Made by a program: the position numbers and the translations under genes. From contig WGMN01000001.1 in assembly GCA_016125035.1 (NCBI GenBank), positions 193,526-257,525 of the forward strand: a stretch of 64,000 bases of DNA, given 5' to 3'. The notes beneath the pieces were generated by a model. It saw only the letters and a program-made list of their open reading frames with translations. It did not search any database and had not been told where the DNA came from. Shown piece after piece: positions 1 through 64,000 of the stretch. How positions within the stretch are numbered: position 1 is the first letter of the stretch; every line of letters starts with the position of its first letter. The DNA is from Pseudomonadota bacterium. GTDB taxonomy: Bacteria; Pseudomonadota; Alphaproteobacteria; UBA2136; UBA6156.

Positions 1-251
1 CTGAAGGCCGAGAAGGTGGTGAAGCCGCCGAGCAGCCCGGTGACCACCAGGGCGCGGGCGGTGGCGGAGGGTTCTCCATGCAAAGCCCACAGTGAAACGA
101 TGAGGCCGAGGACGAAGGCACCGACCACGTTGACGGTGAGCGTGCCGTAAGGGAAAGCCTGGCCGGTGGCCCCCACCACCGCGCCCACCGTGAGGTGGCG
201 CAGCAGGCCGCCGAGGCCGGCACCGAGGAAAATGGCGAGGAGGGTGGGCAT
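1..251 (-). CDS. crcB: Fluoride ion channel CrcB/FluC. Partial: the C-terminus runs off the window edge.
   Basis: The minus-strand translation begins MPTLLAIFLGAGLGGLLRH...TVNVVGAFVLGL...GLLGGFTTFSAF, which carries the CrcB GGFTTFS motif. The ATG at 249-251 lies 1 nt after the stop of the upstream rnd-like gene. Confidence 0.7.
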   Translation of the reverse strand, partial: MPTLLAIFLGAGLGGLLRHLTVGAVVGATGQAFPYGTLTVNVVGAFVLGLIVSLWALHGEPSATARALVVTGLLGGFTTFSAF

Positions 252-252
252 G

Positions 253-876
253 TTAATGATGACTGAATACATCGGTTTCCGGCAGACCGGCGAGGTCCAT
301 CAGCACGCGGGTGGGGAGGTAATTAAGCGCGGCGAGCATGAACTCGTTACGGTTGGTCTGGGTGAGAAGCTCGGACAGTTTGGCGTAGAGGCCGTGCAGG
401 TAGAGGACATCGGAGGCGGCGTAGGCCTGCTGGGACTCGGTGAGTTCTTCCGCCGCCCAGTTGGACATCTGCTCTGTTTTGTCGAGCTCTACATCCAGGA
501 ACATTTTGCACAGGGTGCGCAGGTTGTGTTTGCCCTCGGTGGGGCGGGCCAGTTTGCTGGCGATCTTGGTGCAGAAGAAGGGTTCGATGGACGGCAGGCG
601 CAGGTGCTTTTGCAGCATGGCGAGATCGAACCGCGCATAGTGGAACAGCTTGGTGAGGCGCGGGTTGTTCAGCACCGCCACCAGGTTGGGAGAGTGGTAG
701 GCGGAATGGGGGCCGTATTTGACCAGCCAGACATTGCCCAGGCCATCGCCCACCTGGACCAGGCAGAGCCTGTCGGTTGTGAGTGACAGGCCGGTGGTTT
801 CGGTATCTATCGCCACCATGCCGGTGGGGAAATCTAGTCCGGCAGGGAGGTCTTCATGAACCAGGGTGATGGGCAT
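253..876 (-). CDS. rnd: RNase D-family 3'-5' exonuclease. Only the DEDDy exonuclease domain is present (207 aa, no HRDC domain).
   Basis: The AIDTETTGL exo I motif is present, together with a YAASDVLYL exo III-like motif. Overall similarity is to the RNase D catalytic domain. Confidence 0.7.
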   Translation of the reverse strand: MPITLVHEDLPAGLDFPTGMVAIDTETTGLSLTTDRLCLVQVGDGLGNVWLVKYGPHSAYHSPNLVAVLNNPRLTKLFHYARFDLAMLQKHLRLPSIEPFFCTKIASKLARPTEGKHNLRTLCKMFLDVELDKTEQMSNWAAEELTESQQAYAASDVLYLHGLYAKLSELLTQTNRNEFMLAALNYLPTRVLMDLAGLPETDVFSHH

Positions 877-879
877 GCG

Positions 880-1671
880 TTAGAGCACGTAGATGAAGAG
901 GAACAGGCCGATCCACACCACGTCGACGAAGTGCCAGTACCAGGCGGCGCCTTCGAAGTAGAAGTGGTTGTGGCGGGTGAAATCGCCCTTAGTGAGGCGC
1001 CAGTGCAGGAACATGAGCATCAGCGAGCCCAGCAGCACGTGGAAGCCGTGAAAGCCGGTGAGCATGAAGAACACCGTGCCGTAGACGCCGCTGGAGATGG
1101 TGTAGGCGGCGTGGTGATACTCGAACCCCTGGCAGAACAGGAAGATGATGCCCAGTTGCCAGGTGAGGAAGGTGAACAGCGTGGCATTGGCGCGGTGGTT
1201 GGTAAGCAGCGAGTGGTGCGCCATGGTGATGGTGGCGCCCGAGGTGAGCAATAGCAGCGTGTTGATGACCGGCAGGTCGATCGGCAGCGTTTTGATGTTG
1301 GCGGGTGGCCATTCCGGGTTGTGCATGCGCAGGAAGAAGTAGGCCGAGAAGAAGGCGGCGAAGAACATCACCTCGGACACGATGAAGAAGATCATGCCGT
1401 AGCGGTTGGCGAGATCGAGCACCAAAGGCACCATGCCGGCGCCGAAGCCGCGGTGGCGGGCCTCATTCACCAGCGTGAAGAACCACTGGAAGACCGCCAT
1501 GATGAGGATGAGCCCGCCCACACCCATGGCCAGGTTGCCGATGAGCGCCGGCTGCATGTGCAGGTGCGCGATGAAGCCCAAGGCGGCCAGCCCCGCGCCC
1601 AGGCAGGAGACAGGCGGCCAGATGGAACCGGTGGGGATGTAAAACTCGTGGTCGTGGTGGTGGGCTGACAT
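880..1671 (-). CDS. coxC: Cytochrome c oxidase subunit III.
   Basis: The N-terminus is MSAHHHDHEFYIPTGSIWP. The protein has 7 TM helices and the conserved FHGFHV, GAAWYWHFVDVVW and similar motifs. The internal ATG is preferred over the longer ORF start. Confidence 0.9.
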   Translation of the reverse strand: MSAHHHDHEFYIPTGSIWPPVSCLGAGLAALGFIAHLHMQPALIGNLAMGVGGLILIMAVFQWFFTLVNEARHRGFGAGMVPLVLDLANRYGMIFFIVSEVMFFAAFFSAYFFLRMHNPEWPPANIKTLPIDLPVINTLLLLTSGATITMAHHSLLTNHRANATLFTFLTWQLGIIFLFCQGFEYHHAAYTISSGVYGTVFFMLTGFHGFHVLLGSLMLMFLHWRLTKGDFTRHNHFYFEGAAWYWHFVDVVWIGLFLFIYVL

Positions 1672-1922
1672 GGGGGCTTTCTTCCGTTGGCACAAGGTTT
1701 AGCAGTTTTTGCGGGTTTTTCCAAGCGGGGGGAGGTGTTGGCCGTGGGTGGCGTTGCCGCCCTGCCAAACAGGGGGGCACCAGAGGGGGAAACTTGCGAT
1801 GAAGATGGTGTTTTGGCCACGGGGGAGCACCCTTGAAAAGGACCAAATACCGCAAGTTGGGCCAAAGGACGTGGCAGGCGGGAGAGAGCCATTTTAGCCT
1901 GAGGCATAACAAGAAAGTGAAG

Positions 1923-2735
1923 ATGATGACACGTACCCCCCTGCCCCGCCTGCTGTTTGCGGCGATGTTGTGCGCAACCACCTCTCTGGCCAGTGAAAAA
2001 AGCCACGATGACGGACACCCCGCCGCCGAGCCCAAGGTGGTGAAAATGGAAGATGCCGCCAAAGCCCACACCGCCCCGCATTGGAACTACGGCCCGCCCA
2101 ATTGGGGAGAGTTGGACCCGGCTTTTGCGATGTGCGGGGCAGGGAAGGCGCAGTCTCCGATAGATGTGGCGGTGGAAGGAGAGAAAGGTGGGGACAAGCC
2201 GGTGATGGCCTATAAGCCCACGCCGTTGACGGTGGTGAACAATGGCCACACCTTGCAGGTGACCTACCTGACCGGCAGCGAGCTGGTGTTGCGCGGCAAG
2301 AGCTATGAGCTGAAGCAATTCCACTTCCACACCCCCAGCGAGCACGTGGCGCACGGTAGCGCCGCGCCAATGGAAGTGCACCTGGTGCACAAGGACAAGG
2401 ATGGCAACCTGGCCGTGGTGGGCGTGATGTTTGAAGAAGGTGCGGAAAACCCGACGCTTGCCAAGATATTGGCCGTGGCGCCGCATGGTGAGGGCGAGGT
2501 GAGCGCCAAAGGTGTGGAGGTGGATGCCAGTGCGTGGCTGCCGGAAGGGACGGGGTTTGTGCGCTACAATGGATCGCTTACCACGCCGCCGTGCAGCGAG
2601 GGGGTGAAGTGGATGGTGGCCACCAAGCGTGTGCAAGCCAGTGCCGCGCAATTGGAGGCCATGCGCGCGATCATGAAAAATAATGCGCGGCCGGTGCAAC
2701 CGTTGAACGGGCGCATGGTGCTGGATGTGGAGTAG
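1923..2735 (+). CDS. Alpha-class carbonic anhydrase, periplasmic, with a signal peptide.
   Basis: A signal peptide MMTRTPLPRLLFAAMLCATTSLA is followed by the alpha-CA signature. This includes QSPIDV, FHFHTPSEH and the zinc-ligand histidines HLVH, plus a PPCSE motif. Confidence 0.9.
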   Translation: MMTRTPLPRLLFAAMLCATTSLASEKSHDDGHPAAEPKVVKMEDAAKAHTAPHWNYGPPNWGELDPAFAMCGAGKAQSPIDVAVEGEKGGDKPVMAYKPTPLTVVNNGHTLQVTYLTGSELVLRGKSYELKQFHFHTPSEHVAHGSAAPMEVHLVHKDKDGNLAVVGVMFEEGAENPTLAKILAVAPHGEGEVSAKGVEVDASAWLPEGTGFVRYNGSLTTPPCSEGVKWMVATKRVQASAAQLEAMRAIMKNNARPVQPLNGRMVLDVE

Positions 2736-2868
2736 GCGCTAGAGCGCCTGGTTGCGGTAAGCCGAGACCAAGGACAGGTGGGCGAGCCGTGGTTTGTGCC
2801 CGGGCTTTACCAGCCCGGCTTGGGGCATGCGGTTCAAGCGTCTTGGGGAAAGCGCTTGCCGGGCATGG

Positions 2869-3147
2869 CTAGTGGCTGGAGCCCTGCGCGGGTTGGTTGG
2901 CAAGGGCCGGGTTTTGGTACATGGGCAGTTTGGTGCCGGAGTATTGGTAGTCGATGCGGTCGCCGAACTCTTGCACGTAGGGCTGGGTGTGGGTGTGGCC
3001 CCAGCCGCCGAGGAAGGTGATGACACCAAAGAAATAGAGCACCGCGCCGCCGACGCCGATGGCCAGTGCCTTCATGAACCTGGAGAAGGTGCTGGTGTAG
3101 TGGGACTCTAGCTTTTCCTTATTATAATGCAGCTTGGGGGCGGACAT
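2869..3147 (-). CDS. Small membrane protein (92 aa), possibly an aa3-type oxidase subunit IV-like protein.
   Basis: It has a single TM helix (FSRFMKALAIGVGGAVLYFFGVITFLGG) whose hydrophobic pattern resembles bacterial CoxIV. It sits between coxA and coxC on the same strand. Confidence 0.35.
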   Translation of the reverse strand: MSAPKLHYNKEKLESHYTSTFSRFMKALAIGVGGAVLYFFGVITFLGGWGHTHTQPYVQEFGDRIDYQYSGTKLPMYQNPALANQPAQGSSH

Positions 3148-3152
3148 GGGGG

Positions 3153-3305
3153 TTACTCTCCGGTTTGGGTGAAGGGTGCGGGCGCCACGGGGGAGCTGCG
3201 CAGGAAGGGATAGGCGATAATGCTGCCGGCAAAGGCCAGCGCCACCGCGCCGAGAGCCAGCGCCAGGCGCAGGTTTTTGCGTTGTTGGGCGGCGGTGGGC
3301 TGCAT
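3153..3305 (-). CDS. Small TM protein (about 50 aa), translationally coupled to coxA.
   Basis: Its ATG lies 4 nt after the coxA stop (TAAGCCCATG). It has a single TM helix, LALALGAVALAFAGSIIAYPF. The longer 60-aa ORF start would overlap coxA. Confidence 0.3.
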   Translation of the reverse strand: MQPTAAQQRKNLRLALALGAVALAFAGSIIAYPFLRSSPVAPAPFTQTGE

Positions 3306-3309
3306 GGGC

Positions 3310-4929
3310 TTAGACCGTGGGCTTGGTTTTGGCATAGAGCTCGACCGGGTAGGCTTCGTCGTGGTTCCAGACCGGCAGTTTTTCGAAGTTATGCTCGTGG
3401 GGGGGAGAGCTGGTGTTGGTCCACTCCAGCGTGATGCCGCCCCAGGGGTTGGCGCCAGCCTTTTTGCCGTACTTGCGGCTGTAGAGGATGTTGATGACCA
3501 AGAGCAGCTGCGTGGTGCCGAAGATAAAGGCGCCCACCGAGCAGAGCATGTTGAGGTCGGCGTACACGGGGTTGTAGTCGGCGATGCGCCGCGGCATGCC
3601 CATCATGCCCAAAAAGTGCATGGGGAAGAAAGTGATGTTGACCGAGATGAACGACAGCCAGAAGTGCCAGCGGCCGATACGCTCGGACAGCAGGCGGCCG
3701 GACATTTTGGGGAACCAGTGGTAGATGGCCGCCATGATGCCGAAGTAGCTGCCGGTGACGAACACGTAGTGGATGTGCGCCACCACGTAGTAGGTGTCTT
3801 GCATCATGTAATCGACCGGAGCCGAGGCCAGCACCACGCCGGAGAGCCCGCCGATGGTGAAGAGGATGACGAAGCCGATGGCGAATTTCATCGCCGTGGT
3901 GAAGGCGATGGAACCGCCCCACATGGTGGCCATCCAGTTAAACACCTTGATGCCGGTGGGCACGGCGATGAACATGGTCATGATCATGAAGCCCATCTGC
4001 GCCGGGATGCTCATGCCCACGGAGTACATGTGGTGGGCCCAGACCATTTGCCCGAGCACCGCGATGGCCACCAGCGCCCACACCATGCTGTGGTAGCCGA
4101 AGGGCGGTTTGCGGCTGTGGGTGGAGATGATGTCGGACACCATACCGAAGACCGGGAGGATCATGATGTAGACCGCCGGGTGGGAGTAGAACCAGAAGAT
4201 GTGCTGGAAGAGCACAGGGTCGCCACCGCCGGCGGGGTTGAAGAAGGCGGTGCCGAAGTTACGATCGCACAGCAGCATGGTGACCGCGCCGGCGAGCACC
4301 GGGGTGGCCACCAGTTGCAGCCAGGCGGTGATGAGCATGGCCCAGGGGAACAACGGCATTTTGAACAGCGACATGCCAGGTGCACGCATGTTGAGGATGG
4401 TGACGATGAAGTTGATGGCGCCCAGGATGGAGCTGGCACCGGCGAGGTGGACGGCGAGGATCCACATGTCCATGCCCGCACCGGGCGAGAAGGCGGCGGA
4501 GGTGAGCGGAGGGTAGACCGTCCAGCCCGCGGCGTCGGACCCGCCGGGGACGAACAGGCTGCCGAGCATGAGCATGGCGGAGAACGGCATGATCCAGAAC
4601 GACCAGTTGTTGAGCCGGGGGAAGGCCATGTCTGGCGAGCCTATCATGATGGGGACGAAGTAGTTGCCAAAGCCGATGAGCCCCGGGATGATGGCGAAGA
4701 AGATCATGAACGTGGCGTGCATGGCCGTCATCTGGTTGAAGAACGCGCCGTCGACGAACTGGTAGCCGGGCTCGGCGAGCTCCGCCCGGATGACCAGCGC
4801 CATGCAGCCGGCCAGGAAGAAGAAGATCAGCGACGACATCATGTACATGCGGCCGATGTCTTTGTGGTTAACGGTGGTGAGGTAATACATGAAACCTTTG
4901 CGGGGAGTGGCGTGGGCGGCGGTGGCCAT
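3310..4929 (-). CDS. coxA: Cytochrome c oxidase subunit I (aa3-type).
   Basis: The protein is 539 aa with 12 TM helices. It carries the canonical heme/CuB ligand motifs, including WAHHMY, HHMF and GMPRR. Confidence 0.95.
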   Translation of the reverse strand: MATAAHATPRKGFMYYLTTVNHKDIGRMYMMSSLIFFFLAGCMALVIRAELAEPGYQFVDGAFFNQMTAMHATFMIFFAIIPGLIGFGNYFVPIMIGSPDMAFPRLNNWSFWIMPFSAMLMLGSLFVPGGSDAAGWTVYPPLTSAAFSPGAGMDMWILAVHLAGASSILGAINFIVTILNMRAPGMSLFKMPLFPWAMLITAWLQLVATPVLAGAVTMLLCDRNFGTAFFNPAGGGDPVLFQHIFWFYSHPAVYIMILPVFGMVSDIISTHSRKPPFGYHSMVWALVAIAVLGQMVWAHHMYSVGMSIPAQMGFMIMTMFIAVPTGIKVFNWMATMWGGSIAFTTAMKFAIGFVILFTIGGLSGVVLASAPVDYMMQDTYYVVAHIHYVFVTGSYFGIMAAIYHWFPKMSGRLLSERIGRWHFWLSFISVNITFFPMHFLGMMGMPRRIADYNPVYADLNMLCSVGAFIFGTTQLLLVINILYSRKYGKKAGANPWGGITLEWTNTSSPPHEHNFEKLPVWNHDEAYPVELYAKTKPTV

Positions 4930-4974
4930 GGAGTTGTTCCTTATATACTTGCGCGGTTTATAGCACGGCGGCGG

Positions 4975-5820
4975 TTAGGGTTGAAGAGGCGTTGACATAG
5001 AAATATCCAGTGCCGTGCGCAGGTGCGCGGGGATGGAAGGGGCATCCAGGATGGTGCTGTGGGTGGTGCCGGGGATGGGCATCACGGTGGCGCTGGTGAG
5101 GTGAGAAGCCAAGATTTCAATATGATGGGAGGGGATCAAGCCGTCGGTGGGGGCATACAGGATGGTGGTGCGGGCGCTGACGTGATCGATAATATCTTCT
5201 GTTGCCCAGGGATATTTGAGCAACCAGCGGACGGGCAGCCAGGGGTATTTCTCTTCAGCCAGGCGGCGGATGGAGGCCGGCGGGGCGACAAGCACCAGGT
5301 GGTTGAGCGGGCGCTGTGTGGCCAGCCAGGTGGCCACCGCGGTGCCCAGGCTGTAGCCCACCGCGTCGACTTGCGCCGGGTGCAGGCGCTGGTTGAAGGT
5401 ATCGTAGAGGAAGGCGGCGTCGCCCTTGAGTGAGGTCTCGGTGGGTTCGCCGGTGCTGCGCGCGCCAAAGGCGTTGGGGTAGCCACGGTAGGAGAAGCCC
5501 GCCACGGCGACCGAGCCCCCCGGGAAGACGGTGTTTTTGAGGAAGGCGGCGAAGCCCACCACGTCGTGCGCGTTGCCGCCGAAGGCCAGCACCAACGTGG
5601 GGCTGGGCGCGGTGGCGGGGAAGAACACGCCGTTGAGCTGGGTGCCGTCGGCGGTGGTGAGGGTGAGGTGCTCGAACGGTGCTGCTTCTTCCGAGGGGGG
5701 TGGCACGTGGTTGATGGTGCGGGGGAAGACGATGGCGTCTTGGTTAAGGTACAGTTTGCCGACGAACCCCAGCGGAATGAGCAACAGGACCAACAGGGCG
5801 AGGACGATACGGCGGAGCAT
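4975..5820 (-). CDS. Membrane-anchored alpha/beta hydrolase.
   Basis: There is an N-terminal TM helix, a GYSLG nucleophile elbow (GxSxG) and a C-terminal Asp/His region. It lies between cox11 and coxA on the same strand. Confidence 0.65.
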   Translation of the reverse strand: MLRRIVLALLVLLLIPLGFVGKLYLNQDAIVFPRTINHVPPPSEEAAPFEHLTLTTADGTQLNGVFFPATAPSPTLVLAFGGNAHDVVGFAAFLKNTVFPGGSVAVAGFSYRGYPNAFGARSTGEPTETSLKGDAAFLYDTFNQRLHPAQVDAVGYSLGTAVATWLATQRPLNHLVLVAPPASIRRLAEEKYPWLPVRWLLKYPWATEDIIDHVSARTTILYAPTDGLIPSHHIEILASHLTSATVMPIPGTTHSTILDAPSIPAHLRTALDISMSTPLQP

Positions 5821-6390
5821 TTAGGGGGCCTTCTTCTTGATGCGAGGATCGCCCGGCAGGGCCTCGAACAGAGTGTAGGAGAAGGTGATGGTGTGCACCC
5901 CTTCAGGCAGGTCGGGCGAGATGGTGAAGTACAGCGGCAGGCGCACGGTTTTTTGCGCCGGGTAGTGTTGTTGCTCGAAGCAGAAGCACTGCTGCAGCTC
6001 GACGTAGGGGGTGATGTCGATGTCTGGGTCTCCACCCATGCCGTAGAGCATGTGGATGGCGATGCCGTTAATGGGCTTGCTGCTGAGATTCTCGGCCTGG
6101 TAGGCGGTGAACACCGGCTCGCCCAGGTGCACCTTGAGGTTGTAGGCCACAGGTGTGAACTGGATGGGCACCCCCGTGTTGGTGTTGGCGGTAAAGCGCA
6201 CGGTGACGGTGCGGTTGGAAACCTGCGTGGGCACCACAGCGGTGGACTGCACCGCCACCGACGGAATAGCAATGCCGAAGTGCTGGCAGAACACCCGGTA
6301 GAGCGGCACCATGGCCGCCGTGAAGCACCCCATGGCGATGATGATGGCGATGAGGACGAAAAGCAGGCGGGTGTTTTTGTTAAGGGGCAA
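5821..6390 (-). CDS. ctaG: Cytochrome c oxidase assembly protein Cox11/CtaG (CuB insertion).
   Basis: It has an N-terminal TM helix, a YRVFCQHFG-type motif and the CFCF copper-binding motif. Confidence 0.85.
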   Translation of the reverse strand: MPLNKNTRLLFVLIAIIIAMGCFTAAMVPLYRVFCQHFGIAIPSVAVQSTAVVPTQVSNRTVTVRFTANTNTGVPIQFTPVAYNLKVHLGEPVFTAYQAENLSSKPINGIAIHMLYGMGGDPDIDITPYVELQQCFCFEQQHYPAQKTVRLPLYFTISPDLPEGVHTITFSYTLFEALPGDPRIKKKAP

Positions 6391-6392
6391 GA

Positions 6393-7277
6393 TTACATCC
6401 AGCTATCGATGACCATGGCGAGGAAGAGGAAGGCAAGGTAGTACAGGCTGCGGGTGAAGACAACTTGCGCGGCCTTGCGGTTTTGCGCGGTAGGTTGCGG
6501 CGCGTGGAGCAGCTTCCAGGCCGCAAGGCCCCACCACGCGGCCAGCACAGTGGCGGTGCCGACGTAAATGAAACCAAGCGGATGGAACAGCCCGCCCAAA
6601 AGCGTGACCGGAAAGAGTAGGGTAAGGTAGCGGACGATGGCCAGGCGGGTGGCGGACTCGCCATGCACCACCGGGTACATGGGCACGCCGGCGCGGGTGT
6701 AGTCGGCATTGGTGATGAGGGCCAGGGCCCAGAAGTGGGGAGGTGTCCACAGAAAAATGATGGCGAACATAAGCCAGGGCAACGGCGTGGAGACACCCCC
6801 CTGCACCGCCGCCCAGCCGACCAGCGGCGGGAAGGCGCCGGCTGCGCCGCCGATGACGATGTTCTGCACCGTATGGCGCTTGAGCAGCATGGTGTAAATG
6901 AACACGTAGAACAGCGCGCCGGAGAGCGCCATGGCCGCCGTGAGCGGGTTGACCACCAGTGCGGTGAGTGCGCCGATGACGATGAGGCTGGTGCCGAGCA
7001 TCAGGACGGAATGAGGTTGCCAGCGGCCGCGCGGGAGGGGGCGGTTTTTGGTGCGGTTCATCAGCGTGTCGATGTCGCGATCCCACCACATGTTGACCAT
7101 GTTGGCACCCGAGGCCGAGAGCACCAAACCCAGCGTGGAAAAGAACAAGTTGGTGAAAGTGAGCAGCTGGAAATTGCCCTTGGCCGCCACCAGCGCGCCG
7201 CACACGCAGGTGATGGCCAGCAGCAGGATGATGCGCGGCTTGGCGAGCTGGAGGAGATCGGTGACGAAGGCAGGCAT
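6393..7277 (-). CDS. ctaB: Protoheme IX farnesyltransferase (heme O synthase).
   Basis: The UbiA-family motifs NMWWDRDIDTLMNRTKNRPLP are present in a polytopic membrane protein. Confidence 0.9.
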   Translation of the reverse strand: MPAFVTDLLQLAKPRIILLLAITCVCGALVAAKGNFQLLTFTNLFFSTLGLVLSASGANMVNMWWDRDIDTLMNRTKNRPLPRGRWQPHSVLMLGTSLIVIGALTALVVNPLTAAMALSGALFYVFIYTMLLKRHTVQNIVIGGAAGAFPPLVGWAAVQGGVSTPLPWLMFAIIFLWTPPHFWALALITNADYTRAGVPMYPVVHGESATRLAIVRYLTLLFPVTLLGGLFHPLGFIYVGTATVLAAWWGLAAWKLLHAPQPTAQNRKAAQVVFTRSLYYLAFLFLAMVIDSWM

Positions 7278-7287
7278 GCGGCGCGCG

Positions 7288-8232
7288 TTAACGGCTGGGG
7301 TGAAAGCGCCCGGCGTTGCCGTAGCTTAAGTTAAGCACCGCGCCGATGGCGGCCAGCCACACCAGTGTGCCCCAAGCAAGGTGGGCGATGGACAGAGGCT
7401 GGTAAAAGGCCGGGTAGTTGGCAAAGCTGTAGAGCGTGGCGATGCCCAGCCCCACCTGCCCCCACACCATGATGTGCAGGTGCAGCGCCACCTTGCGCAG
7501 GTGTGGCGCGGCGCGCTTGGCCACCGAGATGAGCGAGATGGACAGCAGCATGGTGGCCAGCGCGAAGAAGCGATGCTGCATGTGGATGTGCTGGGCGGGA
7601 TCGGCCGGGAACCATTGGCCAGCGCACGAGAACAGCCCGCCGCAGACACCGCCGGCGTGGCCGGAACTGGTGAGAGCGCCCAGCACCATGGTGCACCACA
7701 CGAAGGCGGCGAAGGTGATGAGCAGGATGCGCATGGCCTTGGCGGTGGGTAGCGGCGTGGGCTTACCTTTGGCGGCGATGGCACGGCGCAGCCAGACGAG
7801 GGAAGCGAAGAACAGCATGGCGGTGCCCAGGTGCAGGGCGACGCTTAAAGGCGAATTGGCCTGAAAGATGGTGAAGGCGCCGAGAGAAATTTGCACGATG
7901 AGGGCGAGGGTGGCGGCGGCCAAGGGTTTGCGTTCATAAGCCGGGCGTTTGATGGCGAGGACGACCAGCGCCAGCATGAGGACGCCGATGGTGGCGGCCA
8001 GTGTGCGGTGCGACCACTCCAGCGCCACCTGCCACCATTGGTAATGCATGGCGCCGACGATGTAACCGCCGGGAATGGAGCTTTCTGGGAACGGGATATA
8101 TGCGCCGTAGCAATGGGGCCAATCCGGGCAGGACATGCCGGCATCAAACACGCGAGTGGCGCCGCCGATGACGATGAGCAGGTAGGTGAGGAGCAGCGTG
8201 ATGGCCGCCAGGCGGTGGTAGGGGAGGTTCAT
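7288..8232 (-). CDS. ctaA: Heme A synthase (COX15/CtaA).
   Basis: The protein contains GGATRVFDAGMSCPDWPHCYG and the conserved His pairs. The internal start MNLPYHRL at 8230-8232 was chosen because the longer ORF N-terminus is Pro/Ser-rich frame noise. Confidence 0.8.
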   Translation of the reverse strand: MNLPYHRLAAITLLLTYLLIVIGGATRVFDAGMSCPDWPHCYGAYIPFPESSIPGGYIVGAMHYQWWQVALEWSHRTLAATIGVLMLALVVLAIKRPAYERKPLAAATLALIVQISLGAFTIFQANSPLSVALHLGTAMLFFASLVWLRRAIAAKGKPTPLPTAKAMRILLITFAAFVWCTMVLGALTSSGHAGGVCGGLFSCAGQWFPADPAQHIHMQHRFFALATMLLSISLISVAKRAAPHLRKVALHLHIMVWGQVGLGIATLYSFANYPAFYQPLSIAHLAWGTLVWLAAIGAVLNLSYGNAGRFHPSR

Positions 8233-8287
8233 GGGGGCACCATAGCCGCGCGGGCGCGGTTGGGCAAGACAGCCCTTTACATACACG

Positions 8288-9127
8288 TTAGCGGCGGGGG
8301 TTGAGGAAGACGGTGGTGAGTTTGGAGGTGGGGTTGGCGAGTTGCGGGGCCACGGTTTTAAGCGAGACGGTGGCAGATTTTTCCAGCCCATAGGGCATAT
8401 TGAGGATGATGTTGCCGGTGCCGTGGGCGCCGGGCGGATTGGGGATGCGCCAGGCAAATTCAGCCAGCCAGGTGGCCGAGACCGCCAGCTGCTTGAGGCC
8501 TTCCACCAGCATGCGGTGCGGCTTGGTGGGCAGCAGCGGGTACCACACCATGATGGTGGCCTGGGGGTTGATGGCGAGGATGGTGTGGACGGTTTCAACC
8601 GTTTGCTCGTACTCGGTTTTGACCTCGTAGGAGGGGTCTATCAGCACCAGCGTGCGTTGGCCGCGGCGGATGAATTTGGGGATGGTGCCGTGGCCATCGG
8701 CCAGATGAAGGTGCAGGTTGGCGCGGTGGATGCCGGTTTTGAGGTGCTCGAACTCGCCGGGGTGGGCCTCGGCGAGATAAAGGTGGTCTTGCTCGCGCAG
8801 CAGGTGGGCGGCCACGCCGGGCGAGCCGGGGATGAGGCTAAGCGGGCCATGGCCATTATGCGCGGCAACGGTGAGGAGGTAGGGGTTCTCAGCCGGAAGG
8901 GTTTGCGGAATGGCCGGGTTGTAGACGCGGGCAAGGCCGGTTTGGAACTCCTTGAGTTTTTGCACCTCTTGCCCGTGGAGGGGGTAGAGGCCGCGACCGG
9001 CGTGGGTCTCGTACACATGTAAAGCCGCCGGCTTTTGCGTGAGCTGCGTGATGAGGTGCGCCCACAGCGTGTGCTTGAGGACATCGGCCGCGGAGCCGGC
9101 ATGGTAGGCGTGTTGGTAAGACAGCAT
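8288..9127 (-). CDS. rlmJ: 23S rRNA (adenine2030-N6)-methyltransferase.
   Basis: The N-terminus MLSYQHAYHAGSAADVLKHTLW matches the RlmJ signature. The internal ATG at 9125-9127 was chosen. Confidence 0.8.
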   Translation of the reverse strand: MLSYQHAYHAGSAADVLKHTLWAHLITQLTQKPAALHVYETHAGRGLYPLHGQEVQKLKEFQTGLARVYNPAIPQTLPAENPYLLTVAAHNGHGPLSLIPGSPGVAAHLLREQDHLYLAEAHPGEFEHLKTGIHRANLHLHLADGHGTIPKFIRRGQRTLVLIDPSYEVKTEYEQTVETVHTILAINPQATIMVWYPLLPTKPHRMLVEGLKQLAVSATWLAEFAWRIPNPPGAHGTGNIILNMPYGLEKSATVSLKTVAPQLANPTSKLTTVFLNPRR

Positions 9128-9135
9128 GGGCGCAC

Positions 9136-9170
9136 TGTAACCCGTAACCCGGGGCCCGTAACCCGTTATG
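9136..9170. repeat. 35-nt heptamer-periodic element (CGTAACC-type, five units), flanked by the inverted repeat GCACTG...CAGTGC.
   Basis: The sequence reads tgtaacc cgtaacc cggggcc cgtaacc cgttatg. It is 34/35 identical in pattern to the copy at 57012-57046. It lies 9 nt upstream of the rlmJ start codon. Confidence 0.7.
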
Positions 9171-9230
9171 TGGCTTGTCAGTGCTGAAATTTGGGGGCAG
9201 GCTGGGCGCCTTGAAACAGGAGGAGTGAGG

Positions 9231-9653
9231 ATGGAGACTTTATATACTGCGAAAGCCAGCGCCACTGGAGGCCGCAACGGCAAGGCCGCGACAAGCGACG
9301 GCAGGCTGAAGGTTTTGCTGACGCACCCGGTGGCCCCCGGTCGGCCGGAAGTGGGCACCGACCCGGAACAGCTTTTTGCCTGCGGTTATGCGGCGTGCTT
9401 TGGCGGCGCCACCGAGTTTGCCGCCAAGCAAAAGGAGGTGGAACTGACGCAGCCGGTACAGGTGGACAGTGAGGTGAGTTTGCTGAAGAAGCCGGATGTG
9501 GGCTTTACGGTTGGGGTGAAACTGACGGTGCATTTGCCGGGCATCAAACAAAGTGTAGCCGAAGAAGTGGTGGAGTTGGCACACACCATTTGCCCTTATT
9601 CCAATGCGACGAAGGGGAATGTTGCCGTTGAGACGGTGGTTTTGGCAGGTTAG
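9231..9653 (+). CDS. ohr: Organic hydroperoxide resistance protein, OsmC/Ohr family.
   Basis: The N-terminus METLYTAKASATGGRNGKA matches Ohr, as do the EQLFAAGYAACF-like and cysteine motifs. A strong SD, aggagg, precedes the ATG. Confidence 0.85.
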   Translation: METLYTAKASATGGRNGKAATSDGRLKVLLTHPVAPGRPEVGTDPEQLFACGYAACFGGATEFAAKQKEVELTQPVQVDSEVSLLKKPDVGFTVGVKLTVHLPGIKQSVAEEVVELAHTICPYSNATKGNVAVETVVLAG

Positions 9654-9711
9654 GAGGTCTTTCGCAAAGCCGTGCGGGAGGAGGGCTTGTCCCGGACAGC
9701 AGGCGGGGCCC

Positions 9712-9736
9712 CGAAAAATGTATAGGACATTTTTCG
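9712..9736. terminator. Bidirectional hairpin between the convergent genes ohr and asnB.
   Basis: A perfect 10-bp inverted repeat, cgaaaaatgt/acatttttcg, encloses a 5-nt loop. Confidence 0.5.
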
Positions 9737-9783
9737 ACCCACCTAGCTTCCGGGATGACAGTCCCCCGGCCAGTGCTTGTGAG

Positions 9784-11523
9784 TTAACGGTGCCATTCTT
9801 CCGACAGGGTTTGCCACGATTGGCCCTGGACGTGGATGGCGTGCCAGAAGGCCAGCAGGGTGAGGCTGAGCGCCAGGTTGGCGGACTTGGCGTGGGCGAG
9901 GTTGCCGAGCAGTTTTTCAGCCGCGTGGGGGTGGAGGATTTGGGTGAGGATGGGGCTGGTTTGCCAGAGCGCGGCGAGGCGCTCTTTTTTATGGGCGAGG
10001 AAGCTGCCCACCGCCACCGAGAAGCCCTGCTTGCGCGCCCAGGCGAGTTGCGACTGGCCTTGCGCGGCGAGGTGCTGGCGCAGGATGAGCTTGCCGGCAT
10101 CTGGGCGGACTTTGAATTCATCCGGCAGCGAGAAGGCCCATGCGGCGAAGGTGTCATCCAGGTAGGGCACGCGGCCTTCGATGCCGTGAGCCATGGTGGT
10201 GCGGTCTAGCTTTAAGAGCAGGTCGTTGGGGAGCCAGCCCGCGACATCCTGCCCCTGGCGGCTTTGTAGTTTGGTGAGGCCGCGGGTGGGCCAGGGTTGC
10301 TCTGGCGGCGGAGGCGTGGAGACGTTGATCTGGAACAGCGACTGGAAGGGCGCGGCATCGCCGCTGCGGCGGGCTTTGAAGTAGCTGAGCAGGTTGGGCT
10401 TTTTGCGGTAGGCCGGGTAGCCGGCGAGCATTTCATCACCGCCCTCCCCCGAGAGCAGGATCTTCACGTCCTCACGTGCGCGGGCGGTGAGCTTGAGCAG
10501 TGGCAGGGCGGCGTAGTCTGTCGCCAGGTCATCCATCGCCCAGGCGAGTTTGGGGAGCATTGGCCAGAAGTCGGATTCATCATAGGGCACGGTGGTGTGG
10601 GTGGCGCCGATGCTTTGCGCGAACGAGGCGGCGATATCGGCCTCATTCACCCCGCCTGCCACCATGATGCGCGCGGTGTAGGCGTGCACCGGGGCGCCTA
10701 AGCTCCGCATGGCGAGGGTGACGGCAGTGCTATCCAGCCCGCCGGAGAGCAGGATGCCGTAGGGGACATCGGCCTGCAGGTGGCGGCTGACTGCGGCGGT
10801 GAGCTGCTCGTTGAAATCGTGATTCGTTATTCGTGATTCGTTATTCGTAACTGGGTTGAGGGGGGGCAATTTACGGCGGCGCATGATGATCTTGCCGTGG
10901 CGGACGGTGAGCCTCTCGCCCGGCAAAAGGCGGTGGATGTTTTTGAACAGCGTTTGGCTGCCGGTGGAGTAGTGCCGGTTGAGCAGTTGCGGCAGCACCG
11001 TGAGGTTGGGCTCGGCGCGCACCCAGCCGGCGGCGAGGATGGCTTTGGGCTCGGACGCGAAAATGAAACCGAGATTGGTTTCGGCATAATAAAGCGGTTT
11101 GATGCCGAAGGGATCGGTGGCGAGGTAAAGCGTTTCTGTTGCGCCATCGGCCAGGGCCAGGGCGTACATGCCCTGTAGCTCTTCCAGCGCCCCTTCCCCG
11201 ATTTGGGTGAAGCGGTGCAGGGGTGGTTCGCTATCCGACGCGGTGTGCAGGCGGGCGCCGTTTTGGGTGGCGAGGGTTTGCAGCGCTTTGTAGTTGTAGA
11301 TTTCGCCGTTCACCACGATGGCGGTTTTGCCTGCGACAAGGGGTTGGCGGCCGCCCGAGATATCGATGATGGAAAGGCGGCGGTGGGCGAGGCCGAGGCT
11401 GGCGTGGGTGAAGGTGCCTTCGCCATCTGGCCCGCGGTGGGCCAGCGCGGCGAGCAAAGGGGCCAGATGTTTGGCCGTGGCCTTTTGGCTTTTGATGAGA
11501 CTGACGCCGGCGATTCCGCACAT
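9784..11523 (-). CDS. asnB: Asparagine synthetase (glutamine-hydrolysing).
   Basis: It begins MCGIAG, the N-terminal Cys nucleophile. It has the glutamine amidotransferase class-II domain plus the synthetase SGGLDS motif. An embedded heptamer element encodes TNNESRITNHD. Confidence 0.85.
   Translation of the reverse strand: MCGIAGVSLIKSQKATAKHLAPLLAALAHRGPDGEGTFTHASLGLAHRRLSIIDISGGRQPLVAGKTAIVVNGEIYNYKALQTLATQNGARLHTASDSEPPLHRFTQIGEGALEELQGMYALALADGATETLYLATDPFGIKPLYYAETNLGFIFASEPKAILAAGWVRAEPNLTVLPQLLNRHYSTGSQTLFKNIHRLLPGERLTVRHGKIIMRRRKLPPLNPVTNNESRITNHDFNEQLTAAVSRHLQADVPYGILLSGGLDSTAVTLAMRSLGAPVHAYTARIMVAGGVNEADIAASFAQSIGATHTTVPYDESDFWPMLPKLAWAMDDLATDYAALPLLKLTARAREDVKILLSGEGGDEMLAGYPAYRKKPNLLSYFKARRSGDAAPFQSLFQINVSTPPPPEQPWPTRGLTKLQSRQGQDVAGWLPNDLLLKLDRTTMAHGIEGRVPYLDDTFAAWAFSLPDEFKVRPDAGKLILRQHLAAQGQSQLAWARKQGFSVAVGSFLAHKKERLAALWQTSPILTQILHPHAAEKLLGNLAHAKSANLALSLTLLAFWHAIHVQGQSWQTLSEEWHR
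10818..10852. repeat. 35-nt heptamer-periodic element (CGTGATT/CGTTATT-type, five units) inside the asnB CDS, in frame.
   Basis: The units are cgtgatt cgttatt cgtgatt cgttatt cgtaact. On the coding (minus) strand it translates to ...TNNESRITNHD... without a frameshift. Confidence 0.75.
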
Positions 11524-11556
11524 ACCCAACGGTATAGGCGGAATCGGCGCGGACGT

Positions 11557-12912
11557 CTAGCGGCTGAAGCTGCGGCGCGGGCGACCGCCGAAGGAGCGGT
11601 TGCCGCCACCGCCGTGGCTGTTGCCGTGGGTGCGCCCGCCCTGGTGTTGGCCCTGGCCGCCGCCGCTGTTGCCGCCGTGGTTACCCTGCGAACGTGCCGG
11701 GCGTTGGCCGCGCTGTTTGGGGCGGCCCGGAGGCGCCTCGGCGGAGACGATGCGGCGGAAATCGGCCTCGGTGAAGGAGGATTCCAGGCCTTCTATCTTG
11801 CTGAAGGTGAAGGGTTTGCCCAGGCGTTTTTCGATATCGCGCAGCAAGGGGAGATCGGGCGGGGAGACCAGCGAGATGGCCACGCCCACCGCGCCGCCGC
11901 GGCCGGTGCGGCCGATGCGGTGGGTGTAGTCTTCCGCCAGGTTGGGAAGATCATAATTGATGACGTGGGAGAGGTTCTTCACGTCGAGCCCGCGTGCGGC
12001 GACGTCGGTGGCCACCAGCACCTTGAGGCGCCCGGCGTGCAGACTATCCAACGTGCGCTTGCGTTGGTTCTGCTTCATGTCGCCGTGCAGGGCGCCGGTG
12101 GAGAAGCCTTGCTGTTGCAGCTTTTTGGCCAGCCTATCCGCCCCGTGCTTGGTGGCGGAGAAGATGATGACCTGGTCGACATCGTTTTGCTTGAGCAGGT
12201 GCGAGAGCATGTTCTGCTTATGGTCGGTGTTATCCACATGGAAGACGTGCTGGGTGATGGCCGAGTGGTCTTGCTTGGCGGCGGCGAGCTGGGCGCGGTG
12301 CGGATTTTGCAGGGTGCGCGAGGCGACCTTTTCCACCTCGGGGCTGAAAGTTGCCGAGAACAGCAGGATTTGCGGGCGCGAGGGCAGCGCGGCGATGATC
12401 TTTTCCACCGGTTTGAGGAAGCCCATGTCGAGCATGCGGTCGGCTTCGTCGAGCACCAGGACTTCCACGCGGGAGAAATCCACGCGCCGTTCGTTCATGT
12501 GGTCGATGAGGCGGCCGGGGGTGGCGACGAGGATATCCAGCGGCCGGGAGAGCAACTGGTACTGCGGGCCGTAGCCCACCCCGCCGATGACCACCCCGCT
12601 GCGCACGGAGAGGTGTTTGCCGAAGAGTTTGAGGTTATCCATGCATTGCTGGGCAAGTTCCCGCGTAGGCGTAAGCACCAGCACGCGCGGGCCGTGGCCC
12701 TGGCGGGCGCTGGGGCCGGAGACGACGCGTTGCAGGCACGGCAGCACAAAAGCCGCCGTTTTGCCGGTGCCGGTTTGCGCGCAGGCCATGACATCCTTGC
12801 CCTGCAAAATGGCCGGGATGGTTTGCGCCTGGATGGGGCTGGGCGCGGTGAAGCCGGCATCTTGAATAGCCTGGAGGATGGCAGGCTTGAGGTTAAACGA
12901 CGTGAAGCTCAT
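11557..12912 (-). CDS. rhlE: ATP-dependent DEAD-box RNA helicase (RhlE-like) with an RGG/Gly-rich C-terminal tail.
   Basis: The Q motif, Walker A AQTGTGKT, DEAD, SAT and HRIGRTGR motifs are all present. The C-terminus is low-complexity and rich in G, R, N and Q. Confidence 0.9.
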   Translation of the reverse strand: MSFTSFNLKPAILQAIQDAGFTAPSPIQAQTIPAILQGKDVMACAQTGTGKTAAFVLPCLQRVVSGPSARQGHGPRVLVLTPTRELAQQCMDNLKLFGKHLSVRSGVVIGGVGYGPQYQLLSRPLDILVATPGRLIDHMNERRVDFSRVEVLVLDEADRMLDMGFLKPVEKIIAALPSRPQILLFSATFSPEVEKVASRTLQNPHRAQLAAAKQDHSAITQHVFHVDNTDHKQNMLSHLLKQNDVDQVIIFSATKHGADRLAKKLQQQGFSTGALHGDMKQNQRKRTLDSLHAGRLKVLVATDVAARGLDVKNLSHVINYDLPNLAEDYTHRIGRTGRGGAVGVAISLVSPPDLPLLRDIEKRLGKPFTFSKIEGLESSFTEADFRRIVSAEAPPGRPKQRGQRPARSQGNHGGNSGGGQGQHQGGRTHGNSHGGGGNRSFGGRPRRSFSR

Positions 12913-13172
12913 GGCTATGAGACCTTATGTTGGTGCGGCGCTCTGGCCCAAAGATGGCCATTGGCTGCGGGTTGTGGGCGCCTGGACCTTACGTAAGGTT
13001 CTTGAAGTGCTGGCGGTGATATGGGGGGCGAAGCGGCAAAAGGCAAGCCCCATATGCATTTATTTGAAAAAATGTGTGTTTTAGTAAGAAATTTGCCCCC
13101 CAGGGGCTGGCCTTTTGGCTGCGCGTGGGCTACAAGGGCGCCGACAACAGCCAGACTTAGGATTGAAAGACC

Positions 13173-14993
13173 ATGCGCGAAAAGACCCGGAACATTGCCA
13201 TTATCGCCCACGTGGACCATGGGAAGACCACGCTTGTGGACGCGCTGCTGAAGCAGACCGGCACCTTTGCCAGCAACGAAAAAGTGGCCGAGCGCGCCAT
13301 GGACAGCAACGACATTGAGCGTGAGCGCGGCATTACCATTTTGGCCAAGACCACCAGCATTATGTACAAGGATTACCGCATTAATGTGGTGGACACCCCC
13401 GGGCACGCCGACTTTGGCGGCGAGGTGGAGCGCATTTTGGGCATGGTGGATGGTGCCGTGCTGCTGGTGGACGCCGCCGAAGGCCCCATGCCGCAGACCA
13501 AATTTGTGCTGGGCAAAGCCTTGCAGCTGGGCCTGAAGCCGATTTTGGTGGTGAACAAGATTGACCGCGGCGACGCGCGCCCCGACGAAGTGGTGAACGA
13601 GACCTTTGACCTGTTTGACAGCCTGGGCGCCGACCACGACCAGCTGGACTTCCCCATTTTATACGCCGTGGGCCGCGATGGCTGGGTGAGCAAGGATGCG
13701 AAGGTGAAGGGAGATAACTGCTTCCCCCTATTGGACCTGGTGCTGGAGCATGTGCAGGCGCCGCAGGGCGATGCCACCGCGCCGTTTAAGATGCTGGTGA
13801 GCATGGTGGAGCGTAATGAGTTTGTGGGCCGGATCGTGACCGGGCGCATCTTCTCCGGCAGTGTGAAGAAGAACATGCCGATTAAGGCCATGGACCGCAA
13901 CGGCGCGGATATTGACCGCGGCAAGGTGGTGCAAATTTTCGGCTTCCAGGGGTTGAAGAAGGTGCCGGTGGACGAAGCCAGCGTGGGCGACATTGTGGCC
14001 ATTGCCGGGCTTGGCAACGCCTACGTGAGCCACACGCTGTGCGACACGAGCGTGAATGAGCCCCTGCCCGCTGTGGCGATTGACCCGCCGACCTTGATGA
14101 TGACCTTTAGCGTGAACGACAGCCCCCTTTCCGGACAGGAAGGCAAAAAGCTGACCAGCCGCGAAATTGGTGCGCGTTTGTTCGCCGAAGCCGAGACCAA
14201 CGTGGGGTTGATTGTGGAGCAGGGTTCCACCACCGAGAGCTTTAAGGTGATGGGGCGCGGTGAGTTGCACCTGGGGGTGCTTATTGAGACCATGCGCCGC
14301 GAGGGGTTTGAGCTGAGCATTTCCCGCCCGGAGACCATCTTCCGCGAAGAGAACGGCGTGAAGCTGGAGCCTTATGAAGATATCATCGTGGACGTGGATG
14401 AGGCCTACAGCGGTGTGGTGATGGAGAAAATGGGCCTGCGCCGCGCCGAGATGGTGAATATGATCGCCGACCACCATGGTAAGCAGCGCCTTATCTTCGT
14501 GGGGCCGAGCCGCGGGATGATCGGTTACCGCAGCGAGTTTTTGACCGACACGCGGGGCACCGGTGTGTTGACGCGCCAGTTTAAGGAATATGGGCCGCTG
14601 AAGCAGCTGAGCGGAGGGCGCCGCAACGGCGTGCTGGTGAGCATGGCCAATGGGGTGAGCACGGCGTACATTTTGAACGAACTGGAAGCGCGCGGGACGT
14701 TGTTTATTGGCGACGTGGTGACCGTTTACGATGGGATGATTGTGGGCGAAAACAGCCGCGAGGATGATTTGGAAGTGAACCCCACGCACGCCAAGAAGCT
14801 CTCCAACGTGCGTGCCGCGGGTAAGGACGACGCGATTAAGCTGACGCCGCCCAGGGACATTACGCTGGAGTACGCGCTGACCTATATTCAGGACGACGAG
14901 CTGGTGGAGGTGACGCCGAAGAACATCCGCCTGCGCAAGCGCGGGTTGGATGCGCATAGCCGCAAGAAGTACCGCCGGGAAGCGGGTAATTAA
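13173..14993 (+). CDS. typA: Translational GTPase BipA/TypA.
   Basis: The N-terminus is [19 protein letters not shown], followed by [14 protein letters not shown]. The length is 606 aa. Confidence 0.95.
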
Positions 14994-15003
14994 GGAAGGG
15001 TTG

Positions 15004-15046
15004 AGGGGGCTGGGGTGCGCCAAAAGTGCGCCGCAGCCCCCTTCTC
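15004..15046 (+). terminator. Likely rho-independent terminator of typA.
   Basis: A GC-rich hairpin, gggggctggggtgcgcc...gcgccgcagccccc, is followed by a T-rich tract. Confidence 0.55.
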
Positions 15047-15099
15047 TGCGCTTAAAAACTTGACGAAACCTTTGGTTATGGCGATAACCGGGCCCGTGC

Positions 15100-15187
15100 G
15101 GAAGTGTGGCCGAGTGGTTGAAGGCGCACGCTTGGAAAGCGTGTATGGGGCAACTCATCGCAGGTTCGAATCCTGTCACTTCCGCCA
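15100..15187 (+). tRNA. tRNA-Ser (GGA anticodon), with a long variable arm and encoded CCA.
   Basis: The sequence GGAAGTGTGGCCGAGTGGTTGAAGGCGCACGCTTGGAAAGCGTG...CAGGTTCGAATCCTGTCACTTCCGCCA was folded by eye. The D-arm, anticodon arm, long variable arm and T-arm all form. Confidence 0.85.
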
Positions 15188-15225
15188 GTTAAATGAGGGA
15201 ATGGCCAGTTTTGGCTTGCACGCCT

Positions 15226-15316
15226 TAAGGCGCACGCTGGACTCTTAATTGTCCACCTTCGGTGGAACAGCGTGCATGGGCAACTTATCGCAGGTTCGGA
15301 CTCTGCCACTCCGCCA
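15226..15316 (+). pseudogene. Partial duplicate of the tRNA-Ser 3' portion (anticodon stem to CCA), with a 31-nt hairpin-containing insertion replacing the anticodon loop. It is probably an att-site remnant or pseudo-tRNA.
   Basis: It aligns with tRNA-Ser over ggcgcacgct...gcgtg(c/t)atggg(g)caact(c/t)atcgcaggttcg...ccgcca. The 5' acceptor and D-arm are absent and the T-stem is mutated. Confidence 0.6.
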
Positions 15317-15340
15317 GTTGCAATTGGGAGATGCGCCAAA

Positions 15341-15736
15341 ATGATGCACGTTCAGTACAAACTGGATAAGTCACCCTTGCATGGCATTGGTTTGTTTGCC
15401 GCCCAGCCCATTAAGCAAGGGGCGCTCATCTATTCAGCCAGCCCCATTCTTGATGTGAATATTAGCTCGGAGCAATTCGAGAGCCTGACAGAGGCAGAGA
15501 AAAGTGAAGTTCGCTTTTGGGGATTCTGGATTGAAGACGAACAGGTTTGGCATGTTGATTTTGATGTCTCTAAATTTATTAACCATGACCGCAACTCTAC
15601 CGTAACCCAAGATGGGGATCATAAAGACGCCTACCTGGTTGCGACCCGTGACATTAAAAGCGGTGAGGAACTTACCCAGAATTATCTGGAATTTGAGACT
15701 GAGGCGGATTTACGCCAACGCGGAATCTCGGACTAG
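15341..15736 (+). CDS. SET-domain protein, a putative protein-lysine methyltransferase (131 aa). The gene is low-GC and likely horizontally acquired.
   Basis: GIGLFA, FINHD(R)N and ELTQNY motifs are characteristic of SET domains. Local GC is about 45-48% against about 65% in the flanks. It lies immediately downstream of tRNA-Ser and its fragment duplicate. Confidence 0.7.
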   Translation: MMHVQYKLDKSPLHGIGLFAAQPIKQGALIYSASPILDVNISSEQFESLTEAEKSEVRFWGFWIEDEQVWHVDFDVSKFINHDRNSTVTQDGDHKDAYLVATRDIKSGEELTQNYLEFETEADLRQRGISD

Positions 15737-15842
15737 GAGTTTCGGCAAACCGTGTTTTACGGCTGCTTGATTAGCAACCACTAGAGTTGCGGGTTGTGTA
15801 CTGCATACGATAGGCTGGTGCCCAGGAACGGGAGAAAACGCC

Positions 15843-17381
15843 ATGTCGGTTGACCAGTTGCACGATAAGCTTGAAGTGTTTGCCGGATATTTGTGGGGTT
15901 GGCCGATGCTGGTGTTGCTGGTGGCCACCGGGGTTTGGTTTACCTTTGTGTTGAAGGGGCTGCAATTCCGCCTGTTGTTCCCCGCGTTGTATGACGCCTT
16001 TGGGCCCGACGGTGGCAAGAGCCGCGGTGAGGGTACCATCAGCAACCGTGCGGCGCTGCTGACCGCGCTGGCGGCAACCGTGGGCACCGGCAACATTGCC
16101 GGGGTGGCCACCGCCATTGCCATGGGCGGGCCGGGTGCGGTGTTCTGGATGTGGTTGAGCGGGCTGCTGGGCATGGCGGTGAAATTCAGCGAAGTGTTGC
16201 TGGGCTTGCATTACCGCGTGAGGGAGGCCGACGGCACCTACCGCGGCGGGCCGATGTACTATTTGAAACAGGGGGTGGGCTCGCCGTTTCTGGCGGGGGT
16301 GTTTGCCACCTTCCTTGCTTTTGCGACGCTGAGCATTGGCGGGATGATCCAGAACAACTCTATTGCCGATGCGCTGAACGCGACCTTTGGCTGGAACGCC
16401 ACCCTGGTGGGTGGGGTGGTGGCGATTGCCGCGGCGGTGATTATGTTTGGTGGGTTGAAGAGCATCGCCAACACCGCCAATGTGCTGGTGCCGGTGATGA
16501 TCATCGCCTACACCGTTGCGGCAGTGATGATCTTGCTGGCCAATGCCAGTTATGTGCCTGAGGTGTTTGGCATGATCTTCCACGATGCCTTCAGCGGCAG
16601 CGCGGCGGCCGGCGGTTTTGCCGGCGTGGCAATGGCCAGCGCGGTGCGCTTTGGCCTTTCACGCGGGGTGTTCTCTAACGAGTCCGGGCAGGGCTCGGCG
16701 CCGATTGTGGCGGCCACCGCCAAGACGCGGCACCCGGCCGAGCAGGCGTTGATCTCTATGACGCAGACGTTCATCGACACCATTGTGGTGTGCACGATGA
16801 CCGCGCTGGTGATTCTGGTGAGTGGCGCGTGGCAGAGTGGTGCGGCGCAAAGCGCCGGGGCAAGTTTGACCACGCTGGCGTTCAACACCGGTTTGGGGCA
16901 GCTGAGCTTTTACGGTGTGGGTGTGGGGGCGGCGATTGTGAGTGTGAGCATTTTGATGTTTGCCTTCACCACCATTTTGGGCTGGGGCTTTTATGGCCAG
17001 CAGGCGGCAGTTTATTTGCTTGGCCCCAAGGTGGCCAAGCCTTATCTGGCGGTGTTTTTGGTGTTCACCTTTTTGGGGGCGTACCTGATTGATTACTCCA
17101 GCGCCGGGGCCGCCGTGCGGCTGCTGTGGGTAAGCGCCGACATTACCGTGGGTTTGACCATGCTGCCGAACCTTTACGCGCTGTGGATGTTGAGCGGGAA
17201 GATACGCGCGCTGACGGAGGATTACCTGAGTGCGATCAAGACCGGGCGGGCGTTTGCGGTGGTGCCTTTTGTGAACGAGGTGCGGGTGAGCGCGCGACCG
17301 GCAAAAGGTGGCAAAACGCTGCCAATGACGCGCAAGAAAATGGTGGTGCGGCGGCCGAAGGCGGCAAAACGACGGCGCTAG
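15843..17381 (+). CDS. agcS: Sodium:alanine/glycine symporter (AGCS family amino-acid carrier).
   Basis: The protein is 512 aa and polytopic. The N-terminal region and the GGPGA(V)FWMW motif are typical of the family. Confidence 0.85.
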   Translation: MSVDQLHDKLEVFAGYLWGWPMLVLLVATGVWFTFVLKGLQFRLLFPALYDAFGPDGGKSRGEGTISNRAALLTALAATVGTGNIAGVATAIAMGGPGAVFWMWLSGLLGMAVKFSEVLLGLHYRVREADGTYRGGPMYYLKQGVGSPFLAGVFATFLAFATLSIGGMIQNNSIADALNATFGWNATLVGGVVAIAAAVIMFGGLKSIANTANVLVPVMIIAYTVAAVMILLANASYVPEVFGMIFHDAFSGSAAAGGFAGVAMASAVRFGLSRGVFSNESGQGSAPIVAATAKTRHPAEQALISMTQTFIDTIVVCTMTALVILVSGAWQSGAAQSAGASLTTLAFNTGLGQLSFYGVGVGAAIVSVSILMFAFTTILGWGFYGQQAAVYLLGPKVAKPYLAVFLVFTFLGAYLIDYSSAGAAVRLLWVSADITVGLTMLPNLYALWMLSGKIRALTEDYLSAIKTGRAFAVVPFVNEVRVSARPAKGGKTLPMTRKKMVVRRPKAAKRRR

Positions 17382-17417
17382 CTGCAAGCACAAGGGGCCG
17401 GATGGCCCCTTTGCTTT

Positions 17418-19814
17418 TTAGCGGCGGCGGTTGAACTCCAGCTTGGGGAAGCTATCGACCTGGATGACGTCGAGGCGGGCTTGCTCGGCGGCGAGCAGGG
17501 CGCGGCCTTCCTCTACCGACAGCAGGCCTTTTTCCACTGCGGCGTGGGCCAGCTCTTCCGCCGGGGCCTTGTGCAGGTAGCCTTCCTTGATGGCCTCGGC
17601 GACCTTTTTGCGCGAGGCGGCGGTGGCCACGGTGCGCAGGTGTGCGTCTTCCAGCGCGGCCAGGCCGGGCTGGACGTGGGCGGGCAGGTAGACATCGGGG
17701 GAGAGGGCGGTGCGCAGGCCGGTGGATTCATCCAGCAGGGTGCTGACGACCTTATCGGTGAGCCTGTCGGTAGGCAGCTGCGCATGGCGGCCGAGCGGGA
17801 AGATGACCAGCCGCGCCAGCCATGCCGCCGGACGGTTGGGGAGGTTGCGCAGCACGCCGTTAAGCGCCTGTTCGACCTCCACCCTTGCCATGGTGAGGAC
17901 GTAGGTAAGCAGGGCCGCCTGGTTGTGCGGAGAGCCGGCACTGGCGTGCTGCTTGAGCGTGGCCGAGGCGATGTAGAGCCATGCAAAGGCATCGGCGTAG
18001 CGGCCGGAGAGGTACTCTTTGCGCTTCATCGCGCCGCCGAGCGTGACCAGGCCGACATCCGCCAGGAAGGCGAAGGCCGCGCTGTAGCGCGACAGGCGCG
18101 CGTGCGGGCTGTGCGCCGGGATGAGCGCCAGCACCAGGGCGCGTACGGCGTTGCGGATGACGTGACCGATGTGGCCGAAGAAGGCTTTATCGAAACCTTT
18201 GAGGTCTTTGGCGGCCACTGCGGCGACCTCGGCCTGCAGGTAAGGGTGGCAGCGAATGGCGCCCTGGCCGAAGACGATGAGCGAGCGCGAGAGGATGTTG
18301 GCGCCTTCCACCGTGATACCGATGGGGATGGAGGCGTAAGGGCGCGCCAGGATGTTGCGCGGGCCGCGTTGGATGGAAGCGCCGGCCATGACGTCCATGG
18401 CGTGGTTGACCGACGCGCGCATGCCCTCGGTAAGGTAGGCCTTGGCGATGGCCGAAGCCACCGCTGGGTGGGTTCCGGCATCCACCGCGCCGGCGGTGAG
18501 GTTGCGCGTGGCTGTCATGTAAAAAGCGTTGGCGGCGAGGCGGGCGAGGCGCTCGCGCACGCCCTCGAACTTGCCGATGGGCAGGTTGAACTGCTCGCGC
18601 ACCGAGGCATAGGCGGCGGCGGCACGCACCGACACCTGCGCAGCACCCACAGAAAGCGAAGGCAGTGAGATACCGCGGCCGGCGGCGAGACATTCCATGA
18701 GCATGCGCCAGCCGTTGCCGACCTGCTCTCTTCCGCCAATGACGACATCCATGGGGACGAAGACGTTGGTGCCGGAGACCGGGCCGTTCATGAACGGGAT
18801 GCCCATGGGATCGTGTCGTGAGCCAATGACCAGGCCGGGGGTTTTGCGCGGCAGCAGGGCGCAGGTGATGCCGATATCGTCCTTCTCGCCGAGCAGGTGT
18901 TTGGGGTCGTACAGGTGGAAGGCCAGGCCGACCACGGTGGCGATGGGGGCGAGCGTGATGTAGCGCTTGTTGAAGGTGAGCGAGATACCCATCACCTCTT
19001 TGCCTTGCCACTTGCCCATGGTGACGATACCGAAGCTTTGGCCGTTGGCGGCGTCGGACCCGGCGGTGGGTTCGGTGAGGGCGAAGCAGGGAATTTCCTC
19101 CCCATTGGCCAGGCGCGGCAGGTAGTGGTTGCGCTGGCCGGTGGTGCCGTAGCGCAGCAGAAGCTCGCCCGGCCCAAGAGAGTTGGGCACCATGACGGTG
19201 ACCGCCGTGGCCACGCTGCGGCTGGCGATGCGGGTGATGACCGCGGCATGGGCGGCGGCGGAGAAGCCCAGACCGCCGTGCTCGACCGGGATGATCATGC
19301 CGAGGAACTTGTGCTTTTTGATGAAGGCCCAGACCTTGGGCGAGAGATCGCGCTTTTGGAAAATTTCATCATCGTTGAGCATTTTGCACAGCGCTTCAGT
19401 GGGGCCGGCGAGGAAGGCCTGCTCTTCTTCAGTAAGCGGTTTGACGGTGAACTTTTTCAGCTGCGACCAATCTGGCTTGCCGGAGAAGAGTTCTTGCTCG
19501 AAGAACACACCGCCGGCTTCCAGCGCAATACGTTCGGTCTCGCCGATGGTGGGCATGGATTTGGCGGCAAGGCGCATGAGCGGCTTGGTGAGGCTGTGGC
19601 GGCGCAGCAGCGGGCAGCCGGTGATGACCGCCACCGCGGCGAAAAGACCAAGCCCGAGGTTGAAGGCCGGTGTGGCAATGCCCTGCAGGTGGCCATACCA
19701 GGCAAACAGCGCAATGGCGCCCGCCGCCACCCAGGCAAGGTAAGCGCGCCCGAAGAACGCCAGCAGGAGGAACGCCAGCGGGGCGAAGAGCAGGATGGTG
19801 TGCGGGGCTATCAT
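17418..19814 (-). CDS. fadE: Acyl-CoA dehydrogenase, FadE-type (long form, 798 aa).
   Basis: N-terminal TM helices are followed by FEQELFSGKPDW...CFALTEPTAGSDA. It is collinear with E. coli FadE. Confidence 0.85.
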   Translation of the reverse strand: MIAPHTILLFAPLAFLLLAFFGRAYLAWVAAGAIALFAWYGHLQGIATPAFNLGLGLFAAVAVITGCPLLRRHSLTKPLMRLAAKSMPTIGETERIALEAGGVFFEQELFSGKPDWSQLKKFTVKPLTEEEQAFLAGPTEALCKMLNDDEIFQKRDLSPKVWAFIKKHKFLGMIIPVEHGGLGFSAAAHAAVITRIASRSVATAVTVMVPNSLGPGELLLRYGTTGQRNHYLPRLANGEEIPCFALTEPTAGSDAANGQSFGIVTMGKWQGKEVMGISLTFNKRYITLAPIATVVGLAFHLYDPKHLLGEKDDIGITCALLPRKTPGLVIGSRHDPMGIPFMNGPVSGTNVFVPMDVVIGGREQVGNGWRMLMECLAAGRGISLPSLSVGAAQVSVRAAAAYASVREQFNLPIGKFEGVRERLARLAANAFYMTATRNLTAGAVDAGTHPAVASAIAKAYLTEGMRASVNHAMDVMAGASIQRGPRNILARPYASIPIGITVEGANILSRSLIVFGQGAIRCHPYLQAEVAAVAAKDLKGFDKAFFGHIGHVIRNAVRALVLALIPAHSPHARLSRYSAAFAFLADVGLVTLGGAMKRKEYLSGRYADAFAWLYIASATLKQHASAGSPHNQAALLTYVLTMARVEVEQALNGVLRNLPNRPAAWLARLVIFPLGRHAQLPTDRLTDKVVSTLLDESTGLRTALSPDVYLPAHVQPGLAALEDAHLRTVATAASRKKVAEAIKEGYLHKAPAEELAHAAVEKGLLSVEEGRALLAAEQARLDVIQVDSFPKLEFNRRR

Positions 19815-19835
19815 GGTTTTGTTTCCTTTGATTAA

Positions 19836-22157
19836 CTAGTTGCGCAGGGGCTTGCCGGTGCGCAGCAGGTGGGCGATGCGCGCGCGGGTGCCAGCGGTTT
19901 TGGTCAGCGCCACCAGGCCTTCGCGCTCCAGCTTGAGCACTTGGGCTTCGGTGAGGGGAACAAGAGGGTCGGCGTGCTCGGCCCCGGTGAGGGTGCGTGC
20001 AAGCTGCGTGCCGACCACCACGTCGTGCTTGGTGGCCAGGCCCTTTTGCGCGAAATCATGCAGCGCCATTTTGAGCGCGGCAAAACCGGAAGGGCCGGGC
20101 AGGGTGAAGGTAGGGGTTTGAACCGATTTGAAATCTGCCGCCATGGAGAGCGCGTAGGACTTGGCGGTGGCGAGCAGGCGTTCCGGGTTCATCACCACCA
20201 CGTCATCGGGGGTGAGGAAGTGCAGGGAGCGGGCTTCTTCCGCTGATTTGGCGACTTTGGCGGTGGCGATGGTCTCGAACGCATGGGCTACTGCCGGCAT
20301 GGGGCCCCTGCCCTTGCCGTATTTGGCGGCGCGGGCCAGCAGCTCTTTACAGCCGCCCCAGCCGGGGATGATGCCGACGCCACCTTCCACCAGGCCGATG
20401 TAGCTTTCCGCACTGGCCACGATGCGGTGGGCGTGCATGAGGATCTCTGCCCCGCCGCCGAGCGCCATGCCGGACGGCGCGGCAACCACCGGGAAAGGTG
20501 CGTACTTGAGGGCGAGGTAAGCGTTCTGCCCGTGTTTGAGGATGAGGTTGATGAGGAAGAACAGCCGCAGCTTGGAGGTGATGAGTAGCATGAGGATGTT
20601 GGCGCCGACCGAGAAGTTGCGGCCCTCGTTATAAATAACCAGGCCCTTGAAGCCGAGCGCGGGCAGCTTGCGCACTGCTTTGTTGACCATGCAGATGATG
20701 AAGGGGTTGAGCGCGTTCATTTTAGAGTGGAACTCCAGGCAGGCGATGCCGTCCCCCAAGTCCCACACGCTGGCGGAGATGTTTTTGAACAGCGGCTTGG
20801 CGCGGCGCTTGATATCCTCCAGCAGCAGCACGCCGGGCGCGCGCGGGATGGGTTGGTAGCTGCCGGTAAGCGTGAGGAACTGTTTGATGCCACCTTCCAC
20901 CCGGTAGAGCGGGCGGCCCGCAGCGGCGCGCAGAATGGCGGGGGTGGGCAGGCCCATGGTTTTGAACTCGGCTTCTACCCAGGCGGTGCCGAGTTTATCG
21001 ATGAGCTCGAAGGGGCCGTACTTCCAACCGAAACCCAGACGCATGGCGCGGTCTATATGCTCGATGTTCTCGGCGATCTCTCCCACCAGTGAGGCGGCAT
21101 AGGCCAGCGTACCGAGAATGACGGTGTGGGCGTAGCGGCCCTCGGCGCTATCGTGCATGACCAGGCCCTTAAGCCCGCGCTTTTTGGCGGCGAGCACGGC
21201 CGGCACCCTGGGGCGCGCGGCGGGCATGTGGCTGCCGGTGGAAAGGTTCATGACCAGCTTGTTCTTCTTTTCATCCAGCTTGTAGAAGCCGCCGCCGTTC
21301 TTGCGGCCGGTGAGGCCGGATTTGATCATCTGCGAGAGCAGCGCCGGGGCCGGGCCGAGCTTGCGGAAGGGGTCGGAGGCGGGCAGCGCGGTGTTCATGC
21401 TTTCCAGGATGTGCGGCATGAGGTCGAGGCCGACCAGATCCAGCAGGCCGAAGACGCCGGTTTTGGGCACGCCCATGGGTTTGGAGAGTACGGCGTCGGC
21501 TTCTTCCACCCCCACGCCTTGCTTAATGGCGTGGACCACCGCGCTGTGCATCCAGTAGGTGCCGATGCGGTTGGCGATGAAGCCGGGGGTATCGAAGCAC
21601 GGCACCACGCTTTTGCCGAGTGCGTGGTCGGCGAAGGTGGTGATGGCGGTGAGTGCGGCGGGGTCGGTTTCCGGCGAGCTGACCACTTCCAAGAGACGCA
21701 TATAGCGCGGCGGGTTGAAGAAGTGGGTGATGAGGAAGTGCGCGCGGAAGTCCTTCGGCAGGCCCTTGAGAAGTTGCGCCAGCGGCAAGGTGGAAGTGTT
21801 GGACGACACCACGGCGCCGGGCTTGCGGTGCTTGGCGATGGTTTTATAGAGCGATTGCTTGATGTCGAGGCGCTCGATGACGGCCTCGATGATCCAGTCG
21901 CATTCCGCCAGCAGGGGCATGTCATCTTCGGTGTTGGCGGGGGTGATGAGCTTGGCCGCTTTGGGCGACATGAGCGGCGCGGGGTTGGTCTTCTTCAATT
22001 TTTCAATCGCGCCGGCGGCGATGGCGTTGCGGCTGGTGGCACCTTTGGGCACGATATCCATGAGGATGACCGGCACGCCGGCGTTGGCGATGTGCGCGGC
22101 AATGCCCGCGCCCATGACGCCGGCGCCGATGACCGCGACGCGTTGGATGGGCTTCAT
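19836..22157 (-). CDS. fadN: Bifunctional 3-hydroxyacyl-CoA dehydrogenase / enoyl-CoA hydratase. The dehydrogenase domain is N-terminal, a FadN-like architecture.
   Basis: The N-terminal Rossmann motif is VAVIGAGVMGAGIA. The C-terminal crotonase fold is LGGGAEILMHAHRIVA...EGGVGIIPGWGG. The start MKPIQR was chosen, and it overlaps the fadA stop. Confidence 0.85.
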   Translation of the reverse strand: MKPIQRVAVIGAGVMGAGIAAHIANAGVPVILMDIVPKGATSRNAIAAGAIEKLKKTNPAPLMSPKAAKLITPANTEDDMPLLAECDWIIEAVIERLDIKQSLYKTIAKHRKPGAVVSSNTSTLPLAQLLKGLPKDFRAHFLITHFFNPPRYMRLLEVVSSPETDPAALTAITTFADHALGKSVVPCFDTPGFIANRIGTYWMHSAVVHAIKQGVGVEEADAVLSKPMGVPKTGVFGLLDLVGLDLMPHILESMNTALPASDPFRKLGPAPALLSQMIKSGLTGRKNGGGFYKLDEKKNKLVMNLSTGSHMPAARPRVPAVLAAKKRGLKGLVMHDSAEGRYAHTVILGTLAYAASLVGEIAENIEHIDRAMRLGFGWKYGPFELIDKLGTAWVEAEFKTMGLPTPAILRAAAGRPLYRVEGGIKQFLTLTGSYQPIPRAPGVLLLEDIKRRAKPLFKNISASVWDLGDGIACLEFHSKMNALNPFIICMVNKAVRKLPALGFKGLVIYNEGRNFSVGANILMLLITSKLRLFFLINLILKHGQNAYLALKYAPFPVVAAPSGMALGGGAEILMHAHRIVASAESYIGLVEGGVGIIPGWGGCKELLARAAKYGKGRGPMPAVAHAFETIATAKVAKSAEEARSLHFLTPDDVVVMNPERLLATAKSYALSMAADFKSVQTPTFTLPGPSGFAALKMALHDFAQKGLATKHDVVVGTQLARTLTGAEHADPLVPLTEAQVLKLEREGLVALTKTAGTRARIAHLLRTGKPLRN

Positions 22158-23293
22158 TATATGCGCTCCAGAATGGTGGCGATGCCCTGGCCGCCGCCGA
22201 TGCATTGGGTGGCCAGCGCGTAGCGTTTTTTGGTGCGGGCGAGCAGCGCGGCGGCCTTGCCGGTGATGCGCGCGCCGGTGGCGCCGAGCGGGTGGCCGAG
22301 CGCAATGGCGCCGCCATCGATATTGGTAACTTTAAGATCCACATCGAGTTCCTCGATGACCGCGAGGGACTGAGCGGCGAAGGCTTCGTTGAGCTCGATT
22401 ACGTCCATGTCGGTGAGTTTGAGGCCGGCGCGCTCCAGCGCTTTTTGGGTGGAGATGACCGGGCCCAGGCCCATGGTTTGCGGCGCGCAGCCGGAGATGG
22501 CCACCGAGACGATGCGGGCAAGAATGGGCAGCTTGTGCTTTTTGGCAAATTCCTCTGACGTGACCAGCACGGCGGCGGCGCCGTCGGTAAGCGGCGAAGA
22601 GGTGCCCGCGGTGACGGTGCCTTTGGCGTCGAAGGCCGGTTTGAGGGTGGCCAGGGTTTCGGCCGTGGTACCGGCGCGGATGCAGCCGTCTTCGCTGACG
22701 GTGCCGGTGGGGGTTTCGATGGGGACGATCTCGTCTTTAAGCAGGCCGGCTTTTTGTGCAGCGGCGGCTTTTTTGTGGCTTTCCACCGCGAAGCCGTCTT
22801 GCACCTCGCGGTTCAGTTTATACATTTTGGCCAGGTTCTCGGCGGTTTCGCCCATGCCGATGTAGGCCTGGGGGAACTCTTTATAAAGCTTGGGGTGCGG
22901 CAGCGGGTTGAAGCCGCCCAGCGGCACGCGGGACATACTTTCCACCCCCGCGCAGATGAAGGCCTCGCCCGCGCCTATGGTGATGGCGCCGGCTGCGATG
23001 TGGATGGCCTGCATGGACGACCCGCAGAAGCGGTTGACGGTGAGGCCGCCGACGCTTTGCGGCAGGCCAGCAAGGAAACCAATGATGCGCGCAACGTTGA
23101 AGCCCTGTTCGGCCTCGGGGAAAGCACAGCCGACGATGAGGTCTTCCACCAGTTCCGGCTTGATTTTGGTGCGCTTGACCAGGGCTTTGACCACCTGGGC
23201 GGCCAGTTCGTCTGGCCGGGTGCCCGCCAGGGCGCCCTTGGAGGCAGGGGTGAACGGCGAGCGCGCGTAGCCTGCGATGACGACGTTCTTCAT
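22157..23293 (-). CDS. fadA: Acetyl-CoA C-acyltransferase (3-ketoacyl-CoA thiolase).
   Basis: The thiolase signatures NRFCGSSMQA (active-site Cys) and GGGQG(I) are present. An SD, aaaaggaga, precedes the ATG. Confidence 0.9.
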   Translation of the reverse strand: MKNVVIAGYARSPFTPASKGALAGTRPDELAAQVVKALVKRTKIKPELVEDLIVGCAFPEAEQGFNVARIIGFLAGLPQSVGGLTVNRFCGSSMQAIHIAAGAITIGAGEAFICAGVESMSRVPLGGFNPLPHPKLYKEFPQAYIGMGETAENLAKMYKLNREVQDGFAVESHKKAAAAQKAGLLKDEIVPIETPTGTVSEDGCIRAGTTAETLATLKPAFDAKGTVTAGTSSPLTDGAAAVLVTSEEFAKKHKLPILARIVSVAISGCAPQTMGLGPVISTQKALERAGLKLTDMDVIELNEAFAAQSLAVIEELDVDLKVTNIDGGAIALGHPLGATGARITGKAAALLARTKKRYALATQCIGGGQGIATILERI

Positions 23294-23414
23294 GGGGACC
23301 TGTCTCCTTTTGTTGGGCCGCTTGCGGTTGGAACCGGTTGGCGGCTGTACCTTATATGAGTTTGGTGGCGGTGTTCCTGACAGTGTGCTTTTTTTGCAAG
23401 TTTATGAGTTATTT

Positions 23415-23452
23415 GTGTTTTTTATGCAAATAAGGCGGCCAAAAAGGCCGCC
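23415..23452 (-). terminator. Rho-independent terminator of the acyltransferase-esterase gene, upstream of the fad operon promoter.
   Basis: A hairpin ggcggcc-aaaaa-ggccgcc is followed on the minus strand by UUAUUUGCAUAAAAAA. Confidence 0.65.
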
Positions 23453-23471
23453 GAACGGGGGGTGGAAAGGG

Positions 23472-25760
23472 TTACAGCAAGCCGCCGGAACTGCGGATGA
23501 ACTTTTTCAACTCCTTCCAGGTGGGACCGATGTTGGCGGCAACCAGACCGTGGGGCGCACCAGGAATAGAGGTGAGCTGTTTTTGCGAGGTGCCGAGGCG
23601 GGCCAGGATGGCCGGGGCGCTGCTGGGTTTGACCGTTTGGTCGGCCGTGCCCTGCAACAGCAGCACCGGGGTGGTGACGGCGGGCAGCGCGGCTTTGAAG
23701 GATTTGATGAGCAGGCGCAGTTCGTTCAGCGCCGCCAGCGGTGCGCGAGTGTAGCCGTTGTGGGATTCAGGGTCGCCATATGGGTAGGTGCCGAGCAGGG
23801 CCTTGACCCCCGGCAGCCAACCGAAATAGCGGCGGATGGGCATGACCAGGGGCAATATGTGCATGTTGGCATCCTGCACGTACAAGGGCGCGGCGACGCT
23901 GGCGACACCGGCCAGCTGCGCCGGGTGCGTGGCGGCAAAGGTGAGGGAAAGCGCCGCGCCGGTGGAAAAACCGACGATGACCACTTTATCCACATGGGCG
24001 GCGAGGATGCGGTAGTTGGTTTCCACCGCTTGCAGCCACTGGGTGTAGGGACGGTCTTCCATATCCAGGAACGAGGTACCGTGGCCGGGCAGGCGCAGGC
24101 CGAGCACCGCGTAACCGGCGTGGTGCAGGGTATCGGCGAACGAGCGCATCTCGGACGGCAGGGCGGCAAAGCCGTGCACCATGAGCACGCCGACCTTGGC
24201 GCGTTTTTGCGGCAGCAGGAAGTAAGGGCGGCCGCTGTGCGGGAAGGTGGGCTGGTAGACGGTATCCGGTGCTTTTTTGCCCCAACGCGAACGCTGGCCT
24301 TCGAAATCGATCAGTTCGTCGGCGAAGCGGTAGGCGGCGAGTTCCGCCTCGGTGGTTTTGGGGGCTTCGCGCAGGGCCTTGGCGACGATCTCGCTCACCT
24401 GTTTGATCGGCGCAATTTCGTTAACGTGGACCTGCACCGGGTTTTCGATGCGAGCGAGTTCGTACGGCGATTTCTCGGTGAGGATGGTGGGGGCGATGTG
24501 GTAGGTTTCGTCTTCCATGGTGACCAGGCCGGCGGTCTCGCAGGCGTGCATGAAGCCGCGCACGCTGCGGGCGGTGCCGGAGAGAATGCCGCCGTAGCTG
24601 GAAGGACGGGTGACCGTGCAGTGCAGGTTGAGCGTGGTGCGTTGCAGCTGCTTGATGGAGAGGTAGATGATTTTATGAAACTGCGTCTGGCTGATGGTGA
24701 ACAGCCCTTTCTCGGCCATTTGGGCGATAAGCGTGGCGGCGACGTGGTTGATGTTGACGGCGGTGCCGGAATAAAGGCGGCGGGCGTATTCCGCGCGGAC
24801 GCGCTCGGTGTGTTTATCCACCATGGACTTAAAGGCATTGCCGACGAGGCCATCGGGAGCCTCGTGCGCGGCGAAGAGTTGCGCCACCGAGTGCAGCGAC
24901 TTGAGCGCCTGGCCGGCGAGCATACCTTCCGCCCAGCCCAGCTTGGGCAGGGCCTTCATTGGGGTGCCGAAGTGCAGGTACATATCGGTGCGGTGGAGCA
25001 GCATGTTGGTTTCTGTAACAATATCTGAATAGGCCTCGGCCGGCATTTTGCCGAGCAGGCGCTCGGCCAGGTTGACCAGACCGTTGCGGCCGTTGCGCAG
25101 CGGGTAATAAGTGATGGTGCCGGGCACAATGAGGGTGGGTTTTTCCACCGCGGCGCGAAGTTCGGCCGGAGTGAGGTGCAAGGATTCCTGCCATTGCAGC
25201 AGGGCGGCGGTGTCTTCCGCGGCAATAAGGCCGCGAATGTGGTTTTTGAGGATATCCAGCGTGACCGCCAGCGCGGCGGCGCCTTTATGGTGCTTGCGGA
25301 TTTTGCCGGTGGTGCCGGAGTGCATGACGTAGTTGCCGTGGTCGTCGAGCACGCGTTTGTCGCGCACGATGCCTCCCTCCGGGTAAATAACCACTTTGCG
25401 GCCGCGCAGAATTTCCGCCGCCAGGAAGGGCAGCAGGCCGGGCATATCGGTGGGCACAGCGCCCATGCCGCGCAGGTGGTGGCTGAAGGTATCATTAAGC
25501 TTGAACAGCCCGCCGTAGGCCACCGCACGCACCATGGTGCCGGTGTGGTGGAACAGCAGGTAGGGCGGAACGGTGGTTTCCAGCCGGGTGAAGTGGTTGA
25601 ACAGGAAGATATCGCCGTTGGCCATGGCGCCCGGTTCTTCGGTGGTGTGGATGTCGAGCGGCAGGCGGTCGCGCAGCATCTCGAACAGGTGCATGTAGCG
25701 GGCGTAAGTGGCCTGCCGCAGCGGCAGTTGGAGTTCGGTGGGGGTGGGGGCGGGTTCCAT
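23472..25760 (-). CDS. Fusion protein with an N-terminal PlsC-like acyltransferase domain and a C-terminal alpha/beta-hydrolase (carboxylesterase/lysophospholipase-like) domain.
   Basis: The N-terminal part has NHFTRLE (an HX4D/E-like motif) and VVIYPEGG (motif III). The C-terminal part has an HG motif (MVHGF), a GFSTG nucleophile elbow, GTADQ and APHGL. Confidence 0.65.
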   Translation of the reverse strand: MEPAPTPTELQLPLRQATYARYMHLFEMLRDRLPLDIHTTEEPGAMANGDIFLFNHFTRLETTVPPYLLFHHTGTMVRAVAYGGLFKLNDTFSHHLRGMGAVPTDMPGLLPFLAAEILRGRKVVIYPEGGIVRDKRVLDDHGNYVMHSGTTGKIRKHHKGAAALAVTLDILKNHIRGLIAAEDTAALLQWQESLHLTPAELRAAVEKPTLIVPGTITYYPLRNGRNGLVNLAERLLGKMPAEAYSDIVTETNMLLHRTDMYLHFGTPMKALPKLGWAEGMLAGQALKSLHSVAQLFAAHEAPDGLVGNAFKSMVDKHTERVRAEYARRLYSGTAVNINHVAATLIAQMAEKGLFTISQTQFHKIIYLSIKQLQRTTLNLHCTVTRPSSYGGILSGTARSVRGFMHACETAGLVTMEDETYHIAPTILTEKSPYELARIENPVQVHVNEIAPIKQVSEIVAKALREAPKTTEAELAAYRFADELIDFEGQRSRWGKKAPDTVYQPTFPHSGRPYFLLPQKRAKVGVLMVHGFAALPSEMRSFADTLHHAGYAVLGLRLPGHGTSFLDMEDRPYTQWLQAVETNYRILAAHVDKVVIVGFSTGAALSLTFAATHPAQLAGVASVAAPLYVQDANMHILPLVMPIRRYFGWLPGVKALLGTYPYGDPESHNGYTRAPLAALNELRLLIKSFKAALPAVTTPVLLLQGTADQTVKPSSAPAILARLGTSQKQLTSIPGAPHGLVAANIGPTWKELKKFIRSSGGLL

Positions 25761-26018
25761 CTGTATAGGCTTATGCCCCCATATGGGAGCAATTCTGACA
25801 CAAATACCATTAAAATGAGTGGGTTAGATTGTTGCAGTGCAGCATGAAAAAAGGAAACCTGCATGGAAACAAAGGGCTGGGCTTACCGCAGTGCGAGAAA
25901 AGTGGTGGCCGACGGGAAAGAATGTCAGGGAGCAGGGCTTGACAAGGCGGCGTGGGACAGGCTAATTCAAAACCGACCAAACGGTGCAGATACGAGCCCA
26001 GGAAAACTAAGGAACAAG

Positions 26019-26630
26019 ATGCCAAGACCAAGCAACCGCGAACAGATTTTGGATGCCGCCGAAAAAGTAGCCGTGGACAGCGGCGCCGCCCATTTAACCT
26101 TGGATGCCGTGGCCGCCGCGGCCAAAGTGAGCAAGGGAGGCCTGCTTTATCACTTTAAGGACAAAGATGCCATGCTGGCCGCGCTGGTAGAGCGTTATAT
26201 GGTGCGTTGCAACGACAAGCGCATGGAAGACTTCCACGCCATGGGCGGTGATGCCAGCGCGCAGTTGAAATCACAAATCACCACCATTTGCGACGACAAG
26301 GGCATGCCGCGCGGCCTGCACCAGACCCTGTTGATCGCCTGCGCCAACACGCCGGCCATGATGGACCCCCTGCGCAAGGTGGCGCAGCTGAATATGGACA
26401 ACATCCGCAAAAACTTTAAGCACCCCGAGCAGGCCCTGACGCTGCTGCTGGCTGCCCATGGTTTACGCTTTTTAGATTTACTTCAATTTCAGCCCTTCAG
26501 CGTGGAAGAGCGGAAAACCGTGATGCGCTATTTGTTGGACACCAGCGACGCGCTGGCCACCGGTGGACGCAGTACTTTGGATGGTTATACTGGAATGACC
26601 AAACCAAGCTTTAAATCAGCAAGGAAATAG
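26019..26630 (+). CDS. TetR/AcrR-family transcriptional regulator.
   Basis: An N-terminal HTH, REQILDAAEKVAVDSGAAHLTLDAVAAAAKVSKGGLLYHF, is present. The gene sits 7 nt upstream of the RND membrane-fusion protein gene. Confidence 0.8.
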   Translation: MPRPSNREQILDAAEKVAVDSGAAHLTLDAVAAAAKVSKGGLLYHFKDKDAMLAALVERYMVRCNDKRMEDFHAMGGDASAQLKSQITTICDDKGMPRGLHQTLLIACANTPAMMDPLRKVAQLNMDNIRKNFKHPEQALTLLLAAHGLRFLDLLQFQPFSVEERKTVMRYLLDTSDALATGGRSTLDGYTGMTKPSFKSARK

Positions 26631-26636
26631 CAAAAC

Positions 26637-27899
26637 ATGAACAGGGTGTGGGGAACAACCAAGGCAAGCGGGCGGTTTTTGGTGCGTCATGGCCGGGTTT
26701 TTTGGTTGCTTGGAGGCCTTTTGCTGGGCATGGCCATTAACATTATGCCGATGATCATGATGATGATGGCCGGCTTTGGCGGCGGCGGTGGCGGGTTTGG
26801 CAACTTCCCCACCTCGGTGGAAGTGGCCATGGCCGAGAAGACCACCTTGGACGACAGCGCCAGCGTGGCCGGAAGCCTGCAGGCCGAAGAAGGTGTGGTG
26901 ATGAAGAGCGAAGTGGCGGCGATGGTGGAAGCCTTGCCGCTGGAGCAAGGTGAGATGGTTAAAAAAGGCACCATATTGGTGGTGCTGGACGACAAGACCA
27001 CCAGCGCCAACCTGGCACAGGCCCGCGCCCAGGCCAATGTGGCACGCCGCGCCTTTGACCGCGTGAAGCAATTGCAGGGGATTGATAAGGCCTTGGTTTC
27101 GCAAAAAGATTACGACGCAGCCCTTTCCAACATGGAAGTTGCCGCCGCCGGGGTGAAGGTGGCCGAAGCCGCCTACGCCAAGACGCATATTGCCGCGCCC
27201 TTTGACGGCACGGTGGGCCTGCGCCAGGTGAGCGTAGGTGAGTATGTGCAGGTTGGCCAGCCGCTGGTGAGCCTGCAATCGCTGGGGGATTTGAAGGTGG
27301 ACTTTAGCTTGCCCGAGCGTTACGCCACCGGCATGAGCCCCGGCCAGGACGTGATGCTGAGCGTGGACGCGCTGGGCGGCGAAAAGGTTTCTGCCAGCAT
27401 CGTGGCGGTGGACCCGCTGGTGAGCGAAGACACCCGCAACGTGGCGGTGCGCGCGCGCCTGGATGACGAGAACGGCAAATTGCGCCCGGGCATGTTTGTG
27501 CGCGTGGCAGCCACGCTGGACCACGTGCAGGATGCGATAACCGTGCCCGAAGAGGCGATTGTGCCTGAAGGCGACAGCAAGTTTGTTTATAAGATAGTAA
27601 ACAGCCAGGCAGTGAAGACACCCGTTGAATTGGGCATGCGCAGCCACGGCGACGTGCAGGTGACCAAAGGCCTGCGCGCCGGCGAGGTGGTGGTGATTGG
27701 CGGGCAAATGAAACTGCACGACGGCGGCAAGGTGGTGGCCACCAACATGACGCTGACCAGCAGCACCACGCCGGTGAGCGACACCGTGCCGGACACGGCG
27801 ACGATCAGCGACACGCGCGCGCCGGGGGTGGAGGTGGCTGCGCCTTCCTCCACCGAAGTGCCGACGGGTGAGGTGTCATCCACCGAGGACCAGGAATAA
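26637..27899 (+). CDS. RND efflux membrane fusion protein (periplasmic adaptor) with a Ser/Thr-rich C-terminal tail.
   Basis: It has an HlyD/AcrA-like biotinyl-lipoyl and beta-barrel pattern, including LDFSLPE and MFVRV. The C-terminus is TSSTTPVSDTVPDTATISDT...STEDQE. Confidence 0.85.
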   Translation: MNRVWGTTKASGRFLVRHGRVFWLLGGLLLGMAINIMPMIMMMMAGFGGGGGGFGNFPTSVEVAMAEKTTLDDSASVAGSLQAEEGVVMKSEVAAMVEALPLEQGEMVKKGTILVVLDDKTTSANLAQARAQANVARRAFDRVKQLQGIDKALVSQKDYDAALSNMEVAAAGVKVAEAAYAKTHIAAPFDGTVGLRQVSVGEYVQVGQPLVSLQSLGDLKVDFSLPERYATGMSPGQDVMLSVDALGGEKVSASIVAVDPLVSEDTRNVAVRARLDDENGKLRPGMFVRVAATLDHVQDAITVPEEAIVPEGDSKFVYKIVNSQAVKTPVELGMRSHGDVQVTKGLRAGEVVVIGGQMKLHDGGKVVATNMTLTSSTTPVSDTVPDTATISDTRAPGVEVAAPSSTEVPTGEVSSTEDQE

Positions 27900-27908
27900 G
27901 CCGCCCCC

Positions 27909-30900
27909 ATGAACCTGACAGAGCTTTTTGTACGGCGCCCGGTGCTGGCCACCGTGGTGAACCTGGTGCTGGTGCTGATTGGTGTGGTGGCCTTTAACCG
28001 GCTGACGGTGAGGGAGTACCCCAATATTGACGTGCCGACGGTGACGGTGCAGACCGACTACCGCGGCGCGCCGGCCAGTGTGGTGGAGACGCAGATCACC
28101 AAGCCGCTGGAAGACCAGATCTCTGGCATTGAGGGCATTGACTATATGACCTCGATTTCCCGCGCGGAGCAATCGCAGATTACCGTAGCCTTCCGCCTGA
28201 CGCGCGATGCCGACCAGGCCGCCAGCGACGTGCGTGACAAGGTAAGCCGCGCGCTGCAAACCCTGCCAGACGAAGCCGACGCGCCGGTGGTGGCCAAGAC
28301 CGAGGCTGATGCGCAGCCGATCATCTGGCTGGCGCTTTCTTCCACCAAAAAAGACCTGATGGTGGTATCTGACTATGCGGCGCGGACGGTGAAGGACAGG
28401 TTGCAGACGTTGCCCGGTGTTTCATCGGTGCGCATCTTCGGTGAGCGCAAGCCTTCCATGCGCATTTGGCTGGACCCGGAGAAAATGGCCGCGCGCCGCG
28501 TGACCACGCAGGACGTGGAGAATGCCCTTTCCGCACAGAACGTGGATATTCCTGCCGGGCGGGTGGAATCGACCTATCGTGAATTTACCGTGCGCAGCGA
28601 AACCGACACCAACACCCCCGAGCAGTTCCGCAACATTGTGGTGAGCAAGCAGGGAGACAGCCTGGTGCGCATCGGCGATGTGGCGCGGGTGGAGATTGCG
28701 CCGGAAGACGAACGCAGCTTTACGCGCTTTAACGGCATCAACTCCATCGGCATCGGTATCATCAAGCAATCCACCGCTAACCCGGTGGAAGTGAGCGCGG
28801 CGCTGCAGAAGGTGCTGCCGGATATCCAAGCCAACATGCCCGACGGGATGAAAATCCAGGTGGCGTATGACTCGTCCATCTTCATTAAATCGGCGATTCA
28901 TGCGGTTTACAAAACCATCACCGAGGCAGTGGTGTTGGTGGCGATTGTGATCTTCCTGTTCCTGGGTTCGTTCCGCGCGACGTTGATCCCGGTGATTACC
29001 ATCCCGATCTCGCTCATCGGCAGCTTTGCGATGATTTCCGCCATGGGATTTTCCATCAACACGCTGACGCTGCTGGCGCTGGTGCTGGCGATTGGCTTGG
29101 TGGTGGACGACGCGATTGTGGTGCTGGAGAATATCTTCCGCCACATGGAAGAAGGCATGAAGCCCTTTGCCGCGGCGATACGCGGCATTAAGGAAATTGC
29201 CTTTGCGGTGATTGCGATGACCCTGACGTTGGCCGCGGTGTTTGCGCCGTTGGCTTTTTCCACCGGGCAGACCGGCAAGTTGTTTACTGAATTTGCGTTG
29301 ACGCTGGCGGGGACGGTGTTGATTTCCGGCTTCATCGCGTTGACTCTCTCCCCCATGATGTGCAGCAAATTGCTGCGCACCCGCGAAGGAGGCACAACTG
29401 AAAAACTGCGCGGCTGGATTGACCATACCTTTGCCAAAATTTCCAACGGTTATAAAGAGCGCTTGGAATGGAGTCTGGAAAAGCGTGGCCTGGTGCTATT
29501 TGTGGCGGCGGTGGTGGCCCTGGGCATGGGAGTGTTGTTCTGGGCGTTGCCGAGCGAGCTTTCTCCCACCGAGGACCGTGGGGTGTTCTTTACCGTGATG
29601 ATGGCGCCGGAGGGTTCTACCCCCGAATACCTGGACAAGTATGCGCGGCAAGCCGAAGCGGTGCTGGACAGCATCCCGCAGGAATCATGGCGCTTTATTG
29701 CGGTGGGCTTCCCCATTTCCACGCAGGCGTTCTCGGCCATTGGGCTAAAGCCATGGGATGAGCGCAGTGTGAGCCAGATGAGTGTGGTACAGGGCATCTT
29801 CCCCAAGTTGTTTGGCATACCCGGCATTATGGCGTTTGCGATTAACCCGCCCTCGCTGGGTGCGCGCTTTACCAGCAAGCCGCTGGAGCTGGTGATACAA
29901 ACCAATGGTACCTATGCTGACCTGAACAACATTGTTGAAGAGGTGATGAAGCGCGCCGGAGAAAACACCAACCTGATTAACCTGGACAGCGACCTGAAGC
30001 TGAACAAGCCCGAGCTGCGCGTGGCCTTGCAGCGCGATAAAATGGCAGACATGGGCGTGGGGGTGGACACCCTTGGCCGCACGTTGGAAACCACGTTGGG
30101 TGGCCGCCAGGTGACGCGTTATAAAGACGGCGGAGAACAATACGATGTGATGGTGCAGGTGGCCCGCGACAAGCGCGCAGAACCCACCGACATTGACGGC
30201 ATTGCCGTGCGCGCCGCCAACGGCCAGATGGTGCAGCTGGGTAACCTGGTGGACCTGCACGAAGGTGTGGCGCCGCGCGAGTTGAACCACTTCAACAAAC
30301 TGCGTGCGGCGACTATCAGTGCCAGCCTGAAGCCCGGTTATGCGCTGGGTGATGCCTTGCAGTACATGCAAAAGCTGGTGAAGGACGTAGGCAAGGACAA
30401 AGTACAAATTGAGTACGGCGGACAAACCCGCGAGTATATTGAAAGCGGCAGCGCGATGCTGGCGATGTTTGGGCTGGCGCTGGTGTTTATCTTTTTGGTT
30501 CTGGCCGCGCAGTTTGAGAGCTTTGTTACGCCGGTGACGATTATGCTGGCGGTGCCGCTGGCGATGTTTGGCGCCATGTTTACCCTGCGCATTACCGGCG
30601 GGACGATGAACGTTTACAGCCAGATTGGGTTGTTGACGCTGGTGGGGTTGATTACCAAGCACGGGATTATGCTGGTGGAATTCGCCAACGTGCAGCGCGA
30701 GGAAGGCAAGGACGTTTTTGAGGCGATTAAAAACGCCTGCATGTTGCGTCTGCGGCCAATTTTGATGACCACCGCCGCCACCGTGCTGGGTGCCGTGCCG
30801 CTGGCGCTGGCGCATGGCGCCGGAGCCGAGAGCCGCCAGCAGATCGGCTGGGTGATTGTGGGCGGGATGACGGTGGGGACGTTGCTGACGCTGTTTGTGA

Positions 30901-31001
30901 TACCGACGATTTACACCCTGCTGGCACGCTATGCCAGCGTGCACCACGACGATGACGTGGCACCCGCGCCGGCAGTGAATAAGAAAGGACGCAAAGCATG
31001 A
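27909..31001 (+). CDS. RND multidrug efflux permease (HAE1, AcrB/MexB family).
   Basis: The protein is 1030 aa with a 12-TM plus two-large-loop architecture. It has the conserved AcrB motifs, including the TM4 VVDDAIVVLENI. Confidence 0.95.
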   Translation: MNLTELFVRRPVLATVVNLVLVLIGVVAFNRLTVREYPNIDVPTVTVQTDYRGAPASVVETQITKPLEDQISGIEGIDYMTSISRAEQSQITVAFRLTRDADQAASDVRDKVSRALQTLPDEADAPVVAKTEADAQPIIWLALSSTKKDLMVVSDYAARTVKDRLQTLPGVSSVRIFGERKPSMRIWLDPEKMAARRVTTQDVENALSAQNVDIPAGRVESTYREFTVRSETDTNTPEQFRNIVVSKQGDSLVRIGDVARVEIAPEDERSFTRFNGINSIGIGIIKQSTANPVEVSAALQKVLPDIQANMPDGMKIQVAYDSSIFIKSAIHAVYKTITEAVVLVAIVIFLFLGSFRATLIPVITIPISLIGSFAMISAMGFSINTLTLLALVLAIGLVVDDAIVVLENIFRHMEEGMKPFAAAIRGIKEIAFAVIAMTLTLAAVFAPLAFSTGQTGKLFTEFALTLAGTVLISGFIALTLSPMMCSKLLRTREGGTTEKLRGWIDHTFAKISNGYKERLEWSLEKRGLVLFVAAVVALGMGVLFWALPSELSPTEDRGVFFTVMMAPEGSTPEYLDKYARQAEAVLDSIPQESWRFIAVGFPISTQAFSAIGLKPWDERSVSQMSVVQGIFPKLFGIPGIMAFAINPPSLGARFTSKPLELVIQTNGTYADLNNIVEEVMKRAGENTNLINLDSDLKLNKPELRVALQRDKMADMGVGVDTLGRTLETTLGGRQVTRYKDGGEQYDVMVQVARDKRAEPTDIDGIAVRAANGQMVQLGNLVDLHEGVAPRELNHFNKLRAATISASLKPGYALGDALQYMQKLVKDVGKDKVQIEYGGQTREYIESGSAMLAMFGLALVFIFLVLAAQFESFVTPVTIMLAVPLAMFGAMFTLRITGGTMNVYSQIGLLTLVGLITKHGIMLVEFANVQREEGKDVFEAIKNACMLRLRPILMTTAATVLGAVPLALAHGAGAESRQQIGWVIVGGMTVGTLLTLFVIPTIYTLLARYASVHHDDDVAPAPAVNKKGRKA

Positions 31002-32437
31002 GCATGGCCGCACGGCTTTTGGCGATAGTGGGTGCCTTGGCACTGGCAGGATGCTCGGCAGGGCCGGATTTTAAACTGCCGCGTTTTGACCTGGGCAGCC
31101 ACTGGTTGCACGGGGATACCCAACAGCAACCGGTGATGGTTGGCAACGACTGGTGGACCCGCCTTGGCGACCCGGTGCTAAATGACCTGGTGGCACGTGC
31201 GTTGGAACAAAGCCCCAGCCTGAAAGTGGCCGAAGCGCGGGTGGTGCAGGCACGGGCACAGCGCCGTGCTGCGCTGGCCGGCTTTTTGCCAACCGTGAGT
31301 GCCGATGGCAACGCGCAGTATGCCGAGCGCAGCGAGAACACCAGCACCTATGCGGGTGGAAACCGCCAAGGAAATTTGTTTACCGCCGGGTTTGACGCCA
31401 GCTGGGAGCTGGATATTTTTGGCGGGCAACGCCGCACCGCAGAAGCGGCCAAGGCCGAGTTGGCCGCAAGCCATGCTGACCTGGACGATGCGCGGATGAC
31501 ACTGGCCGCCGATGTGGTTGCCACTTACATGGATTACCGCCTGGCCGAACAGCGCGAAATGTTGGCTGCCGCCAACGTGCAGACACAAGAGCGCACGGTG
31601 AGCCTGACAGAGGTGCGCTACCAAGTAGGAGACGTGAACGGCCTGGACCGCGCGCAGGCCGAAGCACAAATGGCCGCAACACGTGCGCAATTGCCGCTGA
31701 TGCGCCAAATGAAAGAGCTGGCACGCGGCACGCTGGCCGTGCTGGTGAATGCGGTGCCGACGACTTTTGTGGTTTCTGACACCATGGCCACAGCCTCTGC
31801 CACCGTGCCGGACGTTTACGCCGGCCTGCCCAGCACCTTGATTGAACGCCGCCCGGATGTGCGTGCCGCCGAAGAACGCCTGCATGCCGCCACGGCGCGG
31901 ATCGGCGAAGCCGAAGCGCTGCGCCTGCCAACCTTTTCGCTGACTGCGGCGGCAGGTACCCAAAGCAGCCAGTTGACCAATTTGCTGGCCAACGGCAGCG
32001 GTTTTTGGAACCTGACCCCCGCCGGGGCACTGGTGTTGTTTGACGGTGGCGCGCGCCGTGCCGAAGTGGCCCTGCGCAAAGGAGAAGAACAGGAAGCCGC
32101 CGCCACTTACCGCTACACAGTGCTGGATGCATTACGTGACGTAGAGAGCAAGCTGGTGAACCTGCATGAGGACAGGCTGCGGCTGGATGACCTGCAGCTG
32201 GCCGCGGCGAGCAGCGATAAGTCATTCAACCTGGCGCATATTTTATATCAGCAGGGAGAACAGAACCTGTTGCCAGTGTTGCAAGCGCAGGGCAGCGTGT
32301 TTAGCGCCCAGGACCAATACGCCCAGGCCCAAGCCCAGGTGGTGAAAGACTGGGTGGCGCTGATTAAGGCCCTGGGGGGTGGTTACGCCAGCAGCACCGT
32401 AGGCGTGGTAAGTGCCACGGTGGTTGGCCCGCAATAG
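30998..32437 (+). CDS. Outer-membrane efflux lipoprotein (NodT/OprM family).
   Basis: A lipobox LALAGC is present. It has the two-repeat OEP architecture. Its start overlaps the RND pump stop (ATGA). Confidence 0.9.
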   Translation: MSMAARLLAIVGALALAGCSAGPDFKLPRFDLGSHWLHGDTQQQPVMVGNDWWTRLGDPVLNDLVARALEQSPSLKVAEARVVQARAQRRAALAGFLPTVSADGNAQYAERSENTSTYAGGNRQGNLFTAGFDASWELDIFGGQRRTAEAAKAELAASHADLDDARMTLAADVVATYMDYRLAEQREMLAAANVQTQERTVSLTEVRYQVGDVNGLDRAQAEAQMAATRAQLPLMRQMKELARGTLAVLVNAVPTTFVVSDTMATASATVPDVYAGLPSTLIERRPDVRAAEERLHAATARIGEAEALRLPTFSLTAAAGTQSSQLTNLLANGSGFWNLTPAGALVLFDGGARRAEVALRKGEEQEAAATYRYTVLDALRDVESKLVNLHEDRLRLDDLQLAAASSDKSFNLAHILYQQGEQNLLPVLQAQGSVFSAQDQYAQAQAQVVKDWVALIKALGGGYASSTVGVVSATVVGPQ

Positions 32438-32507
32438 GCACAGGGGCAACCCCACAGTAAACATTTTAGGCGCGGGATATTGCTGAAGAGCGGCATTGTG
32501 AGCTAGG

Positions 32508-33548
32508 GTGCGGCGAAATCGGAAAATAATGACGAAGCCCCTGATGAAACGATTCGCCACCCTGGCCACCCTGCTGGTGACCGCCCTGACCGGAACCTTG
32601 CTGGCCCTTCCCGCGCTGGCCAACTCCATCCACCCCGGAGGCTTCCCCACGCCGGTGGGCCCCGTGGCTGAGGAAATTGGCGCGCTGTATAACATCATCT
32701 TCGTTATCATTGCGGTGGTGATGGTGATTGTGGCGGTGCCGGTGCTTTACATTTTGTGGCGCTTCCGCCGCACCAAGGTGGCCAAGCCCGCGACCTTCAG
32801 CCACAACCTTGGTCTGGAGCTGCTGTGGACGATCATCCCCGCGCTTATTTGTATTTACATTGCGGTGGCCAGCTACTTTGCGATGGTGAAACTGCGCACC
32901 ATGCCCGACCACGCGCTGAACGTGGAAGTGGTAGCTTACCAATTCGGGTGGGACTTTTTCTACCCCGATGCCAGCGAGAACGGTGTGCACGTGGCAGCCG
33001 CCGAACCCACCACCGACGACCCCGAGGTGAGCCTGCCCGGTGCGGCGCGCCAGACCAAAGAGCTGGTGGTCCCCGTAGGCCGCCCGGTGGTGGTGCATGT
33101 CACCTCCAGCGATGTGATCCACTCCTTCTTCGTGCCCCACCTGGGAGTGAAGATCGACGCCATACCGGGGCGTATCAACTACACCTGGTTCCAGGCAGAC
33201 AAAGCTGGCGATTATCTGGGCCAGTGCGCCGAACTTTGCGGCCAAGCGCACGGTGAGATGTTCTTCCGCGTAAAGGCTGTGCCCGAAGACCAGTTTGAAG
33301 CCTACATGGCCGAGCGCCGAGTGGCGGCGGGACTGCCCGCGCAACCCGCCAAGGTGCCAGATGCCAACGCCGGGCCGGTTGACGTGGTTTCCGCCACCGC
33401 GGTGGCCGCCGCCGTGGCCAGCAGCACAGGAGTGATCAGCTCGACCAGCCTGGTGAGCCCCACCCCGCTGCAAAACCCCGGCCCCGGCAGCCTGACCAGC
33501 AACACCACGCTGGGCAACGGCCTGCCCGGGGCGCCACACGCCAAATAA
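32508..33548 (+). CDS. coxB: Cytochrome c oxidase subunit II (CuA) with a long Ala/Ser/Thr/Pro-rich C-terminal extension.
   Basis: It has a signal/TM region and the CuA ligand cluster H...CAELCGQAHGEM. The C-terminal tail of about 70 aa is low-complexity. Confidence 0.9.
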   Translation: MRRNRKIMTKPLMKRFATLATLLVTALTGTLLALPALANSIHPGGFPTPVGPVAEEIGALYNIIFVIIAVVMVIVAVPVLYILWRFRRTKVAKPATFSHNLGLELLWTIIPALICIYIAVASYFAMVKLRTMPDHALNVEVVAYQFGWDFFYPDASENGVHVAAAEPTTDDPEVSLPGAARQTKELVVPVGRPVVVHVTSSDVIHSFFVPHLGVKIDAIPGRINYTWFQADKAGDYLGQCAELCGQAHGEMFFRVKAVPEDQFEAYMAERRVAAGLPAQPAKVPDANAGPVDVVSATAVAAAVASSTGVISSTSLVSPTPLQNPGPGSLTSNTTLGNGLPGAPHAK

Positions 33549-33549
33549 C

Positions 33550-34230
33550 TTAAAGACGTAAGAGAGCAAGGGCCGCGGCGACGGCGGTATCCACGCGCAG
33601 GATGGTCGGCCCTAGCGAAAAAGGCACGATATGCGGATGAGATGAGAGAAGCGCGACCTCTTCCGCCGAGAAGCCGCCCTCTGGCCCGATGAGCACGGTG
33701 GATGCGGGGGGGCGGGAAGGTTGCGCGTCGTGACGCTCGTACGCCCAGGCGCATGGCGTACTGAGCTTTTCTAGAAATATATCGAGCGGTTGAAGTGCGT
33801 TAAGGGTAGGCAGGATGAGGCGCTCGGACTGTTCGGCGGCTTCCACCAATTGGGCGTGGGCACGCTCGGCATTGAGGTGTGCCACCTGGGTGAAGGCTGT
33901 TTTAAGCGGAGTGATGGTGGTGACGCCAAGCTCGGTCGCCTGGCGCAGGGAGGTCTCCCAGGCATCTTTTTTAGGTAAGGCTAGCGCGAGGTGCAAAGCA
34001 GGCAAGGCAGTTTGCGCCCGCAACTGCTTGCCAAGTTGGGCGCTGCGGCATTTGGTCTCGGTAAGCGTGGCCTCGAACAGGCCGTCCTCTCCGTTAAACA
34101 AAGCGATGGTGGCGCCTTCGCCCAGGCGCAGTACGCGGTGCAGGCGGTGAGAGAGTTCCTCGGGCAGCTTGAGTGCACGGCCGGGGCCGAGTGCTTCGGC
34201 CAGGTAGAAGCGGCGCAAGGGGCCGGGCAT
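33550..34230 (-). CDS. rsmE: 16S rRNA (uracil1498-N3)-methyltransferase.
   Basis: It has a PUA-like N-terminus and the LIGPEGGFSAEEV motif. The internal start MPGPLRRFYL was chosen. Confidence 0.75.
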   Translation of the reverse strand: MPGPLRRFYLAEALGPGRALKLPEELSHRLHRVLRLGEGATIALFNGEDGLFEATLTETKCRSAQLGKQLRAQTALPALHLALALPKKDAWETSLRQATELGVTTITPLKTAFTQVAHLNAERAHAQLVEAAEQSERLILPTLNALQPLDIFLEKLSTPCAWAYERHDAQPSRPPASTVLIGPEGGFSAEEVALLSSHPHIVPFSLGPTILRVDTAVAAALALLRL

Positions 34231-34237
34231 GGCAGGG

Positions 34238-35218
34238 CTAGGCGTGGTCGTAGGCTTCGGCCGGGCTGGCCAGGCGCGGGCCGAGGCTGAGCACCACCGC
34301 GCGGCCCAGCTGATGGCCGTGGGCCAGCGCCAGGTTAGGGCTGCCGCCGTTGAGGAAACTGTGCAGGAAGCCGGCGGCGAAGGCATCGCCCGCGCCGGAG
34401 AGATCGGTCGGTTTGGGAATGGGTTGGGTGGGGCTATCCACCACCTTGCCGTCTCCGCTGTAGTAAGCCGCGCCTTCTCCGCTGCGGGTAATAACGCGGG
34501 GCGTGGACTCCATACGTTTGGCGGTATGGGCATCGGCGCTATCTATAAGGTGCTGCCATTCGGCGGTGTGACCAATGACAAGTGGATGGTAAGTGCTGAT
34601 GAGATCGACCAGCGTGCTGGCTGCTGCCTGCACCGCACGTGAAGACGCCAGTGAGAGAATGATGCGGGCCCCCGCGCCGTGCGCCACCTTGGCGGCGTAC
34701 TCACACGCGGCGGGGTGGGTGCCGCAGGCATAGGCACCGAGAATAAGGTTGGCGGATTGCTCGATAAAGCTGTCGTCGACCCAGGAATCGTCGGTGCTGG
34801 GCATGGGAGGCGCGCTTTGCACCATGGTGCGGTTGCCATCGGGCGTGAGCAGGGTAAACACCTCGGTGGTGCGGTAGCCCTGGTTGGGCGGCGTAACGGT
34901 GACGCCGGCGCTGACCATGTCGGCAGTGAAATGGCGGCCGGTGGGATCGGCACCGATGAGACCAAGGAAGCACACGCGGCTGCCCAGGCGCGCCAGAGTA
35001 TAAGCTGTGTTGGCCGCGCTGCCTCCGGAGCGGAATTGCTCCACGGTGATGGCCGCGGAAAGCTCTAGCATCGCGCCGTGGCTGAGTGTGTTGCTGTCGG
35101 ACTTGTGGAGGTCGAATTTTTTTAGCAGGGCTTCGTCGACGTGGGCGATGGCGTCGATGACCGCGTTGCCGATGACGGCGAATTGGAAAAGCTTTGCAGG
35201 GCCAGTGGCTTCAGTCAT
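34238..35218 (-). CDS. PfkB-family carbohydrate/nucleoside kinase (ribokinase- or adenosine-kinase-like).
   Basis: The N-terminal GG-dipeptide region is AVIGNAVID. The C-terminal motif is DLSGAGDAFAAGFL. Confidence 0.75.
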   Translation of the reverse strand: MTEATGPAKLFQFAVIGNAVIDAIAHVDEALLKKFDLHKSDSNTLSHGAMLELSAAITVEQFRSGGSAANTAYTLARLGSRVCFLGLIGADPTGRHFTADMVSAGVTVTPPNQGYRTTEVFTLLTPDGNRTMVQSAPPMPSTDDSWVDDSFIEQSANLILGAYACGTHPAACEYAAKVAHGAGARIILSLASSRAVQAAASTLVDLISTYHPLVIGHTAEWQHLIDSADAHTAKRMESTPRVITRSGEGAAYYSGDGKVVDSPTQPIPKPTDLSGAGDAFAAGFLHSFLNGGSPNLALAHGHQLGRAVVLSLGPRLASPAEAYDHA

Positions 35219-35988
35219 GGGCGGATTGTGGCGGGTAAGGAATGAGTTGTCTAGGAAGAGGTGCAAAAAGGGCTGCAAAAGGCGGCGATGAGCGGCAAAA
35301 AAACGGCTGGGCAAAGCTCCGCCCCACCATGGGGCCCCTGAAGATGTGTTATTATGTTGCCGTTTGGCACTTTAAATGTGAGGGTGGGCCTCATCGCGTT
35401 CGGTTCGCATAAAAAAATGATCTGGTCGCTTTCAGGCCGGCTTTGCCAGGCGGCAAAGTGAGACAGCGGGCGCAACGCCCTTGTGAGAGGCCGGGAGACG
35501 GCCGGGAAAATGCTTCAGGTGAGTCTGGGTCTGGTGGTTAAATGCTTAAGATCACACGTAAAATCAGGTAAAATGATTGTTGTTATGTTTCTGAGATTTA
35601 CATCTCGGGAAACAGCATGACGGGGCTGAAAAGCTTTGGCAAGGGCCCCTTTTAACGGCAAAACGCTGCTGTGGTGCGCAAGGCACGGCTGCGGCTGCCG
35701 CAAAGGCTGTGAAACCATGTTATTTTGTATTCGACCTGCATACCAAATAGGCAGGTCGGACAGCTGCTTCAAAGCTGAGCAAACCGGATAACTTCATTAT
35801 GAAATCGTGTGTTATGCGAACATCCTCGTTTTTACGTTCAGGGACACCCCAGAAGGGTGGCAGAGGGGGTCCCGGAGGGCCTTGAGAGGCTTTTTGCGTG
35901 GAACAAAGGCTATGTGAGTATTTGTTTACTTATATCTCCTTTGCCGCCAAAATCAGCGGTATTGGCGCGATGGGCGGCTTAAGGTAGG
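35219..35988. other. A 770-bp region without convincing ORFs and with lower GC. It may be a long 5' leader or an ncRNA-containing region upstream of the GT4 gene.
   Basis: The ORF track has only short, low-complexity candidates here. The region has several stem-loop-capable GC-rich segments and AT-rich stretches. Confidence 0.4.
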
Positions 35989-35997
35989 GTGTGGGCC

Positions 35998-37191
35998 ATG
36001 TCGCGCGCGTTCCACCCCCCTGCCCCCCCTGCCGAACGGGTGGTGCTGCAAGTGCTGCCCGCCATGGCGGAGGGTGGGGTGGAGCAAAATACGCTGGATA
36101 TGGCGTTGTACCTTAAAGCCCAAGGCTGGCGGCCGGTGGTGGCCAGCAGCGGGGGTGCCAAAGTGGCCCTTTTGGAGGCCGCAGGCATACCCCACGTAAC
36201 CCTGCCGCTGCGCGCCAAGGCGCCGTGGGCCTTGCTGGCCAACGCCTGGCGCCTGCGGAGAGTTATGGCCACTTATAGAGTAGAGCTGGTCCACGCCCGC
36301 AGCAGGGCCCCGGCGTGGAGTGCGTGGGCCGCATGCCGCCTTTGCGGCGTGCCCTTTGTGACCACGTTCCATGGCACCTACGGGTTGGCCGGAGGGTGGC
36401 TGAAGCGTTTTTACAACAGCGTGATGGTGCGGGGGGAGGTGGTGATGGCAAACTCACACTACACAGCCAACCACATCATTGAAAACTATAAGGTTGAGAA
36501 ACGGCGTGTGGTGGCGATACCGCGTGGCGTGGATGTGAGCCTGTTTGACCCGGCGTTGTTTAGCAAGGCGGATGCGCGGGCGGTGCGGGAGGAATTCCAT
36601 ATAGAAGAAGGTGTGCCGCTGCTGGTGATGGTGGGACGGGTGACGCGCTGGAAGGGACAGGACCTGTTGCTGCGCGCCATGGCCAGGTTGAAAACCTTGC
36701 GCTGGCACCTGCTGCTGGTGGGCGGAGTGGAGAAAAAAAGCGGCTATGGTGCCGAAGTTGAACGCCTGTGCGAAGATTTGGGCCTGCGCGAGCGTGTGAC
36801 ATTGGCCGGTAGCCGCACCGATATACCGAGGCTTTTAAACGCCGCTGATTTGGCGCTGAGCTGCTCGGTGTTGCCGGAAGCTTTTGGCCGCGCCAGTGTG
36901 GAGGCGATGGCGATGGGCGTGCCGATGGTGGCCACCGCCCTGGGCGGCAGCCTGGAAACGGTGCTGCCGGGAAAAACCGGGTGGCTGGTAACTGCCGATA
37001 AAAATGGGGATATTACGCCACACGCATTGGCCAAAACCATGAACGAAGCCTTGCGCAACCCGCGCCTGTTGGCAAGGATGGGGAGTGCCGCCAAAGCCCG
37101 GGTTATGGCCCATTTTACCGCACAGCGCTGCTGCGCCGGAGAAATGGCCGTTTACCAGCGGGTATTGGCGCGGAAAAGGCCCAAGACCTAA
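35998..37191 (+). CDS. Glycosyltransferase family 4 (GT-B fold).
   Basis: A C-terminal EX7E-type motif is present: EAFGRASVEAMAMGVPMVAT...GSLETV. Confidence 0.85.
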   Translation: MSRAFHPPAPPAERVVLQVLPAMAEGGVEQNTLDMALYLKAQGWRPVVASSGGAKVALLEAAGIPHVTLPLRAKAPWALLANAWRLRRVMATYRVELVHARSRAPAWSAWAACRLCGVPFVTTFHGTYGLAGGWLKRFYNSVMVRGEVVMANSHYTANHIIENYKVEKRRVVAIPRGVDVSLFDPALFSKADARAVREEFHIEEGVPLLVMVGRVTRWKGQDLLLRAMARLKTLRWHLLLVGGVEKKSGYGAEVERLCEDLGLRERVTLAGSRTDIPRLLNAADLALSCSVLPEAFGRASVEAMAMGVPMVATALGGSLETVLPGKTGWLVTADKNGDITPHALAKTMNEALRNPRLLARMGSAAKARVMAHFTAQRCCAGEMAVYQRVLARKRPKT

Positions 37192-37215
37192 CAAGAGCCA
37201 GAGAGTTGACCGCTG

Positions 37216-37686
37216 ATGAACCGCTGCATGATTGCGATTGATATCCAGAACTATTACCGGCCCGCGCCGGGGATGGTGGCACAGATCAACCAACTTTCCG
37301 CCAACATCCCCACCGTGGCGACCTTGTTCACCCATGATGAGCCCACCGTGCCGCTGGTGAAATTTGGCAAGACCCCGCCGATGGACAGCGTTGTGCTGGT
37401 GAACGCGCAGGCGGTATTCCCCAAGCACGGCTACAGCCTGCCCCCCCAGGCGCTGGAATGGTTGAAAAAGCAGAACCCTGAAGAAGTGCTGGTGGCCGGC
37501 GGCCACACCGACGCCAATGTGCTGGCGGCAGGATTTAGCCTGTTTAACGCCGGCATGCGCCCCGCCATGGTGCCGGTGCTGTGCTACGGCAACGACTGGT
37601 ACATGCACACCGTGACCACGGGCATTTGGGAGCGCGAGATCGGCAAGCTTTATCAGAGCATGGCGGAGTTCCAATTTGGTGCCTAA
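37216..37686 (+). CDS. Isochorismatase-family cysteine hydrolase.
   Basis: It has IAIDIQN (catalytic Asp), LVAGGHTDANVL, and the catalytic Cys in VLCYG. Confidence 0.65.
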   Translation: MNRCMIAIDIQNYYRPAPGMVAQINQLSANIPTVATLFTHDEPTVPLVKFGKTPPMDSVVLVNAQAVFPKHGYSLPPQALEWLKKQNPEEVLVAGGHTDANVLAAGFSLFNAGMRPAMVPVLCYGNDWYMHTVTTGIWEREIGKLYQSMAEFQFGA

Positions 37687-38035
37687 GGCCATTTACGCCC
37701 CGTTGCTGCTAACCGCCTTGCTGGCCGGGTGCGGCTGGATGAGCGAAGAAGACCAGTACTATCTGCACCGTGATTTTGAGCGGGCCAAGAGCTTTGACTG
37801 GCAAGGCGCCGCCACCGACATGAGCGGGATTGAGACGGTATGGCCCTCGCCGCGCACCCTGCGTTTGAAGGAAGAGGAACAGGCCTGCCTGCACGGGCAC
37901 GGCGAGAACCGCGTGGTGAGCGAAAACACGGTGAGCGACTATGCGGTGTACCGCCGTTGTGTGTTGGACCCCTACCCCCAAGGTGAGGCCGCGCCGGGGC
38001 AGCGCATGGGCAACCGGCCGTGGCCGCAGAGTTAA
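37676..38035 (+). CDS. Hypothetical lipoprotein.
   Basis: A signal peptide with lipobox LLAGCG is present. There is no recognisable domain. Confidence 0.45.
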   Translation: MVPKAIYAPLLLTALLAGCGWMSEEDQYYLHRDFERAKSFDWQGAATDMSGIETVWPSPRTLRLKEEEQACLHGHGENRVVSENTVSDYAVYRRCVLDPYPQGEAAPGQRMGNRPWPQS

Positions 38036-38108
38036 GCCACCTTTAAAAACCTGAACGGCGCCTGCGTGGCGCCGTTGGTTTATCGAGAGAAGGTTGCGGG
38101 AGAACCGG

Positions 38109-38453
38109 TTAAGGCCGATACACCGCGAGGGTTTCGCCGTCGGCGTTGAGGCGCTCGATCTGCGCGATTTCCGGGTGGGCGCGCCAGAAGGCGTCGAGGG
38201 CGGGCGGGCGCTCCGGTTGGCCGGTGGAAGGAAGGCTTTGAAGCTGCATTTCAACCGGCGAGATATCTTGGTCGCAGAAAGAAAGGCGAAGCTTCACGCT
38301 TGTGAGGCCGGTGCAGGCGAAGCAGGGCACCAGTGCGCCGTGCAAGAGCTCGGCCTGGCTGGGTTTGCGGGGTGGCTGGGACAGGTATTCGCCTACCCCG
38401 AATACGCCAGCGAATACGTCAGCAGATACGGAGTCATCGACAGCTACGATCAT
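38109..38453 (-). CDS. Hypothetical protein (114 aa).
   Basis: The ORF is intact. The N-terminal region is encoded by three tandem ~11-nt repeats (agcgaatacgNN). There is no recognisable family. Confidence 0.3.
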   Translation of the reverse strand: MIVAVDDSVSADVFAGVFGVGEYLSQPPRKPSQAELLHGALVPCFACTGLTSVKLRLSFCDQDISPVEMQLQSLPSTGQPERPPALDAFWRAHPEIAQIERLNADGETLAVYRP

Positions 38454-38690
38454 GAGCTTTCTCTTGCTTATGCGGGACCCGGTTTTGGCGGGTGCCCTGG
38501 TGGAGATTTCGGTGGGGGAAAAGGACAGGTGCTGCGGGGTGAAGATGGGACTCGCCTATTGGCGAATCACACTTACCACGCGGACCTGTTTAAACAACAT
38601 GTTAGGAGTTTGGCGGAAAGCGTGGGGGGTTGGCAAGCAAAAAGTGCCCCTTGTAAGGGGGCACTTTTGTTTTCGTGGGCCTGGCCGGAG

Positions 38691-39098
38691 CTAGGCGTAG
38701 TAGGCGTCGCGGGTGACACCGGCATGGCTAAGAGCCATCTCCACCGCGCAGTCGAAGTTGGTCTGGCCGACGATGATGTGCAGGCCGACATAGCGGCGCG
38801 GAGGCCCCGGGAACTTCGGGGCTTCGGCGTGGCTGAAGTGGCTGTTTGCCTGGGGCTTGACCGTGGTGACCATGCCAGGGAACAGGCGGCTGCAGTAGGT
38901 GCCGGGTTTGCCTTCGCCTTCGATGGCGAGTTGGCCTTCCTTGTTGATGTGGACGGCAAGACCGGCCGGCCAGTCGGCGTGGCTGAGGCGAGCCTCGGGC
39001 CAGAAGACGGCAAGCTCACCTTCAACCACCACGGCGGGTTTGCCGTCATCGGTAAGAGCGAAGGTAAGCGAAGGCAGAGCGGGAGTGGAGTTGGACAT
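38691..39098 (-). CDS. Hypothetical protein (135 aa).
   Basis: The ORF is intact with ordinary codon usage. No family could be assigned from sequence alone. Confidence 0.35.
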   Translation of the reverse strand: MSNSTPALPSLTFALTDDGKPAVVVEGELAVFWPEARLSHADWPAGLAVHINKEGQLAIEGEGKPGTYCSRLFPGMVTTVKPQANSHFSHAEAPKFPGPPRRYVGLHIIVGQTNFDCAVEMALSHAGVTRDAYYA

Positions 39099-39322
39099 TG
39101 GTCTTCAACCTCTCGGGTTTGCAAAGCCGGATGACCCGGCGGGAACGCGTGGTGACGCGGTAAACTGGCGTAAGACCAGCCACAGCCGTAGCTAGGGTGG
39201 TGTTTTGCCGGGATTTGGGATTTTTGGAAAAGTTCGAGGTCTCGCGTGCGGGGTGAAGAAATGTTGGCCTTAGGCCAGCAGGGTCAGACGCAGGGCGAGA
39301 GCGAACTTCATTGAGTTAAAGT

Positions 39323-40309
39323 TTAGGAACGGCGACGCGGTTTGGCAAGGGGTTTTTTGAGGGTTTTGGCGAGGGTGGTTGCGGCGGCTTTGCGGGCTTT
39401 GTCCATGGCGGGGTCTCCGTAGTGGCCGCAAAGCGGGAGCATTTTGAGTTGGCTTTGGGGCAGGGCCGCGTGGAGGGCGTAGGCGGCTTCTGGCGGGCAG
39501 ACCATATCGAGCTCTCCATGCAGGATAATGGCGGGAATGTGGCTGATGGCTTTGGCGTTTTTAAGGATTTGGTCGGGCAGCAGAAAGCACTGATGGGCGT
39601 AGTAGTGGATCTGGACCTGGCAGTTCACCAGCAGGTTGGCTTCCGCGCGGACGGCGGCCAGTGTTTCTGCCCGGTTGGATTGGATTGAACAGGCCAGCCA
39701 CTCAAAATAAAGCCAGGCTTCGGCAAGTTGCTGGGCGCGGCGTTTGTTGGGCCCCATGAGAATGGTGAGTGATTTTTTGGAGATGGTTGAGGGGGTTGCC
39801 CCGGGGACGGCTTTATAGAGCGCGGCGTATTCTTGCGGGAAGAACCGGGCGATGCCATCGGGTTTGGTGAACCACTCGATCTCATGCGTTGTGCCAAGGT
39901 AGATGGCGTTGAGAATAAGCCCCAACACCGCCTGGGGGTGCGCCTGGGCGTAAACCAGGGCCAAGGTTACCCCCCATGAGGCGCCGGTGACCACCCATTG
40001 CGCGATTTTAAGGTGGACGCGGATGCGCTCGATATCCGCCACCAGATGCTGGGTGGTGTTGGCGGTGAGGAGGCCTTTTTTGGCGGTGGATTTGCCGCAG
40101 CCGCGTTGGTCGAACGCAATGATACGGTAGGTTTTGAGCGGGAAGCGTTTGTGGAAGGAGCCGGACATGCCGCCGCCGGGGCCGCCGTGGAGCACCACCA
40201 CGGGGAGGCCTTTGGGGTTGCCGTGTTCCTCGATATAGAGTGTGTGGCCCTGGCCGACGGGCAGGGTGTGGGTGGCGAAGGGTTTGGGGGGTTGGATGGG
40301 GCGCTTCAT
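39323..40309 (-). CDS. pip: Proline iminopeptidase (prolyl aminopeptidase, S33 family).
   Basis: It has the PVVVLHGGPGGG motif and the GASWGVTLAL nucleophile elbow. The C-terminal tail is basic. Confidence 0.85.
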   Translation of the reverse strand: MKRPIQPPKPFATHTLPVGQGHTLYIEEHGNPKGLPVVVLHGGPGGGMSGSFHKRFPLKTYRIIAFDQRGCGKSTAKKGLLTANTTQHLVADIERIRVHLKIAQWVVTGASWGVTLALVYAQAHPQAVLGLILNAIYLGTTHEIEWFTKPDGIARFFPQEYAALYKAVPGATPSTISKKSLTILMGPNKRRAQQLAEAWLYFEWLACSIQSNRAETLAAVRAEANLLVNCQVQIHYYAHQCFLLPDQILKNAKAISHIPAIILHGELDMVCPPEAAYALHAALPQSQLKMLPLCGHYGDPAMDKARKAAATTLAKTLKKPLAKPRRRS

Positions 40310-40407
40310 GAACCAAACCATAGCAGATTTTGCAAGGTTGTTGGCAAATGTGGGGTGTATGCGCTAGGTTGGCGGCTGATTTAGCCAACAAACAAGGAGT
40401 TTTCCCC

Positions 40408-42432
40408 ATGCCACGCATCACGCTTCCCGACGGTTCGGTGAAGGAGTTTGCGGGAACCACGACCGGGGCGGAAGTGGCGGCGAGCATTGGCGCGGGCCTG
40501 GCCAAGGCCGCTGTGGCGGTGGAAGTGGATGGCAAGGCGCAGGATTTGAGTGAGCAGATTACCAAGGATGTTTCCTTAAAGATCGCCACCGCCAAGGATG
40601 CTTTGGGGTTGGACACCATGCGCCACACGCTGGTGGCGCAGGTGCTGGCGCTGGCGGTGAAGGAGATGTACCCCGGCGCCAAGCTGGCGATTGGGCCGAC
40701 GGTGGACAACGGTGCTTATTATGATGTGGAGTTTGCGGCGCCGCTCTCTGCCGACGACTTGCCGAAGATTGAAGCGCGGATGCGGGAGATTATCAAGAGC
40801 GGGCGCAAGGTGGAGCGGATGCTGTGGACACCCAAGGCATTAAAGCGTCACTTTGAGCAGGTGGGGGAGCCCTACAAGGTTCAACTTGTGGAAGAGATCG
40901 AGGCCAAGGGCCAACTGGTGGATGGCAAGGCCGTCAGCGCCTATGTGCAGCGCGGCAGCAAGGCTTTTGATGTGAAGAACGGCGCGGTGGATGGCGATTT
41001 TGTGGATTTGTGCCGAGGGCCGCATGTGCCGGATTTGGGCAAGCTGACGCTGGCGTTTAAGGTGACGAACATTGCCGGGGCGTATTGGAAGGGCGATGCC
41101 GCCAACCAGCAGCTGACGCGGATTTATGTGGTGGCGTTTGCCACGCCCAAGGAGCTGGATGCGTATTTGGTGATGCGTGAGGAGGCCGAGAAGCGCGACC
41201 ACCGCAAGATTGGCCCGGCGCTGGATTTATTTCACTTCCAGGAAGAAGCGGCGGGGCAGGCTTTTTGGCACCCCGCAGGGTGGACGATTTTTACCGAATT
41301 AAGCGATTACATTCGCCGCAAGTTGGAAAGAGGCGGCTATGTGGAGGTGAATACGCCCAAGCTGGTGGATAAGATCCTTTACGAAAAAAGCGGGCACTGG
41401 GCCAACTATTTTGAAGACCTGTTTTTGGTGAAAGAAGAGACCGAAGGCAAGGTAACCAGCGTGCAAAGCCTGAAGCCGATGAACTGCCCCTGCCATGTCC
41501 AGATTTTTAATGTGGGCACCAAGAGCTACCGTGATTTGCCACTGCGCATGGCCGAGTTTGGCAGCTGCATGCGCAACGAGAGCCACGGTGCGTTGCATGG
41601 CCTGATGCGCGTGCGCGCGTTTACGCAGGATGACGCACATATCTTTTGCACGCCGGACCAGATTATGGCCGAGAGTGCGCGCTTTTGCGACCTGCTGCGC
41701 GAGGTTTATGCCGACCTGGGCTTTACCGATTATTTTGTGAAGCTTTCCACCCGACCGGACAAGCGCATTGGCAGCGACGAGATTTGGGATAAATCGGAAG
41801 CCGCCCTGGCCGAAGCCTGCAAGAACGTGGGGCTGGAGTGGAAAATAAACCCCGGCGAAGGTGCTTTTTATGGACCGAAACTGGAATTTACCCTGCGTGA
41901 CAGCATTGGCCGCGAATGGCAGTGCGGCACCTTGCAGGTGGACTTTAACACCCCCAACCGCCTGGATGCCACCTACACCGCCGAAGACGGCAGCAAGCAG
42001 CACCCGGTGATGCTGCACCGCGCGGTGTTGGGAAGCTTTGAGCGCTTTATCGGCATTATGATCGAAGACGTGGAGGGGAAATTTCCGGTTTGGCTTTCTC
42101 CTACCCAGGTGGTGGTGGTCCCCATTGCCGAGGGGCAGGAGGAGTATGCGCGCAAGGTGGAAGATGCGTTGCGCAACAGCGGCATTAAAACCGCCACCGG
42201 CGGGTTGCGAGTGGAGGTGGATGCGAGCAATGAGCGCATGCAGAAGAAAATTCTCTTCGCGCAGCAGCGCAAGGTGCCCTACATGCTGGTGGTGGGAAAG
42301 AAGGAGGCCGAGGAAGGCACCGTGGCCGTGCGTTTGCGGGACGGCACCGACCTGGGCGCCAAGCCAATTGACTGGTTGATTGAGCGCATGGGACGCGAAG
42401 TGGCCAGCCGCAAGGACGAGGCCGCCGCCTGA
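40408..42432 (+). CDS. thrS: Threonine--tRNA ligase.
   Basis: The N-terminus is MPRITLPDGSVKEF (TGS domain). It has class II aaRS motifs and an anticodon-binding domain. An SD, aaggag, lies 9 nt upstream. Confidence 0.95.
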   Translation: MPRITLPDGSVKEFAGTTTGAEVAASIGAGLAKAAVAVEVDGKAQDLSEQITKDVSLKIATAKDALGLDTMRHTLVAQVLALAVKEMYPGAKLAIGPTVDNGAYYDVEFAAPLSADDLPKIEARMREIIKSGRKVERMLWTPKALKRHFEQVGEPYKVQLVEEIEAKGQLVDGKAVSAYVQRGSKAFDVKNGAVDGDFVDLCRGPHVPDLGKLTLAFKVTNIAGAYWKGDAANQQLTRIYVVAFATPKELDAYLVMREEAEKRDHRKIGPALDLFHFQEEAAGQAFWHPAGWTIFTELSDYIRRKLERGGYVEVNTPKLVDKILYEKSGHWANYFEDLFLVKEETEGKVTSVQSLKPMNCPCHVQIFNVGTKSYRDLPLRMAEFGSCMRNESHGALHGLMRVRAFTQDDAHIFCTPDQIMAESARFCDLLREVYADLGFTDYFVKLSTRPDKRIGSDEIWDKSEAALAEACKNVGLEWKINPGEGAFYGPKLEFTLRDSIGREWQCGTLQVDFNTPNRLDATYTAEDGSKQHPVMLHRAVLGSFERFIGIMIEDVEGKFPVWLSPTQVVVVPIAEGQEEYARKVEDALRNSGIKTATGGLRVEVDASNERMQKKILFAQQRKVPYMLVVGKKEAEEGTVAVRLRDGTDLGAKPIDWLIERMGREVASRKDEAAA

Positions 42433-42470
42433 ACTTAAGCCTAACCCGCAAGGACTGGGCCGCCGTTGCC

Positions 42471-43526
42471 GTGACGCTGGCGGCCCTTTGTTATGTTCTG
42501 GCCAAGCCGATTTGGGATTGGGATGTTATTGGTTATCTGGCGCTGGCCAAGCACCTGCTGGGGCATGATTGGGTGAGCACGCACCAGTGGGTTTATGGGT
42601 TGGTGGACCAGCTGCCCGAAGCCTGGCGCACCGACCTGCTGGGGCGTGAGGACTTCCGCCGTGTGGTGGCGCATGACCCTGAGGCGTTGCGTCAGGTAAG
42701 TGCTTTTTATGCCGAGCGGGTGGGGTATTACGGGTTACTGGCGATGTTGATTGCGCTGAAGGTGCCAGGCTTGGTGGCCGTGCGGGTGCTAAGTGTGCTG
42801 GCGTTGCTGCTGGTGGCCAGCGGCAGTTGGCTGTGGTTGAAGAAGATATGCGGCACTGCCGGTTGGCGCGGCTGGTTGGCGGTGTTTTTGCTGGCGGTGG
42901 TGCTGGCCTTCCCCAGTGTGATGAAAGTGCTGCGCTGGAGCAACCCCGACGGGTTGGTGGCCGGGTGCTACCTGCTGGGGGTCTATGCCTACCTGCGTGG
43001 ACGGGAACAAGGCTGGCTGGCGGCGTGGCTGGCGATGGTGGTGCTGCGCCCCAACACCGCCCTGTGGCTGGCACCGTTGGCACTTTATGAGATTGCCACG
43101 CAGCGCTGGCAGCGCGGGTGGGTGCTGGGGTGCATTGGTGCGCTGGCGGTAACGTTGCATAATATCTTCCCCGCTTATGGGGCCATGGTGGGCTGGCACC
43201 ACACCTTTGTGGGGGCCTTTGCCTACCCGGAGAGTTTGCGTTTGCCGTTCAGCTGGGATTTTTACCGCATGTGGTTGGGCGAAAAAATGCTGGGGCTGCA
43301 TGGGCGGGACCTGCTGCTTTTTATGCTGATGTGGGCGAGTTTGGGGGTGGTGGGATGGAAAGGAAATGTGCGCATGAGCTGGGTGGCGGCGGCGTTGGCA
43401 GGTGGGGTTTTGGTGCAGGTATTGGTGTTCCCCGGGTTTTGGGAAAGGCTTTATGTGGGGCCGGTTTTAACCCTGCTTTTGCTCGCCGCCTCTTGCGTGA
43501 GAGGGGTGACTTGGGCTAAAGCCTAG
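42471..43526 (+). CDS. Polytopic integral membrane protein of unknown function (351 aa), inserted between thrS and infC.
   Basis: It has 9-11 predicted TM helices and is rich in W, L and G. A GTG start lies 38 nt after the thrS stop. A GT-C or Wzy_C-like fold is possible but unproven. Confidence 0.55.
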   Translation: MTLAALCYVLAKPIWDWDVIGYLALAKHLLGHDWVSTHQWVYGLVDQLPEAWRTDLLGREDFRRVVAHDPEALRQVSAFYAERVGYYGLLAMLIALKVPGLVAVRVLSVLALLLVASGSWLWLKKICGTAGWRGWLAVFLLAVVLAFPSVMKVLRWSNPDGLVAGCYLLGVYAYLRGREQGWLAAWLAMVVLRPNTALWLAPLALYEIATQRWQRGWVLGCIGALAVTLHNIFPAYGAMVGWHHTFVGAFAYPESLRLPFSWDFYRMWLGEKMLGLHGRDLLLFMLMWASLGVVGWKGNVRMSWVAAALAGGVLVQVLVFPGFWERLYVGPVLTLLLLAASCVRGVTWAKA

Positions 43527-43701
43527 AAAGCCATTTGTAAATTCTACTAGCCAGGGCTGCAAATGGGCTTTGTCTGCGCTTCCGCTGCTCATGGACAAAA
43601 ACGTCCACTGCGCTGCGGTTCTCGTCAAATCCCATTTTCGCCGCTGCCTAGCGAATTATACAAAAGACTTTCTGAACCATAGACATAAGGAGTGAGCAAC
43701 C

Positions 43702-44274
43702 ATCGGACGATTTAAGGGAACCCCGGACCGTAACCGGCAATACGAACACCGCATTAACAATGACATCCGCGTGCCGAGCGTGCGTGTGATCGGGCCGGAA
43801 GGCGAAAATTTTGGGGTGATGAGCAGCCGCGACGCGTATTTTAAGGCCCAGCAGTTGGGCTTTGACCTGGTTGAAATTTCCCCCAATGCGACGCCGCCGG
43901 TTTGCAAGATTTTGGACTACGGCAAGTTCCGCTTCCAGGAGGCCAAGAAAAAAGCAGAGGCCAAGAAGCACCAGCACATTGTGGAAGTGAAGGAAATGGT
44001 GTTCCGCCCCGGCACGGAAGAGCACGACTACCAGATTAAGCTGCGCAAGATCAAAGAGTTCCTTGCCGACGGCAACAAGGCCAAGATCAACCTGCGCTTC
44101 CGCGGCCGCGAGACCACCCACCAGGAGATTGGCCAGACGATGCTGGACCGCATTGTGGCCGACACCGCCGACTTTGCGAAGGTGGACTTTAGAAGTGGGC
44201 TGGAAGGGCGGTTTATGACGCTGGTTTTGAGCCCGGAGAAGAAAAAGAGCAAGGCGGCAGAAGCCACCGCCTAA
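43702..44274 (+). CDS. infC: Translation initiation factor IF-3, probably initiating at a non-AUG (AUC) codon.
   Basis: The conserved N-terminal segment RINNDIRVPSVRVIGPEGE... continues upstream of the first ATG/GTG. An in-frame ATC at 43702 lies 10 nt downstream of a strong SD, aaggag. IF3 genes classically use AUU/AUC starts for autoregulation. Confidence 0.8.
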   Translation: MGRFKGTPDRNRQYEHRINNDIRVPSVRVIGPEGENFGVMSSRDAYFKAQQLGFDLVEISPNATPPVCKILDYGKFRFQEAKKKAEAKKHQHIVEVKEMVFRPGTEEHDYQIKLRKIKEFLADGNKAKINLRFRGRETTHQEIGQTMLDRIVADTADFAKVDFRSGLEGRFMTLVLSPEKKKSKAAEATA

Positions 44275-44285
44275 GAGATTGAAAA

Positions 44286-44307
44286 GCGGCCGCAAGGCCG
44301 CTTTTTA
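44286..44307. terminator. Bidirectional rho-independent terminator for infC (+) and the convergent SBP gene (-).
   Basis: A hairpin gcggcc-gcaa-ggccgc is followed by TTTTTA. The SBP stop codon lies in the T-tract. Confidence 0.7.
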
Positions 44308-45774
44308 TGGGCGGCGGCAGGTGAGCAGGCCGGTGTAAGCGCCGGACGGCGGAACGCTGCAACCGGTGACATTGGGCTGCGAAACCAGGGTGTGGGCGCG
44401 GCGATAAAGCGGCAAATAAGGGCGAATATCGGCAAGAAGATGCTGCAGGTGCAGCGTGGTTTCGATCTGCGCCTGCGGCGTGGGGCTGGTGAGAATTTGG
44501 CTGGTGAGGGCATCCACGGTGGTGTTTTTAAAGCGGCCGCGGTTAAAGCCCACCGGCGGCACCTGCGTGCTGTTGAACACGCTGTGGTAGAAGGCGGGTT
44601 GCTGCTCGCCGGTCCAGGTGAGCAGGACCATATCGAACTGGCCTTTTTTGACTGCGTCGTAGAACGAGGCCCATTCAGTGGGGCGCAGGCGCACGGCGAT
44701 GCCCACCGCCTCCAGCTGCTGGCGGATGGCCTGGGAGAGGCGCTGGATGAAACCATCGGTGCTGGTGAGCAGGGTGAGGGTGAAGCGCGAGCCGTCCGGC
44801 CCTTGCATCAGGTAGGCCTCATCGAGCAGGCCTTCGGCGGTGAAGGGGTCGGTGGGTTCCTCTGGCGCTTCCCACGCTGCCGGGTGGCCGGGCGGCAGCA
44901 GGCTGCCCGCCGGGGCGGCCAGCCCGGCCAGCAGATAGCGGCGCAGCTGCGGCCGGTTAAGCGCCAGGGCGATAGCCTGGCGCACCGCCGGGTTGGAGAG
45001 GTAGCGGTTGTTAAAATTAAAACCCAGGTAGGTGTAGGAGGTGCCGGGCGTGGCGGTGGCGGCATAGCCATGGGATTTGGCCCAGGTGAAGAGTTCTGGC
45101 GTGAGGTCATCGAGCACCACATCCACCTCGCCCTTCTTCAGCTTGAGCATGCGGGTGGTGGCATCTGGCACGTAAAGGAACTCCAGCGCCGGCGGCAGGC
45201 CGGGCTGGCGGGTGGTGAGGGTGACGTTGCCCAGGGCGTCGAGCTGTTGCAGCTGGTAGGGGCCCGCGCCGTGGCCGGGCGCGGCGGGGTCGGCCAGGGG
45301 AATATCCACCAGTGTGGCGAGGAAGGTAAGCGTGGGCTGGGGCAGCGTGAAGGTGAGGGTTTGCGGTGTGGGGGAGGTGATGGTGACGCCTTTGAGCGGG
45401 GTGGCCAGCGGGCTGCGCGGGTTGGCTTGCAGTTGCTCTAGCCACAGTTTGATGCTGCCGGCGGTGACCGGGCGGCCGTTGGTATAAGGCAGGCCCGGAC
45501 GCAGCGTGCACTGCACGGTGGTGGGGGCTGGTTGCGTGCAGCCCTGGGCGACACGGCCCACCGGCTGGTAGCCGGGGCCCCATTCCAGCAGCGCAGGGTG
45601 GGTGAGTTGCAGCAGGCGGGCGGCGGCGGCATCGGTGGCCAGGGAAGGGCTGAGCGTTTTGGGGGCATAAGCCACCGCGATGCGCAGCGGCGCGGCAGGC
45701 TGTGCTGCATTGGCCACGGCCACCACGATAAAGCTGGTGAGGATACAGGCGATGAGCTTGATGCGCGTAAACAT
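44305..45774 (-). CDS. ABC transporter substrate-binding protein, family 5 (peptide/nickel/opine type). It is an orphan, with no adjacent permease or ATPase.
   Basis: A signal peptide MFTRIKLIACILTSFIVVAVANA is followed by the SBP_bac_5 pattern. The internal start was chosen for the signal peptide. Confidence 0.75.
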   Translation of the reverse strand: MFTRIKLIACILTSFIVVAVANAAQPAAPLRIAVAYAPKTLSPSLATDAAAARLLQLTHPALLEWGPGYQPVGRVAQGCTQPAPTTVQCTLRPGLPYTNGRPVTAGSIKLWLEQLQANPRSPLATPLKGVTITSPTPQTLTFTLPQPTLTFLATLVDIPLADPAAPGHGAGPYQLQQLDALGNVTLTTRQPGLPPALEFLYVPDATTRMLKLKKGEVDVVLDDLTPELFTWAKSHGYAATATPGTSYTYLGFNFNNRYLSNPAVRQAIALALNRPQLRRYLLAGLAAPAGSLLPPGHPAAWEAPEEPTDPFTAEGLLDEAYLMQGPDGSRFTLTLLTSTDGFIQRLSQAIRQQLEAVGIAVRLRPTEWASFYDAVKKGQFDMVLLTWTGEQQPAFYHSVFNSTQVPPVGFNRGRFKNTTVDALTSQILTSPTPQAQIETTLHLQHLLADIRPYLPLYRRAHTLVSQPNVTGCSVPPSGAYTGLLTCRRP

Positions 45775-45793
45775 GGCCCGCATGATACCCCAG

Positions 45794-46708
45794 ATGCGCC
45801 ACCCTTCACGCGCTTTTTGTGGCACCCCGCTGTTGGCGGCGGCATTGCTGTGCCTAAGTGCGCCCGCCCACGCGGGGATGCTGGGCTTTATGGACCGCGC
45901 CTTTACCTTCCGTGAGGAACAGAAGCCGCTGGTGATACCCCACCACAACAGCGTGCCCAACCTGGTTTATCAGCCGCATTACAGCGACAGCGACCATGTG
46001 GCGTGGAGCGAATTTTACACCCGGCCGGATCTGGAGCCGCAGGATTATCTTTCCAACAGTGCCAGCAAGGTGATGCGCCCGGCCGACGGCAATGAGGCCA
46101 GCAGCGATGAAGATACCGGTGGCTGGCAGGCGATTAATGCGCGCGGCAACACCAACCAGGCCGCCGCAGACGCCGATGTGTTTATTGGCCGCCCCGGCGA
46201 AGGCCCGGGCATGCAGATGGGTGATGCCAACGTGGGTGTGGCCACCAAGATCGGCGCGGCGGTGAAAGACTGGCGCGACGACAGCGCAGATGCCGGCAAC
46301 CTGGCCAGCCGCCCGGGGGATTATGACTACCGCATGGCGGATATCCACCGCCCGGCGCTGGAAGAAGACGGCATTGTGCGCAGCGAGGCCCTGCCGAGCA
46401 ACACCAAGAAAGCCCGCGCCGACCTGGCCGCCAGTGCGCTGAGCCATGACAAGCGTTATGTCTCGTTCAACGCCGATGGGCAGGTGACCGCCTACATGGT
46501 GCAAAAGGGCGATACGCTGGGCGAGATTGCCGCGCAGCCCGCCATTTACGGCAAGACCACGTTGTGGCCGCTGATCTACTCGGCCAACCGCCAGGCCATT
46601 GGTGCCAGCCCGGCGAATTTGAAGGTGAAGCAGACCTTGACCATCCCGCGCAATTACAGCGATGCGCAGGCGCGTGACGCTGAAAAGCGCGCCGCCAAGA
46701 AGCGCTAA
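45794..46708 (+). CDS. Secreted LysM-domain protein.
   Basis: A signal peptide MRHPSRAFCGTPLLAAALLCLSAPAHA is present. A C-terminal LysM domain reads YMVQKGDTLGEIAA...TLWPLIYSANRQAI...LKVKQTLTIP. Confidence 0.65.
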   Translation: MRHPSRAFCGTPLLAAALLCLSAPAHAGMLGFMDRAFTFREEQKPLVIPHHNSVPNLVYQPHYSDSDHVAWSEFYTRPDLEPQDYLSNSASKVMRPADGNEASSDEDTGGWQAINARGNTNQAAADADVFIGRPGEGPGMQMGDANVGVATKIGAAVKDWRDDSADAGNLASRPGDYDYRMADIHRPALEEDGIVRSEALPSNTKKARADLAASALSHDKRYVSFNADGQVTAYMVQKGDTLGEIAAQPAIYGKTTLWPLIYSANRQAIGASPANLKVKQTLTIPRNYSDAQARDAEKRAAKKR

Positions 46709-47421
46709 GCCAGCAGCCCCCCGACCAGCATGTGGCGCTTGGGCGGAAAGCCCGCGATACGCGTGTGGCCAAAGCCCGCCAGAGTGAGAGACTCCTTAAC
46801 CAGACGCGCGGCGCTGTAGGTGGCGAAGGTGCCTTGCGGGTGGGTGTGGTGGGCCACCTGGGCGATGAGGGAGGGCTGCCACAGTTGGGGATTTTTGCTG
46901 GGGCTGAAGCCATCGAGAAACCAGGCGTGGGCCGGCTGGGGTTGGGTGGAGATGCCTTGCGCGGCATTGCCGACAAACAGGTGCAGGGTGATGGTGGGAG
47001 AGACGGAAAACCGGTGCCAGCCGGGCGCGGGTGTGTAGGCCGCAAGGAAAGCCTGGCTGAGCGGCTGGAGGTGCTGCGGCATGGCCGTGTGGATGGCGGT
47101 GAGTTCCTGTGCGGAAAAAGGGAATTGCTCGTAGCTGATGAAGGTGAGTTGCGCGCCGTGGGGAGCGGTGGTTTGCCACAATTGGGCGGTGAGGAGGAAG
47201 TTGAGGCCGGTGCCAAAGCCGAGCTCGGCCACCGTGAAGGCCCCTGCCCCGGCAAAGCGTTGCGGCAGGTTGTTGCCTTGGAGGAAGACGTAAGCTTTTT
47301 CCGCCGCGCCGCCGCTGGCTGACCAGTAGTGATCATCAAACTGCGGGGAATAAGGGCGCATGGCCCATGGTAACGGGAGGAGAAGAATCATCATAGCTTC
47401 TTGATATGCTTGCGGCGACAC
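46705..47421 (-). CDS. mnmC: tRNA (mnm5s2U34) methyltransferase, a stand-alone MnmC N-terminal (MnmD-like) SAM-dependent domain.
   Basis: It has FDDHYWS...YVFLQGN...FTVAELGFGTGLNFL, collinear with the E. coli MnmC N-terminal domain. The FAD oxidase domain is absent. Confidence 0.7.
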   Translation of the reverse strand: MSPQAYQEAMMILLLPLPWAMRPYSPQFDDHYWSASGGAAEKAYVFLQGNNLPQRFAGAGAFTVAELGFGTGLNFLLTAQLWQTTAPHGAQLTFISYEQFPFSAQELTAIHTAMPQHLQPLSQAFLAAYTPAPGWHRFSVSPTITLHLFVGNAAQGISTQPQPAHAWFLDGFSPSKNPQLWQPSLIAQVAHHTHPQGTFATYSAARLVKESLTLAGFGHTRIAGFPPKRHMLVGGLLA

Positions 47422-49349
47422 TGAGGGCCATGTTGGAGAGGATTACCCACCCGGCACGCCCGCGGCGTGCACGGCGCCACCACGGCCTGCTTTATATTGG
47501 CCTGGCGGTGCTGTTGCTGCTGGTGGCGCTGGCCGTGGCGGCGCAGGTGGGGGGGCTGACCTGGCCGGTGACGCACCTTGCCAGCGCGTTGAGCGGGCAC
47601 ACGGTGCGCGCGGAGGATGTATCGGCAAGGGTCTTCAGCGCCACCCCTTCTGTGACGGTGAAAGGCTTGCGGGTGGACGAGGCTTCATCCACCCGGCCGC
47701 TGGCCGAAGTGGGCCGCCTGCGCGTGGAGGTGAACCCGCTGGGGCTTATAAGTGCGCGCCCGCTGCTGCATGACGTGGAGATTGACCAGCCGAGCCTGAC
47801 CCTGGTGCGCAACGCCGACGGCAGCGCCAACTGGAAGAACGGCGGTGACACTGCGGTGCCGGTGCATCTGCCGGCGGTGCGCCACCTGAGCCTGAGTGAC
47901 GGTCATTTGACCTACAGCGATGCGGCGCACACCATGCGGTTGCAGGCGGTGTTTGCCTCCCGCGAAGAGAATGGGCGCGGTGGCGGGCGCTTTACGCTGA
48001 AGGGAGATGGGCAGTTGAACGGCAAGCCCTTTAGCCTTGATTTTGACGGCCCGGCCATGCTGGGTGTGCGGGCAGACGTGCCCTACGCCTTTAGCCTGGC
48101 GATGAAAGGTGGAAACACCGAACTGGATGCCAAAGGCCAAGTGCGCGAGCCTTTTGACCTGACCACCATTGACGCCGATGTGCGCGCGCGTGGACAGAAC
48201 CTTGCCGACCTTTACTATCTGACCGGTTTGGTGCTGCCGACCACCAAGCCGTACGAACTTTCACTTACCGTAGGCCAGCAGGGCAACCATGTGCGCCTGG
48301 ATAAAGTGGTGGGAAAAGTAGGCGGAAGTGACCTGAGCGGCGACCTGACCGTGGTGCTGGGCGGTGAGCGGCCGGTGTTGAAGGGCGCGTTGGTGTCTCA
48401 TGTGCTGGATGTGGCCGATGTGGGAATTTTGTTTGGGCCGACGCCCAACAGCGACAAGCTCTTCCCCACCAGCAAGATTGACGTGGAGCGCCTGCACGCC
48501 ATGGATGCCCAGGTGCATTACGCCGCAGACAGTTTGAACTTGAGTGTGGCGCTGCGCGAGGTTTCCACCACCATTAACCTGGACAACGGCCTGCTGAGGC
48601 TTGACCCGCTGGCGGTAACCCTGCCCCAGGGCCGGGTGGAAGGCACTTTTACGCTGGATGCGCGCGAAGCCACGCCCAACCTGAGTGTGGATGCGAAGCT
48701 GAGTGGAGCGCGGCTGGAGAGTTTCATCCCCGGCGTTGGCGGCACCACCGACAAGCCGCTGGAAGGGAACGTGGTGGCACGGGCACAGCTGGCGGGGCGG
48801 GGGGAGTCTGTCCACGACGCCATGGCCGCGGCACAGGGCAGCTTGACGCTGGTAGTGCCACACGGCGAGATACGCCAGGCCTTTGCCGAGCTGATGGGGA
48901 TTGATGTTGTCAACGCCTTGGGCCTGCTGGCCACCGGGAACACCCAAACCACCCAGGTGCGCTGCGGTGTAGCCAGCTTTAGCGGCGAGAACGGGGTGTT
49001 CCATGCCAACACCATTGTGCTGGATACCGGTGTGGTGCTGGCCGAAGGCAGCGGCAGCATTAACCTGGGCAGCGAGAAGATGGACTTGACCTTTAAAGGC
49101 CACCCCAAGCAGGCACGTGTGTTGCGGGTGGTGGCACCCGTGAAAGTAAGCGGGTTGCTGCGCAAACCCCAGGTTGGCGTGGATGTGGCCCAGGCCGGTG
49201 CGCAGGCAGGTGTGGCGGTGGCGCTGGGAGCGTTGTTGACCCCCATCGCCGGGATTTTGCCCTTTGTAGACCCCGGCCTGGCCGATGACGCGGATTGCAA
49301 AGAGTTATTAGCCCAGGCCCGGGCCAGCGGAAATTTACCGCGTAAATAG
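47406..49349 (+). CDS. asmA: AsmA-family outer-membrane biogenesis protein.
   Basis: An N-terminal TM anchor is followed by a long beta-rich periplasmic region, including the ADGSANW repeat pattern typical of AsmA/TamB-like proteins. Confidence 0.75.
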   Translation: MLAATLRAMLERITHPARPRRARRHHGLLYIGLAVLLLLVALAVAAQVGGLTWPVTHLASALSGHTVRAEDVSARVFSATPSVTVKGLRVDEASSTRPLAEVGRLRVEVNPLGLISARPLLHDVEIDQPSLTLVRNADGSANWKNGGDTAVPVHLPAVRHLSLSDGHLTYSDAAHTMRLQAVFASREENGRGGGRFTLKGDGQLNGKPFSLDFDGPAMLGVRADVPYAFSLAMKGGNTELDAKGQVREPFDLTTIDADVRARGQNLADLYYLTGLVLPTTKPYELSLTVGQQGNHVRLDKVVGKVGGSDLSGDLTVVLGGERPVLKGALVSHVLDVADVGILFGPTPNSDKLFPTSKIDVERLHAMDAQVHYAADSLNLSVALREVSTTINLDNGLLRLDPLAVTLPQGRVEGTFTLDAREATPNLSVDAKLSGARLESFIPGVGGTTDKPLEGNVVARAQLAGRGESVHDAMAAAQGSLTLVVPHGEIRQAFAELMGIDVVNALGLLATGNTQTTQVRCGVASFSGENGVFHANTIVLDTGVVLAEGSGSINLGSEKMDLTFKGHPKQARVLRVVAPVKVSGLLRKPQVGVDVAQAGAQAGVAVALGALLTPIAGILPFVDPGLADDADCKELLAQARASGNLPRK

Positions 49350-49361
49350 ATTGGGCGCGGT

Positions 49362-49436
49362 TGGTGCCTCCGCCCGGAATCGAACCGGGATTTAGAGCTT
49401 AGGAGGCTCTCGTCCTATCCATTGAACGACGGCGGC
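49362..49436 (-). tRNA. tRNA-Arg (CCT anticodon).
   Basis: The reverse complement folds as GCCGCCG-TC-GTTCAATGGATAGGAC-G-AGAGC-CTCCTAA-GCTCT-AAAT-CCCGG-TTCGATT-CCGGG-CGGAGGC-A-CCA. The acceptor stem has one G-A mismatch. It is collinear with E. coli argW-type tRNA. Confidence 0.8.
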
Positions 49437-49517
49437 TTGGGGGCTTTGTGGCCGACATGGGGCCGGTGGTCAAGGGCCAACTGGTCAACCGGCCGGGCTT
49501 TTGCTAGGGTGGCCGCC

Positions 49518-50285
49518 ATGGGGATGAGGTGCTTTGCGATTTTACTGGCTTTGGTCATGCCGTTGGCCGCCCATGCGGCGGTGCCGGCCAGCGGCCGGGT
49601 GGCCAAGGTGATTGACGGCGACACGGTGGTTTTGGCCAGCGGTGAGCATGTGCGCCTTTTGGACATAAACACGCCGGAGATTGGGCACGATGACGAACCG
49701 GATGAACCGGGTGCGCGTGCGGCCAGTGTGGCGCTGCGGAACATGGCGCTGGGCAAGGACGTGAAGCTGGTTTACGGCCCGCAGGAGTACGACCAGTATG
49801 GACGGCTTCTGGCGCATCTTTATTTACAGGACGGAAGTTGGGTGAATGGGGAGCTTGTGGCGCAAGGTTTGGCGCATATTTACACCTTTGGCGACAATGA
49901 ATTGAAAACCGCGCAGCTTTTGCCGCTGGAAGAGAAGGCGCGGGCAGAGAAAAAAGGGTTGTGGGCGCTGCCGCAATGGCGCGTGTTTGATGCGGCAAGT
50001 TGTTGTGGGGACGGGGAAATTGGGCGGTATATTCTGGTGAAAGGCAAGCCGTTGGCGGTGGTGGTTAAAAAGGATGAGACGTATTTTAACTTTGGGCCGG
50101 ATTTCCGCACTGATTTTACCGTGGAGGTGGAAAAGAAGGACATGCGCTGGTTCAAGAAAGCCGGAATTAAGGATTTGGCGGCTTATTATGGCGGCAAGGA
50201 GCTGCTGGTGCGCGGCAAAACCGCGCCGGTGAACGGCGTTTTGATGCGGGTGACGCACCCCGCGCAGATTGAAATTGTGGAATGA
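49518..50285 (+). CDS. Secreted thermonuclease (staphylococcal nuclease/SNase homolog).
   Basis: A signal peptide MGMRCFAILLALVMPLAAHA is followed by the SNase motifs VIDGDTVVL and VRLLDINTPE. Its stop lies 4 nt before the mutS start. Confidence 0.85.
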   Translation: MGMRCFAILLALVMPLAAHAAVPASGRVAKVIDGDTVVLASGEHVRLLDINTPEIGHDDEPDEPGARAASVALRNMALGKDVKLVYGPQEYDQYGRLLAHLYLQDGSWVNGELVAQGLAHIYTFGDNELKTAQLLPLEEKARAEKKGLWALPQWRVFDAASCCGDGEIGRYILVKGKPLAVVVKKDETYFNFGPDFRTDFTVEVEKKDMRWFKKAGIKDLAAYYGGKELLVRGKTAPVNGVLMRVTHPAQIEIVE

Positions 50286-50289
50286 TATC

Positions 50290-52998
50290 ATGGCAGTAGC
50301 GGATAGCCCGGTGATGAAGCAATACCAGGCGGTGAAGGCACAGTACCCGGATGCGGTGGTGATGTTTCGCATGGGAGATTTTTACGAGATGTTTGGGCCG
50401 GATGCTTTGCAAGCATCTGAAATACTGGGGATAACTTTGACCAAGCGGCGCACCGCGCAGGCGGGAGATGAGGGCGTGCCGATGTGTGGCGTGCCCTACC
50501 ATGCAGGTGAGGGGTATATTGGCAAGTTGTTGAAACATGGCGTGAAAGTTGCGCTGGCCGAGCAGGTGGAGAGCCCTGAGGCGGCCAAAAAAGCGCGGGG
50601 TTCCGCCGCCATTGTGCGGCGGGAGGTGGTGCGGCTTTATACGCCGGGGACGCTGACGGAAGAGGCTTATCTGGTTGATAAGACGCCAAGTTATTTAGTG
50701 ACGGTGTGTGACGACAGAGGGGCGGCAAAAGGCGGCGAAACGCTGCAAAACGCTGCAGTGGAGCGGCAAAAAGGCGGCAACGGCGCGGCGGCAGGCGGCG
50801 GAACACTGCAAAGCGCGGCGGCGCGCTGGGAAGGTGTGGTGGCGTGGCTGGATGTTTCCACCGGAGAAGTGGGGTGGCGCAGTGTGACCGGCGCGAGTTT
50901 GCCGCAGGTGCTGGCGGCGCTGCCGGTGGGCGAGACGGTGGTGCCGGGCACGCTGGAAGACACCGTGTGCGCGTGGCTGCCGCGGCGCCAGGTGAGTGTG
51001 CATGACGGCTTGTTTGCGCGCAGCAGCGCGGAGAGTGCCCTGGCGCGGGCTTATGGTGTGCAGGAAGTGGGTGGATTAGGCCTGACCAGCCCCCACGCAG
51101 TGCAGGCGGTGGGCGCGCTGGTGGGTTATGCCGAATTGACGCAGATGGGCAAGTTGCCGCGCCTGATGAACCCGCGCGAGGTGAGTGGGCGCGCGCGGCT
51201 GGCGATGGATGTTTCCACGCGCAGGAATTTGGAACTGACCGAGAGTTTAAGTGGGCGGCGTGCCGACAGTTTGCTGGGTGTGCTGGACCGCACCGTGACC
51301 AGTGCGGGCGGGCGTTTGCTGGGGCGTTGGGTGGCCGAGCCGTTGGCGAATGTGGGAGAGATAAAGGCGCGGCAGAATGCCGTGGGTGTGCTGGGGCAGG
51401 GTGACAGGGTCTCAGGATCTCAGGATCTCAGGGGGCGGGTGCGGGAGTTGCTGAAGGACACCGGCGATGTGGCGCGTTGTGTGAGCCGGTTGTTGCTGGG
51501 GCGTGGCGGACCAAGGGACCTGGCGGTGTTGCGCGGCACCGGTGCGGTGCTGCCGGAGCTGGCCAAGGTGTTGCAAGGATGCGAAGGATTGCTGGCTGAG
51601 CAGGCGGTTGGGCTGAACGGATTGGGCGAGCTGACCGCGTTGCTGGAACGCGCGCTGGCGGATGACCCCCTGCCCGCGCTGGTGCGCGATGGTGGGTTTA
51701 TCCGCGAGGGGTTTGACGGGGAGTTGGACGGCTACCGCAAACTTTCCACCGATGGCAATGCGTTGCTGGCGGCACTGGAAGAAAAGGAAGCGCGCGGTTG
51801 CGGCATGGGGGCCAAACTGCGTTTTAACCAGGTGTGGGGGTATTATCTGGAAGTGACCAAGGTGCAGATGGGCGGGGGGAAAACCCCTGACCATTGGGTG
51901 CACCGCCAGACCACCACGCAAACCCACCGCTACACCACGCCGGAATTGATGGTGTTGGAGCGCGAGCTGGGCAGCGCCGGGGCCAAGGTGCAGCGGCGCG
52001 AAGAAGAGCTTCTGGCCGAACTTTTGGAAGCGGTGAAGGCAGCCAGTTATGCGCTGCTGGCGGCGAGTGAGGCGTTGGCGGTGCTGGATGTGGTGGCCAC
52101 GCTGGCCGAGGTGGCGGTGCGGCTGGGCTGGATTTGCCCGCTGGTGGATGACAGCGAGGCCTTTGCGGTTGAGGGCGGCAAGCACCCGGTGGTGGCCGCG
52201 CGGGTGAGCGATTTTGTGGCCAACGGTTGCGACTTGAGTGGTGGCCAGTTGTGGTTGCTGACCGGCCCGAACATGGCGGGGAAGAGCACTTTTCTGCGCC
52301 AGAATGCGTTGATCCTGATCCTGGCGCAGATGGGGAGCTTCGTGCCCGCAGTGAAGGCGCATGTGGGCGTGGCGGATGCGGTGTTCTCCCGCATTGGTGC
52401 GGCGGATGACTTGGCCGCCGGGCAGAGTACGTTCATGGTGGAGATGGTGGAGACCGCGGCGATTTTGAACCGTGCGACCAGCCGCAGTTTGGTGATTTTA
52501 GACGAGTTGGGGCGGGGCACCGCCACCTATGACGGGTTGGCGATCGCGTGGGCGTGTGTGGAAGACGTGGCCGGGCGCATTGGTTGCCGCACGCTGTTTG
52601 CCACCCACTACCATGAGCTGACGGCGTTGCAGGCGACGTTGGAGCGCGTGAGTTGCTGGCAAGTGGCGGTGCGGGAATGGAAGGGGGAAATTGTTTTCCT
52701 CCACGAGGTGAAGCCTGGTGCGGCGGCGGGGAGTTACGGTGTGCAGGTGGCGAAGCTGGCGGGGGTTCCGCAGGGTGTGGTGGCGCGGGCACAGGGGTTG
52801 CTGGATGGATTTTTGAAAGTGGCGCATGGGCGGGGAGTGGCGCGCGTGGATGAGCTGAGTTTGTTTGCCGCGCCGGTGCGTGCGGCGGCGCGTGAGGAGA
52901 ATGAGATTGAGAAGCGGTTGAAGGGGATGGATGTGGATGGGTTGAGTGCGCGCGAGGCGCTGGAGGAGCTTTACCGGTTGCGGGGGATGGTGAATTGA
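50290..52998 (+). CDS. mutS: DNA mismatch repair protein MutS.
   Basis: The N-terminus is PVMKQYQAVKAQYPDAVVMFRMGDFYEMF. It has the Walker A GPNMAGKST and STFMVEM motifs, and a C-terminal dimerization region. There is a low-complexity insertion after the mismatch-binding domain. Confidence 0.95.
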   Translation: MAVADSPVMKQYQAVKAQYPDAVVMFRMGDFYEMFGPDALQASEILGITLTKRRTAQAGDEGVPMCGVPYHAGEGYIGKLLKHGVKVALAEQVESPEAAKKARGSAAIVRREVVRLYTPGTLTEEAYLVDKTPSYLVTVCDDRGAAKGGETLQNAAVERQKGGNGAAAGGGTLQSAAARWEGVVAWLDVSTGEVGWRSVTGASLPQVLAALPVGETVVPGTLEDTVCAWLPRRQVSVHDGLFARSSAESALARAYGVQEVGGLGLTSPHAVQAVGALVGYAELTQMGKLPRLMNPREVSGRARLAMDVSTRRNLELTESLSGRRADSLLGVLDRTVTSAGGRLLGRWVAEPLANVGEIKARQNAVGVLGQGDRVSGSQDLRGRVRELLKDTGDVARCVSRLLLGRGGPRDLAVLRGTGAVLPELAKVLQGCEGLLAEQAVGLNGLGELTALLERALADDPLPALVRDGGFIREGFDGELDGYRKLSTDGNALLAALEEKEARGCGMGAKLRFNQVWGYYLEVTKVQMGGGKTPDHWVHRQTTTQTHRYTTPELMVLERELGSAGAKVQRREEELLAELLEAVKAASYALLAASEALAVLDVVATLAEVAVRLGWICPLVDDSEAFAVEGGKHPVVAARVSDFVANGCDLSGGQLWLLTGPNMAGKSTFLRQNALILILAQMGSFVPAVKAHVGVADAVFSRIGAADDLAAGQSTFMVEMVETAAILNRATSRSLVILDELGRGTATYDGLAIAWACVEDVAGRIGCRTLFATHYHELTALQATLERVSCWQVAVREWKGEIVFLHEVKPGAAAGSYGVQVAKLAGVPQGVVARAQGLLDGFLKVAHGRGVARVDELSLFAAPVRAAAREENEIEKRLKGMDVDGLSAREALEELYRLRGMVN

Positions 52999-53046
52999 AA
53001 ACGGCCGCCACGAGGGCGGCCGGTTCCAAAATTGGTCCCGTAATTT

Positions 53047-53430
53047 CTACGGATTCTTTTTTATTGAGGCTGCAAGCTCTTTGAGAGCTTTTATTTCCCA
53101 CTCAAGGTGCCTCTGAACCTTGCACGAATCGATGAGGATTTCGGATTCGGGAGTTGGCCCATCGCGACCAGGAGCAGAAATGCACCCCACCGCAAAATTT
53201 ATGTAAGCGCTGCTATATATCTCCCCGCGAAGAGAGGAATAGCGGCAAGCTTTGTACTCTGATTCCGCGATTTCGAACGCAGCAATGCAGCGTAAAGGAA
53301 TTGAAGAAAGACTACCCGGCGATTTGCCGGAGGCTTGGGCGGCAAAATCGAGCAGGGGGCCGGCCTGCGCGGGGAACAAAAGCGCGCCCGAGAGTAAAAA
53401 AATGGCAGCAACCTGCTTAAACTTCAGCAT
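53047..53430 (-). CDS. Hypothetical secreted small protein (about 127 aa, 4 Cys), encoded by a low-GC gene.
   Basis: A signal peptide MLKFKQVAAIFLLSGALLFPAQA is present. There is no recognisable domain. Local GC is clearly below that of the flanks. Confidence 0.45.
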   Translation of the reverse strand: MLKFKQVAAIFLLSGALLFPAQAGPLLDFAAQASGKSPGSLSSIPLRCIAAFEIAESEYKACRYSSLRGEIYSSAYINFAVGCISAPGRDGPTPESEILIDSCKVQRHLEWEIKALKELAASIKKNP

Positions 53431-53604
53431 GTCATTTCCTTTCAGCCCCGGAGGGCTTTTCTGGTGTGAAAAACCCTCTTTGGGCCGTTGAAAAGGCACA
53501 AATTATGGCTGGTATACATGCTGAGGGCTCGCTTGGCAAGGAGACTTTAGCCTGCCCCTGAAGCGTTAGACAAACCCCTGGAATTCATTCTATCTTGCTG
53601 GCTC

Positions 53605-55227
53605 ATGGCGATTTTGAAGAATTCGGTGATTGTTTCCGTGTGGACGGTGGTGAGCCGTTGGCTTGGGTTTGCGCGGGACTTGCTGATCGCCAACAAGCTG
53701 GGGGCGACGGATGCGGCGGACGCCTTTTTTATTGCGTTGATGCTGCCGAACTTGTTCCGCAGATTGTTTGCCGAAGGGGCTTTTAATGTGGCGTTCGTGC
53801 CGATTTTGGCGCGGCACAAGGGGGTAAGCCAGGAAGAAGCGATGCGCTTTGCCAACGCGGCCTTTAGCTGGCTGCTGCTGGTGGTGAGTATGGTGACGGT
53901 GGCAGGCGTGATCTTCATGCCCGTGCTGGTGATGGTGCTGGCCAGTGGCTACGCCGCCCTGCCCGCCAAGTTTGCGCTGGCGGTGGAGCTGGGGAGGATC
54001 TGCTTCCCGTATTTGGGGCTGATTACCGTGGCGGCTTTTTTGGGCGCGCTGTGCAACACCTTTGGCAAGTTCGCCGCTTATGCGATGGTGCCGGCGTTGT
54101 TGAATATTTCCATTTTAGTGTGTTTGTTTGCGCTGCCCGGGATGGGCGCCGACCCGGCGTGGGCGGCGGCGTGGAGCATACCTCTGGGAGGGATCGCGCA
54201 GGTGGCCTACATGCTGTGGGCGGCGCGGCGGCTGGGGCTGGACCTGACCCTGGCGTGGTTGCCCAGGCACGCAGACCTGCGCACGTTGCTGGTGCGTTTG
54301 GGGCCCGCGGTGGTGGGAGTGGGCGTGCTGCAGCTTTCCATCATTATTGACAACAGTGTGGCCAGCCACCTGCCCGGCACCGCCGTGACCTACTTGCAGT
54401 TTGCCAACCGTTTTTACCAGCTTCCGCTGAGCGTGGTGGGCATTGCGGTGGCCACCGTGCTGTTGCCCGAATTGGCGGTGCTGCTGGGCAAGGGCGACAA
54501 GAAACAGGCGGCCAGCACCTTTACCGATGCCCTGGCAGGGTGTTTGGTGATTGCGCTGGGCGCGGCGGTGGGGATGTTTATTTTAGCGCCGGAGATGATG
54601 GAGGTATCGCTGGCGCACGGGGCCTTTACCCCCGAGGCGGCGCGGATGAGCGCGTGGGCGATGATGGCGTTTGTGGCAGGGTTGCCGGCCTACATTGTGA
54701 CCAAGGTGACCGCGCCGGCGTTTTTTGCCAGCGGCGACCCGGTGCGCCCGGTGAAGGCCAGCGCCGTGGCGCTGGGGGTGAACCTGGTGATGAACATTAC
54801 CGTGCTGCTGCTGGCACAGCGTTATGGCTTTGAGAATGTGGCGCACGTGGGGATTGCGGCCTCCACCGCCGTGGGCGGCTACGCCAACGCCGCCTTGCAG
54901 TGGCATTGGCTGAACCAGCGCGGCGTGCTGGAGATTGACCGGCCCAAGTTTGGCCGCGATGTGGTGAAGATGCTGGGTGTGGCGGGGGCGTTGGCAGTGG
55001 TGCTGGTGTTGGGGAAAGTCTTCCTCCCCTACAATGCGGACTGGTTGCTGGTGGTGCGGATTGTATGGCTGGGTGCGATGATGGCGGTGGGCGGAGCGGT
55101 GTTTGCCGGGGCGCTGGAAGTGAGCGGGCTGATTAGCCTGCGCGCGCTGGCCCGGCGGGTGCGCAACCGGCGCAAGGTTACTTTGCCCGGCGCGGCTTCT
55201 GGTGGTTCCGGCGGGGCGGCGCTTTAG
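53605..55227 (+). CDS. murJ: Lipid II flippase MurJ (MviN).
   Basis: The N-terminus is ILKNSVIVSVWTVVSRWLGFARDLLIANKLGA, followed by LPNLFRRLFAEGAFNVAFVP. It has 14 TM helices. Confidence 0.9.
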   Translation: MAILKNSVIVSVWTVVSRWLGFARDLLIANKLGATDAADAFFIALMLPNLFRRLFAEGAFNVAFVPILARHKGVSQEEAMRFANAAFSWLLLVVSMVTVAGVIFMPVLVMVLASGYAALPAKFALAVELGRICFPYLGLITVAAFLGALCNTFGKFAAYAMVPALLNISILVCLFALPGMGADPAWAAAWSIPLGGIAQVAYMLWAARRLGLDLTLAWLPRHADLRTLLVRLGPAVVGVGVLQLSIIIDNSVASHLPGTAVTYLQFANRFYQLPLSVVGIAVATVLLPELAVLLGKGDKKQAASTFTDALAGCLVIALGAAVGMFILAPEMMEVSLAHGAFTPEAARMSAWAMMAFVAGLPAYIVTKVTAPAFFASGDPVRPVKASAVALGVNLVMNITVLLLAQRYGFENVAHVGIAASTAVGGYANAALQWHWLNQRGVLEIDRPKFGRDVVKMLGVAGALAVVLVLGKVFLPYNADWLLVVRIVWLGAMMAVGGAVFAGALEVSGLISLRALARRVRNRRKVTLPGAASGGSGGAAL

Positions 55228-55852
55228 GTTTGAAGGCGGCCCAGCCGCCAAGCAGGGCCAGGATGACCGCCATGGCCAGCCACTGGATGGCGTAGCTGAG
55301 GTGGCGCAAGGGCAAAGGCAGGGCCGGCGGTTGCGCGACGGTGATGCCAGGTGTGGGGGTGGTGGTGAAGAGGTAGCTGGGGCCTAAAGTGGCGCTGGTG
55401 ATGAGACTGGGGTTGAGGAAGGCAAGGAGTTTGGGGTTGGTGGTGATATCGGGCCCGTGGAGCCAGCCGTGGCGTTGGGGAAAAGGTTGCGGAATGCCCT
55501 GCAAGGTGACGGTGCCGGAGGTGGTGAAAGAGGTGAAATCAGGGGCGGAAAGCGGCGAAGGGGTGGCGGGGGACCAGCCGCGGTCGATAAGCAGGGTGCC
55601 GGACGCGGCGGTGAGCGGTGTGAGGATGCGCCAGCCGATCTGCTCGGCGTTTTGGGGGTTGGGGCTGTTGGTGAGAGCCACGGTTTGGCCGTTGGCGAAA
55701 GTGCCGGTGACGGTGGTGGGCGGGCGGGCGGAAAATTCCGCCGCCTGGGCCAGGCGCTGGTGGTAGCGCGACCATTGCCAGTGGGCCAGGGCCAGCAGGG
55801 AGGCCTGTGCCGCGAGGAAGGCACAAAGCAGAAAAAGCTGTTTGCAGCGCAT
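55178..55852 (-). CDS. surf1: SURF1-family cytochrome oxidase assembly protein.
   Basis: An N-terminal TM plus LALAHWQWSRYHQ matches the GxWQxxR-like motif. The C-terminal YAIQWLAMAVILALLGGW motif and second TM are present. Its 3' end overlaps murJ by about 50 nt. Confidence 0.75.
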   Translation of the reverse strand: MRCKQLFLLCAFLAAQASLLALAHWQWSRYHQRLAQAAEFSARPPTTVTGTFANGQTVALTNSPNPQNAEQIGWRILTPLTAASGTLLIDRGWSPATPSPLSAPDFTSFTTSGTVTLQGIPQPFPQRHGWLHGPDITTNPKLLAFLNPSLITSATLGPSYLFTTTPTPGITVAQPPALPLPLRHLSYAIQWLAMAVILALLGGWAAFKPKAPPRRNHQKPRRAK

Positions 55853-57008
55853 GACGTACGTTGAGACATCTGCCAAGCTGTGGCAAGCTTACACAACAAA
55901 ATTTGAAGGGGAAGCCTTGGACGCACACGAACGCCGCGCGTTGCTACTGACTGCCGTTGTGCTGGGCGGGGCGGTGCTGTTTTTGCACGCGGTGAGCGAT
56001 ATTCTGCTGCCCTTTATTGTGGGGCTGCTGCTGGCCTACCTGCTGAACCCGGCGGTGGGCTTTTTGGAGCGGCGCGGCGTGCCGCGCGCACTGGCCAGCG
56101 TGGTGCCGGTGGGTGCCGCCGTGGCCTTGATTACCGCCGTGCTGGTGCTGGGCATGCCGCTGCTGATGGACCAGTTGAGCAGTTTTGCCCAGCGTCTGCC
56201 GGTTTACCTGATGACGTTGCAGCACTTTGTGATACCCGACAAGTTAAGCCGCGCCCTGCACTGGGACATGGACTTTGTGGCGTTGTTAAAGCCCCTGGGC
56301 ACCATTGGCGCGCAGGGCGCCGAGTGGACGGTGCAGGCGCTGCAAAAAACGCTGAGCGGTGTTGCCTGGCTGGTGAACGTGGCATTGTTGGTGCTGATGA
56401 CCCCGGTGGTGGCTTTTTATCTGCTGCTGGACTGGCCCAAACTGATGGAGAAGATTGTGAAGTTGTTCCCCAAGCGCTGGCGCCGCAACCTGCTGGAGAT
56501 TAACCGCGAGATTGACGTGAAGCTGGCCGCTTACCTGCGCGGCACGGTGGCGGTGTGCCTGAGCATGGCGCTTTATTACAGCCTGGCGCTTTCGTCCATT
56601 GGCATTGTCTCGACCTGGATGCGCGGCACGCCGGTATCCTCGCTTGAATTGGGCTGGGCGATTGGGATCGCTACCGGAGTGATGGCCTTTTTGCCGGTGA
56701 TCGGCGCGACCATTGGCGTGACCATGATGTTTGCGGTGGCGCTGATGCAGTACCAGTTGCTGGTGTGGGAGCCTTATGCGCTGATCGGCGGGTATTTTAT
56801 TGTCGGCCAGTTTTTGGAAGGCTACGTGATGCAGCCCTTGCTGGTGGGCCAGCGCGTGGGCCTGCACCCGCTGTGGGTTATTTTTGCCCTGCTGGCCGGG
56901 GGCACGCTGGCGGGCATTACCGGCATGTTGCTGGCGGTGCCGGTGGCGGTGGTGTTCTCGGTGTTGTTGCCGCGTTTGTTGCGCCAGTGGCGGGCGGCGA
57001 TAGATTAA
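55842..57008 (+). CDS. AI-2E family transporter (UPF0118/PerM-like).
   Basis: It has 8 TM helices and conserved motifs for the PerM/YhhT family. Confidence 0.8.
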   Translation: MQRMTYVETSAKLWQAYTTKFEGEALDAHERRALLLTAVVLGGAVLFLHAVSDILLPFIVGLLLAYLLNPAVGFLERRGVPRALASVVPVGAAVALITAVLVLGMPLLMDQLSSFAQRLPVYLMTLQHFVIPDKLSRALHWDMDFVALLKPLGTIGAQGAEWTVQALQKTLSGVAWLVNVALLVLMTPVVAFYLLLDWPKLMEKIVKLFPKRWRRNLLEINREIDVKLAAYLRGTVAVCLSMALYYSLALSSIGIVSTWMRGTPVSSLELGWAIGIATGVMAFLPVIGATIGVTMMFAVALMQYQLLVWEPYALIGGYFIVGQFLEGYVMQPLLVGQRVGLHPLWVIFALLAGGTLAGITGMLLAVPVAVVFSVLLPRLLRQWRAAID

Positions 57009-57011
57009 GAA

Positions 57012-57046
57012 CGTAACCCGTAACCCGTGGCCCGTAACCCGTTGGA
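57012..57046. repeat. 35-nt heptamer-periodic element (CGTAACC-type, five units).
   Basis: The sequence reads cgtaacc cgtaacc cgtggcc cgtaacc cgttgga, nearly identical to the copy at 9136-9170. It lies 3 nt after the AI-2E stop and 10 nt before the four-helix-bundle gene start. Confidence 0.7.
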
Positions 57047-57056
57047 GCTTTGAAGG

Positions 57057-57449
57057 ATGGCAGGTGAAAAATTAGGGTTTGCCAAGAACTTTGAAGATTT
57101 ACTGGTTTTTAAGCGGGCTTACAAAACTTCATTGGAAATACACCGCACAACTCTGACCTTTCCGGCCGCGGAACAACGCGGACTTGGTGAACAGATGCGG
57201 CGTGCCAGCAAAAGTATATGTGCCAACCTTGCAGAAGAGTTCGGTAAGGGGTCGGACAGTGCAGAGATGCGGCGGTTTACGCGCATTGGCTTAGGCTCTA
57301 GCGAAGAGATGAGGGTTTGGTTGCGTTACTGCCTGGACTTAAGACTTATTAATAAGACTGAGTGGCAAATGTGGCGCGACGAATACCACGCTATAAGCCA
57401 AATGTTACAAAAACTTATTGGGGCTATCAAAGCACCGGCTAAAAAATAG
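57057..57449 (+). CDS. Four-helix-bundle protein (TIGR02436 / 23S rRNA intervening-sequence protein family; Avd-like).
   Basis: The N-terminus has FEDLLVFKRAY, followed by RRASKSICANLAEEFGKGS, the typical family pattern. GC is lower than in the flanks. Confidence 0.7.
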   Translation: MAGEKLGFAKNFEDLLVFKRAYKTSLEIHRTTLTFPAAEQRGLGEQMRRASKSICANLAEEFGKGSDSAEMRRFTRIGLGSSEEMRVWLRYCLDLRLINKTEWQMWRDEYHAISQMLQKLIGAIKAPAKK

Positions 57450-57555
57450 TTGGTCGGGCGTTTGGCTGAAAGTTTGAGCAGGGTTGGCACCATATGCGGT
57501 TGGAGCCGCGGCCTAACCGGGGGTATAGTAAGCCAGCGTTGAAAGAAAGATAACC

Positions 57556-58152
57556 ATGCCGACGTTTTTGGGCTTTTTGAAGAACACCGTGACCGGTGAG
57601 GAGTTTGTGGCGCCGGTGGAAGCGCCCGAACGCGCCCGCGCCGAAGCAGGATTGCGCGACCAGTACCCCGCCGCGGCCTATGCCATTTTGACGGTTTACG
57701 AGCAGCGCGAAATGGAGCGCGTGATGGACGGTGTGCGGCGCTGGCCGGGGCTGGCCAGCAAGGTACAGCCCAAACTGGAAGATTTGTTTGCCAATGTGAG
57801 TGTGGCCCGCGCCCTGCCACCGCTGCACGGCCGCGCGCCCACCAAGCTGAACGCCACCCAAGCCCGCCTGGAACAAGTACGCACGATGGCGCGGGGCACG
57901 CACAAGGGCGTGCAGGAGTTGGTGGCGCGCCTGCTGGCCGCCGACCTGCAGGGAGATATCCGTTCCGCCAAGCCGGACAGCCATGCACGGATGGAGACGG
58001 TGAGCGACGCCCGGCCCAAGGCCAAGGTGCCTGCGGCGCCGGCGATACCCCCGGTGGCAATGGCCCCCCTGCCCGCCCCCGCCGCGCGGCAAGCCGCGCA
58101 GGCCGAGCGGCCCAGCCTGATTACCATGCTTAAGCAGATGAAGCAGGCTTGA
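57556..58152 (+). CDS. Hypothetical protein (198 aa) with an Ala/Pro-rich C-terminal region.
   Basis: The ORF is intact with a plausible -10 (tatagt) and RBS. No family could be assigned. Confidence 0.45.
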   Translation: MPTFLGFLKNTVTGEEFVAPVEAPERARAEAGLRDQYPAAAYAILTVYEQREMERVMDGVRRWPGLASKVQPKLEDLFANVSVARALPPLHGRAPTKLNATQARLEQVRTMARGTHKGVQELVARLLAADLQGDIRSAKPDSHARMETVSDARPKAKVPAAPAIPPVAMAPLPAPAARQAAQAERPSLITMLKQMKQA

Positions 58153-58155
58153 AGC

Positions 58156-58692
58156 TTGGGTAGAAAATACCTGCTGGTTCCCATCCCCAAAAATCCCTAC
58201 TCCCGTATAGGCCCACTGCGATGGCAGGATTGGTGGCGCCAGGTGGAAAAGACCTCATCGCTGGCACGAAAGCTAAAGGCCGAAGGCCATGAAACGTGGG
58301 TGGTGTTGCTTTCAGACTTCAAGCCTCGCGGAAAGTTGCCAGAGCTAGAGATTTACCAGCAGGCCTTTGCCCAGGTAGCCCCGGAACTTGAGGTGAAAGC
58401 GTATCGCGAAACCAACGATACGCTGGGCCAGGTGGAACGCAGCCTTGAGTTGCGCGATAAAGAACAGGCGGTGCTGGTTTTCGTCAGCGCGTGGATGCAG
58501 TATCCGCGGGTTGTCTACCTGGCCCGCAAAGAAGGCGCACGCCATTATGGCGTCTTCGGTATTCCCCAACCGGCCTTTGCGTTGATAGACCCTTTTTGCA
58601 TGCTGACCTACCCTTTGGTGGAATGGCTTGGGTTGGGCAGGTTTTTCCAGCGTATTCTTTTAAGACGGCGTGAAGAGGGCCGTATTCTCTAG
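58156..58692 (+). CDS. DUF218 (YdcF/ElyC-like) domain protein.
   Basis: The pattern is WVVLLSD...EIYQQAF...RETNDTLGQ...LVFVSAWMQYPRVVYLARKEG. This resembles the DUF218 core (SEA..M, sT.eN, VTsa.HmpRa). GC is lower than in the flanks. Confidence 0.45.
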   Translation: MGRKYLLVPIPKNPYSRIGPLRWQDWWRQVEKTSSLARKLKAEGHETWVVLLSDFKPRGKLPELEIYQQAFAQVAPELEVKAYRETNDTLGQVERSLELRDKEQAVLVFVSAWMQYPRVVYLARKEGARHYGVFGIPQPAFALIDPFCMLTYPLVEWLGLGRFFQRILLRRREEGRIL

Positions 58693-59750
58693 ACTTCATC
58701 CAGGCGGATGATGTGGGCGTGGGGCAGGGCCGGGGCCTCGGTATCGGTGAGCCAGACCTGGCAGCCGAGTTTGCCCAGGGTGGTGAGGAGCTGGCCGCGG
58801 CGCGCGGCATCCAGGTGGGCGGAGAACTCATCGATAAGAACCACCGGGGGCTGTTTAAGATGCGTCTTAAGCAGTTGGACGTGCGCCACCAGCCAATGGA
58901 TGAGGCCGCGCTTGTGTTGGCCGGAGGAAGCCTGCGCGAGTGTGGTGGTGGTGCCGTCTTCCAGCGTGAGGTGGCCGGTGACCTCCAGCGTGTTGGGGCC
59001 GGCGTGGGTGCGCTCCATGCGTGTGTCGATGTCGCGCGACCTTTCAAACTTGCCTTTGAGCGCCATGACCGGGTCGGCGTCCTCTAGGACCGCCAGCGCG
59101 TTACCGGCCAGCTGGAGCGTGAGAGAGCTGCCCAGGTGGGGCACCAGCGCGGCCAGATATTCTTGCCGGTGGCGCAACACCTGGATACCCCATTCCGCGC
59201 AGAGTTTCTCTTCAGCTTCCAGCCAGTCGTCGGCGCGGCCCTGCACCAGCAGCTTTAAGCGCGCCTGGCGGTGCTGGGCAAAGCGCGCCACCGCCTGTGC
59301 GTGGGCGGGGATGAGCGCGGTGGTGGCATCATCCAGCCAGCGGCGGCGCCCGGCGGGTGGGCCGGAAAAGAGGAAATCGGTGGCGGGGGTGAGCCACAGG
59401 ATGGTGTGGAGTTTGGCCAGGCCTTCCAGCGCCTGTTTGTGCCCGTCGACGTGGAGGAGGCGCTCGGCCTTGCGGAAGGTTTGGCCGATTTCGTGATCCG
59501 TGATTCGTGATTCGTGATTGGTGAACGCGGCCCACAGGCCCCATTCCTTCTGGCCGTGGCGGATTTGCGCTTTGCCTTCCGCACCCAGCAGGCCGCGGGT
59601 GGGGGTGAACAGCGACAAGGCCTCCAGCACAGAGGTTTTGCCCACGCCGTTGGGCCCCACCAGCGCCACCACCGCGGCGTTTTGCGGCACCGCAAGGGTG
59701 AGTGCCGCAAGGTTGCGGAAGTTGCTGAGCTTAAGCTGGGTGACGGCCAT
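58689..59750 (-). CDS. recF: DNA replication and repair protein RecF.
   Basis: It has Walker A GPNGVGKTSVLEA, the ABC signature and D-loop. It is collinear with E. coli RecF. An embedded heptamer element encodes TNHESRITDHE. Confidence 0.9.
   Translation of the reverse strand: MAVTQLKLSNFRNLAALTLAVPQNAAVVALVGPNGVGKTSVLEALSLFTPTRGLLGAEGKAQIRHGQKEWGLWAAFTNHESRITDHEIGQTFRKAERLLHVDGHKQALEGLAKLHTILWLTPATDFLFSGPPAGRRRWLDDATTALIPAHAQAVARFAQHRQARLKLLVQGRADDWLEAEEKLCAEWGIQVLRHRQEYLAALVPHLGSSLTLQLAGNALAVLEDADPVMALKGKFERSRDIDTRMERTHAGPNTLEVTGHLTLEDGTTTTLAQASSGQHKRGLIHWLVAHVQLLKTHLKQPPVVLIDEFSAHLDAARRGQLLTTLGKLGCQVWLTDTEAPALPHAHIIRLDEV
59492..59526. repeat. 35-nt heptamer-periodic element (CGTGATT-type, five units) inside the recF CDS, in frame.
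   Basis: The units are cgtgatc cgtgatt cgtgatt cgtgatt ggtgaac. On the coding (minus) strand it translates to ...FTNHESRITDHEIG.... Confidence 0.75.
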
Positions 59751-59756
59751 AAAAGA

Positions 59757-59791
59757 CGTTACTCGTGATTCGTGATTCGTGACTAGTGGTT
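59757..59791. repeat. 35-nt heptamer-periodic element (CGTGATT-type), beginning 7 nt upstream of the recF start codon.
   Basis: The units are cgttact cgtgatt cgtgatt cgtgact agtggtt. It occupies the position where a recF ribosome-binding site would be expected. Confidence 0.7.
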
Positions 59792-59897
59792 TGTGGGCAA
59801 AAAGGGGCGGCTTGCATGCCGCCCCCTGCCCACCAATTGAAGTTGTTTTTCCGGGCCGTTCTTCCCCTGCCCCGGCGCCCTTCTGTGTGGCGTGGCG

Positions 59898-61013
59898 CTA
59901 GACCCGCATCGGCATCACCACGAAGGTGGTGGAGCCGTCGGTTGGGTCTTTCACCATCACGGGTGAGGAAGCGTCCTTGAAGAAGAAAGTCATGTCGTCG
60001 CCGCTTACCTGGGTGCCGATATCGGCCAGGTAGCGGGCGTTGAAACCGATTTCCATTTCCGGGCCTTTGTAATCGGCCTTGACCTCTTCGCTGGCATTTT
60101 CCTGGTCGGGGTTGTTGGCGGACAGGGCCAGGGCGTTATCAATAACCCCAAAGCGCACCGAGCGGGTTTTTTCGTGGCTGAGGATGCTGACGCGGTCGAC
60201 CGCCTGGAGCAGGCTTTTGCGCGCCACGGTGAGTTGCGAGTTGTTGTCTTTGGGGATGACGCGGTCGTAGTCTGGGTAGGTGGCGTCGATGACTTTGCTG
60301 GTGAGCGTGATGTCGGTGGCTTCCGCCTGGATCTTTTTATCGCTGACGGTGAGTTTGATCTCCTTCGATTCGTCGGCGAGCTTCTTCAATTCGGTGACGC
60401 ATTTGCGCGGCAGGATGACCGAGGGCATTTCCTCGGCGGCGTCCGGGCAGGCAATTTCCGCCTTGGCCAGGCGGTGGCCGTCGGTGGCGACGGTGCGCAG
60501 GGTGGGTGTGCCGTCGACCTCCACCACGTGCAGGTAGACGCCGGTGAGGTAGGCGCGGGTTTCGTCTGCGCTGGCGGCGAATTGCACCTTATCCAGCAAT
60601 TTTTTCAGCTCGGCGGAAGGCAGGGTGAAGGTGACGCCGCCGTCGACCTTGGTCATGTCCGGGAAGGCATCCGCGTTAAGTGTGGCCAGGCTGAATTTGG
60701 CCTTGCCCGCGGTGAGCGCCAGGCGCGAGCCACCCTCGGTGGTTTCAAGGTTGACCATCACCCCTTCGGGGATCTTGCTGATGATCTCGAACAGTTTGAG
60801 CGCGCCGACAGTGGTGGTGCCGGTGCTATCCACAAAGGCCTCGGCCACGCCTTGCACGGCGAGGTCGTTATCCGTAGCTGTGGTTTCCAGCTGGTTTTTG
60901 CCGGCGGAGAGGCGGACGTTGCCGAGGATGGCGATGCTGGAGCGCTTTTCCACCACACTGCTCATGTGGCGGAGGGCGCGGAAGAGGGTTTCGCGTGAGA
61001 TGCTGAGTTTCAT
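59898..61013 (-). CDS. dnaN: DNA polymerase III beta subunit (sliding clamp).
   Basis: The N-terminus is MKLSISRETLFRALRHMSSVVEKR. It has the three-domain clamp architecture. The internal ATG was chosen. Confidence 0.95.
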   Translation of the reverse strand: MKLSISRETLFRALRHMSSVVEKRSSIAILGNVRLSAGKNQLETTATDNDLAVQGVAEAFVDSTGTTTVGALKLFEIISKIPEGVMVNLETTEGGSRLALTAGKAKFSLATLNADAFPDMTKVDGGVTFTLPSAELKKLLDKVQFAASADETRAYLTGVYLHVVEVDGTPTLRTVATDGHRLAKAEIACPDAAEEMPSVILPRKCVTELKKLADESKEIKLTVSDKKIQAEATDITLTSKVIDATYPDYDRVIPKDNNSQLTVARKSLLQAVDRVSILSHEKTRSVRFGVIDNALALSANNPDQENASEEVKADYKGPEMEIGFNARYLADIGTQVSGDDMTFFFKDASSPVMVKDPTDGSTTFVVMPMRV

Positions 61014-61092
61014 GACCCGGAGAATAGGCTTTTTGGCCGCGGACGCCAAGCGGGATGGCTAGATTGCGTGCAAAATGTCACGGCGGCAGGAA

Positions 61093-61128
61093 ACGGCGGG
61101 AAAAAACCGCCTGACGGCGGTTTTTTTA
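61093..61128 (-). terminator. Rho-independent terminator of dnaA. It is bidirectional, with an A-run, hairpin, then T-run.
   Basis: The sequence is aaaaaa-ccgcc-tgac-ggcgg-ttttttt. The dnaA stop codon lies within the T-run. Confidence 0.65.
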
Positions 61129-62559
61129 ACGGCCTTGCAGCGTGCGGGTGACCAGCTGGACCTGCTCGGCAAGCTGGGCGTCTCGCGGCAGCAGCGCGAC
61201 GATGGTCTCGCAGGCGTGGATGACGGTGGTGTGGTCACGCCCGCCGAACGCCCGGCCGATGTCCGGGTACGAGCGGCTGGTGAGCTGCTTGGCCAGGTAC
61301 ATGGCCACCTGGCGCGGGCGGGCCACCTCGCGCGCGCGGCGCGGGGAGTGCATGTCGGACACGCGGATGTTGAACTGAGTGGCGACCTTTTGCTGGATGT
61401 CATCGATGGTGATGACGCGGTTGTAGACGCGGAAGAGATCGCGCAGCTGGTCGCGGGCGAGGTCGGGCGTGAGGGCCTCGCCGGTGAGGCGGGCGTAGGC
61501 CACCAGGCGGTTGAGCGCGCCTTCCAGCTCGCGCACGTTGGAGGCGATCTGCGCGGCGAGGAGTTGCAACACCTCGGCCGGCACGGTGTAGCCCATGCTT
61601 TCCGCTTTGGATTGGAGGATGGCCAGGCGGGTTTCTTCTTCCGGGGCGTGCACCTCGACCGTGAGGCCGCTGCCCAGGCGCGACTTGAGGCGCTCTTCGA
61701 TGTTGGGAAGTTCGTGCGGGGACCTATCTGCCGTGAGCACCACCTGCTTGCCGGCCTGAATGAGGGTGTTGAAGGTGTGGAAGAACTCTTCTTGCGTGGC
61801 GTCCTTGCCGGCGATGAATTGGAGATCGTCGATCATCAGCACGTCGACCGAGCGGAAGAGCTCTTTGAAGCCGAGGGTGTTTTTATCCTTGAGGGCGCGG
61901 ATGAACTTGTAGAGGAACTGCTCGGCGGAAAGGTAGAGCACGTTGGTGGGTTTGCCAGATTCCAGCACCGCGTGGCCGATGGCCTGCATAAGGTGGGTTT
62001 TGCCCAGCCCCACCCCGCCGTGGAGGAAGAAGGGGTTGTAGGCGACCTTGCCCTGGGTGAGGGCCTCGGCCACGCTTTGCGCGGCGGTGAAGGCGAACTG
62101 GTTGGACTTGCCGGTGACGAACTGGTGGAAGCCGTAGCGCGCATCCAGGCGGCTGCCGGAGAGCCACTCCGGCGCGGCAGCCTCGGGCGCGGTGGGGGAC
62201 ATGACCGCTGCCTGAATGCTTTGCGGGGCAGAGGCCGACACGGCAAAGGTGGGGACGACTTGAAGCTCGATGGCGACCGGGCGGCCGGCCTGGCTGGAGA
62301 GTTGCTCTTCCAGCTGGGTGAGATAGTTGCCCCGGACCCATTGGGCAATGAAGGTGGTGGGAGCGGCAAGGGTGAGGGAATCGGCAGTGACGGCCTGAAC
62401 TTTGAGAGGAGCCAGCCAGGCGGCGTAGTTCTCATCGCCGAAGGTGGCGGGGAGAGTGGTTTGCAGGTCATCCCACAACAAGGCCAGCGGCGGCACCGCA
62501 CCGGCCGTGGCAGCGGATTTCCCTTGAACGGAGACGCCGGCAGCGGGGGCAGTGTGCAT
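61126..62559 (-). CDS. dnaA: Chromosomal replication initiator protein DnaA.
   Basis: It has the AAA+ Walker [14 protein letters not shown], box VII and sensor motifs. A C-terminal DNA-binding domain reads [24 protein letters not shown]. Confidence 0.95.
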
Positions 62560-62676
62560 GGACGAGGAACCTTTTTGTTGGTGGTTGCTGGTATGTACCT
62601 TGCTCTACCTTGCTCTACTTTTTCAGGGGGGGTCAAGAGAAAAAGTTTGAGTTTTTTCAACCACTTATATACAAAA

Positions 62677-62717
62677 ACACCACCGGCAGCGCGGGGCGCT
62701 GCGGTGGTGTTTTTTTA
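62677..62717 (-). terminator. Rho-independent terminator downstream of rpsT. It is bidirectional.
   Basis: A 15-bp stem caccaccggcagcgc/gcgctgcggtggtg has a 4-nt loop, flanked by an A-run and a T-run. Confidence 0.7.
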
Positions 62718-62734
62718 TTGAGAAGATGGCGCGG

Positions 62735-62998
62735 TTAGGCGCGGGTATTGATGCGCGCGGAAAGGCGGCTGATTTTACGCGACGCGGAACCTTTGGTGAT
62801 GGCGCCTTTTTGCGCGGCCTTGGAGAGCTCGCTCATCACCGCGCGGAAGTTGGTGGCGATGGCCGATTTATCGGCGGATTTGAGCGCTTCCTCGAACTTT
62901 TTGATAAAGGTGCTGACGCGCGAGCGACGGGCCACGTTGGCGGTGGTGTGCTTGGCGTCTTGGCGGATGCGCTTGCGCTGCTGGTTGCTGTGGGCCAT
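62735..62998 (-). CDS. rpsT: 30S ribosomal protein S20.
   Basis: The protein is MAHSNQQRKRIRQDAKHTTANVARRSRVSTFIKK..., typical of S20 (87 aa, basic). Confidence 0.9.
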   Translation of the reverse strand: MAHSNQQRKRIRQDAKHTTANVARRSRVSTFIKKFEEALKSADKSAIATNFRAVMSELSKAAQKGAITKGSASRKISRLSARINTRA

Positions 62999-63088
62999 GG
63001 GTTCTCTCTCGTTCCTTCAAACTTTGACTGGGCCGGACGGGATGCCGGGCCGCTGAGGGCGGACAATAGGCGATTGGGGATAAGTTTG

Positions 63089-64000
63089 TCAAACGGGGAA
63101 TTTGGGTGAGGTGAAAAGAATTGCCGGGTCGGGAAAATCACCCAACTTTTGAATATCTTGCAGGCTGGTTACGGCCGGGACGGCCAGCGCGGTGACACCC
63201 GGAAGGCTGCTGATTAAGGCGCAGGCAAGGGCTGGTGGCGGCAGGGTGTGCCAGGCGGCGGGCAGCTGCGGCGCGATGCGGGCCAATGCCGCGCGCTGCA
63301 ACGGCTGCGCGGCGGCGGCGGCAAGGCTGGGCCCCCATTGCCGCAAAGCGGCGGCGGCGCGGTGATAACCGGCAAAAGACGGCTGCGGCGGCAAGGTGGC
63401 CAGTTGTGCCTCCATAAGAGGAAGCAGGTGGCGGCACCAGTGCCGCCAGTGCGCAGGCGTGGGCCAGGGCGCCAGCCCCTGGGTAAGCGCCGCCAGCGCC
63501 GAGAACAGCGGCTGCCCCTGCCAGGCGGGCCAGCCGCCCAGCGCGGCGGCGAGGTTCTGCTCGGCGGTGGCGAAGGCGGTGAGGGCTTGAAGGGCGGCGG
63601 GCGGAGGAGAAGAATCGCCAGGCAGGGCGGCGTCCACCACCACGGTGGCGAGGCCGAGGCGGCTGGCGAGTTCCAGCGGGCTGACCGGCTCTTGCTTATG
63701 CAGGGTGTTGGGTTGGGTGAGGGCCTGGGGGGTGAGGAGATCGACAGTGGCCAGAACAAGCCCCAGCGCCGGCCGTTTGCGGCGGCCGTGCACGGTGGCG
63801 GCGGCTTGTGCGGCAAGCTCTAGCCACTGGTGCAGCGGGCAGGGCGGGTTGGGTTGGGTGAAATCGGCGTCGTACAGGCCGTAGGCCTCTAGTGCGCCGG
63901 AGCCAACCGCCTGTTCCAGCCGGGTGAAGGTGGCGAGGGCCTGCGCCGCGGTGGGCGGAGCGGCGGGTTGCCACACCACAAAGGTGGGCGCGGGTTGGGG
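63089..64000 (-). CDS. Hypothetical Ala/Leu/Pro-rich protein. Its N-terminus is beyond the window edge.
   Basis: The ORF is open over more than 900 nt to the window end. It is low-complexity with no recognisable domain, and could be frame noise in GC-rich DNA. Confidence 0.3.
   Translation of the reverse strand, partial: PQPAPTFVVWQPAAPPTAAQALATFTRLEQAVGSGALEAYGLYDADFTQPNPPCPLHQWLELAAQAAATVHGRRKRPALGLVLATVDLLTPQALTQPNTLHKQEPVSPLELASRLGLATVVVDAALPGDSSPPPAALQALTAFATAEQNLAAALGGWPAWQGQPLFSALAALTQGLAPWPTPAHWRHWCRHLLPLMEAQLATLPPQPSFAGYHRAAAALRQWGPSLAAAAAQPLQRAALARIAPQLPAAWHTLPPPALACALISSLPGVTALAVPAVTSLQDIQKLGDFPDPAILFTSPKFPV

Follow-up and report, generated by a model that had tools for sequence, protein, structure and literature searches.

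The present analysis indicates that an intact tRNA-Ser(GGA) gene is followed by two elements of separate origin, namely, a pseudogene or fragment of tRNA-Ser and a single SET-domain gene acquired at a synteny breakpoint; we hold this reading at a probability of roughly 60%. Both components are of known kinds, the one a fragment of a tRNA gene and the other an acquired gene next to a tRNA. The original prediction had tied them together, taking the tRNA duplication for the footprint of an integrase-mediated insertion of the SET gene and the whole for a decayed mini-island. Our findings do not bear this out. The tRNA copy does not bound a SET insert as an att repeat would, and the locus amounts to a common kind of hot spot beside a tRNA gene rather than a defined mini-island. 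The window denotes here the whole stretch of 64,000 nt that was analyzed, and its coordinates are used throughout for the following features.

13173..14993, + strand: typA/bipA translational GTPase, the native left flank (Pfam GTP_EFTU, BipA_C and others).
15004..15042, + strand: GC-rich hairpin 3' of typA, a likely terminator (inverted repeat).
15060..15088, + strand: putative tRNA-Ser promoter, TTGACG, 17-nt spacer, GATAAC (sequence inspection).
15100..15187, + strand: functional tRNA-Ser(GGA), class II, CCA encoded (ARAGORN, Rfam RF00005).
15198..15319, + strand: degenerate tRNA-Ser copy, a pseudo-tRNA or gene fragment (local alignment to the tRNA).
15326..15331, + strand: putative ribosome-binding site GGGAGA, 9 nt ahead of the SET start codon (sequence inspection).
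15341..15736, + strand: minimal SET-domain protein gene, 131 aa, of foreign composition (Pfam SET).
15737..15797, + strand: spacer from the SET stop codon to the native region upstream of the symporter, within which the insert has its right edge.
15798..15842, + strand: native symporter upstream region (TGCATACGATA ... AACGGGAGA), conserved in the related contig L057.
15843..17381, + strand: sodium:alanine symporter, the native right flank (Pfam Na_Ala_symp, 3.7e-121).

The tRNA-Ser(GGA) gene was rightly recognized as intact at the outset. ARAGORN calls it at 15100-15187 on the + strand, Rfam RF00005 scores it at 61.3 bits against a gathering score of 29, and its MFE fold is the cloverleaf. 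Its orthologue in the related contigs L060 and L061 differs at 9 of the 91 compared positions, 3 nt past the CCA end included. Upstream, the inverted repeat that probably terminates typA has 15-nt arms (87% complementary) and a 9-nt loop, with TTCTCT following it. The TTGACG box and an xATAAx box stand in an identical register upstream of the tRNA-Ser of L060; the putative promoter in the window scores below the threshold of the consensus scan. The region is base-for-base the same in an independent Logan assembly (L056, run SRR10063242), and an assembly artefact is thereby ruled out.

The second, tRNA-like stretch is equally real. Local alignment of 15191-15340 to the tRNA-Ser gene gives a score of 67, where 1000 dinucleotide shuffles reach a mean of 15.5 and a maximum of 28. 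The spacings first reported for it also hold, with 38 nt from the end of the tRNA to 15226 and 24 nt from the CCA of the copy (15316) to the ATG at 15341. Its description as a partial copy of the 3' two-thirds of the tRNA stands insofar as the copy is genuine, but it is interrupted by an insertion and has a weak likeness to the 5' part as well. Specifically, 15227-15238 is an exact 12-mer of tRNA-Ser positions 22-33, and the 57 nt at 15263-15319 correspond to positions 34-91, with matches in 50 of the 59 columns aligned. The anticodon loop of the copy holds 24 additional nucleotides (15239-15262), placed between tRNA positions 33 and 34. The 5' part (15198-15226) resembles the tRNA weakly, through GGAATGGCCAG at 15199-15209. 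The T-loop reads TTCGGAC against TTCGAAT in tRNA-Ser, and one nucleotide is deleted from the 3' strand of the acceptor stem. The copy extends 3 nt past CCA, and the G after CCA is common to the copy and its own tRNA. As for the insertion itself, it is flanked by TGGA repeats (15237-15240 and 15263-15266), and together with the bases that follow it forms a perfect 6-bp hairpin, TCCACC-TTC-GGTGGA.

The copy is a non-functional, decaying duplicate of tRNA-Ser and not a canonical tRNA. It is not called as a tRNA by ARAGORN at default or 80% thresholds, nor by Rfam RF00005 at E ≤ 10. ARAGORN reports it only when the threshold is lowered to 70%, and then with an "intron" of 39 nt and an acceptor stem that is poor and mismatched. 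Removing the 24-nt insertion or allowing an intron did not rescue it as a tRNA at normal thresholds. Furthermore, its fold is no more stable than those of shuffled sequences (z from -0.5 to -2.0).

The prediction of a SET-domain gene at 15341-15736 was sound. The ORF matches Pfam SET (PF00856) with an E value of 4.4e-13 (50 bits, cutoff 22.4) over profile positions 1-104 of 105, and its start codon agrees with those of the homologues (MxHxxYKL). A family alignment of 33 members from different phyla has 41 invariant columns, and the window protein keeps all 41, including HGIGLF (residues 14-19), FINH (79-82), and ELTQNY (110-115). These motifs, i.e., the AdoMet-binding GxG, the NH, and the catalytic Tyr, align to RSPIHGRGLF, RFINH, and ELTYDY of MLL1, whose SET domain is the best sequence match of the protein in the PDB (3.8e-5). 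The AlphaFold model is weak (pLDDT 62.7); the top Foldseek matches of this low-confidence model in the PDB are all SET/PR domains (MLL1, SETD8, S. pombe Set7, and vSET), with a TM of only ~0.46. Since the family-invariant residues are kept, the gene is probably functional, and its product is a candidate methyltransferase, an activity that we infer from the sequence. The GGGAGA hexamer ahead of the gene also occurs upstream of the symporter start.

The SET gene was very probably acquired horizontally, as originally proposed. Three observations support this: a foreign third-position composition, its absence at the matching positions of the only related contigs detected, and homologues in unrelated low-GC lineages. 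The ORF has a GC content of 0.47 against 0.62 for the window, and no other 400-nt stretch in the 64 kb is as low. The comparison of GC and codon usage suggested with the prediction gave a clear outcome. GC3 is 0.519, beneath every host window, where 936 windows of 131 codons from 22 host genes have a mean of 0.79, an sd of 0.051, and a minimum of 0.634 (z = -5.3). An NCBI MAG labelled "Proteobacteria bacterium" encodes the same protein; identity drops to 77% in the next best homologue, which lies on a contig of ~38% GC (L053). Patescibacteria make up the great majority of the species-representative genomes with SET relatives, the others being a few Proteobacteria and Bdellovibrionales, and a neighbour-joining tree of the SET proteins mixes phyla and does not track taxonomy. 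Similarity to other SET loci begins at codon 1 and is confined to the coding sequence; BLASTN against all fetched loci detected no homology in the flanks. Because SET genes are low in GC in nearly all loci examined (3-10 GC points under the surrounding locus in nearly all 47, among L001-L048), part of the deficit may be a property of the family, but the GC3 gap here is far larger.

The foreign DNA is essentially the SET ORF alone. The 45 nt at 15798-15842 are conserved with positions 5960-6000 of L057, directly upstream of the symporter start in that contig. As the native symporter upstream region is thus conserved to 15798, the foreign DNA must lie within roughly 15320-15797, i.e., ~0.45 kb with at most 24 nt upstream of the ORF and ~60 nt downstream. 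Of the 106-nt spacer between the SET stop codon and the symporter start, the part at 15737..15797 shows no similarity to the tRNA, to other SET loci, or to L057. The symporter gene itself has a GC3 of 0.79, and fadE, fadB, and fadA come next. We also considered an integron gene cassette and rejected it: 15737-15842 folds no better than shuffled sequences on either strand, and no RYYYAAC/GTTRRRY core sites are present. In L053, which carries the closest SET homologue, a repeat of ~130 nt occurs three times (360-490, 1024-1150, and 2152-2254), one copy following every gene, so that SET is flanked by it on either side. As an attC site this repeat was likewise rejected, for it has no attC-like hairpin.

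Comparison with relatives places the SET gene exactly at the junction of two blocks that are non-adjacent in related contigs. Few relatives of the host lineage have been sampled. On the left, the best typA relatives are those of L060 and L061 (92% aa identity), followed by others at ≤87%. The L060 block matches the window in a further gene (72%), a DEAD-box helicase (84%), typA (92%), and tRNA-Ser(GGA). A convergent Na/H exchanger follows this tRNA-Ser after ~200 nt, and SET is absent. On the right, the best symporter relatives are 62-66% identical, and L057 carries symporter, fadE, fadB, and fadA at 61-73% aa identity to the window. In this contig, from a sample shared with L061, a histidine kinase precedes the symporter, and there is no SET gene there. 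L057, L060, and L061 derive from the runs SRR5221245/6. The window is thus syntenic with L060 over 10828-15187 and with L057 over 15843-23293. Since the two blocks are joined in this genome only, the 3' side of tRNA-Ser is a rearrangement breakpoint.

A comparison with an empty tRNA-Ser site in related genomes, which had also been proposed, could be made in part. L060 and L061 indeed have the tRNA-Ser without SET, but their right flank differs, and no clean empty site (typA, tRNA-Ser, and symporter without SET) was found among the typA relatives and the symporter relatives searched, the latter ≤66% identical. Linkage of typA to tRNA-Ser occurs only in L060 and L061; in the remaining typA relatives (83-87% identical), typA is not followed by a tRNA-Ser. 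The tRNA-Ser side is therefore compared with one informative relative, whose right flank is different (the Na/H exchanger).

This relative bears directly on the relation between the fragment and the SET gene. Without SET, L060 (and also L061) has a decayed tRNA-Ser fragment of its own, ~30-95 nt past its tRNA (L060:5215-5282). It runs from the D-loop to the T-stem with a score of 32, matched by 0 of 1000 shuffles. As a SET-less relative carries its own fragment, the fragment is not a footprint of the SET insertion, and the two are separable. Furthermore, each fragment is nearer to the tRNA of its own genome (67 versus 40 for the window and 32 versus 22 for L060) and shares lineage-specific bases with it. 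Compared directly, the window copy and the L060 fragment have almost nothing in common except TCGCAGGTTC (30 of 1000 shuffles attain their score of 23), and the intergenic DNA of the two is otherwise unalignable. The similarity to the own tRNA and the unalignable intergenic DNA together mean that the fragments are younger than the split of the lineages or have been homogenized with the tRNA. Such a pattern fits recurrent events at this tRNA-Ser, whether repeated integrations, tandem duplications, or gene conversion.

We therefore favor a history of independent steps. The tRNA copy would have arisen within the lineage, from a partial or tandem duplication or else as a fragment displaced by an integration that has since vanished, and would then have decayed through the anticodon-loop insertion and damage to the T-loop and acceptor stem. 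Independently, SET (~0.45 kb) would have entered between the pseudo-tRNA and the conserved native sequence upstream of the symporter, by an illegitimate or rearrangement-associated route at the tRNA-adjacent breakpoint. The order of these events is our inference. Once in place, the gene would be transcribed from the tRNA-Ser promoter and translated from GGGAGA. A consensus scan detected nothing like a terminator at 15187-15341, nor a promoter-like site within the 24 nt that precede SET; judged from this lack of consensus signals only, read-through from the tRNA-Ser promoter probably accounts for SET transcription.

The possibility that a tyrosine-integrase element carrying SET integrated at tRNA-Ser and then decayed, leaving the tRNA 3' duplication as an att scar, deserves careful weighing, and we consider it unlikely. 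tRNA-targeted integration places an island between a regenerated tRNA and a displaced fragment (Islander, PMC4383910), and element integration is known to give rise to tRNA fragments (PMC9897764, PMC4383910). The regenerated tRNA and a displaced, direct-orientation 3' fragment of it are found here (15100-15187; 15227-15319), and the fragment spans the anticodon stem to the 3' end plus 3 nt past CCA. That such a fragment stands 24 nt from a compositionally foreign gene is suggestive, as this adjacency could be what remains of tandem islands after deletion of the distal repeat. Besides, fragments appear to have arisen or been renewed recently in both lineages, as would be expected at a recurrent integration site. 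However, cargo is missing between tRNA and fragment; only 38 nt separate them, and SET lies outside the pair, downstream of the fragment. A decayed island would thus need the order of tRNA, a deleted island 2, the fragment, an island 1 with SET, and a lost distal fragment, or else the use of the fragment as a secondary attB. No such distal fragment was detected after SET (the spacer scores 13, reached by 811 of 1000 shuffles), and no further tRNA-Ser fragment occurs elsewhere in the 64-kb window. The prediction itself had noted that no integrase remains, and none is present among the genes at 10828-23293 (helicase, typA, SET, symporter, and fadE/B/A), all of which, except SET, are housekeeping genes syntenic with relatives. 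The other SET loci speak in the same direction: in the six where a tRNA precedes SET, no repeat of the tRNA 3' end follows the gene. IMG/VR viral contigs and PHROGs yielded no relatives of SET, and PADLOC gave no match. With SET outside the tRNA/copy pair, no third repeat, no integrase, and a fragment in L060 without SET, the copy does not qualify as an att boundary, and foreign DNA limited to ~0.45 kb does not amount to a defined mini-island. A metagenome scan for further loci with a tRNA-Ser and a fragment, by the pattern TCGCAGGTTCGAATCCTG, N90-118, TCGCAGGTTC, gave ordinary tandem Lys, Pro, Arg, and Leu tRNA pairs only and no tRNA-Ser, and carries no weight either way.

A different function for the copy would be that of an RNA, namely, a tRNA-mimic leader, e.g., one processed by RNase P/RNase Z, or a stabilizer of the SET mRNA, its similarity to the tRNA being kept by selection. 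The position of the copy immediately 5' of the SET ribosome-binding site, with no terminator between tRNA and SET, would suit such a role, and so would its retention of the lineage-specific bases of its own tRNA. In addition, a same-strand tRNA lies 19-67 nt upstream of 5 of 52 homologous SET genes (Gly in L006, Tyr in L014, Arg in L019, and Gln in L020 and L038) as against 9 of 452 other genes of these loci, a modest enrichment. Restricted to the 41 SET genes recognized by the automated gene call, of which 4 count, this adjacency gives a Fisher p of ~0.02, ignoring phylogeny. Yet the copy does not score as a tRNA, and its fold has no more than shuffle-like stability. Decay has gone much further in the L060 fragment, which is followed by no gene on that strand and has next to nothing in common with the window copy apart from the motif named above; two sequences, those of the window and L060, are too few for covariation. 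A functional RNA is therefore, in our view, very improbable. About as little credit is due to the notion that SET is ancestral to the lineage and was lost in relatives, its low GC being a family-specific composition and not a mark of transfer. The GC deficit of SET genes in nearly all loci and the availability of a single related lineage for comparison would accommodate it. In contrast, a GC3 of 0.52 lies below the host minimum of 0.634 for any 131-codon window, the best homologue is just 77% identical on a ~38% GC contig, the gene sits exactly at the synteny breakpoint, and the tree mixes phyla. Thus, a tRNA-Ser fragment next to a separately acquired SET gene remains our preferred reading.

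The tRNA adjacency of SET genes also raises a broader conjecture, to which we give little credence. The SET family might spread across phyla (Patescibacteria and Proteobacteria) as a promoterless single-gene unit that prefers tRNA-downstream sites and uses the strong tRNA promoters, tRNA-like remnants then serving as processing or stability leaders. If true, this would amount to an integrase-free gene hitch-hiking on tRNA transcription units. As a separate observation, in L019 an exact 23-nt direct repeat of the tRNA-Lys 5' end (3676-3698 and 3760-3782) constitutes a tRNA fragment between tRNA-Lys and the tRNA-Arg that precedes SET.

The original prediction further regarded the SET protein as a eukaryote-like, effector-type protein, and here it fails. 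The homologues form a bacterial clade, and a review has argued that SET genes are native to bacteria (PMC3980110). Against the NCBIfam equivalog for AnkI/LegAS4 (NF043024), the window protein scores 14.2 bits where the cutoff is 550, and a Dot/Icm-type secreted SET effector (AnkI/LegAS4/RomA) was rejected on this score. The family is 60-77% identical across Patescibacteria classes and Proteobacteria. Such extreme conservation suggests, as a lead only, that the family may have a conserved bacterial target and may have undergone repeated inter-phylum transfer.

Taken as a whole, the locus exemplifies two well-known processes of tRNA hot spots, i.e., the decay of a tRNA fragment and the arrival, at a synteny breakpoint, of one foreign gene. 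It is also a warning that the presence of a tRNA fragment beside a gene of odd GC is not enough to define an island. The window has two further low-GC patches, at 35315-35988 and 57009-57325 (~0.49-0.51 GC), the former being a ~670-nt intergenic region between divergent genes. No Rfam match there passed the gathering threshold.

Among known systems, the effectors RomA/LegAS4 of Legionella and NUE of Chlamydia share the SET catalytic domain with the window protein. They differ in that the window protein is without ankyrin or extra domains, its host is an environmental proteobacterial MAG, and nothing points to its secretion. The bacterial minimal SET proteins (PF00856; PMC3980110) are closer, being single domains of ~130 aa with the GxG, NH, and ELxxxY motifs and a patchy distribution in free-living and environmental bacteria. 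In contrast to these, the window sub-family is unusually conserved (the 41 invariant columns of 33 members) and concentrated in Patescibacteria.

With the displaced att fragments of the Islander type (PMC4383910, PMC9897764), the copy shares its direct orientation, its nature as a partial 3' tRNA copy not recognized as a canonical tRNA, and its location at a site where relatives differ in gene content. The differences here are the mere 38 nt between tRNA and fragment, the missing integrase, the 24-nt interruption, and a foreign gene that lies beyond the fragment. Lastly, the thrU-tyrU-glyT-thrT-tufB operon of E. coli gives rise to a tRNA-mRNA co-transcript. Unlike tufB, the SET gene is a recent foreign insert and not a conserved operon member, and its co-transcription with the tRNA is putative; the two arrangements are alike in having a same-strand protein gene directly downstream of the tRNA or tRNAs, with no terminator between.

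What the first reader, a model, noticed from the sequence alone, without database searches (positions are those of the whole stretch)
59492..59526. Heptamer element embedded in-frame inside recF, encoding ...TNHESRITDHE...
A 35-nt heptamer array sits inside an essential, highly conserved gene without breaking the frame. Against E. coli RecF the region is length-neutral, replacing roughly the GRLQGEERETAIGL segment, so the element-encoded peptide substitutes for native sequence rather than simply adding to it. Seven is not a multiple of three, so any single-unit slippage would frameshift recF. This is either a potential phase-variation or mutator switch, or evidence that the unit number is constrained. 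The situation is analogous to Rickettsia palindromic elements that insert in-frame into ORFs.
Basis: partly seen in the sequence, partly recalled or inferred. Interest (0 to 1): 0.8.

Follow-up and report, generated by a model that had tools for sequence, protein, structure and literature searches.

The report
Heptamer repeat inserted in-frame in recF
A short 7-base tandem repeat really does sit in-frame inside the DNA-repair gene recF of an uncultured alphaproteobacterium, adding seven amino acids at the tip of a surface hairpin, and it is best read as a tolerated by-product of a known, poorly understood tendency of many bacterial genomes to grow 7-base repeats, not as a genetic switch.

Summary
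On the coding (minus) strand, recF (58689-59750) reads TTCACC-(AATCACG)x3-GATCACG-AA, giving T-N-H-E-S-R-I-T-D-H-E in an intact RecF.

It is not chance. There are 5 strong period-7 arrays in 64 kb against 0.05 expected, and an independent assembly is identical.

The closest orthologs lack the peptide, and removing the three perfect units (21 nt, 59499-59519) restores their hairpin ...T-D-H-E-I-G-Q. The ancestral D/E-H-E codons already resembled one unit.

The seven extra residues form the tip of a beta-hairpin that varies in length across RecF proteins. A sister lineage gained a different heptamer array (CACCAGT) at the same codon.

The same AATCACG array also lies in-frame in an asparagine-synthase gene and 13 nt upstream of the recF ATG. 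It occurs in-frame in several unrelated enzyme families in metagenomes.

Arbitrary control heptamers are about as common, so this belongs to the generic heptanucleotide-repeat class (Xanthomonas GGGAATC, Beggiatoaceae TAACTGA).

With only three perfect units, and stable copy number in orthologous pairs elsewhere, a phase-variation or mutator switch is unlikely.

Still unexplained: units recur within a genome, arrays appear conserved at nucleotide level, and the asnB copy is length-neutral.

The parts
58689..59750 (-). recF coding sequence (353 aa), intact
   Evidence: ORF; PDB RecF hits; AlphaFold2 model pLDDT 94.6; Foldseek TM 0.83 to 5z69/2o5v; catalytic motifs fall in invariant columns
59490..59526 (-). 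Heptamer array as a whole: TTCACC(A) + AATCACG x3 + GATCACG + AA, encoding T77-E87
   Evidence: TRF period 7, 5.0 copies, score 56; codon layout
59499..59519 (-). Three perfect AATCACG units (21 nt = N78-T84). This is the net gain relative to the sister clade.
   Evidence: Deleting them gives WAAFTDHEIGQTF (row -3), colinear with P0009 WVQTPDHELGQ, P0016 WAQTPEHEIGQ and P0021 WAEANDHELGQ
59490..59498 (-). GATCACGAA (D85-H86-E87): a unit-like sequence that predates the array (the 'seed')
   Evidence: Relatives without the array have GAC CAC GAA (P0009, P0021) or GAG CAT GAA (P0016) at the homologous codons
59520..59525 (-). TTCACC (F76-T77): degenerate unit on the 5' side. The P0020 array starts after the homologous GTCACC.
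59763..59782 (-). Second array of the same unit (TCACGAATCACGAATCACGA) in the same orientation. It ends 13 nt upstream of the recF ATG. No Shine-Dalgarno sequence lies between them.
   Evidence: TRF 2.9 copies, 100% matches; sequence. Relatives carry a conserved TGCTAAA motif here instead.
59799..59825 (-). Terminator-like hairpin after dnaN (GGGGCGGC-atgcaa-GCCGCCCC-TTTTT). It bounds the short recF upstream region.
   Evidence: Read directly; conserved in relatives L124 and L125; not reported by the simple scan
10817..10848 (-). Same heptamer family (AATCACG/AATAACG, about 5 units) in-frame in an asparagine-synthase gene (9784-11529, minus strand), encoding VTNNESRITNHD in the inter-domain linker
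   Evidence: TRF; ORF; sequence; AsnB alignment; length-neutral against orthologs
9137..9166 (-). Second unit family, GGGTTAC, about 4 units. It ends 9 nt upstream of the ATG of the rlmJ-like gene.
   Evidence: Relative L190 has a single GTGTTAC at the homologous place.
57012..57042 (+). Same second unit (CGTAACC, a rotation of GTAACCC), 4.4 copies, starting 3 nt after the stop codon of the AI-2E-type permease gene

Best explanation
The tract is a heptanucleotide simple-sequence-repeat array, and a member of a genome-wide family of such arrays.

In the lineage leading to this genome, exactly three perfect AATCACG units (21 nt) were added. They sit directly 5' of a pre-existing unit-like stretch, GATCACGAA, which encodes the conserved D/E-H-E of a RecF beta-hairpin. 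The likely route is replication slippage or a short template switch, to which 7-nt units are especially prone in many prokaryotes.

Selection then acted as a filter. Only the strand orientation without stop codons (the complement, TCGTGAT, carries TGA in every frame) and only a net length divisible by three (three units) could survive inside a gene. Survival was also possible only at a site that tolerates extra residues. Here that site is the tip of the hairpin formed by strands 70-77 and 84-93 in the N-terminal ATPase lobe.

The result is a RecF with seven extra hydrophilic residues (NHESRIT) and all catalytic motifs intact. The array most likely has no function of its own in recF and is not a programmed on/off switch.

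Shown: the array, its frame, its absence from orthologs, the three-unit gain, the seed in relatives, the hairpin location, an independent second array at the same codon in a relative, and the generic abundance of heptamer arrays.

Inferred: slippage or template switching as the generating step, and neutrality of the insertion.
For: 1. Derived gain of 3 units. An alignment of 60 RecF proteins shows the peptide only in this genome. In the NJ tree the window is sister to (P0021,(P0009,(P0016,P0020))), and three of those four have the short hairpin x-D/E-H-E. The DNA of the relatives shows the seed GAC/GAG CAC/CAT GAA. Deleting 21 nt restores colinearity.
2. Permissive site. The AlphaFold2 model (pLDDT 94.6) places residues 78-83 in the loop between strands 70-77 and 84-93. 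This hairpin has indels throughout the family.
3. Independent recurrence. P0020, the sister of P0016, carries CACCAGT x4.4 at the same codon, and an 8-mer array elsewhere in recF.
4. Typical repeat anatomy. Perfect core units are flanked by decaying units with no distinct termini, both here and across 108 metagenome arrays of the same unit, whose modal size is 4 units.
5. A seed is also seen for the GGGTTAC array upstream of the rlmJ-like gene, where relative L190 has GTGTTAC.
6. Generic process. Period 7 dominates the tandem repeats in array-bearing contigs (291 of about 670 TRF rows, more than 100 distinct units). Arbitrary control heptamers repeated three times are as frequent as (AATCACG)3 in viral contigs: 5, 22 and 23 stretches against 13. 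The literature reports heptanucleotides as the most abundant long-SSR class in most of the prokaryotic genomes surveyed (Mrazek et al. 2007, as summarised in PMC4679880 and PMC4692102).
7. Filter by orientation and frame. The antisense unit carries TGA. Both coding copies in the window are in the sense orientation. In-frame copies occur in bona fide enzymes elsewhere: radical-SAM HemN-like, GH2 beta-galactosidase, GH106, fumarase, FemAB and BioD-like.
8. Against a switch. There are only 3 perfect units, and copy number is identical in the orthologous pairs L039/L052 and L058/L101.
Against: - Random slippage from random seeds does not explain why the same unit recurs at three places in 64 kb, with a second unit at two. 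It also does not explain why non-seed arrays within one contig share a unit 12 times more often than arrays between contigs (7.2% against 0.62%).
- The three added units begin with A (AATCACG) while the seed unit begins with G (GATCACG). A plain duplication of the seed is therefore not the simplest path.
- The asparagine-synthase copy is length-neutral against orthologs of 71-74% identity, and no seed is visible there. Pure unit addition cannot produce that in one step.
- In two orthologous gene pairs about 81% identical, the in-frame arrays are perfect and identical while the flanking codons differ at many third positions. Single-unit slippage cannot homogenise an array inside a gene, so this hints at constraint or templated renewal. 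The caveat is that both members of each pair were retrieved by requiring a perfect 21-mer.
- Neutrality of the insertion for RecF function is untested.
Confidence: 0.65

Rival explanations
1. The arrays are sequence-specific elements that are copied or renewed from one another, for example by short-patch gene conversion primed on a unit-like seed, and/or are kept by selection as cis-acting sites. One such role would be recognition on mRNA next to start codons. Under this reading the recF-internal copy is collateral, possibly templated by the array about 245 nt upstream in the same orientation.
For: - The same unit occurs at three loci in the window, and a second unit at two.
- Units recur within contigs 12 times more often than between contigs.
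- The added units (AATCACG) match the upstream array rather than the local seed GATCACG.
- The asnB-like copy overwrites a linker codon for codon.
- Arrays are perfectly conserved in pairs about 81% identical.
- 35 of 108 metagenome arrays end 1-17 nt upstream of a start codon in the sense orientation. This matches the TAACTGA repeats of Beggiatoaceae (PMC4679880).
- In the window the upstream array replaces a TGCTAAA motif that is conserved in relatives.
Against: - There are no defined termini. The flanks are simply decaying units.
- Arbitrary control heptamers are equally common.
- Single copies of the unit are not depleted.
- Seeds at homologous positions in relatives fit local growth.
- No candidate enzyme or binding factor was identified.
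- The conservation argument suffers from ascertainment bias.
Confidence: 0.2
2. The array is a contingency locus. Gain or loss of one unit switches recF off and on, producing a reversible recombination-deficient or mutator subpopulation.
For: - A change of 1 or 2 units truncates RecF at 136-170 aa.
- A second array of the same unit lies in the presumptive promoter or leader region.
- mutS in the same window also carries short repeat arrays.
Against: - There are only 3 perfect units plus imperfect ones. The documented heptanucleotide phase-variable tract was studied at 13-24 units.
- Two assemblies give the same allele.
- Arrays of this unit keep the same copy number across orthologs about 81% identical.
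- The same kind of array sits in housekeeping enzymes with no plausible benefit from switching.
- The mutS arrays are imperfect (69-86% matches).
Confidence: 0.07
3. The similarity to the heptamer family is coincidental (NHESRIT is native RecF sequence), or the array is an assembly artefact.
For: The hairpin is about as long as in some distant RecF proteins, such as D. radiodurans.
Against: - None of the 59 other aligned orthologs carries the NHESRIT peptide.
- The nucleotide repeat is perfect over 21 nt.
- The same unit occurs elsewhere in the window at 10 matches against 0.13 expected.
- An independent assembly is identical.
- The frame and all motifs are intact.
Confidence: 0.02

Closest known systems
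Heptanucleotide long simple-sequence repeats of prokaryotes (Mrazek, Guo and Shah 2007, as summarised in PMC4679880 and PMC4692102). Examples: Beggiatoaceae/cyanobacterial TAACTGA repeats (PMC4679880), Xanthomonas GGGAATC and Nostoc GGGGAYT repeats (PMC4692102), Calothrix STRR heptamers.
   Same: - 7-nt units in short direct tandem arrays, usually 2-6 copies with a mode of 4.
- Many dispersed arrays per genome, with one or a few dominant units.
- Mostly intergenic and often within a few nucleotides of a start codon.
- One orientation carries stop codons, so only the other can lie inside genes.
- Origin and function are unknown.
   Different: - The units here (AATCACG, GGGTTAC) were not found in the searched literature.
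- The host is an uncultured alphaproteobacterium.
- The copy in question lies inside a conserved DNA-repair gene, with its ancestral state reconstructed from orthologs. The within-ORF TAACTGA cases found by database search were mostly hypothetical proteins.
- There is no G-quadruplex potential, unlike the Xanthomonas and Nostoc repeats.
Rickettsia palindromic elements (RPE) inserted in-frame in ORFs (own knowledge)
   Same: A dispersed short repeat that can reside in-frame in housekeeping genes at surface-exposed, structurally tolerant positions, adding a peptide segment without destroying function.
   Different: RPEs are about 100-150 bp, palindromic (hairpin-forming) and specific to Rickettsia. 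This tract is a 21-35-nt direct tandem repeat with no hairpin potential, with decaying ends, and with evidence of local growth from a seed.
Phase-variable heptanucleotide SSR of Haemophilus influenzae hmw1A/hmw2A, (ATCTTTC)n (PMC8262952)
   Same: A tandem 7-nt repeat whose unit number can in principle change expression. The recF-upstream array here is likewise next to the start of the gene.
   Different: The hmw repeats were studied at 13-24 units. They lie between promoters of surface adhesin genes, and their variation has been demonstrated. Here there are 3-5 units, one of them inside a repair gene, with no evidence of variation.

Membership tests
Heptanucleotide long-SSR arrays (Mrazek 2007 class; TAACTGA and GGGAATC types) | Direct tandem repeat with a 7-nt unit and a few copies | tested here: met
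   TRF period 7, 5.0 copies (3 perfect)
Heptanucleotide long-SSR arrays (Mrazek 2007 class; TAACTGA and GGGAATC types) | Several dispersed arrays of the same unit in one genome, far above chance | tested here: met
   Three AATCACG arrays and two GGGTTAC arrays in 64 kb; 5 against 0.05 expected
Heptanucleotide long-SSR arrays (Mrazek 2007 class; TAACTGA and GGGAATC types) | Enriched in intergenic DNA close to gene starts or ends; coding copies only in the stop-free orientation | tested here: met
   3 of 5 arrays are intergenic, 9-13 nt before an ATG or 3 nt after a stop codon. Both coding copies are in the sense orientation, and the antisense unit has TGA. The metagenome arrays cluster 1-17 nt upstream of start codons.
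Heptanucleotide long-SSR arrays (Mrazek 2007 class; TAACTGA and GGGAATC types) | Perfect core with decaying units at the edges and no specific termini | tested here: met
Contingency locus (phase-variable SSR) | A long, near-perfect tract giving high slippage rates | tested here: not met
   3 perfect units (21 nt) plus imperfect units, against 13-24 units in hmw1A
Contingency locus (phase-variable SSR) | Unit-number polymorphism within or between populations | not testable with these tools
   No read-level data. Two assemblies are identical. No near-identical RecF variants are in the protein database; the next hit is 66% identical. Other arrays of this unit are stable in orthologous pairs.
Contingency locus (phase-variable SSR) | A change in unit number alters the reading frame or the promoter | tested here: met
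   A change of 1 or 2 units gives premature stops. This is a necessary feature but not a sufficient one.
Rickettsia palindromic element-like in-frame insertion | Palindromic sequence of about 100-150 bp able to form a hairpin | tested here: not met
   35 nt, direct repeat. RNA fold z = -0.86 with the array unpaired. The only inverted repeat found lies outside the array.
Rickettsia palindromic element-like in-frame insertion | In-frame residence at a surface or loop position of a conserved protein, absent from orthologs | tested here: met
RecF (host gene) | SMC-like ABC ATPase fold with Walker A, signature motif, Walker B and H-loop; dnaA-dnaN-recF gene order | tested here: met

The most novel reading that the evidence does not exclude
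Heptamer arrays in this and many other genomes are not passive slippage products. They would be written or renewed by a sequence-directed, templated process (micro gene conversion or an unknown enzyme) and held by selection at the nucleotide level as cis-acting sites near translation starts. Such a process can overwrite coding sequence codon for codon (asnB-like gene) or add whole-unit triplets (recF). That would make it an unrecognised source of peptide innovation in conserved proteins. It would also explain why each genome has its own dominant heptamers.
Probability: 0.12. Interest if true: 0.75.

Novelty: new member of a known kind. Interest (0 to 1): 0.38.

Why it matters
This is a clean, reconstructable example of a non-triplet simple repeat remodelling a conserved protein. 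The ancestral state, the seed, the exact three-unit gain and the structural position can all be read from the data. A second, independent gain with a different heptamer occurred at the same codon in a sister lineage.

It shows which filters decide where such repeats can persist in genes: a stop-free strand, a net length divisible by three, and a permissive hairpin tip.

The side observations bear on an old open question, namely why 7-nt repeats dominate in prokaryotes and where genome-specific heptamer families come from. Those observations are the genome-specific unit families, arrays next to start codons, apparent nucleotide-level conservation, and a length-neutral overwrite.

For annotation, it warns that odd hydrophilic heptad-periodic peptides in housekeeping proteins (NHESRIT, HQSPVTS) are repeat-encoded and not native motifs.

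Tried and rejected
- AATCACG as a special, widely shared element. However, three arbitrary composition-matched heptamers repeated three times were equally or more frequent in viral contigs. The breadth therefore reflects generic heptamer-repeat abundance.
- Every single copy of the unit gets expanded. Single copies occur at roughly expected numbers.
- Defined element ends or a target motif. Flank base frequencies only show decaying units.
- Known RNA family or RNA structure. Rfam finds only two tRNAs in the window, and the fold z-score is -0.86.
- Sigma-70 promoter formed by the upstream array. The consensus scan found none, so my reading of TAGTCA-N17-TAACGT remains speculation.
- CcrM (GANTC) link. 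Unit junctions create GANTC, and 6 of the window's 49 sites lie in the arrays. The same unit occurs in contigs of very different GC content, and the other units lack GANTC, so this was not pursued.
- Literature search for the unit or the peptide returned nothing.
- The genome-contig scan returned only one relative, at 66% identity. No close relative was available to date the insertion.
- Similarity of the units to the Illumina TruSeq index-1 adapter (ATCACG, CCAGTCAC; from memory). This was dismissed because the arrays are internal, in-frame and tandem, and are reproduced in independent assemblies.
Full report
**What is there**

The window carries dnaA (61126-62559), dnaN (59898-61049) and a 353-aa ORF (58689-59750), all on the minus strand. 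The ORF is RecF:
- it matches solved RecF structures by sequence (2o5v, E = 1e-18);
- its AlphaFold2 model (pLDDT 94.6) superposes on RecF crystal structures with TM 0.82-0.84;
- Walker A (G32-T39), the signature motif (S275/G277/K280), Walker B (D307/E308) and H312 all fall in columns that are invariant across 60 homologs.

Tandem Repeats Finder reports a period-7 array at 59490-59524 with 5.0 copies and score 56. On the coding strand it reads TTC ACC AAT CAC GAA TCA CGA ATC ACG GAT CAC GAA ATC, which translates to F-T-N-H-E-S-R-I-T-D-H-E-I. In repeat terms this is a degenerate unit (TTCACCA), three perfect AATCACG units (59499-59519), one GATCACG unit, and the start of another.

**Is it more than chance?**

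- A 14-mer of two units with up to 2 mismatches matches 10 times in the window, against 0.13 expected.
- Period-7 arrays with TRF score >=38 number five, against a mean of 0.05 in 100 third-order Markov shuffles.
- The five arrays use only two units. AATCACG occurs inside recF, 13 nt upstream of the recF ATG at 59763-59782, and inside an asparagine-synthase gene at 10817-10848. GGGTTAC occurs 9 nt upstream of the ATG of an rlmJ-like gene at 9137-9166 and 3 nt after a permease stop codon at 57012-57042.
- A separate Logan assembly of run SRR10063242 is 100% identical to the window over 3062 nt, including both recF arrays. An assembly artefact is therefore unlikely.

**Insertion or replacement?**

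The organism is an uncultured alphaproteobacterium. The best database match is a MAG protein, and the next RecF is only 66% identical.

In an alignment of 60 RecF proteins, no other sequence has the NHESRIT peptide. A neighbour-joining tree places the window as sister to (P0021,(P0009,(P0016,P0020))). Three of those four have a short hairpin: W-x-x-x-x-(D/E)-H-E-(L/I)-G-Q. Their DNA at the site reads:
- ACG CCA GAC CAC GAA CTC (P0009);
- GCC AAT GAC CAC GAA CTT (P0021);
- ACT CCG GAG CAT GAA ATC (P0016).

Removing the 21 nt of perfect repeat from the window gives W-A-A-F-T-D-H-E-I-G-Q-T-F, exactly colinear with these sequences. The array is therefore a net gain of three units (7 aa). It lies immediately 5' of a stretch, GATCACGAA, that already resembled one unit because it encodes the conserved D-H-E.

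The hairpin differs in length across RecF lineages, and the relevant comparison shows an addition.

**Where in the protein?**

The model has beta-strands at 70-77 and 84-93. The inserted residues N78-T84 form the connecting loop and the first residue of the second strand, and confidence dips only slightly there (block means 91 and 84). This is the most indel-rich spot of the N-terminal half of the alignment.

I could not measure distances to DNA, RecR or the dimer interface.

**An independent second case at the same codon**

P0020, the sister of P0016, has 12 extra residues at the same place (HQLPVTSHQSLLSN where P0016 has EH). I predicted from the peptide that this was a translated CACCAGT repeat. 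The DNA confirmed it: CACCAGT x4.4 at L002 7581-7611, starting after GTC ACC, just as the window's array starts after TTC ACC.

The same recF also holds an 8-mer array (ACCTGGCT x4.4) within an 18-aa insertion in another loop.

Two related lineages thus gained different heptamer arrays at one site. This points to a permissive, and perhaps slippage-prone, location rather than to a function of a particular peptide.

**The family in this genome**

The asparagine-synthase copy encodes V-T-N-N-E-S-R-I-T-N-H-D in the linker before the synthetase domain.

All three reading frames of a 7-nt repeat yield the same cyclic heptapeptide, so the shared peptide follows from shared strand alone. The complementary strand (TCGTGAT) carries TGA, so only one orientation can survive in a gene (sequence logic; the same argument is made for TAACTGA in PMC4679880).

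Unlike the recF copy, the asnB-like copy is length-neutral against orthologs of 71-74% identity: VTNNESRITNHD stands where they have ARPWEGPDPVTS. No seed is visible in their DNA.

For the GGGTTAC array upstream of the rlmJ-like gene, a relative has a single GTGTTAC at the homologous position. That is a second instance of a seed.

**The family beyond this genome**

Among these:
- The arrays have a modal size of 4 units, and their flanks are simply decaying units.
- 35 of 108 arrays end 1-17 nt upstream of the start of an ORF of at least 100 aa, in the sense orientation.
- Others are in-frame inside bona fide enzymes confirmed by Pfam: radical-SAM/HemN-like, GH2 beta-galactosidase, GH106 rhamnosidase, fumarase, FemAB, a CCG-domain Fe-S protein, and a BioD-like N-terminus.
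- Period 7 dominates the tandem repeats in these contigs, with more than 100 different units.

As a control, three arbitrary heptamers of the same base composition, each repeated three times, gave 5, 22 and 23 stretches in viral contigs, against 13 for (AATCACG)3. AATCACG is therefore not special in nature. Any heptamer triple repeat is far more common than a random 21-mer should be.

This matches the published picture. Heptanucleotides were the most abundant long simple-sequence repeats in most prokaryotic genomes surveyed. Genome-specific dominant units are known: Xanthomonas GGGAATC with a preference for four units, and Beggiatoaceae TAACTGA with 2-6 copies, mostly just upstream of start codons. 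No mechanism is established (PMC4692102, PMC4679880). Neither the unit nor the peptide appears in the searchable literature.

**Mechanism: best reading**

I conclude that the recF tract is a heptanucleotide simple-sequence-repeat array that grew by three units next to a chance seed. Growth was most likely by replication slippage or a short template switch. The array persisted for three reasons: it is in the stop-free orientation, it adds a multiple of three nucleotides, and it lies at a hairpin tip that tolerates extra residues.

The gain, the seed, the location, the recurrence and the generic nature of heptamer arrays are shown. The generating step and the neutrality of the insertion are inferred. 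Confidence is about 0.65.

**The switch hypothesis**

Gain or loss of one or two units would truncate RecF at 136-170 aa, so the formal requirement for a switch is met. The rest argues against it:
- The perfect tract is only three units, whereas the documented phase-variable heptanucleotide tract of H. influenzae hmw1A was studied at 13-24 units.
- The two assemblies agree.
- Two orthologous gene pairs about 81% identical (BioD-like L039/L052 and HemN-like L058/L101) carry the same four perfect units.
- The same kind of array sits in ordinary metabolic enzymes.

I give the switch reading about 0.07. It can only be settled with read-level data.

**What the simple model does not explain**

- Units recur within genomes. 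The window has five arrays but only two units. Across metagenome contigs, non-seed arrays share a unit in 7.2% of within-contig pairs against 0.62% of between-contig pairs.
- The three added recF units begin with A, like the array 245 nt upstream. The local seed begins with G.
- The asnB-like copy is a codon-for-codon overwrite.
- In the two orthologous pairs, the in-frame arrays are identical while neighbouring third codon positions differ. Single-unit slippage cannot homogenise an array inside a gene. This observation is biased, because both members of each pair were retrieved by requiring a perfect 21-mer.

Together these keep alive a rival reading (about 0.2) in which arrays are copied or renewed from one another, or are selected as cis-acting sites. 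The recF copy would then be collateral.

The upstream recF array is of interest here. In four relatives the ATG is preceded at 5-7 nt by a conserved TGCTAAA(A/T) motif that looks like an extended -10 element of a leaderless-type promoter. In the window that motif is replaced by the array plus GTAACGTCTTTT. The consensus promoter scan found nothing, so this remains an observation.

**Comparison with known systems, and novelty**

The tract meets every feature I could test for the heptanucleotide long-SSR class. It fails the defining size and palindrome features of Rickettsia palindromic elements, although it behaves like them in residing in-frame at a permissive site. It also fails the tract-length criterion of contingency loci.

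It is a new member of a known kind, with new units, a new host lineage and an unusually clear ancestral reconstruction inside a conserved repair gene. Interest is moderate (0.38). A specialist would find the three-unit gain and the independent second array at the same codon neat rather than surprising. The unexplained family-level features are where further work could matter.

Noticed in passing
window 10817-10848 (minus strand), in ORF 9784-11529: The same heptamer array is in-frame in an asparagine-synthase gene. Unlike the recF copy, it is length-neutral: VTNNESRITNHD occupies the same 12 codons as ARPWEGPDPVTS in orthologs of 71-74% identity, and no seed is visible in their DNA.
   Followed up: yes
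window 50721-50780 and 51397-51433, in mutS (50269-52998, plus strand): mutS carries a period-10 array (GGCGGCAAAA x5.8, 69% matches) within a region about 35 aa longer than in E. coli MutS. It also carries a period-8 array (CAGGGTCT x4.6) that coincides with a 9-aa insertion (GQGDRVSGS) relative to E. coli MutS.
   Followed up: partly
window 59751-59830 (minus strand); L002, L003, L124, L125 upstream of recF: In relatives a conserved TGCTAAA(A/T) motif, resembling an extended -10 element, lies 5-7 nt before the recF ATG, which suggests a leaderless-type start. In the window it is replaced by the AATCACG array plus GTAACGTCTTTT, and no Shine-Dalgarno sequence is visible. A conserved terminator-like hairpin follows dnaN.
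   Followed up: partly
L002 7581-7611 and 7987-8021 (recF of P0020); L002 5754-5786: A related genome's recF holds two independent repeat-derived insertions: CACCAGT x4.4 at the same codon as the window's array, and ACCTGGCT x4.4 within an 18-aa insertion. A CTAAAAG x4.7 array lies between dnaA and dnaN.
   Followed up: yes
L039/L052 (BioD-like N-terminus) and L058/L101 (HemN-like radical-SAM gene): Orthologous genes about 81% identical keep identical, perfect four-unit AATCACG arrays in-frame, while flanking third codon positions differ. This hints at nucleotide-level constraint or templated renewal. Ascertainment bias applies.
   Followed up: partly
L043 (about residues 345-375 of a 954-aa ORF): An AATCACG-encoded peptide (ITNHESRITN) and a CACCAGT-encoded peptide (SPVTSHQSPVT) lie a few residues apart in one protein. 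The CACCAGT-type unit (canonical ACCAGTC) was the TRF consensus of 6 of about 150 non-seed heptamer arrays, in several unrelated contigs (L002, L004, L043).
   Followed up: no
metagenome loci L004-L123: [quoted passage not shown] The same placement is described for TAACTGA repeats in Beggiatoaceae.
   Followed up: partly
whole window: GC skew on the plus strand is strongly positive throughout (+0.12 to +0.24 per 8 kb), including across dnaA. No skew switch appears in the window even though dnaA-dnaN-recF is present. All five heptamer arrays have the same orientation on the plus strand.
   Followed up: no
whole window: GANTC (the CcrM site) is strongly under-represented: 49 sites against about 106 expected from a first-order model. 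6 of the 49 lie inside the three AATCACG arrays, whose unit junctions create GAATC every 7 bp.
   Followed up: partly
L126 around 5200-5240 (recF of P0034): P0034 has 3 extra residues at the same hairpin, and its DNA there reads CTCACCA CTCACAG. These two adjacent heptamers are 5/7 identical and may be a decayed or nascent array.
   Followed up: no
window 62596-62618: A perfect 10-nt direct repeat (TACCTTGCTC x2.3) lies just upstream of the dnaA start. It was not examined.
   Followed up: no
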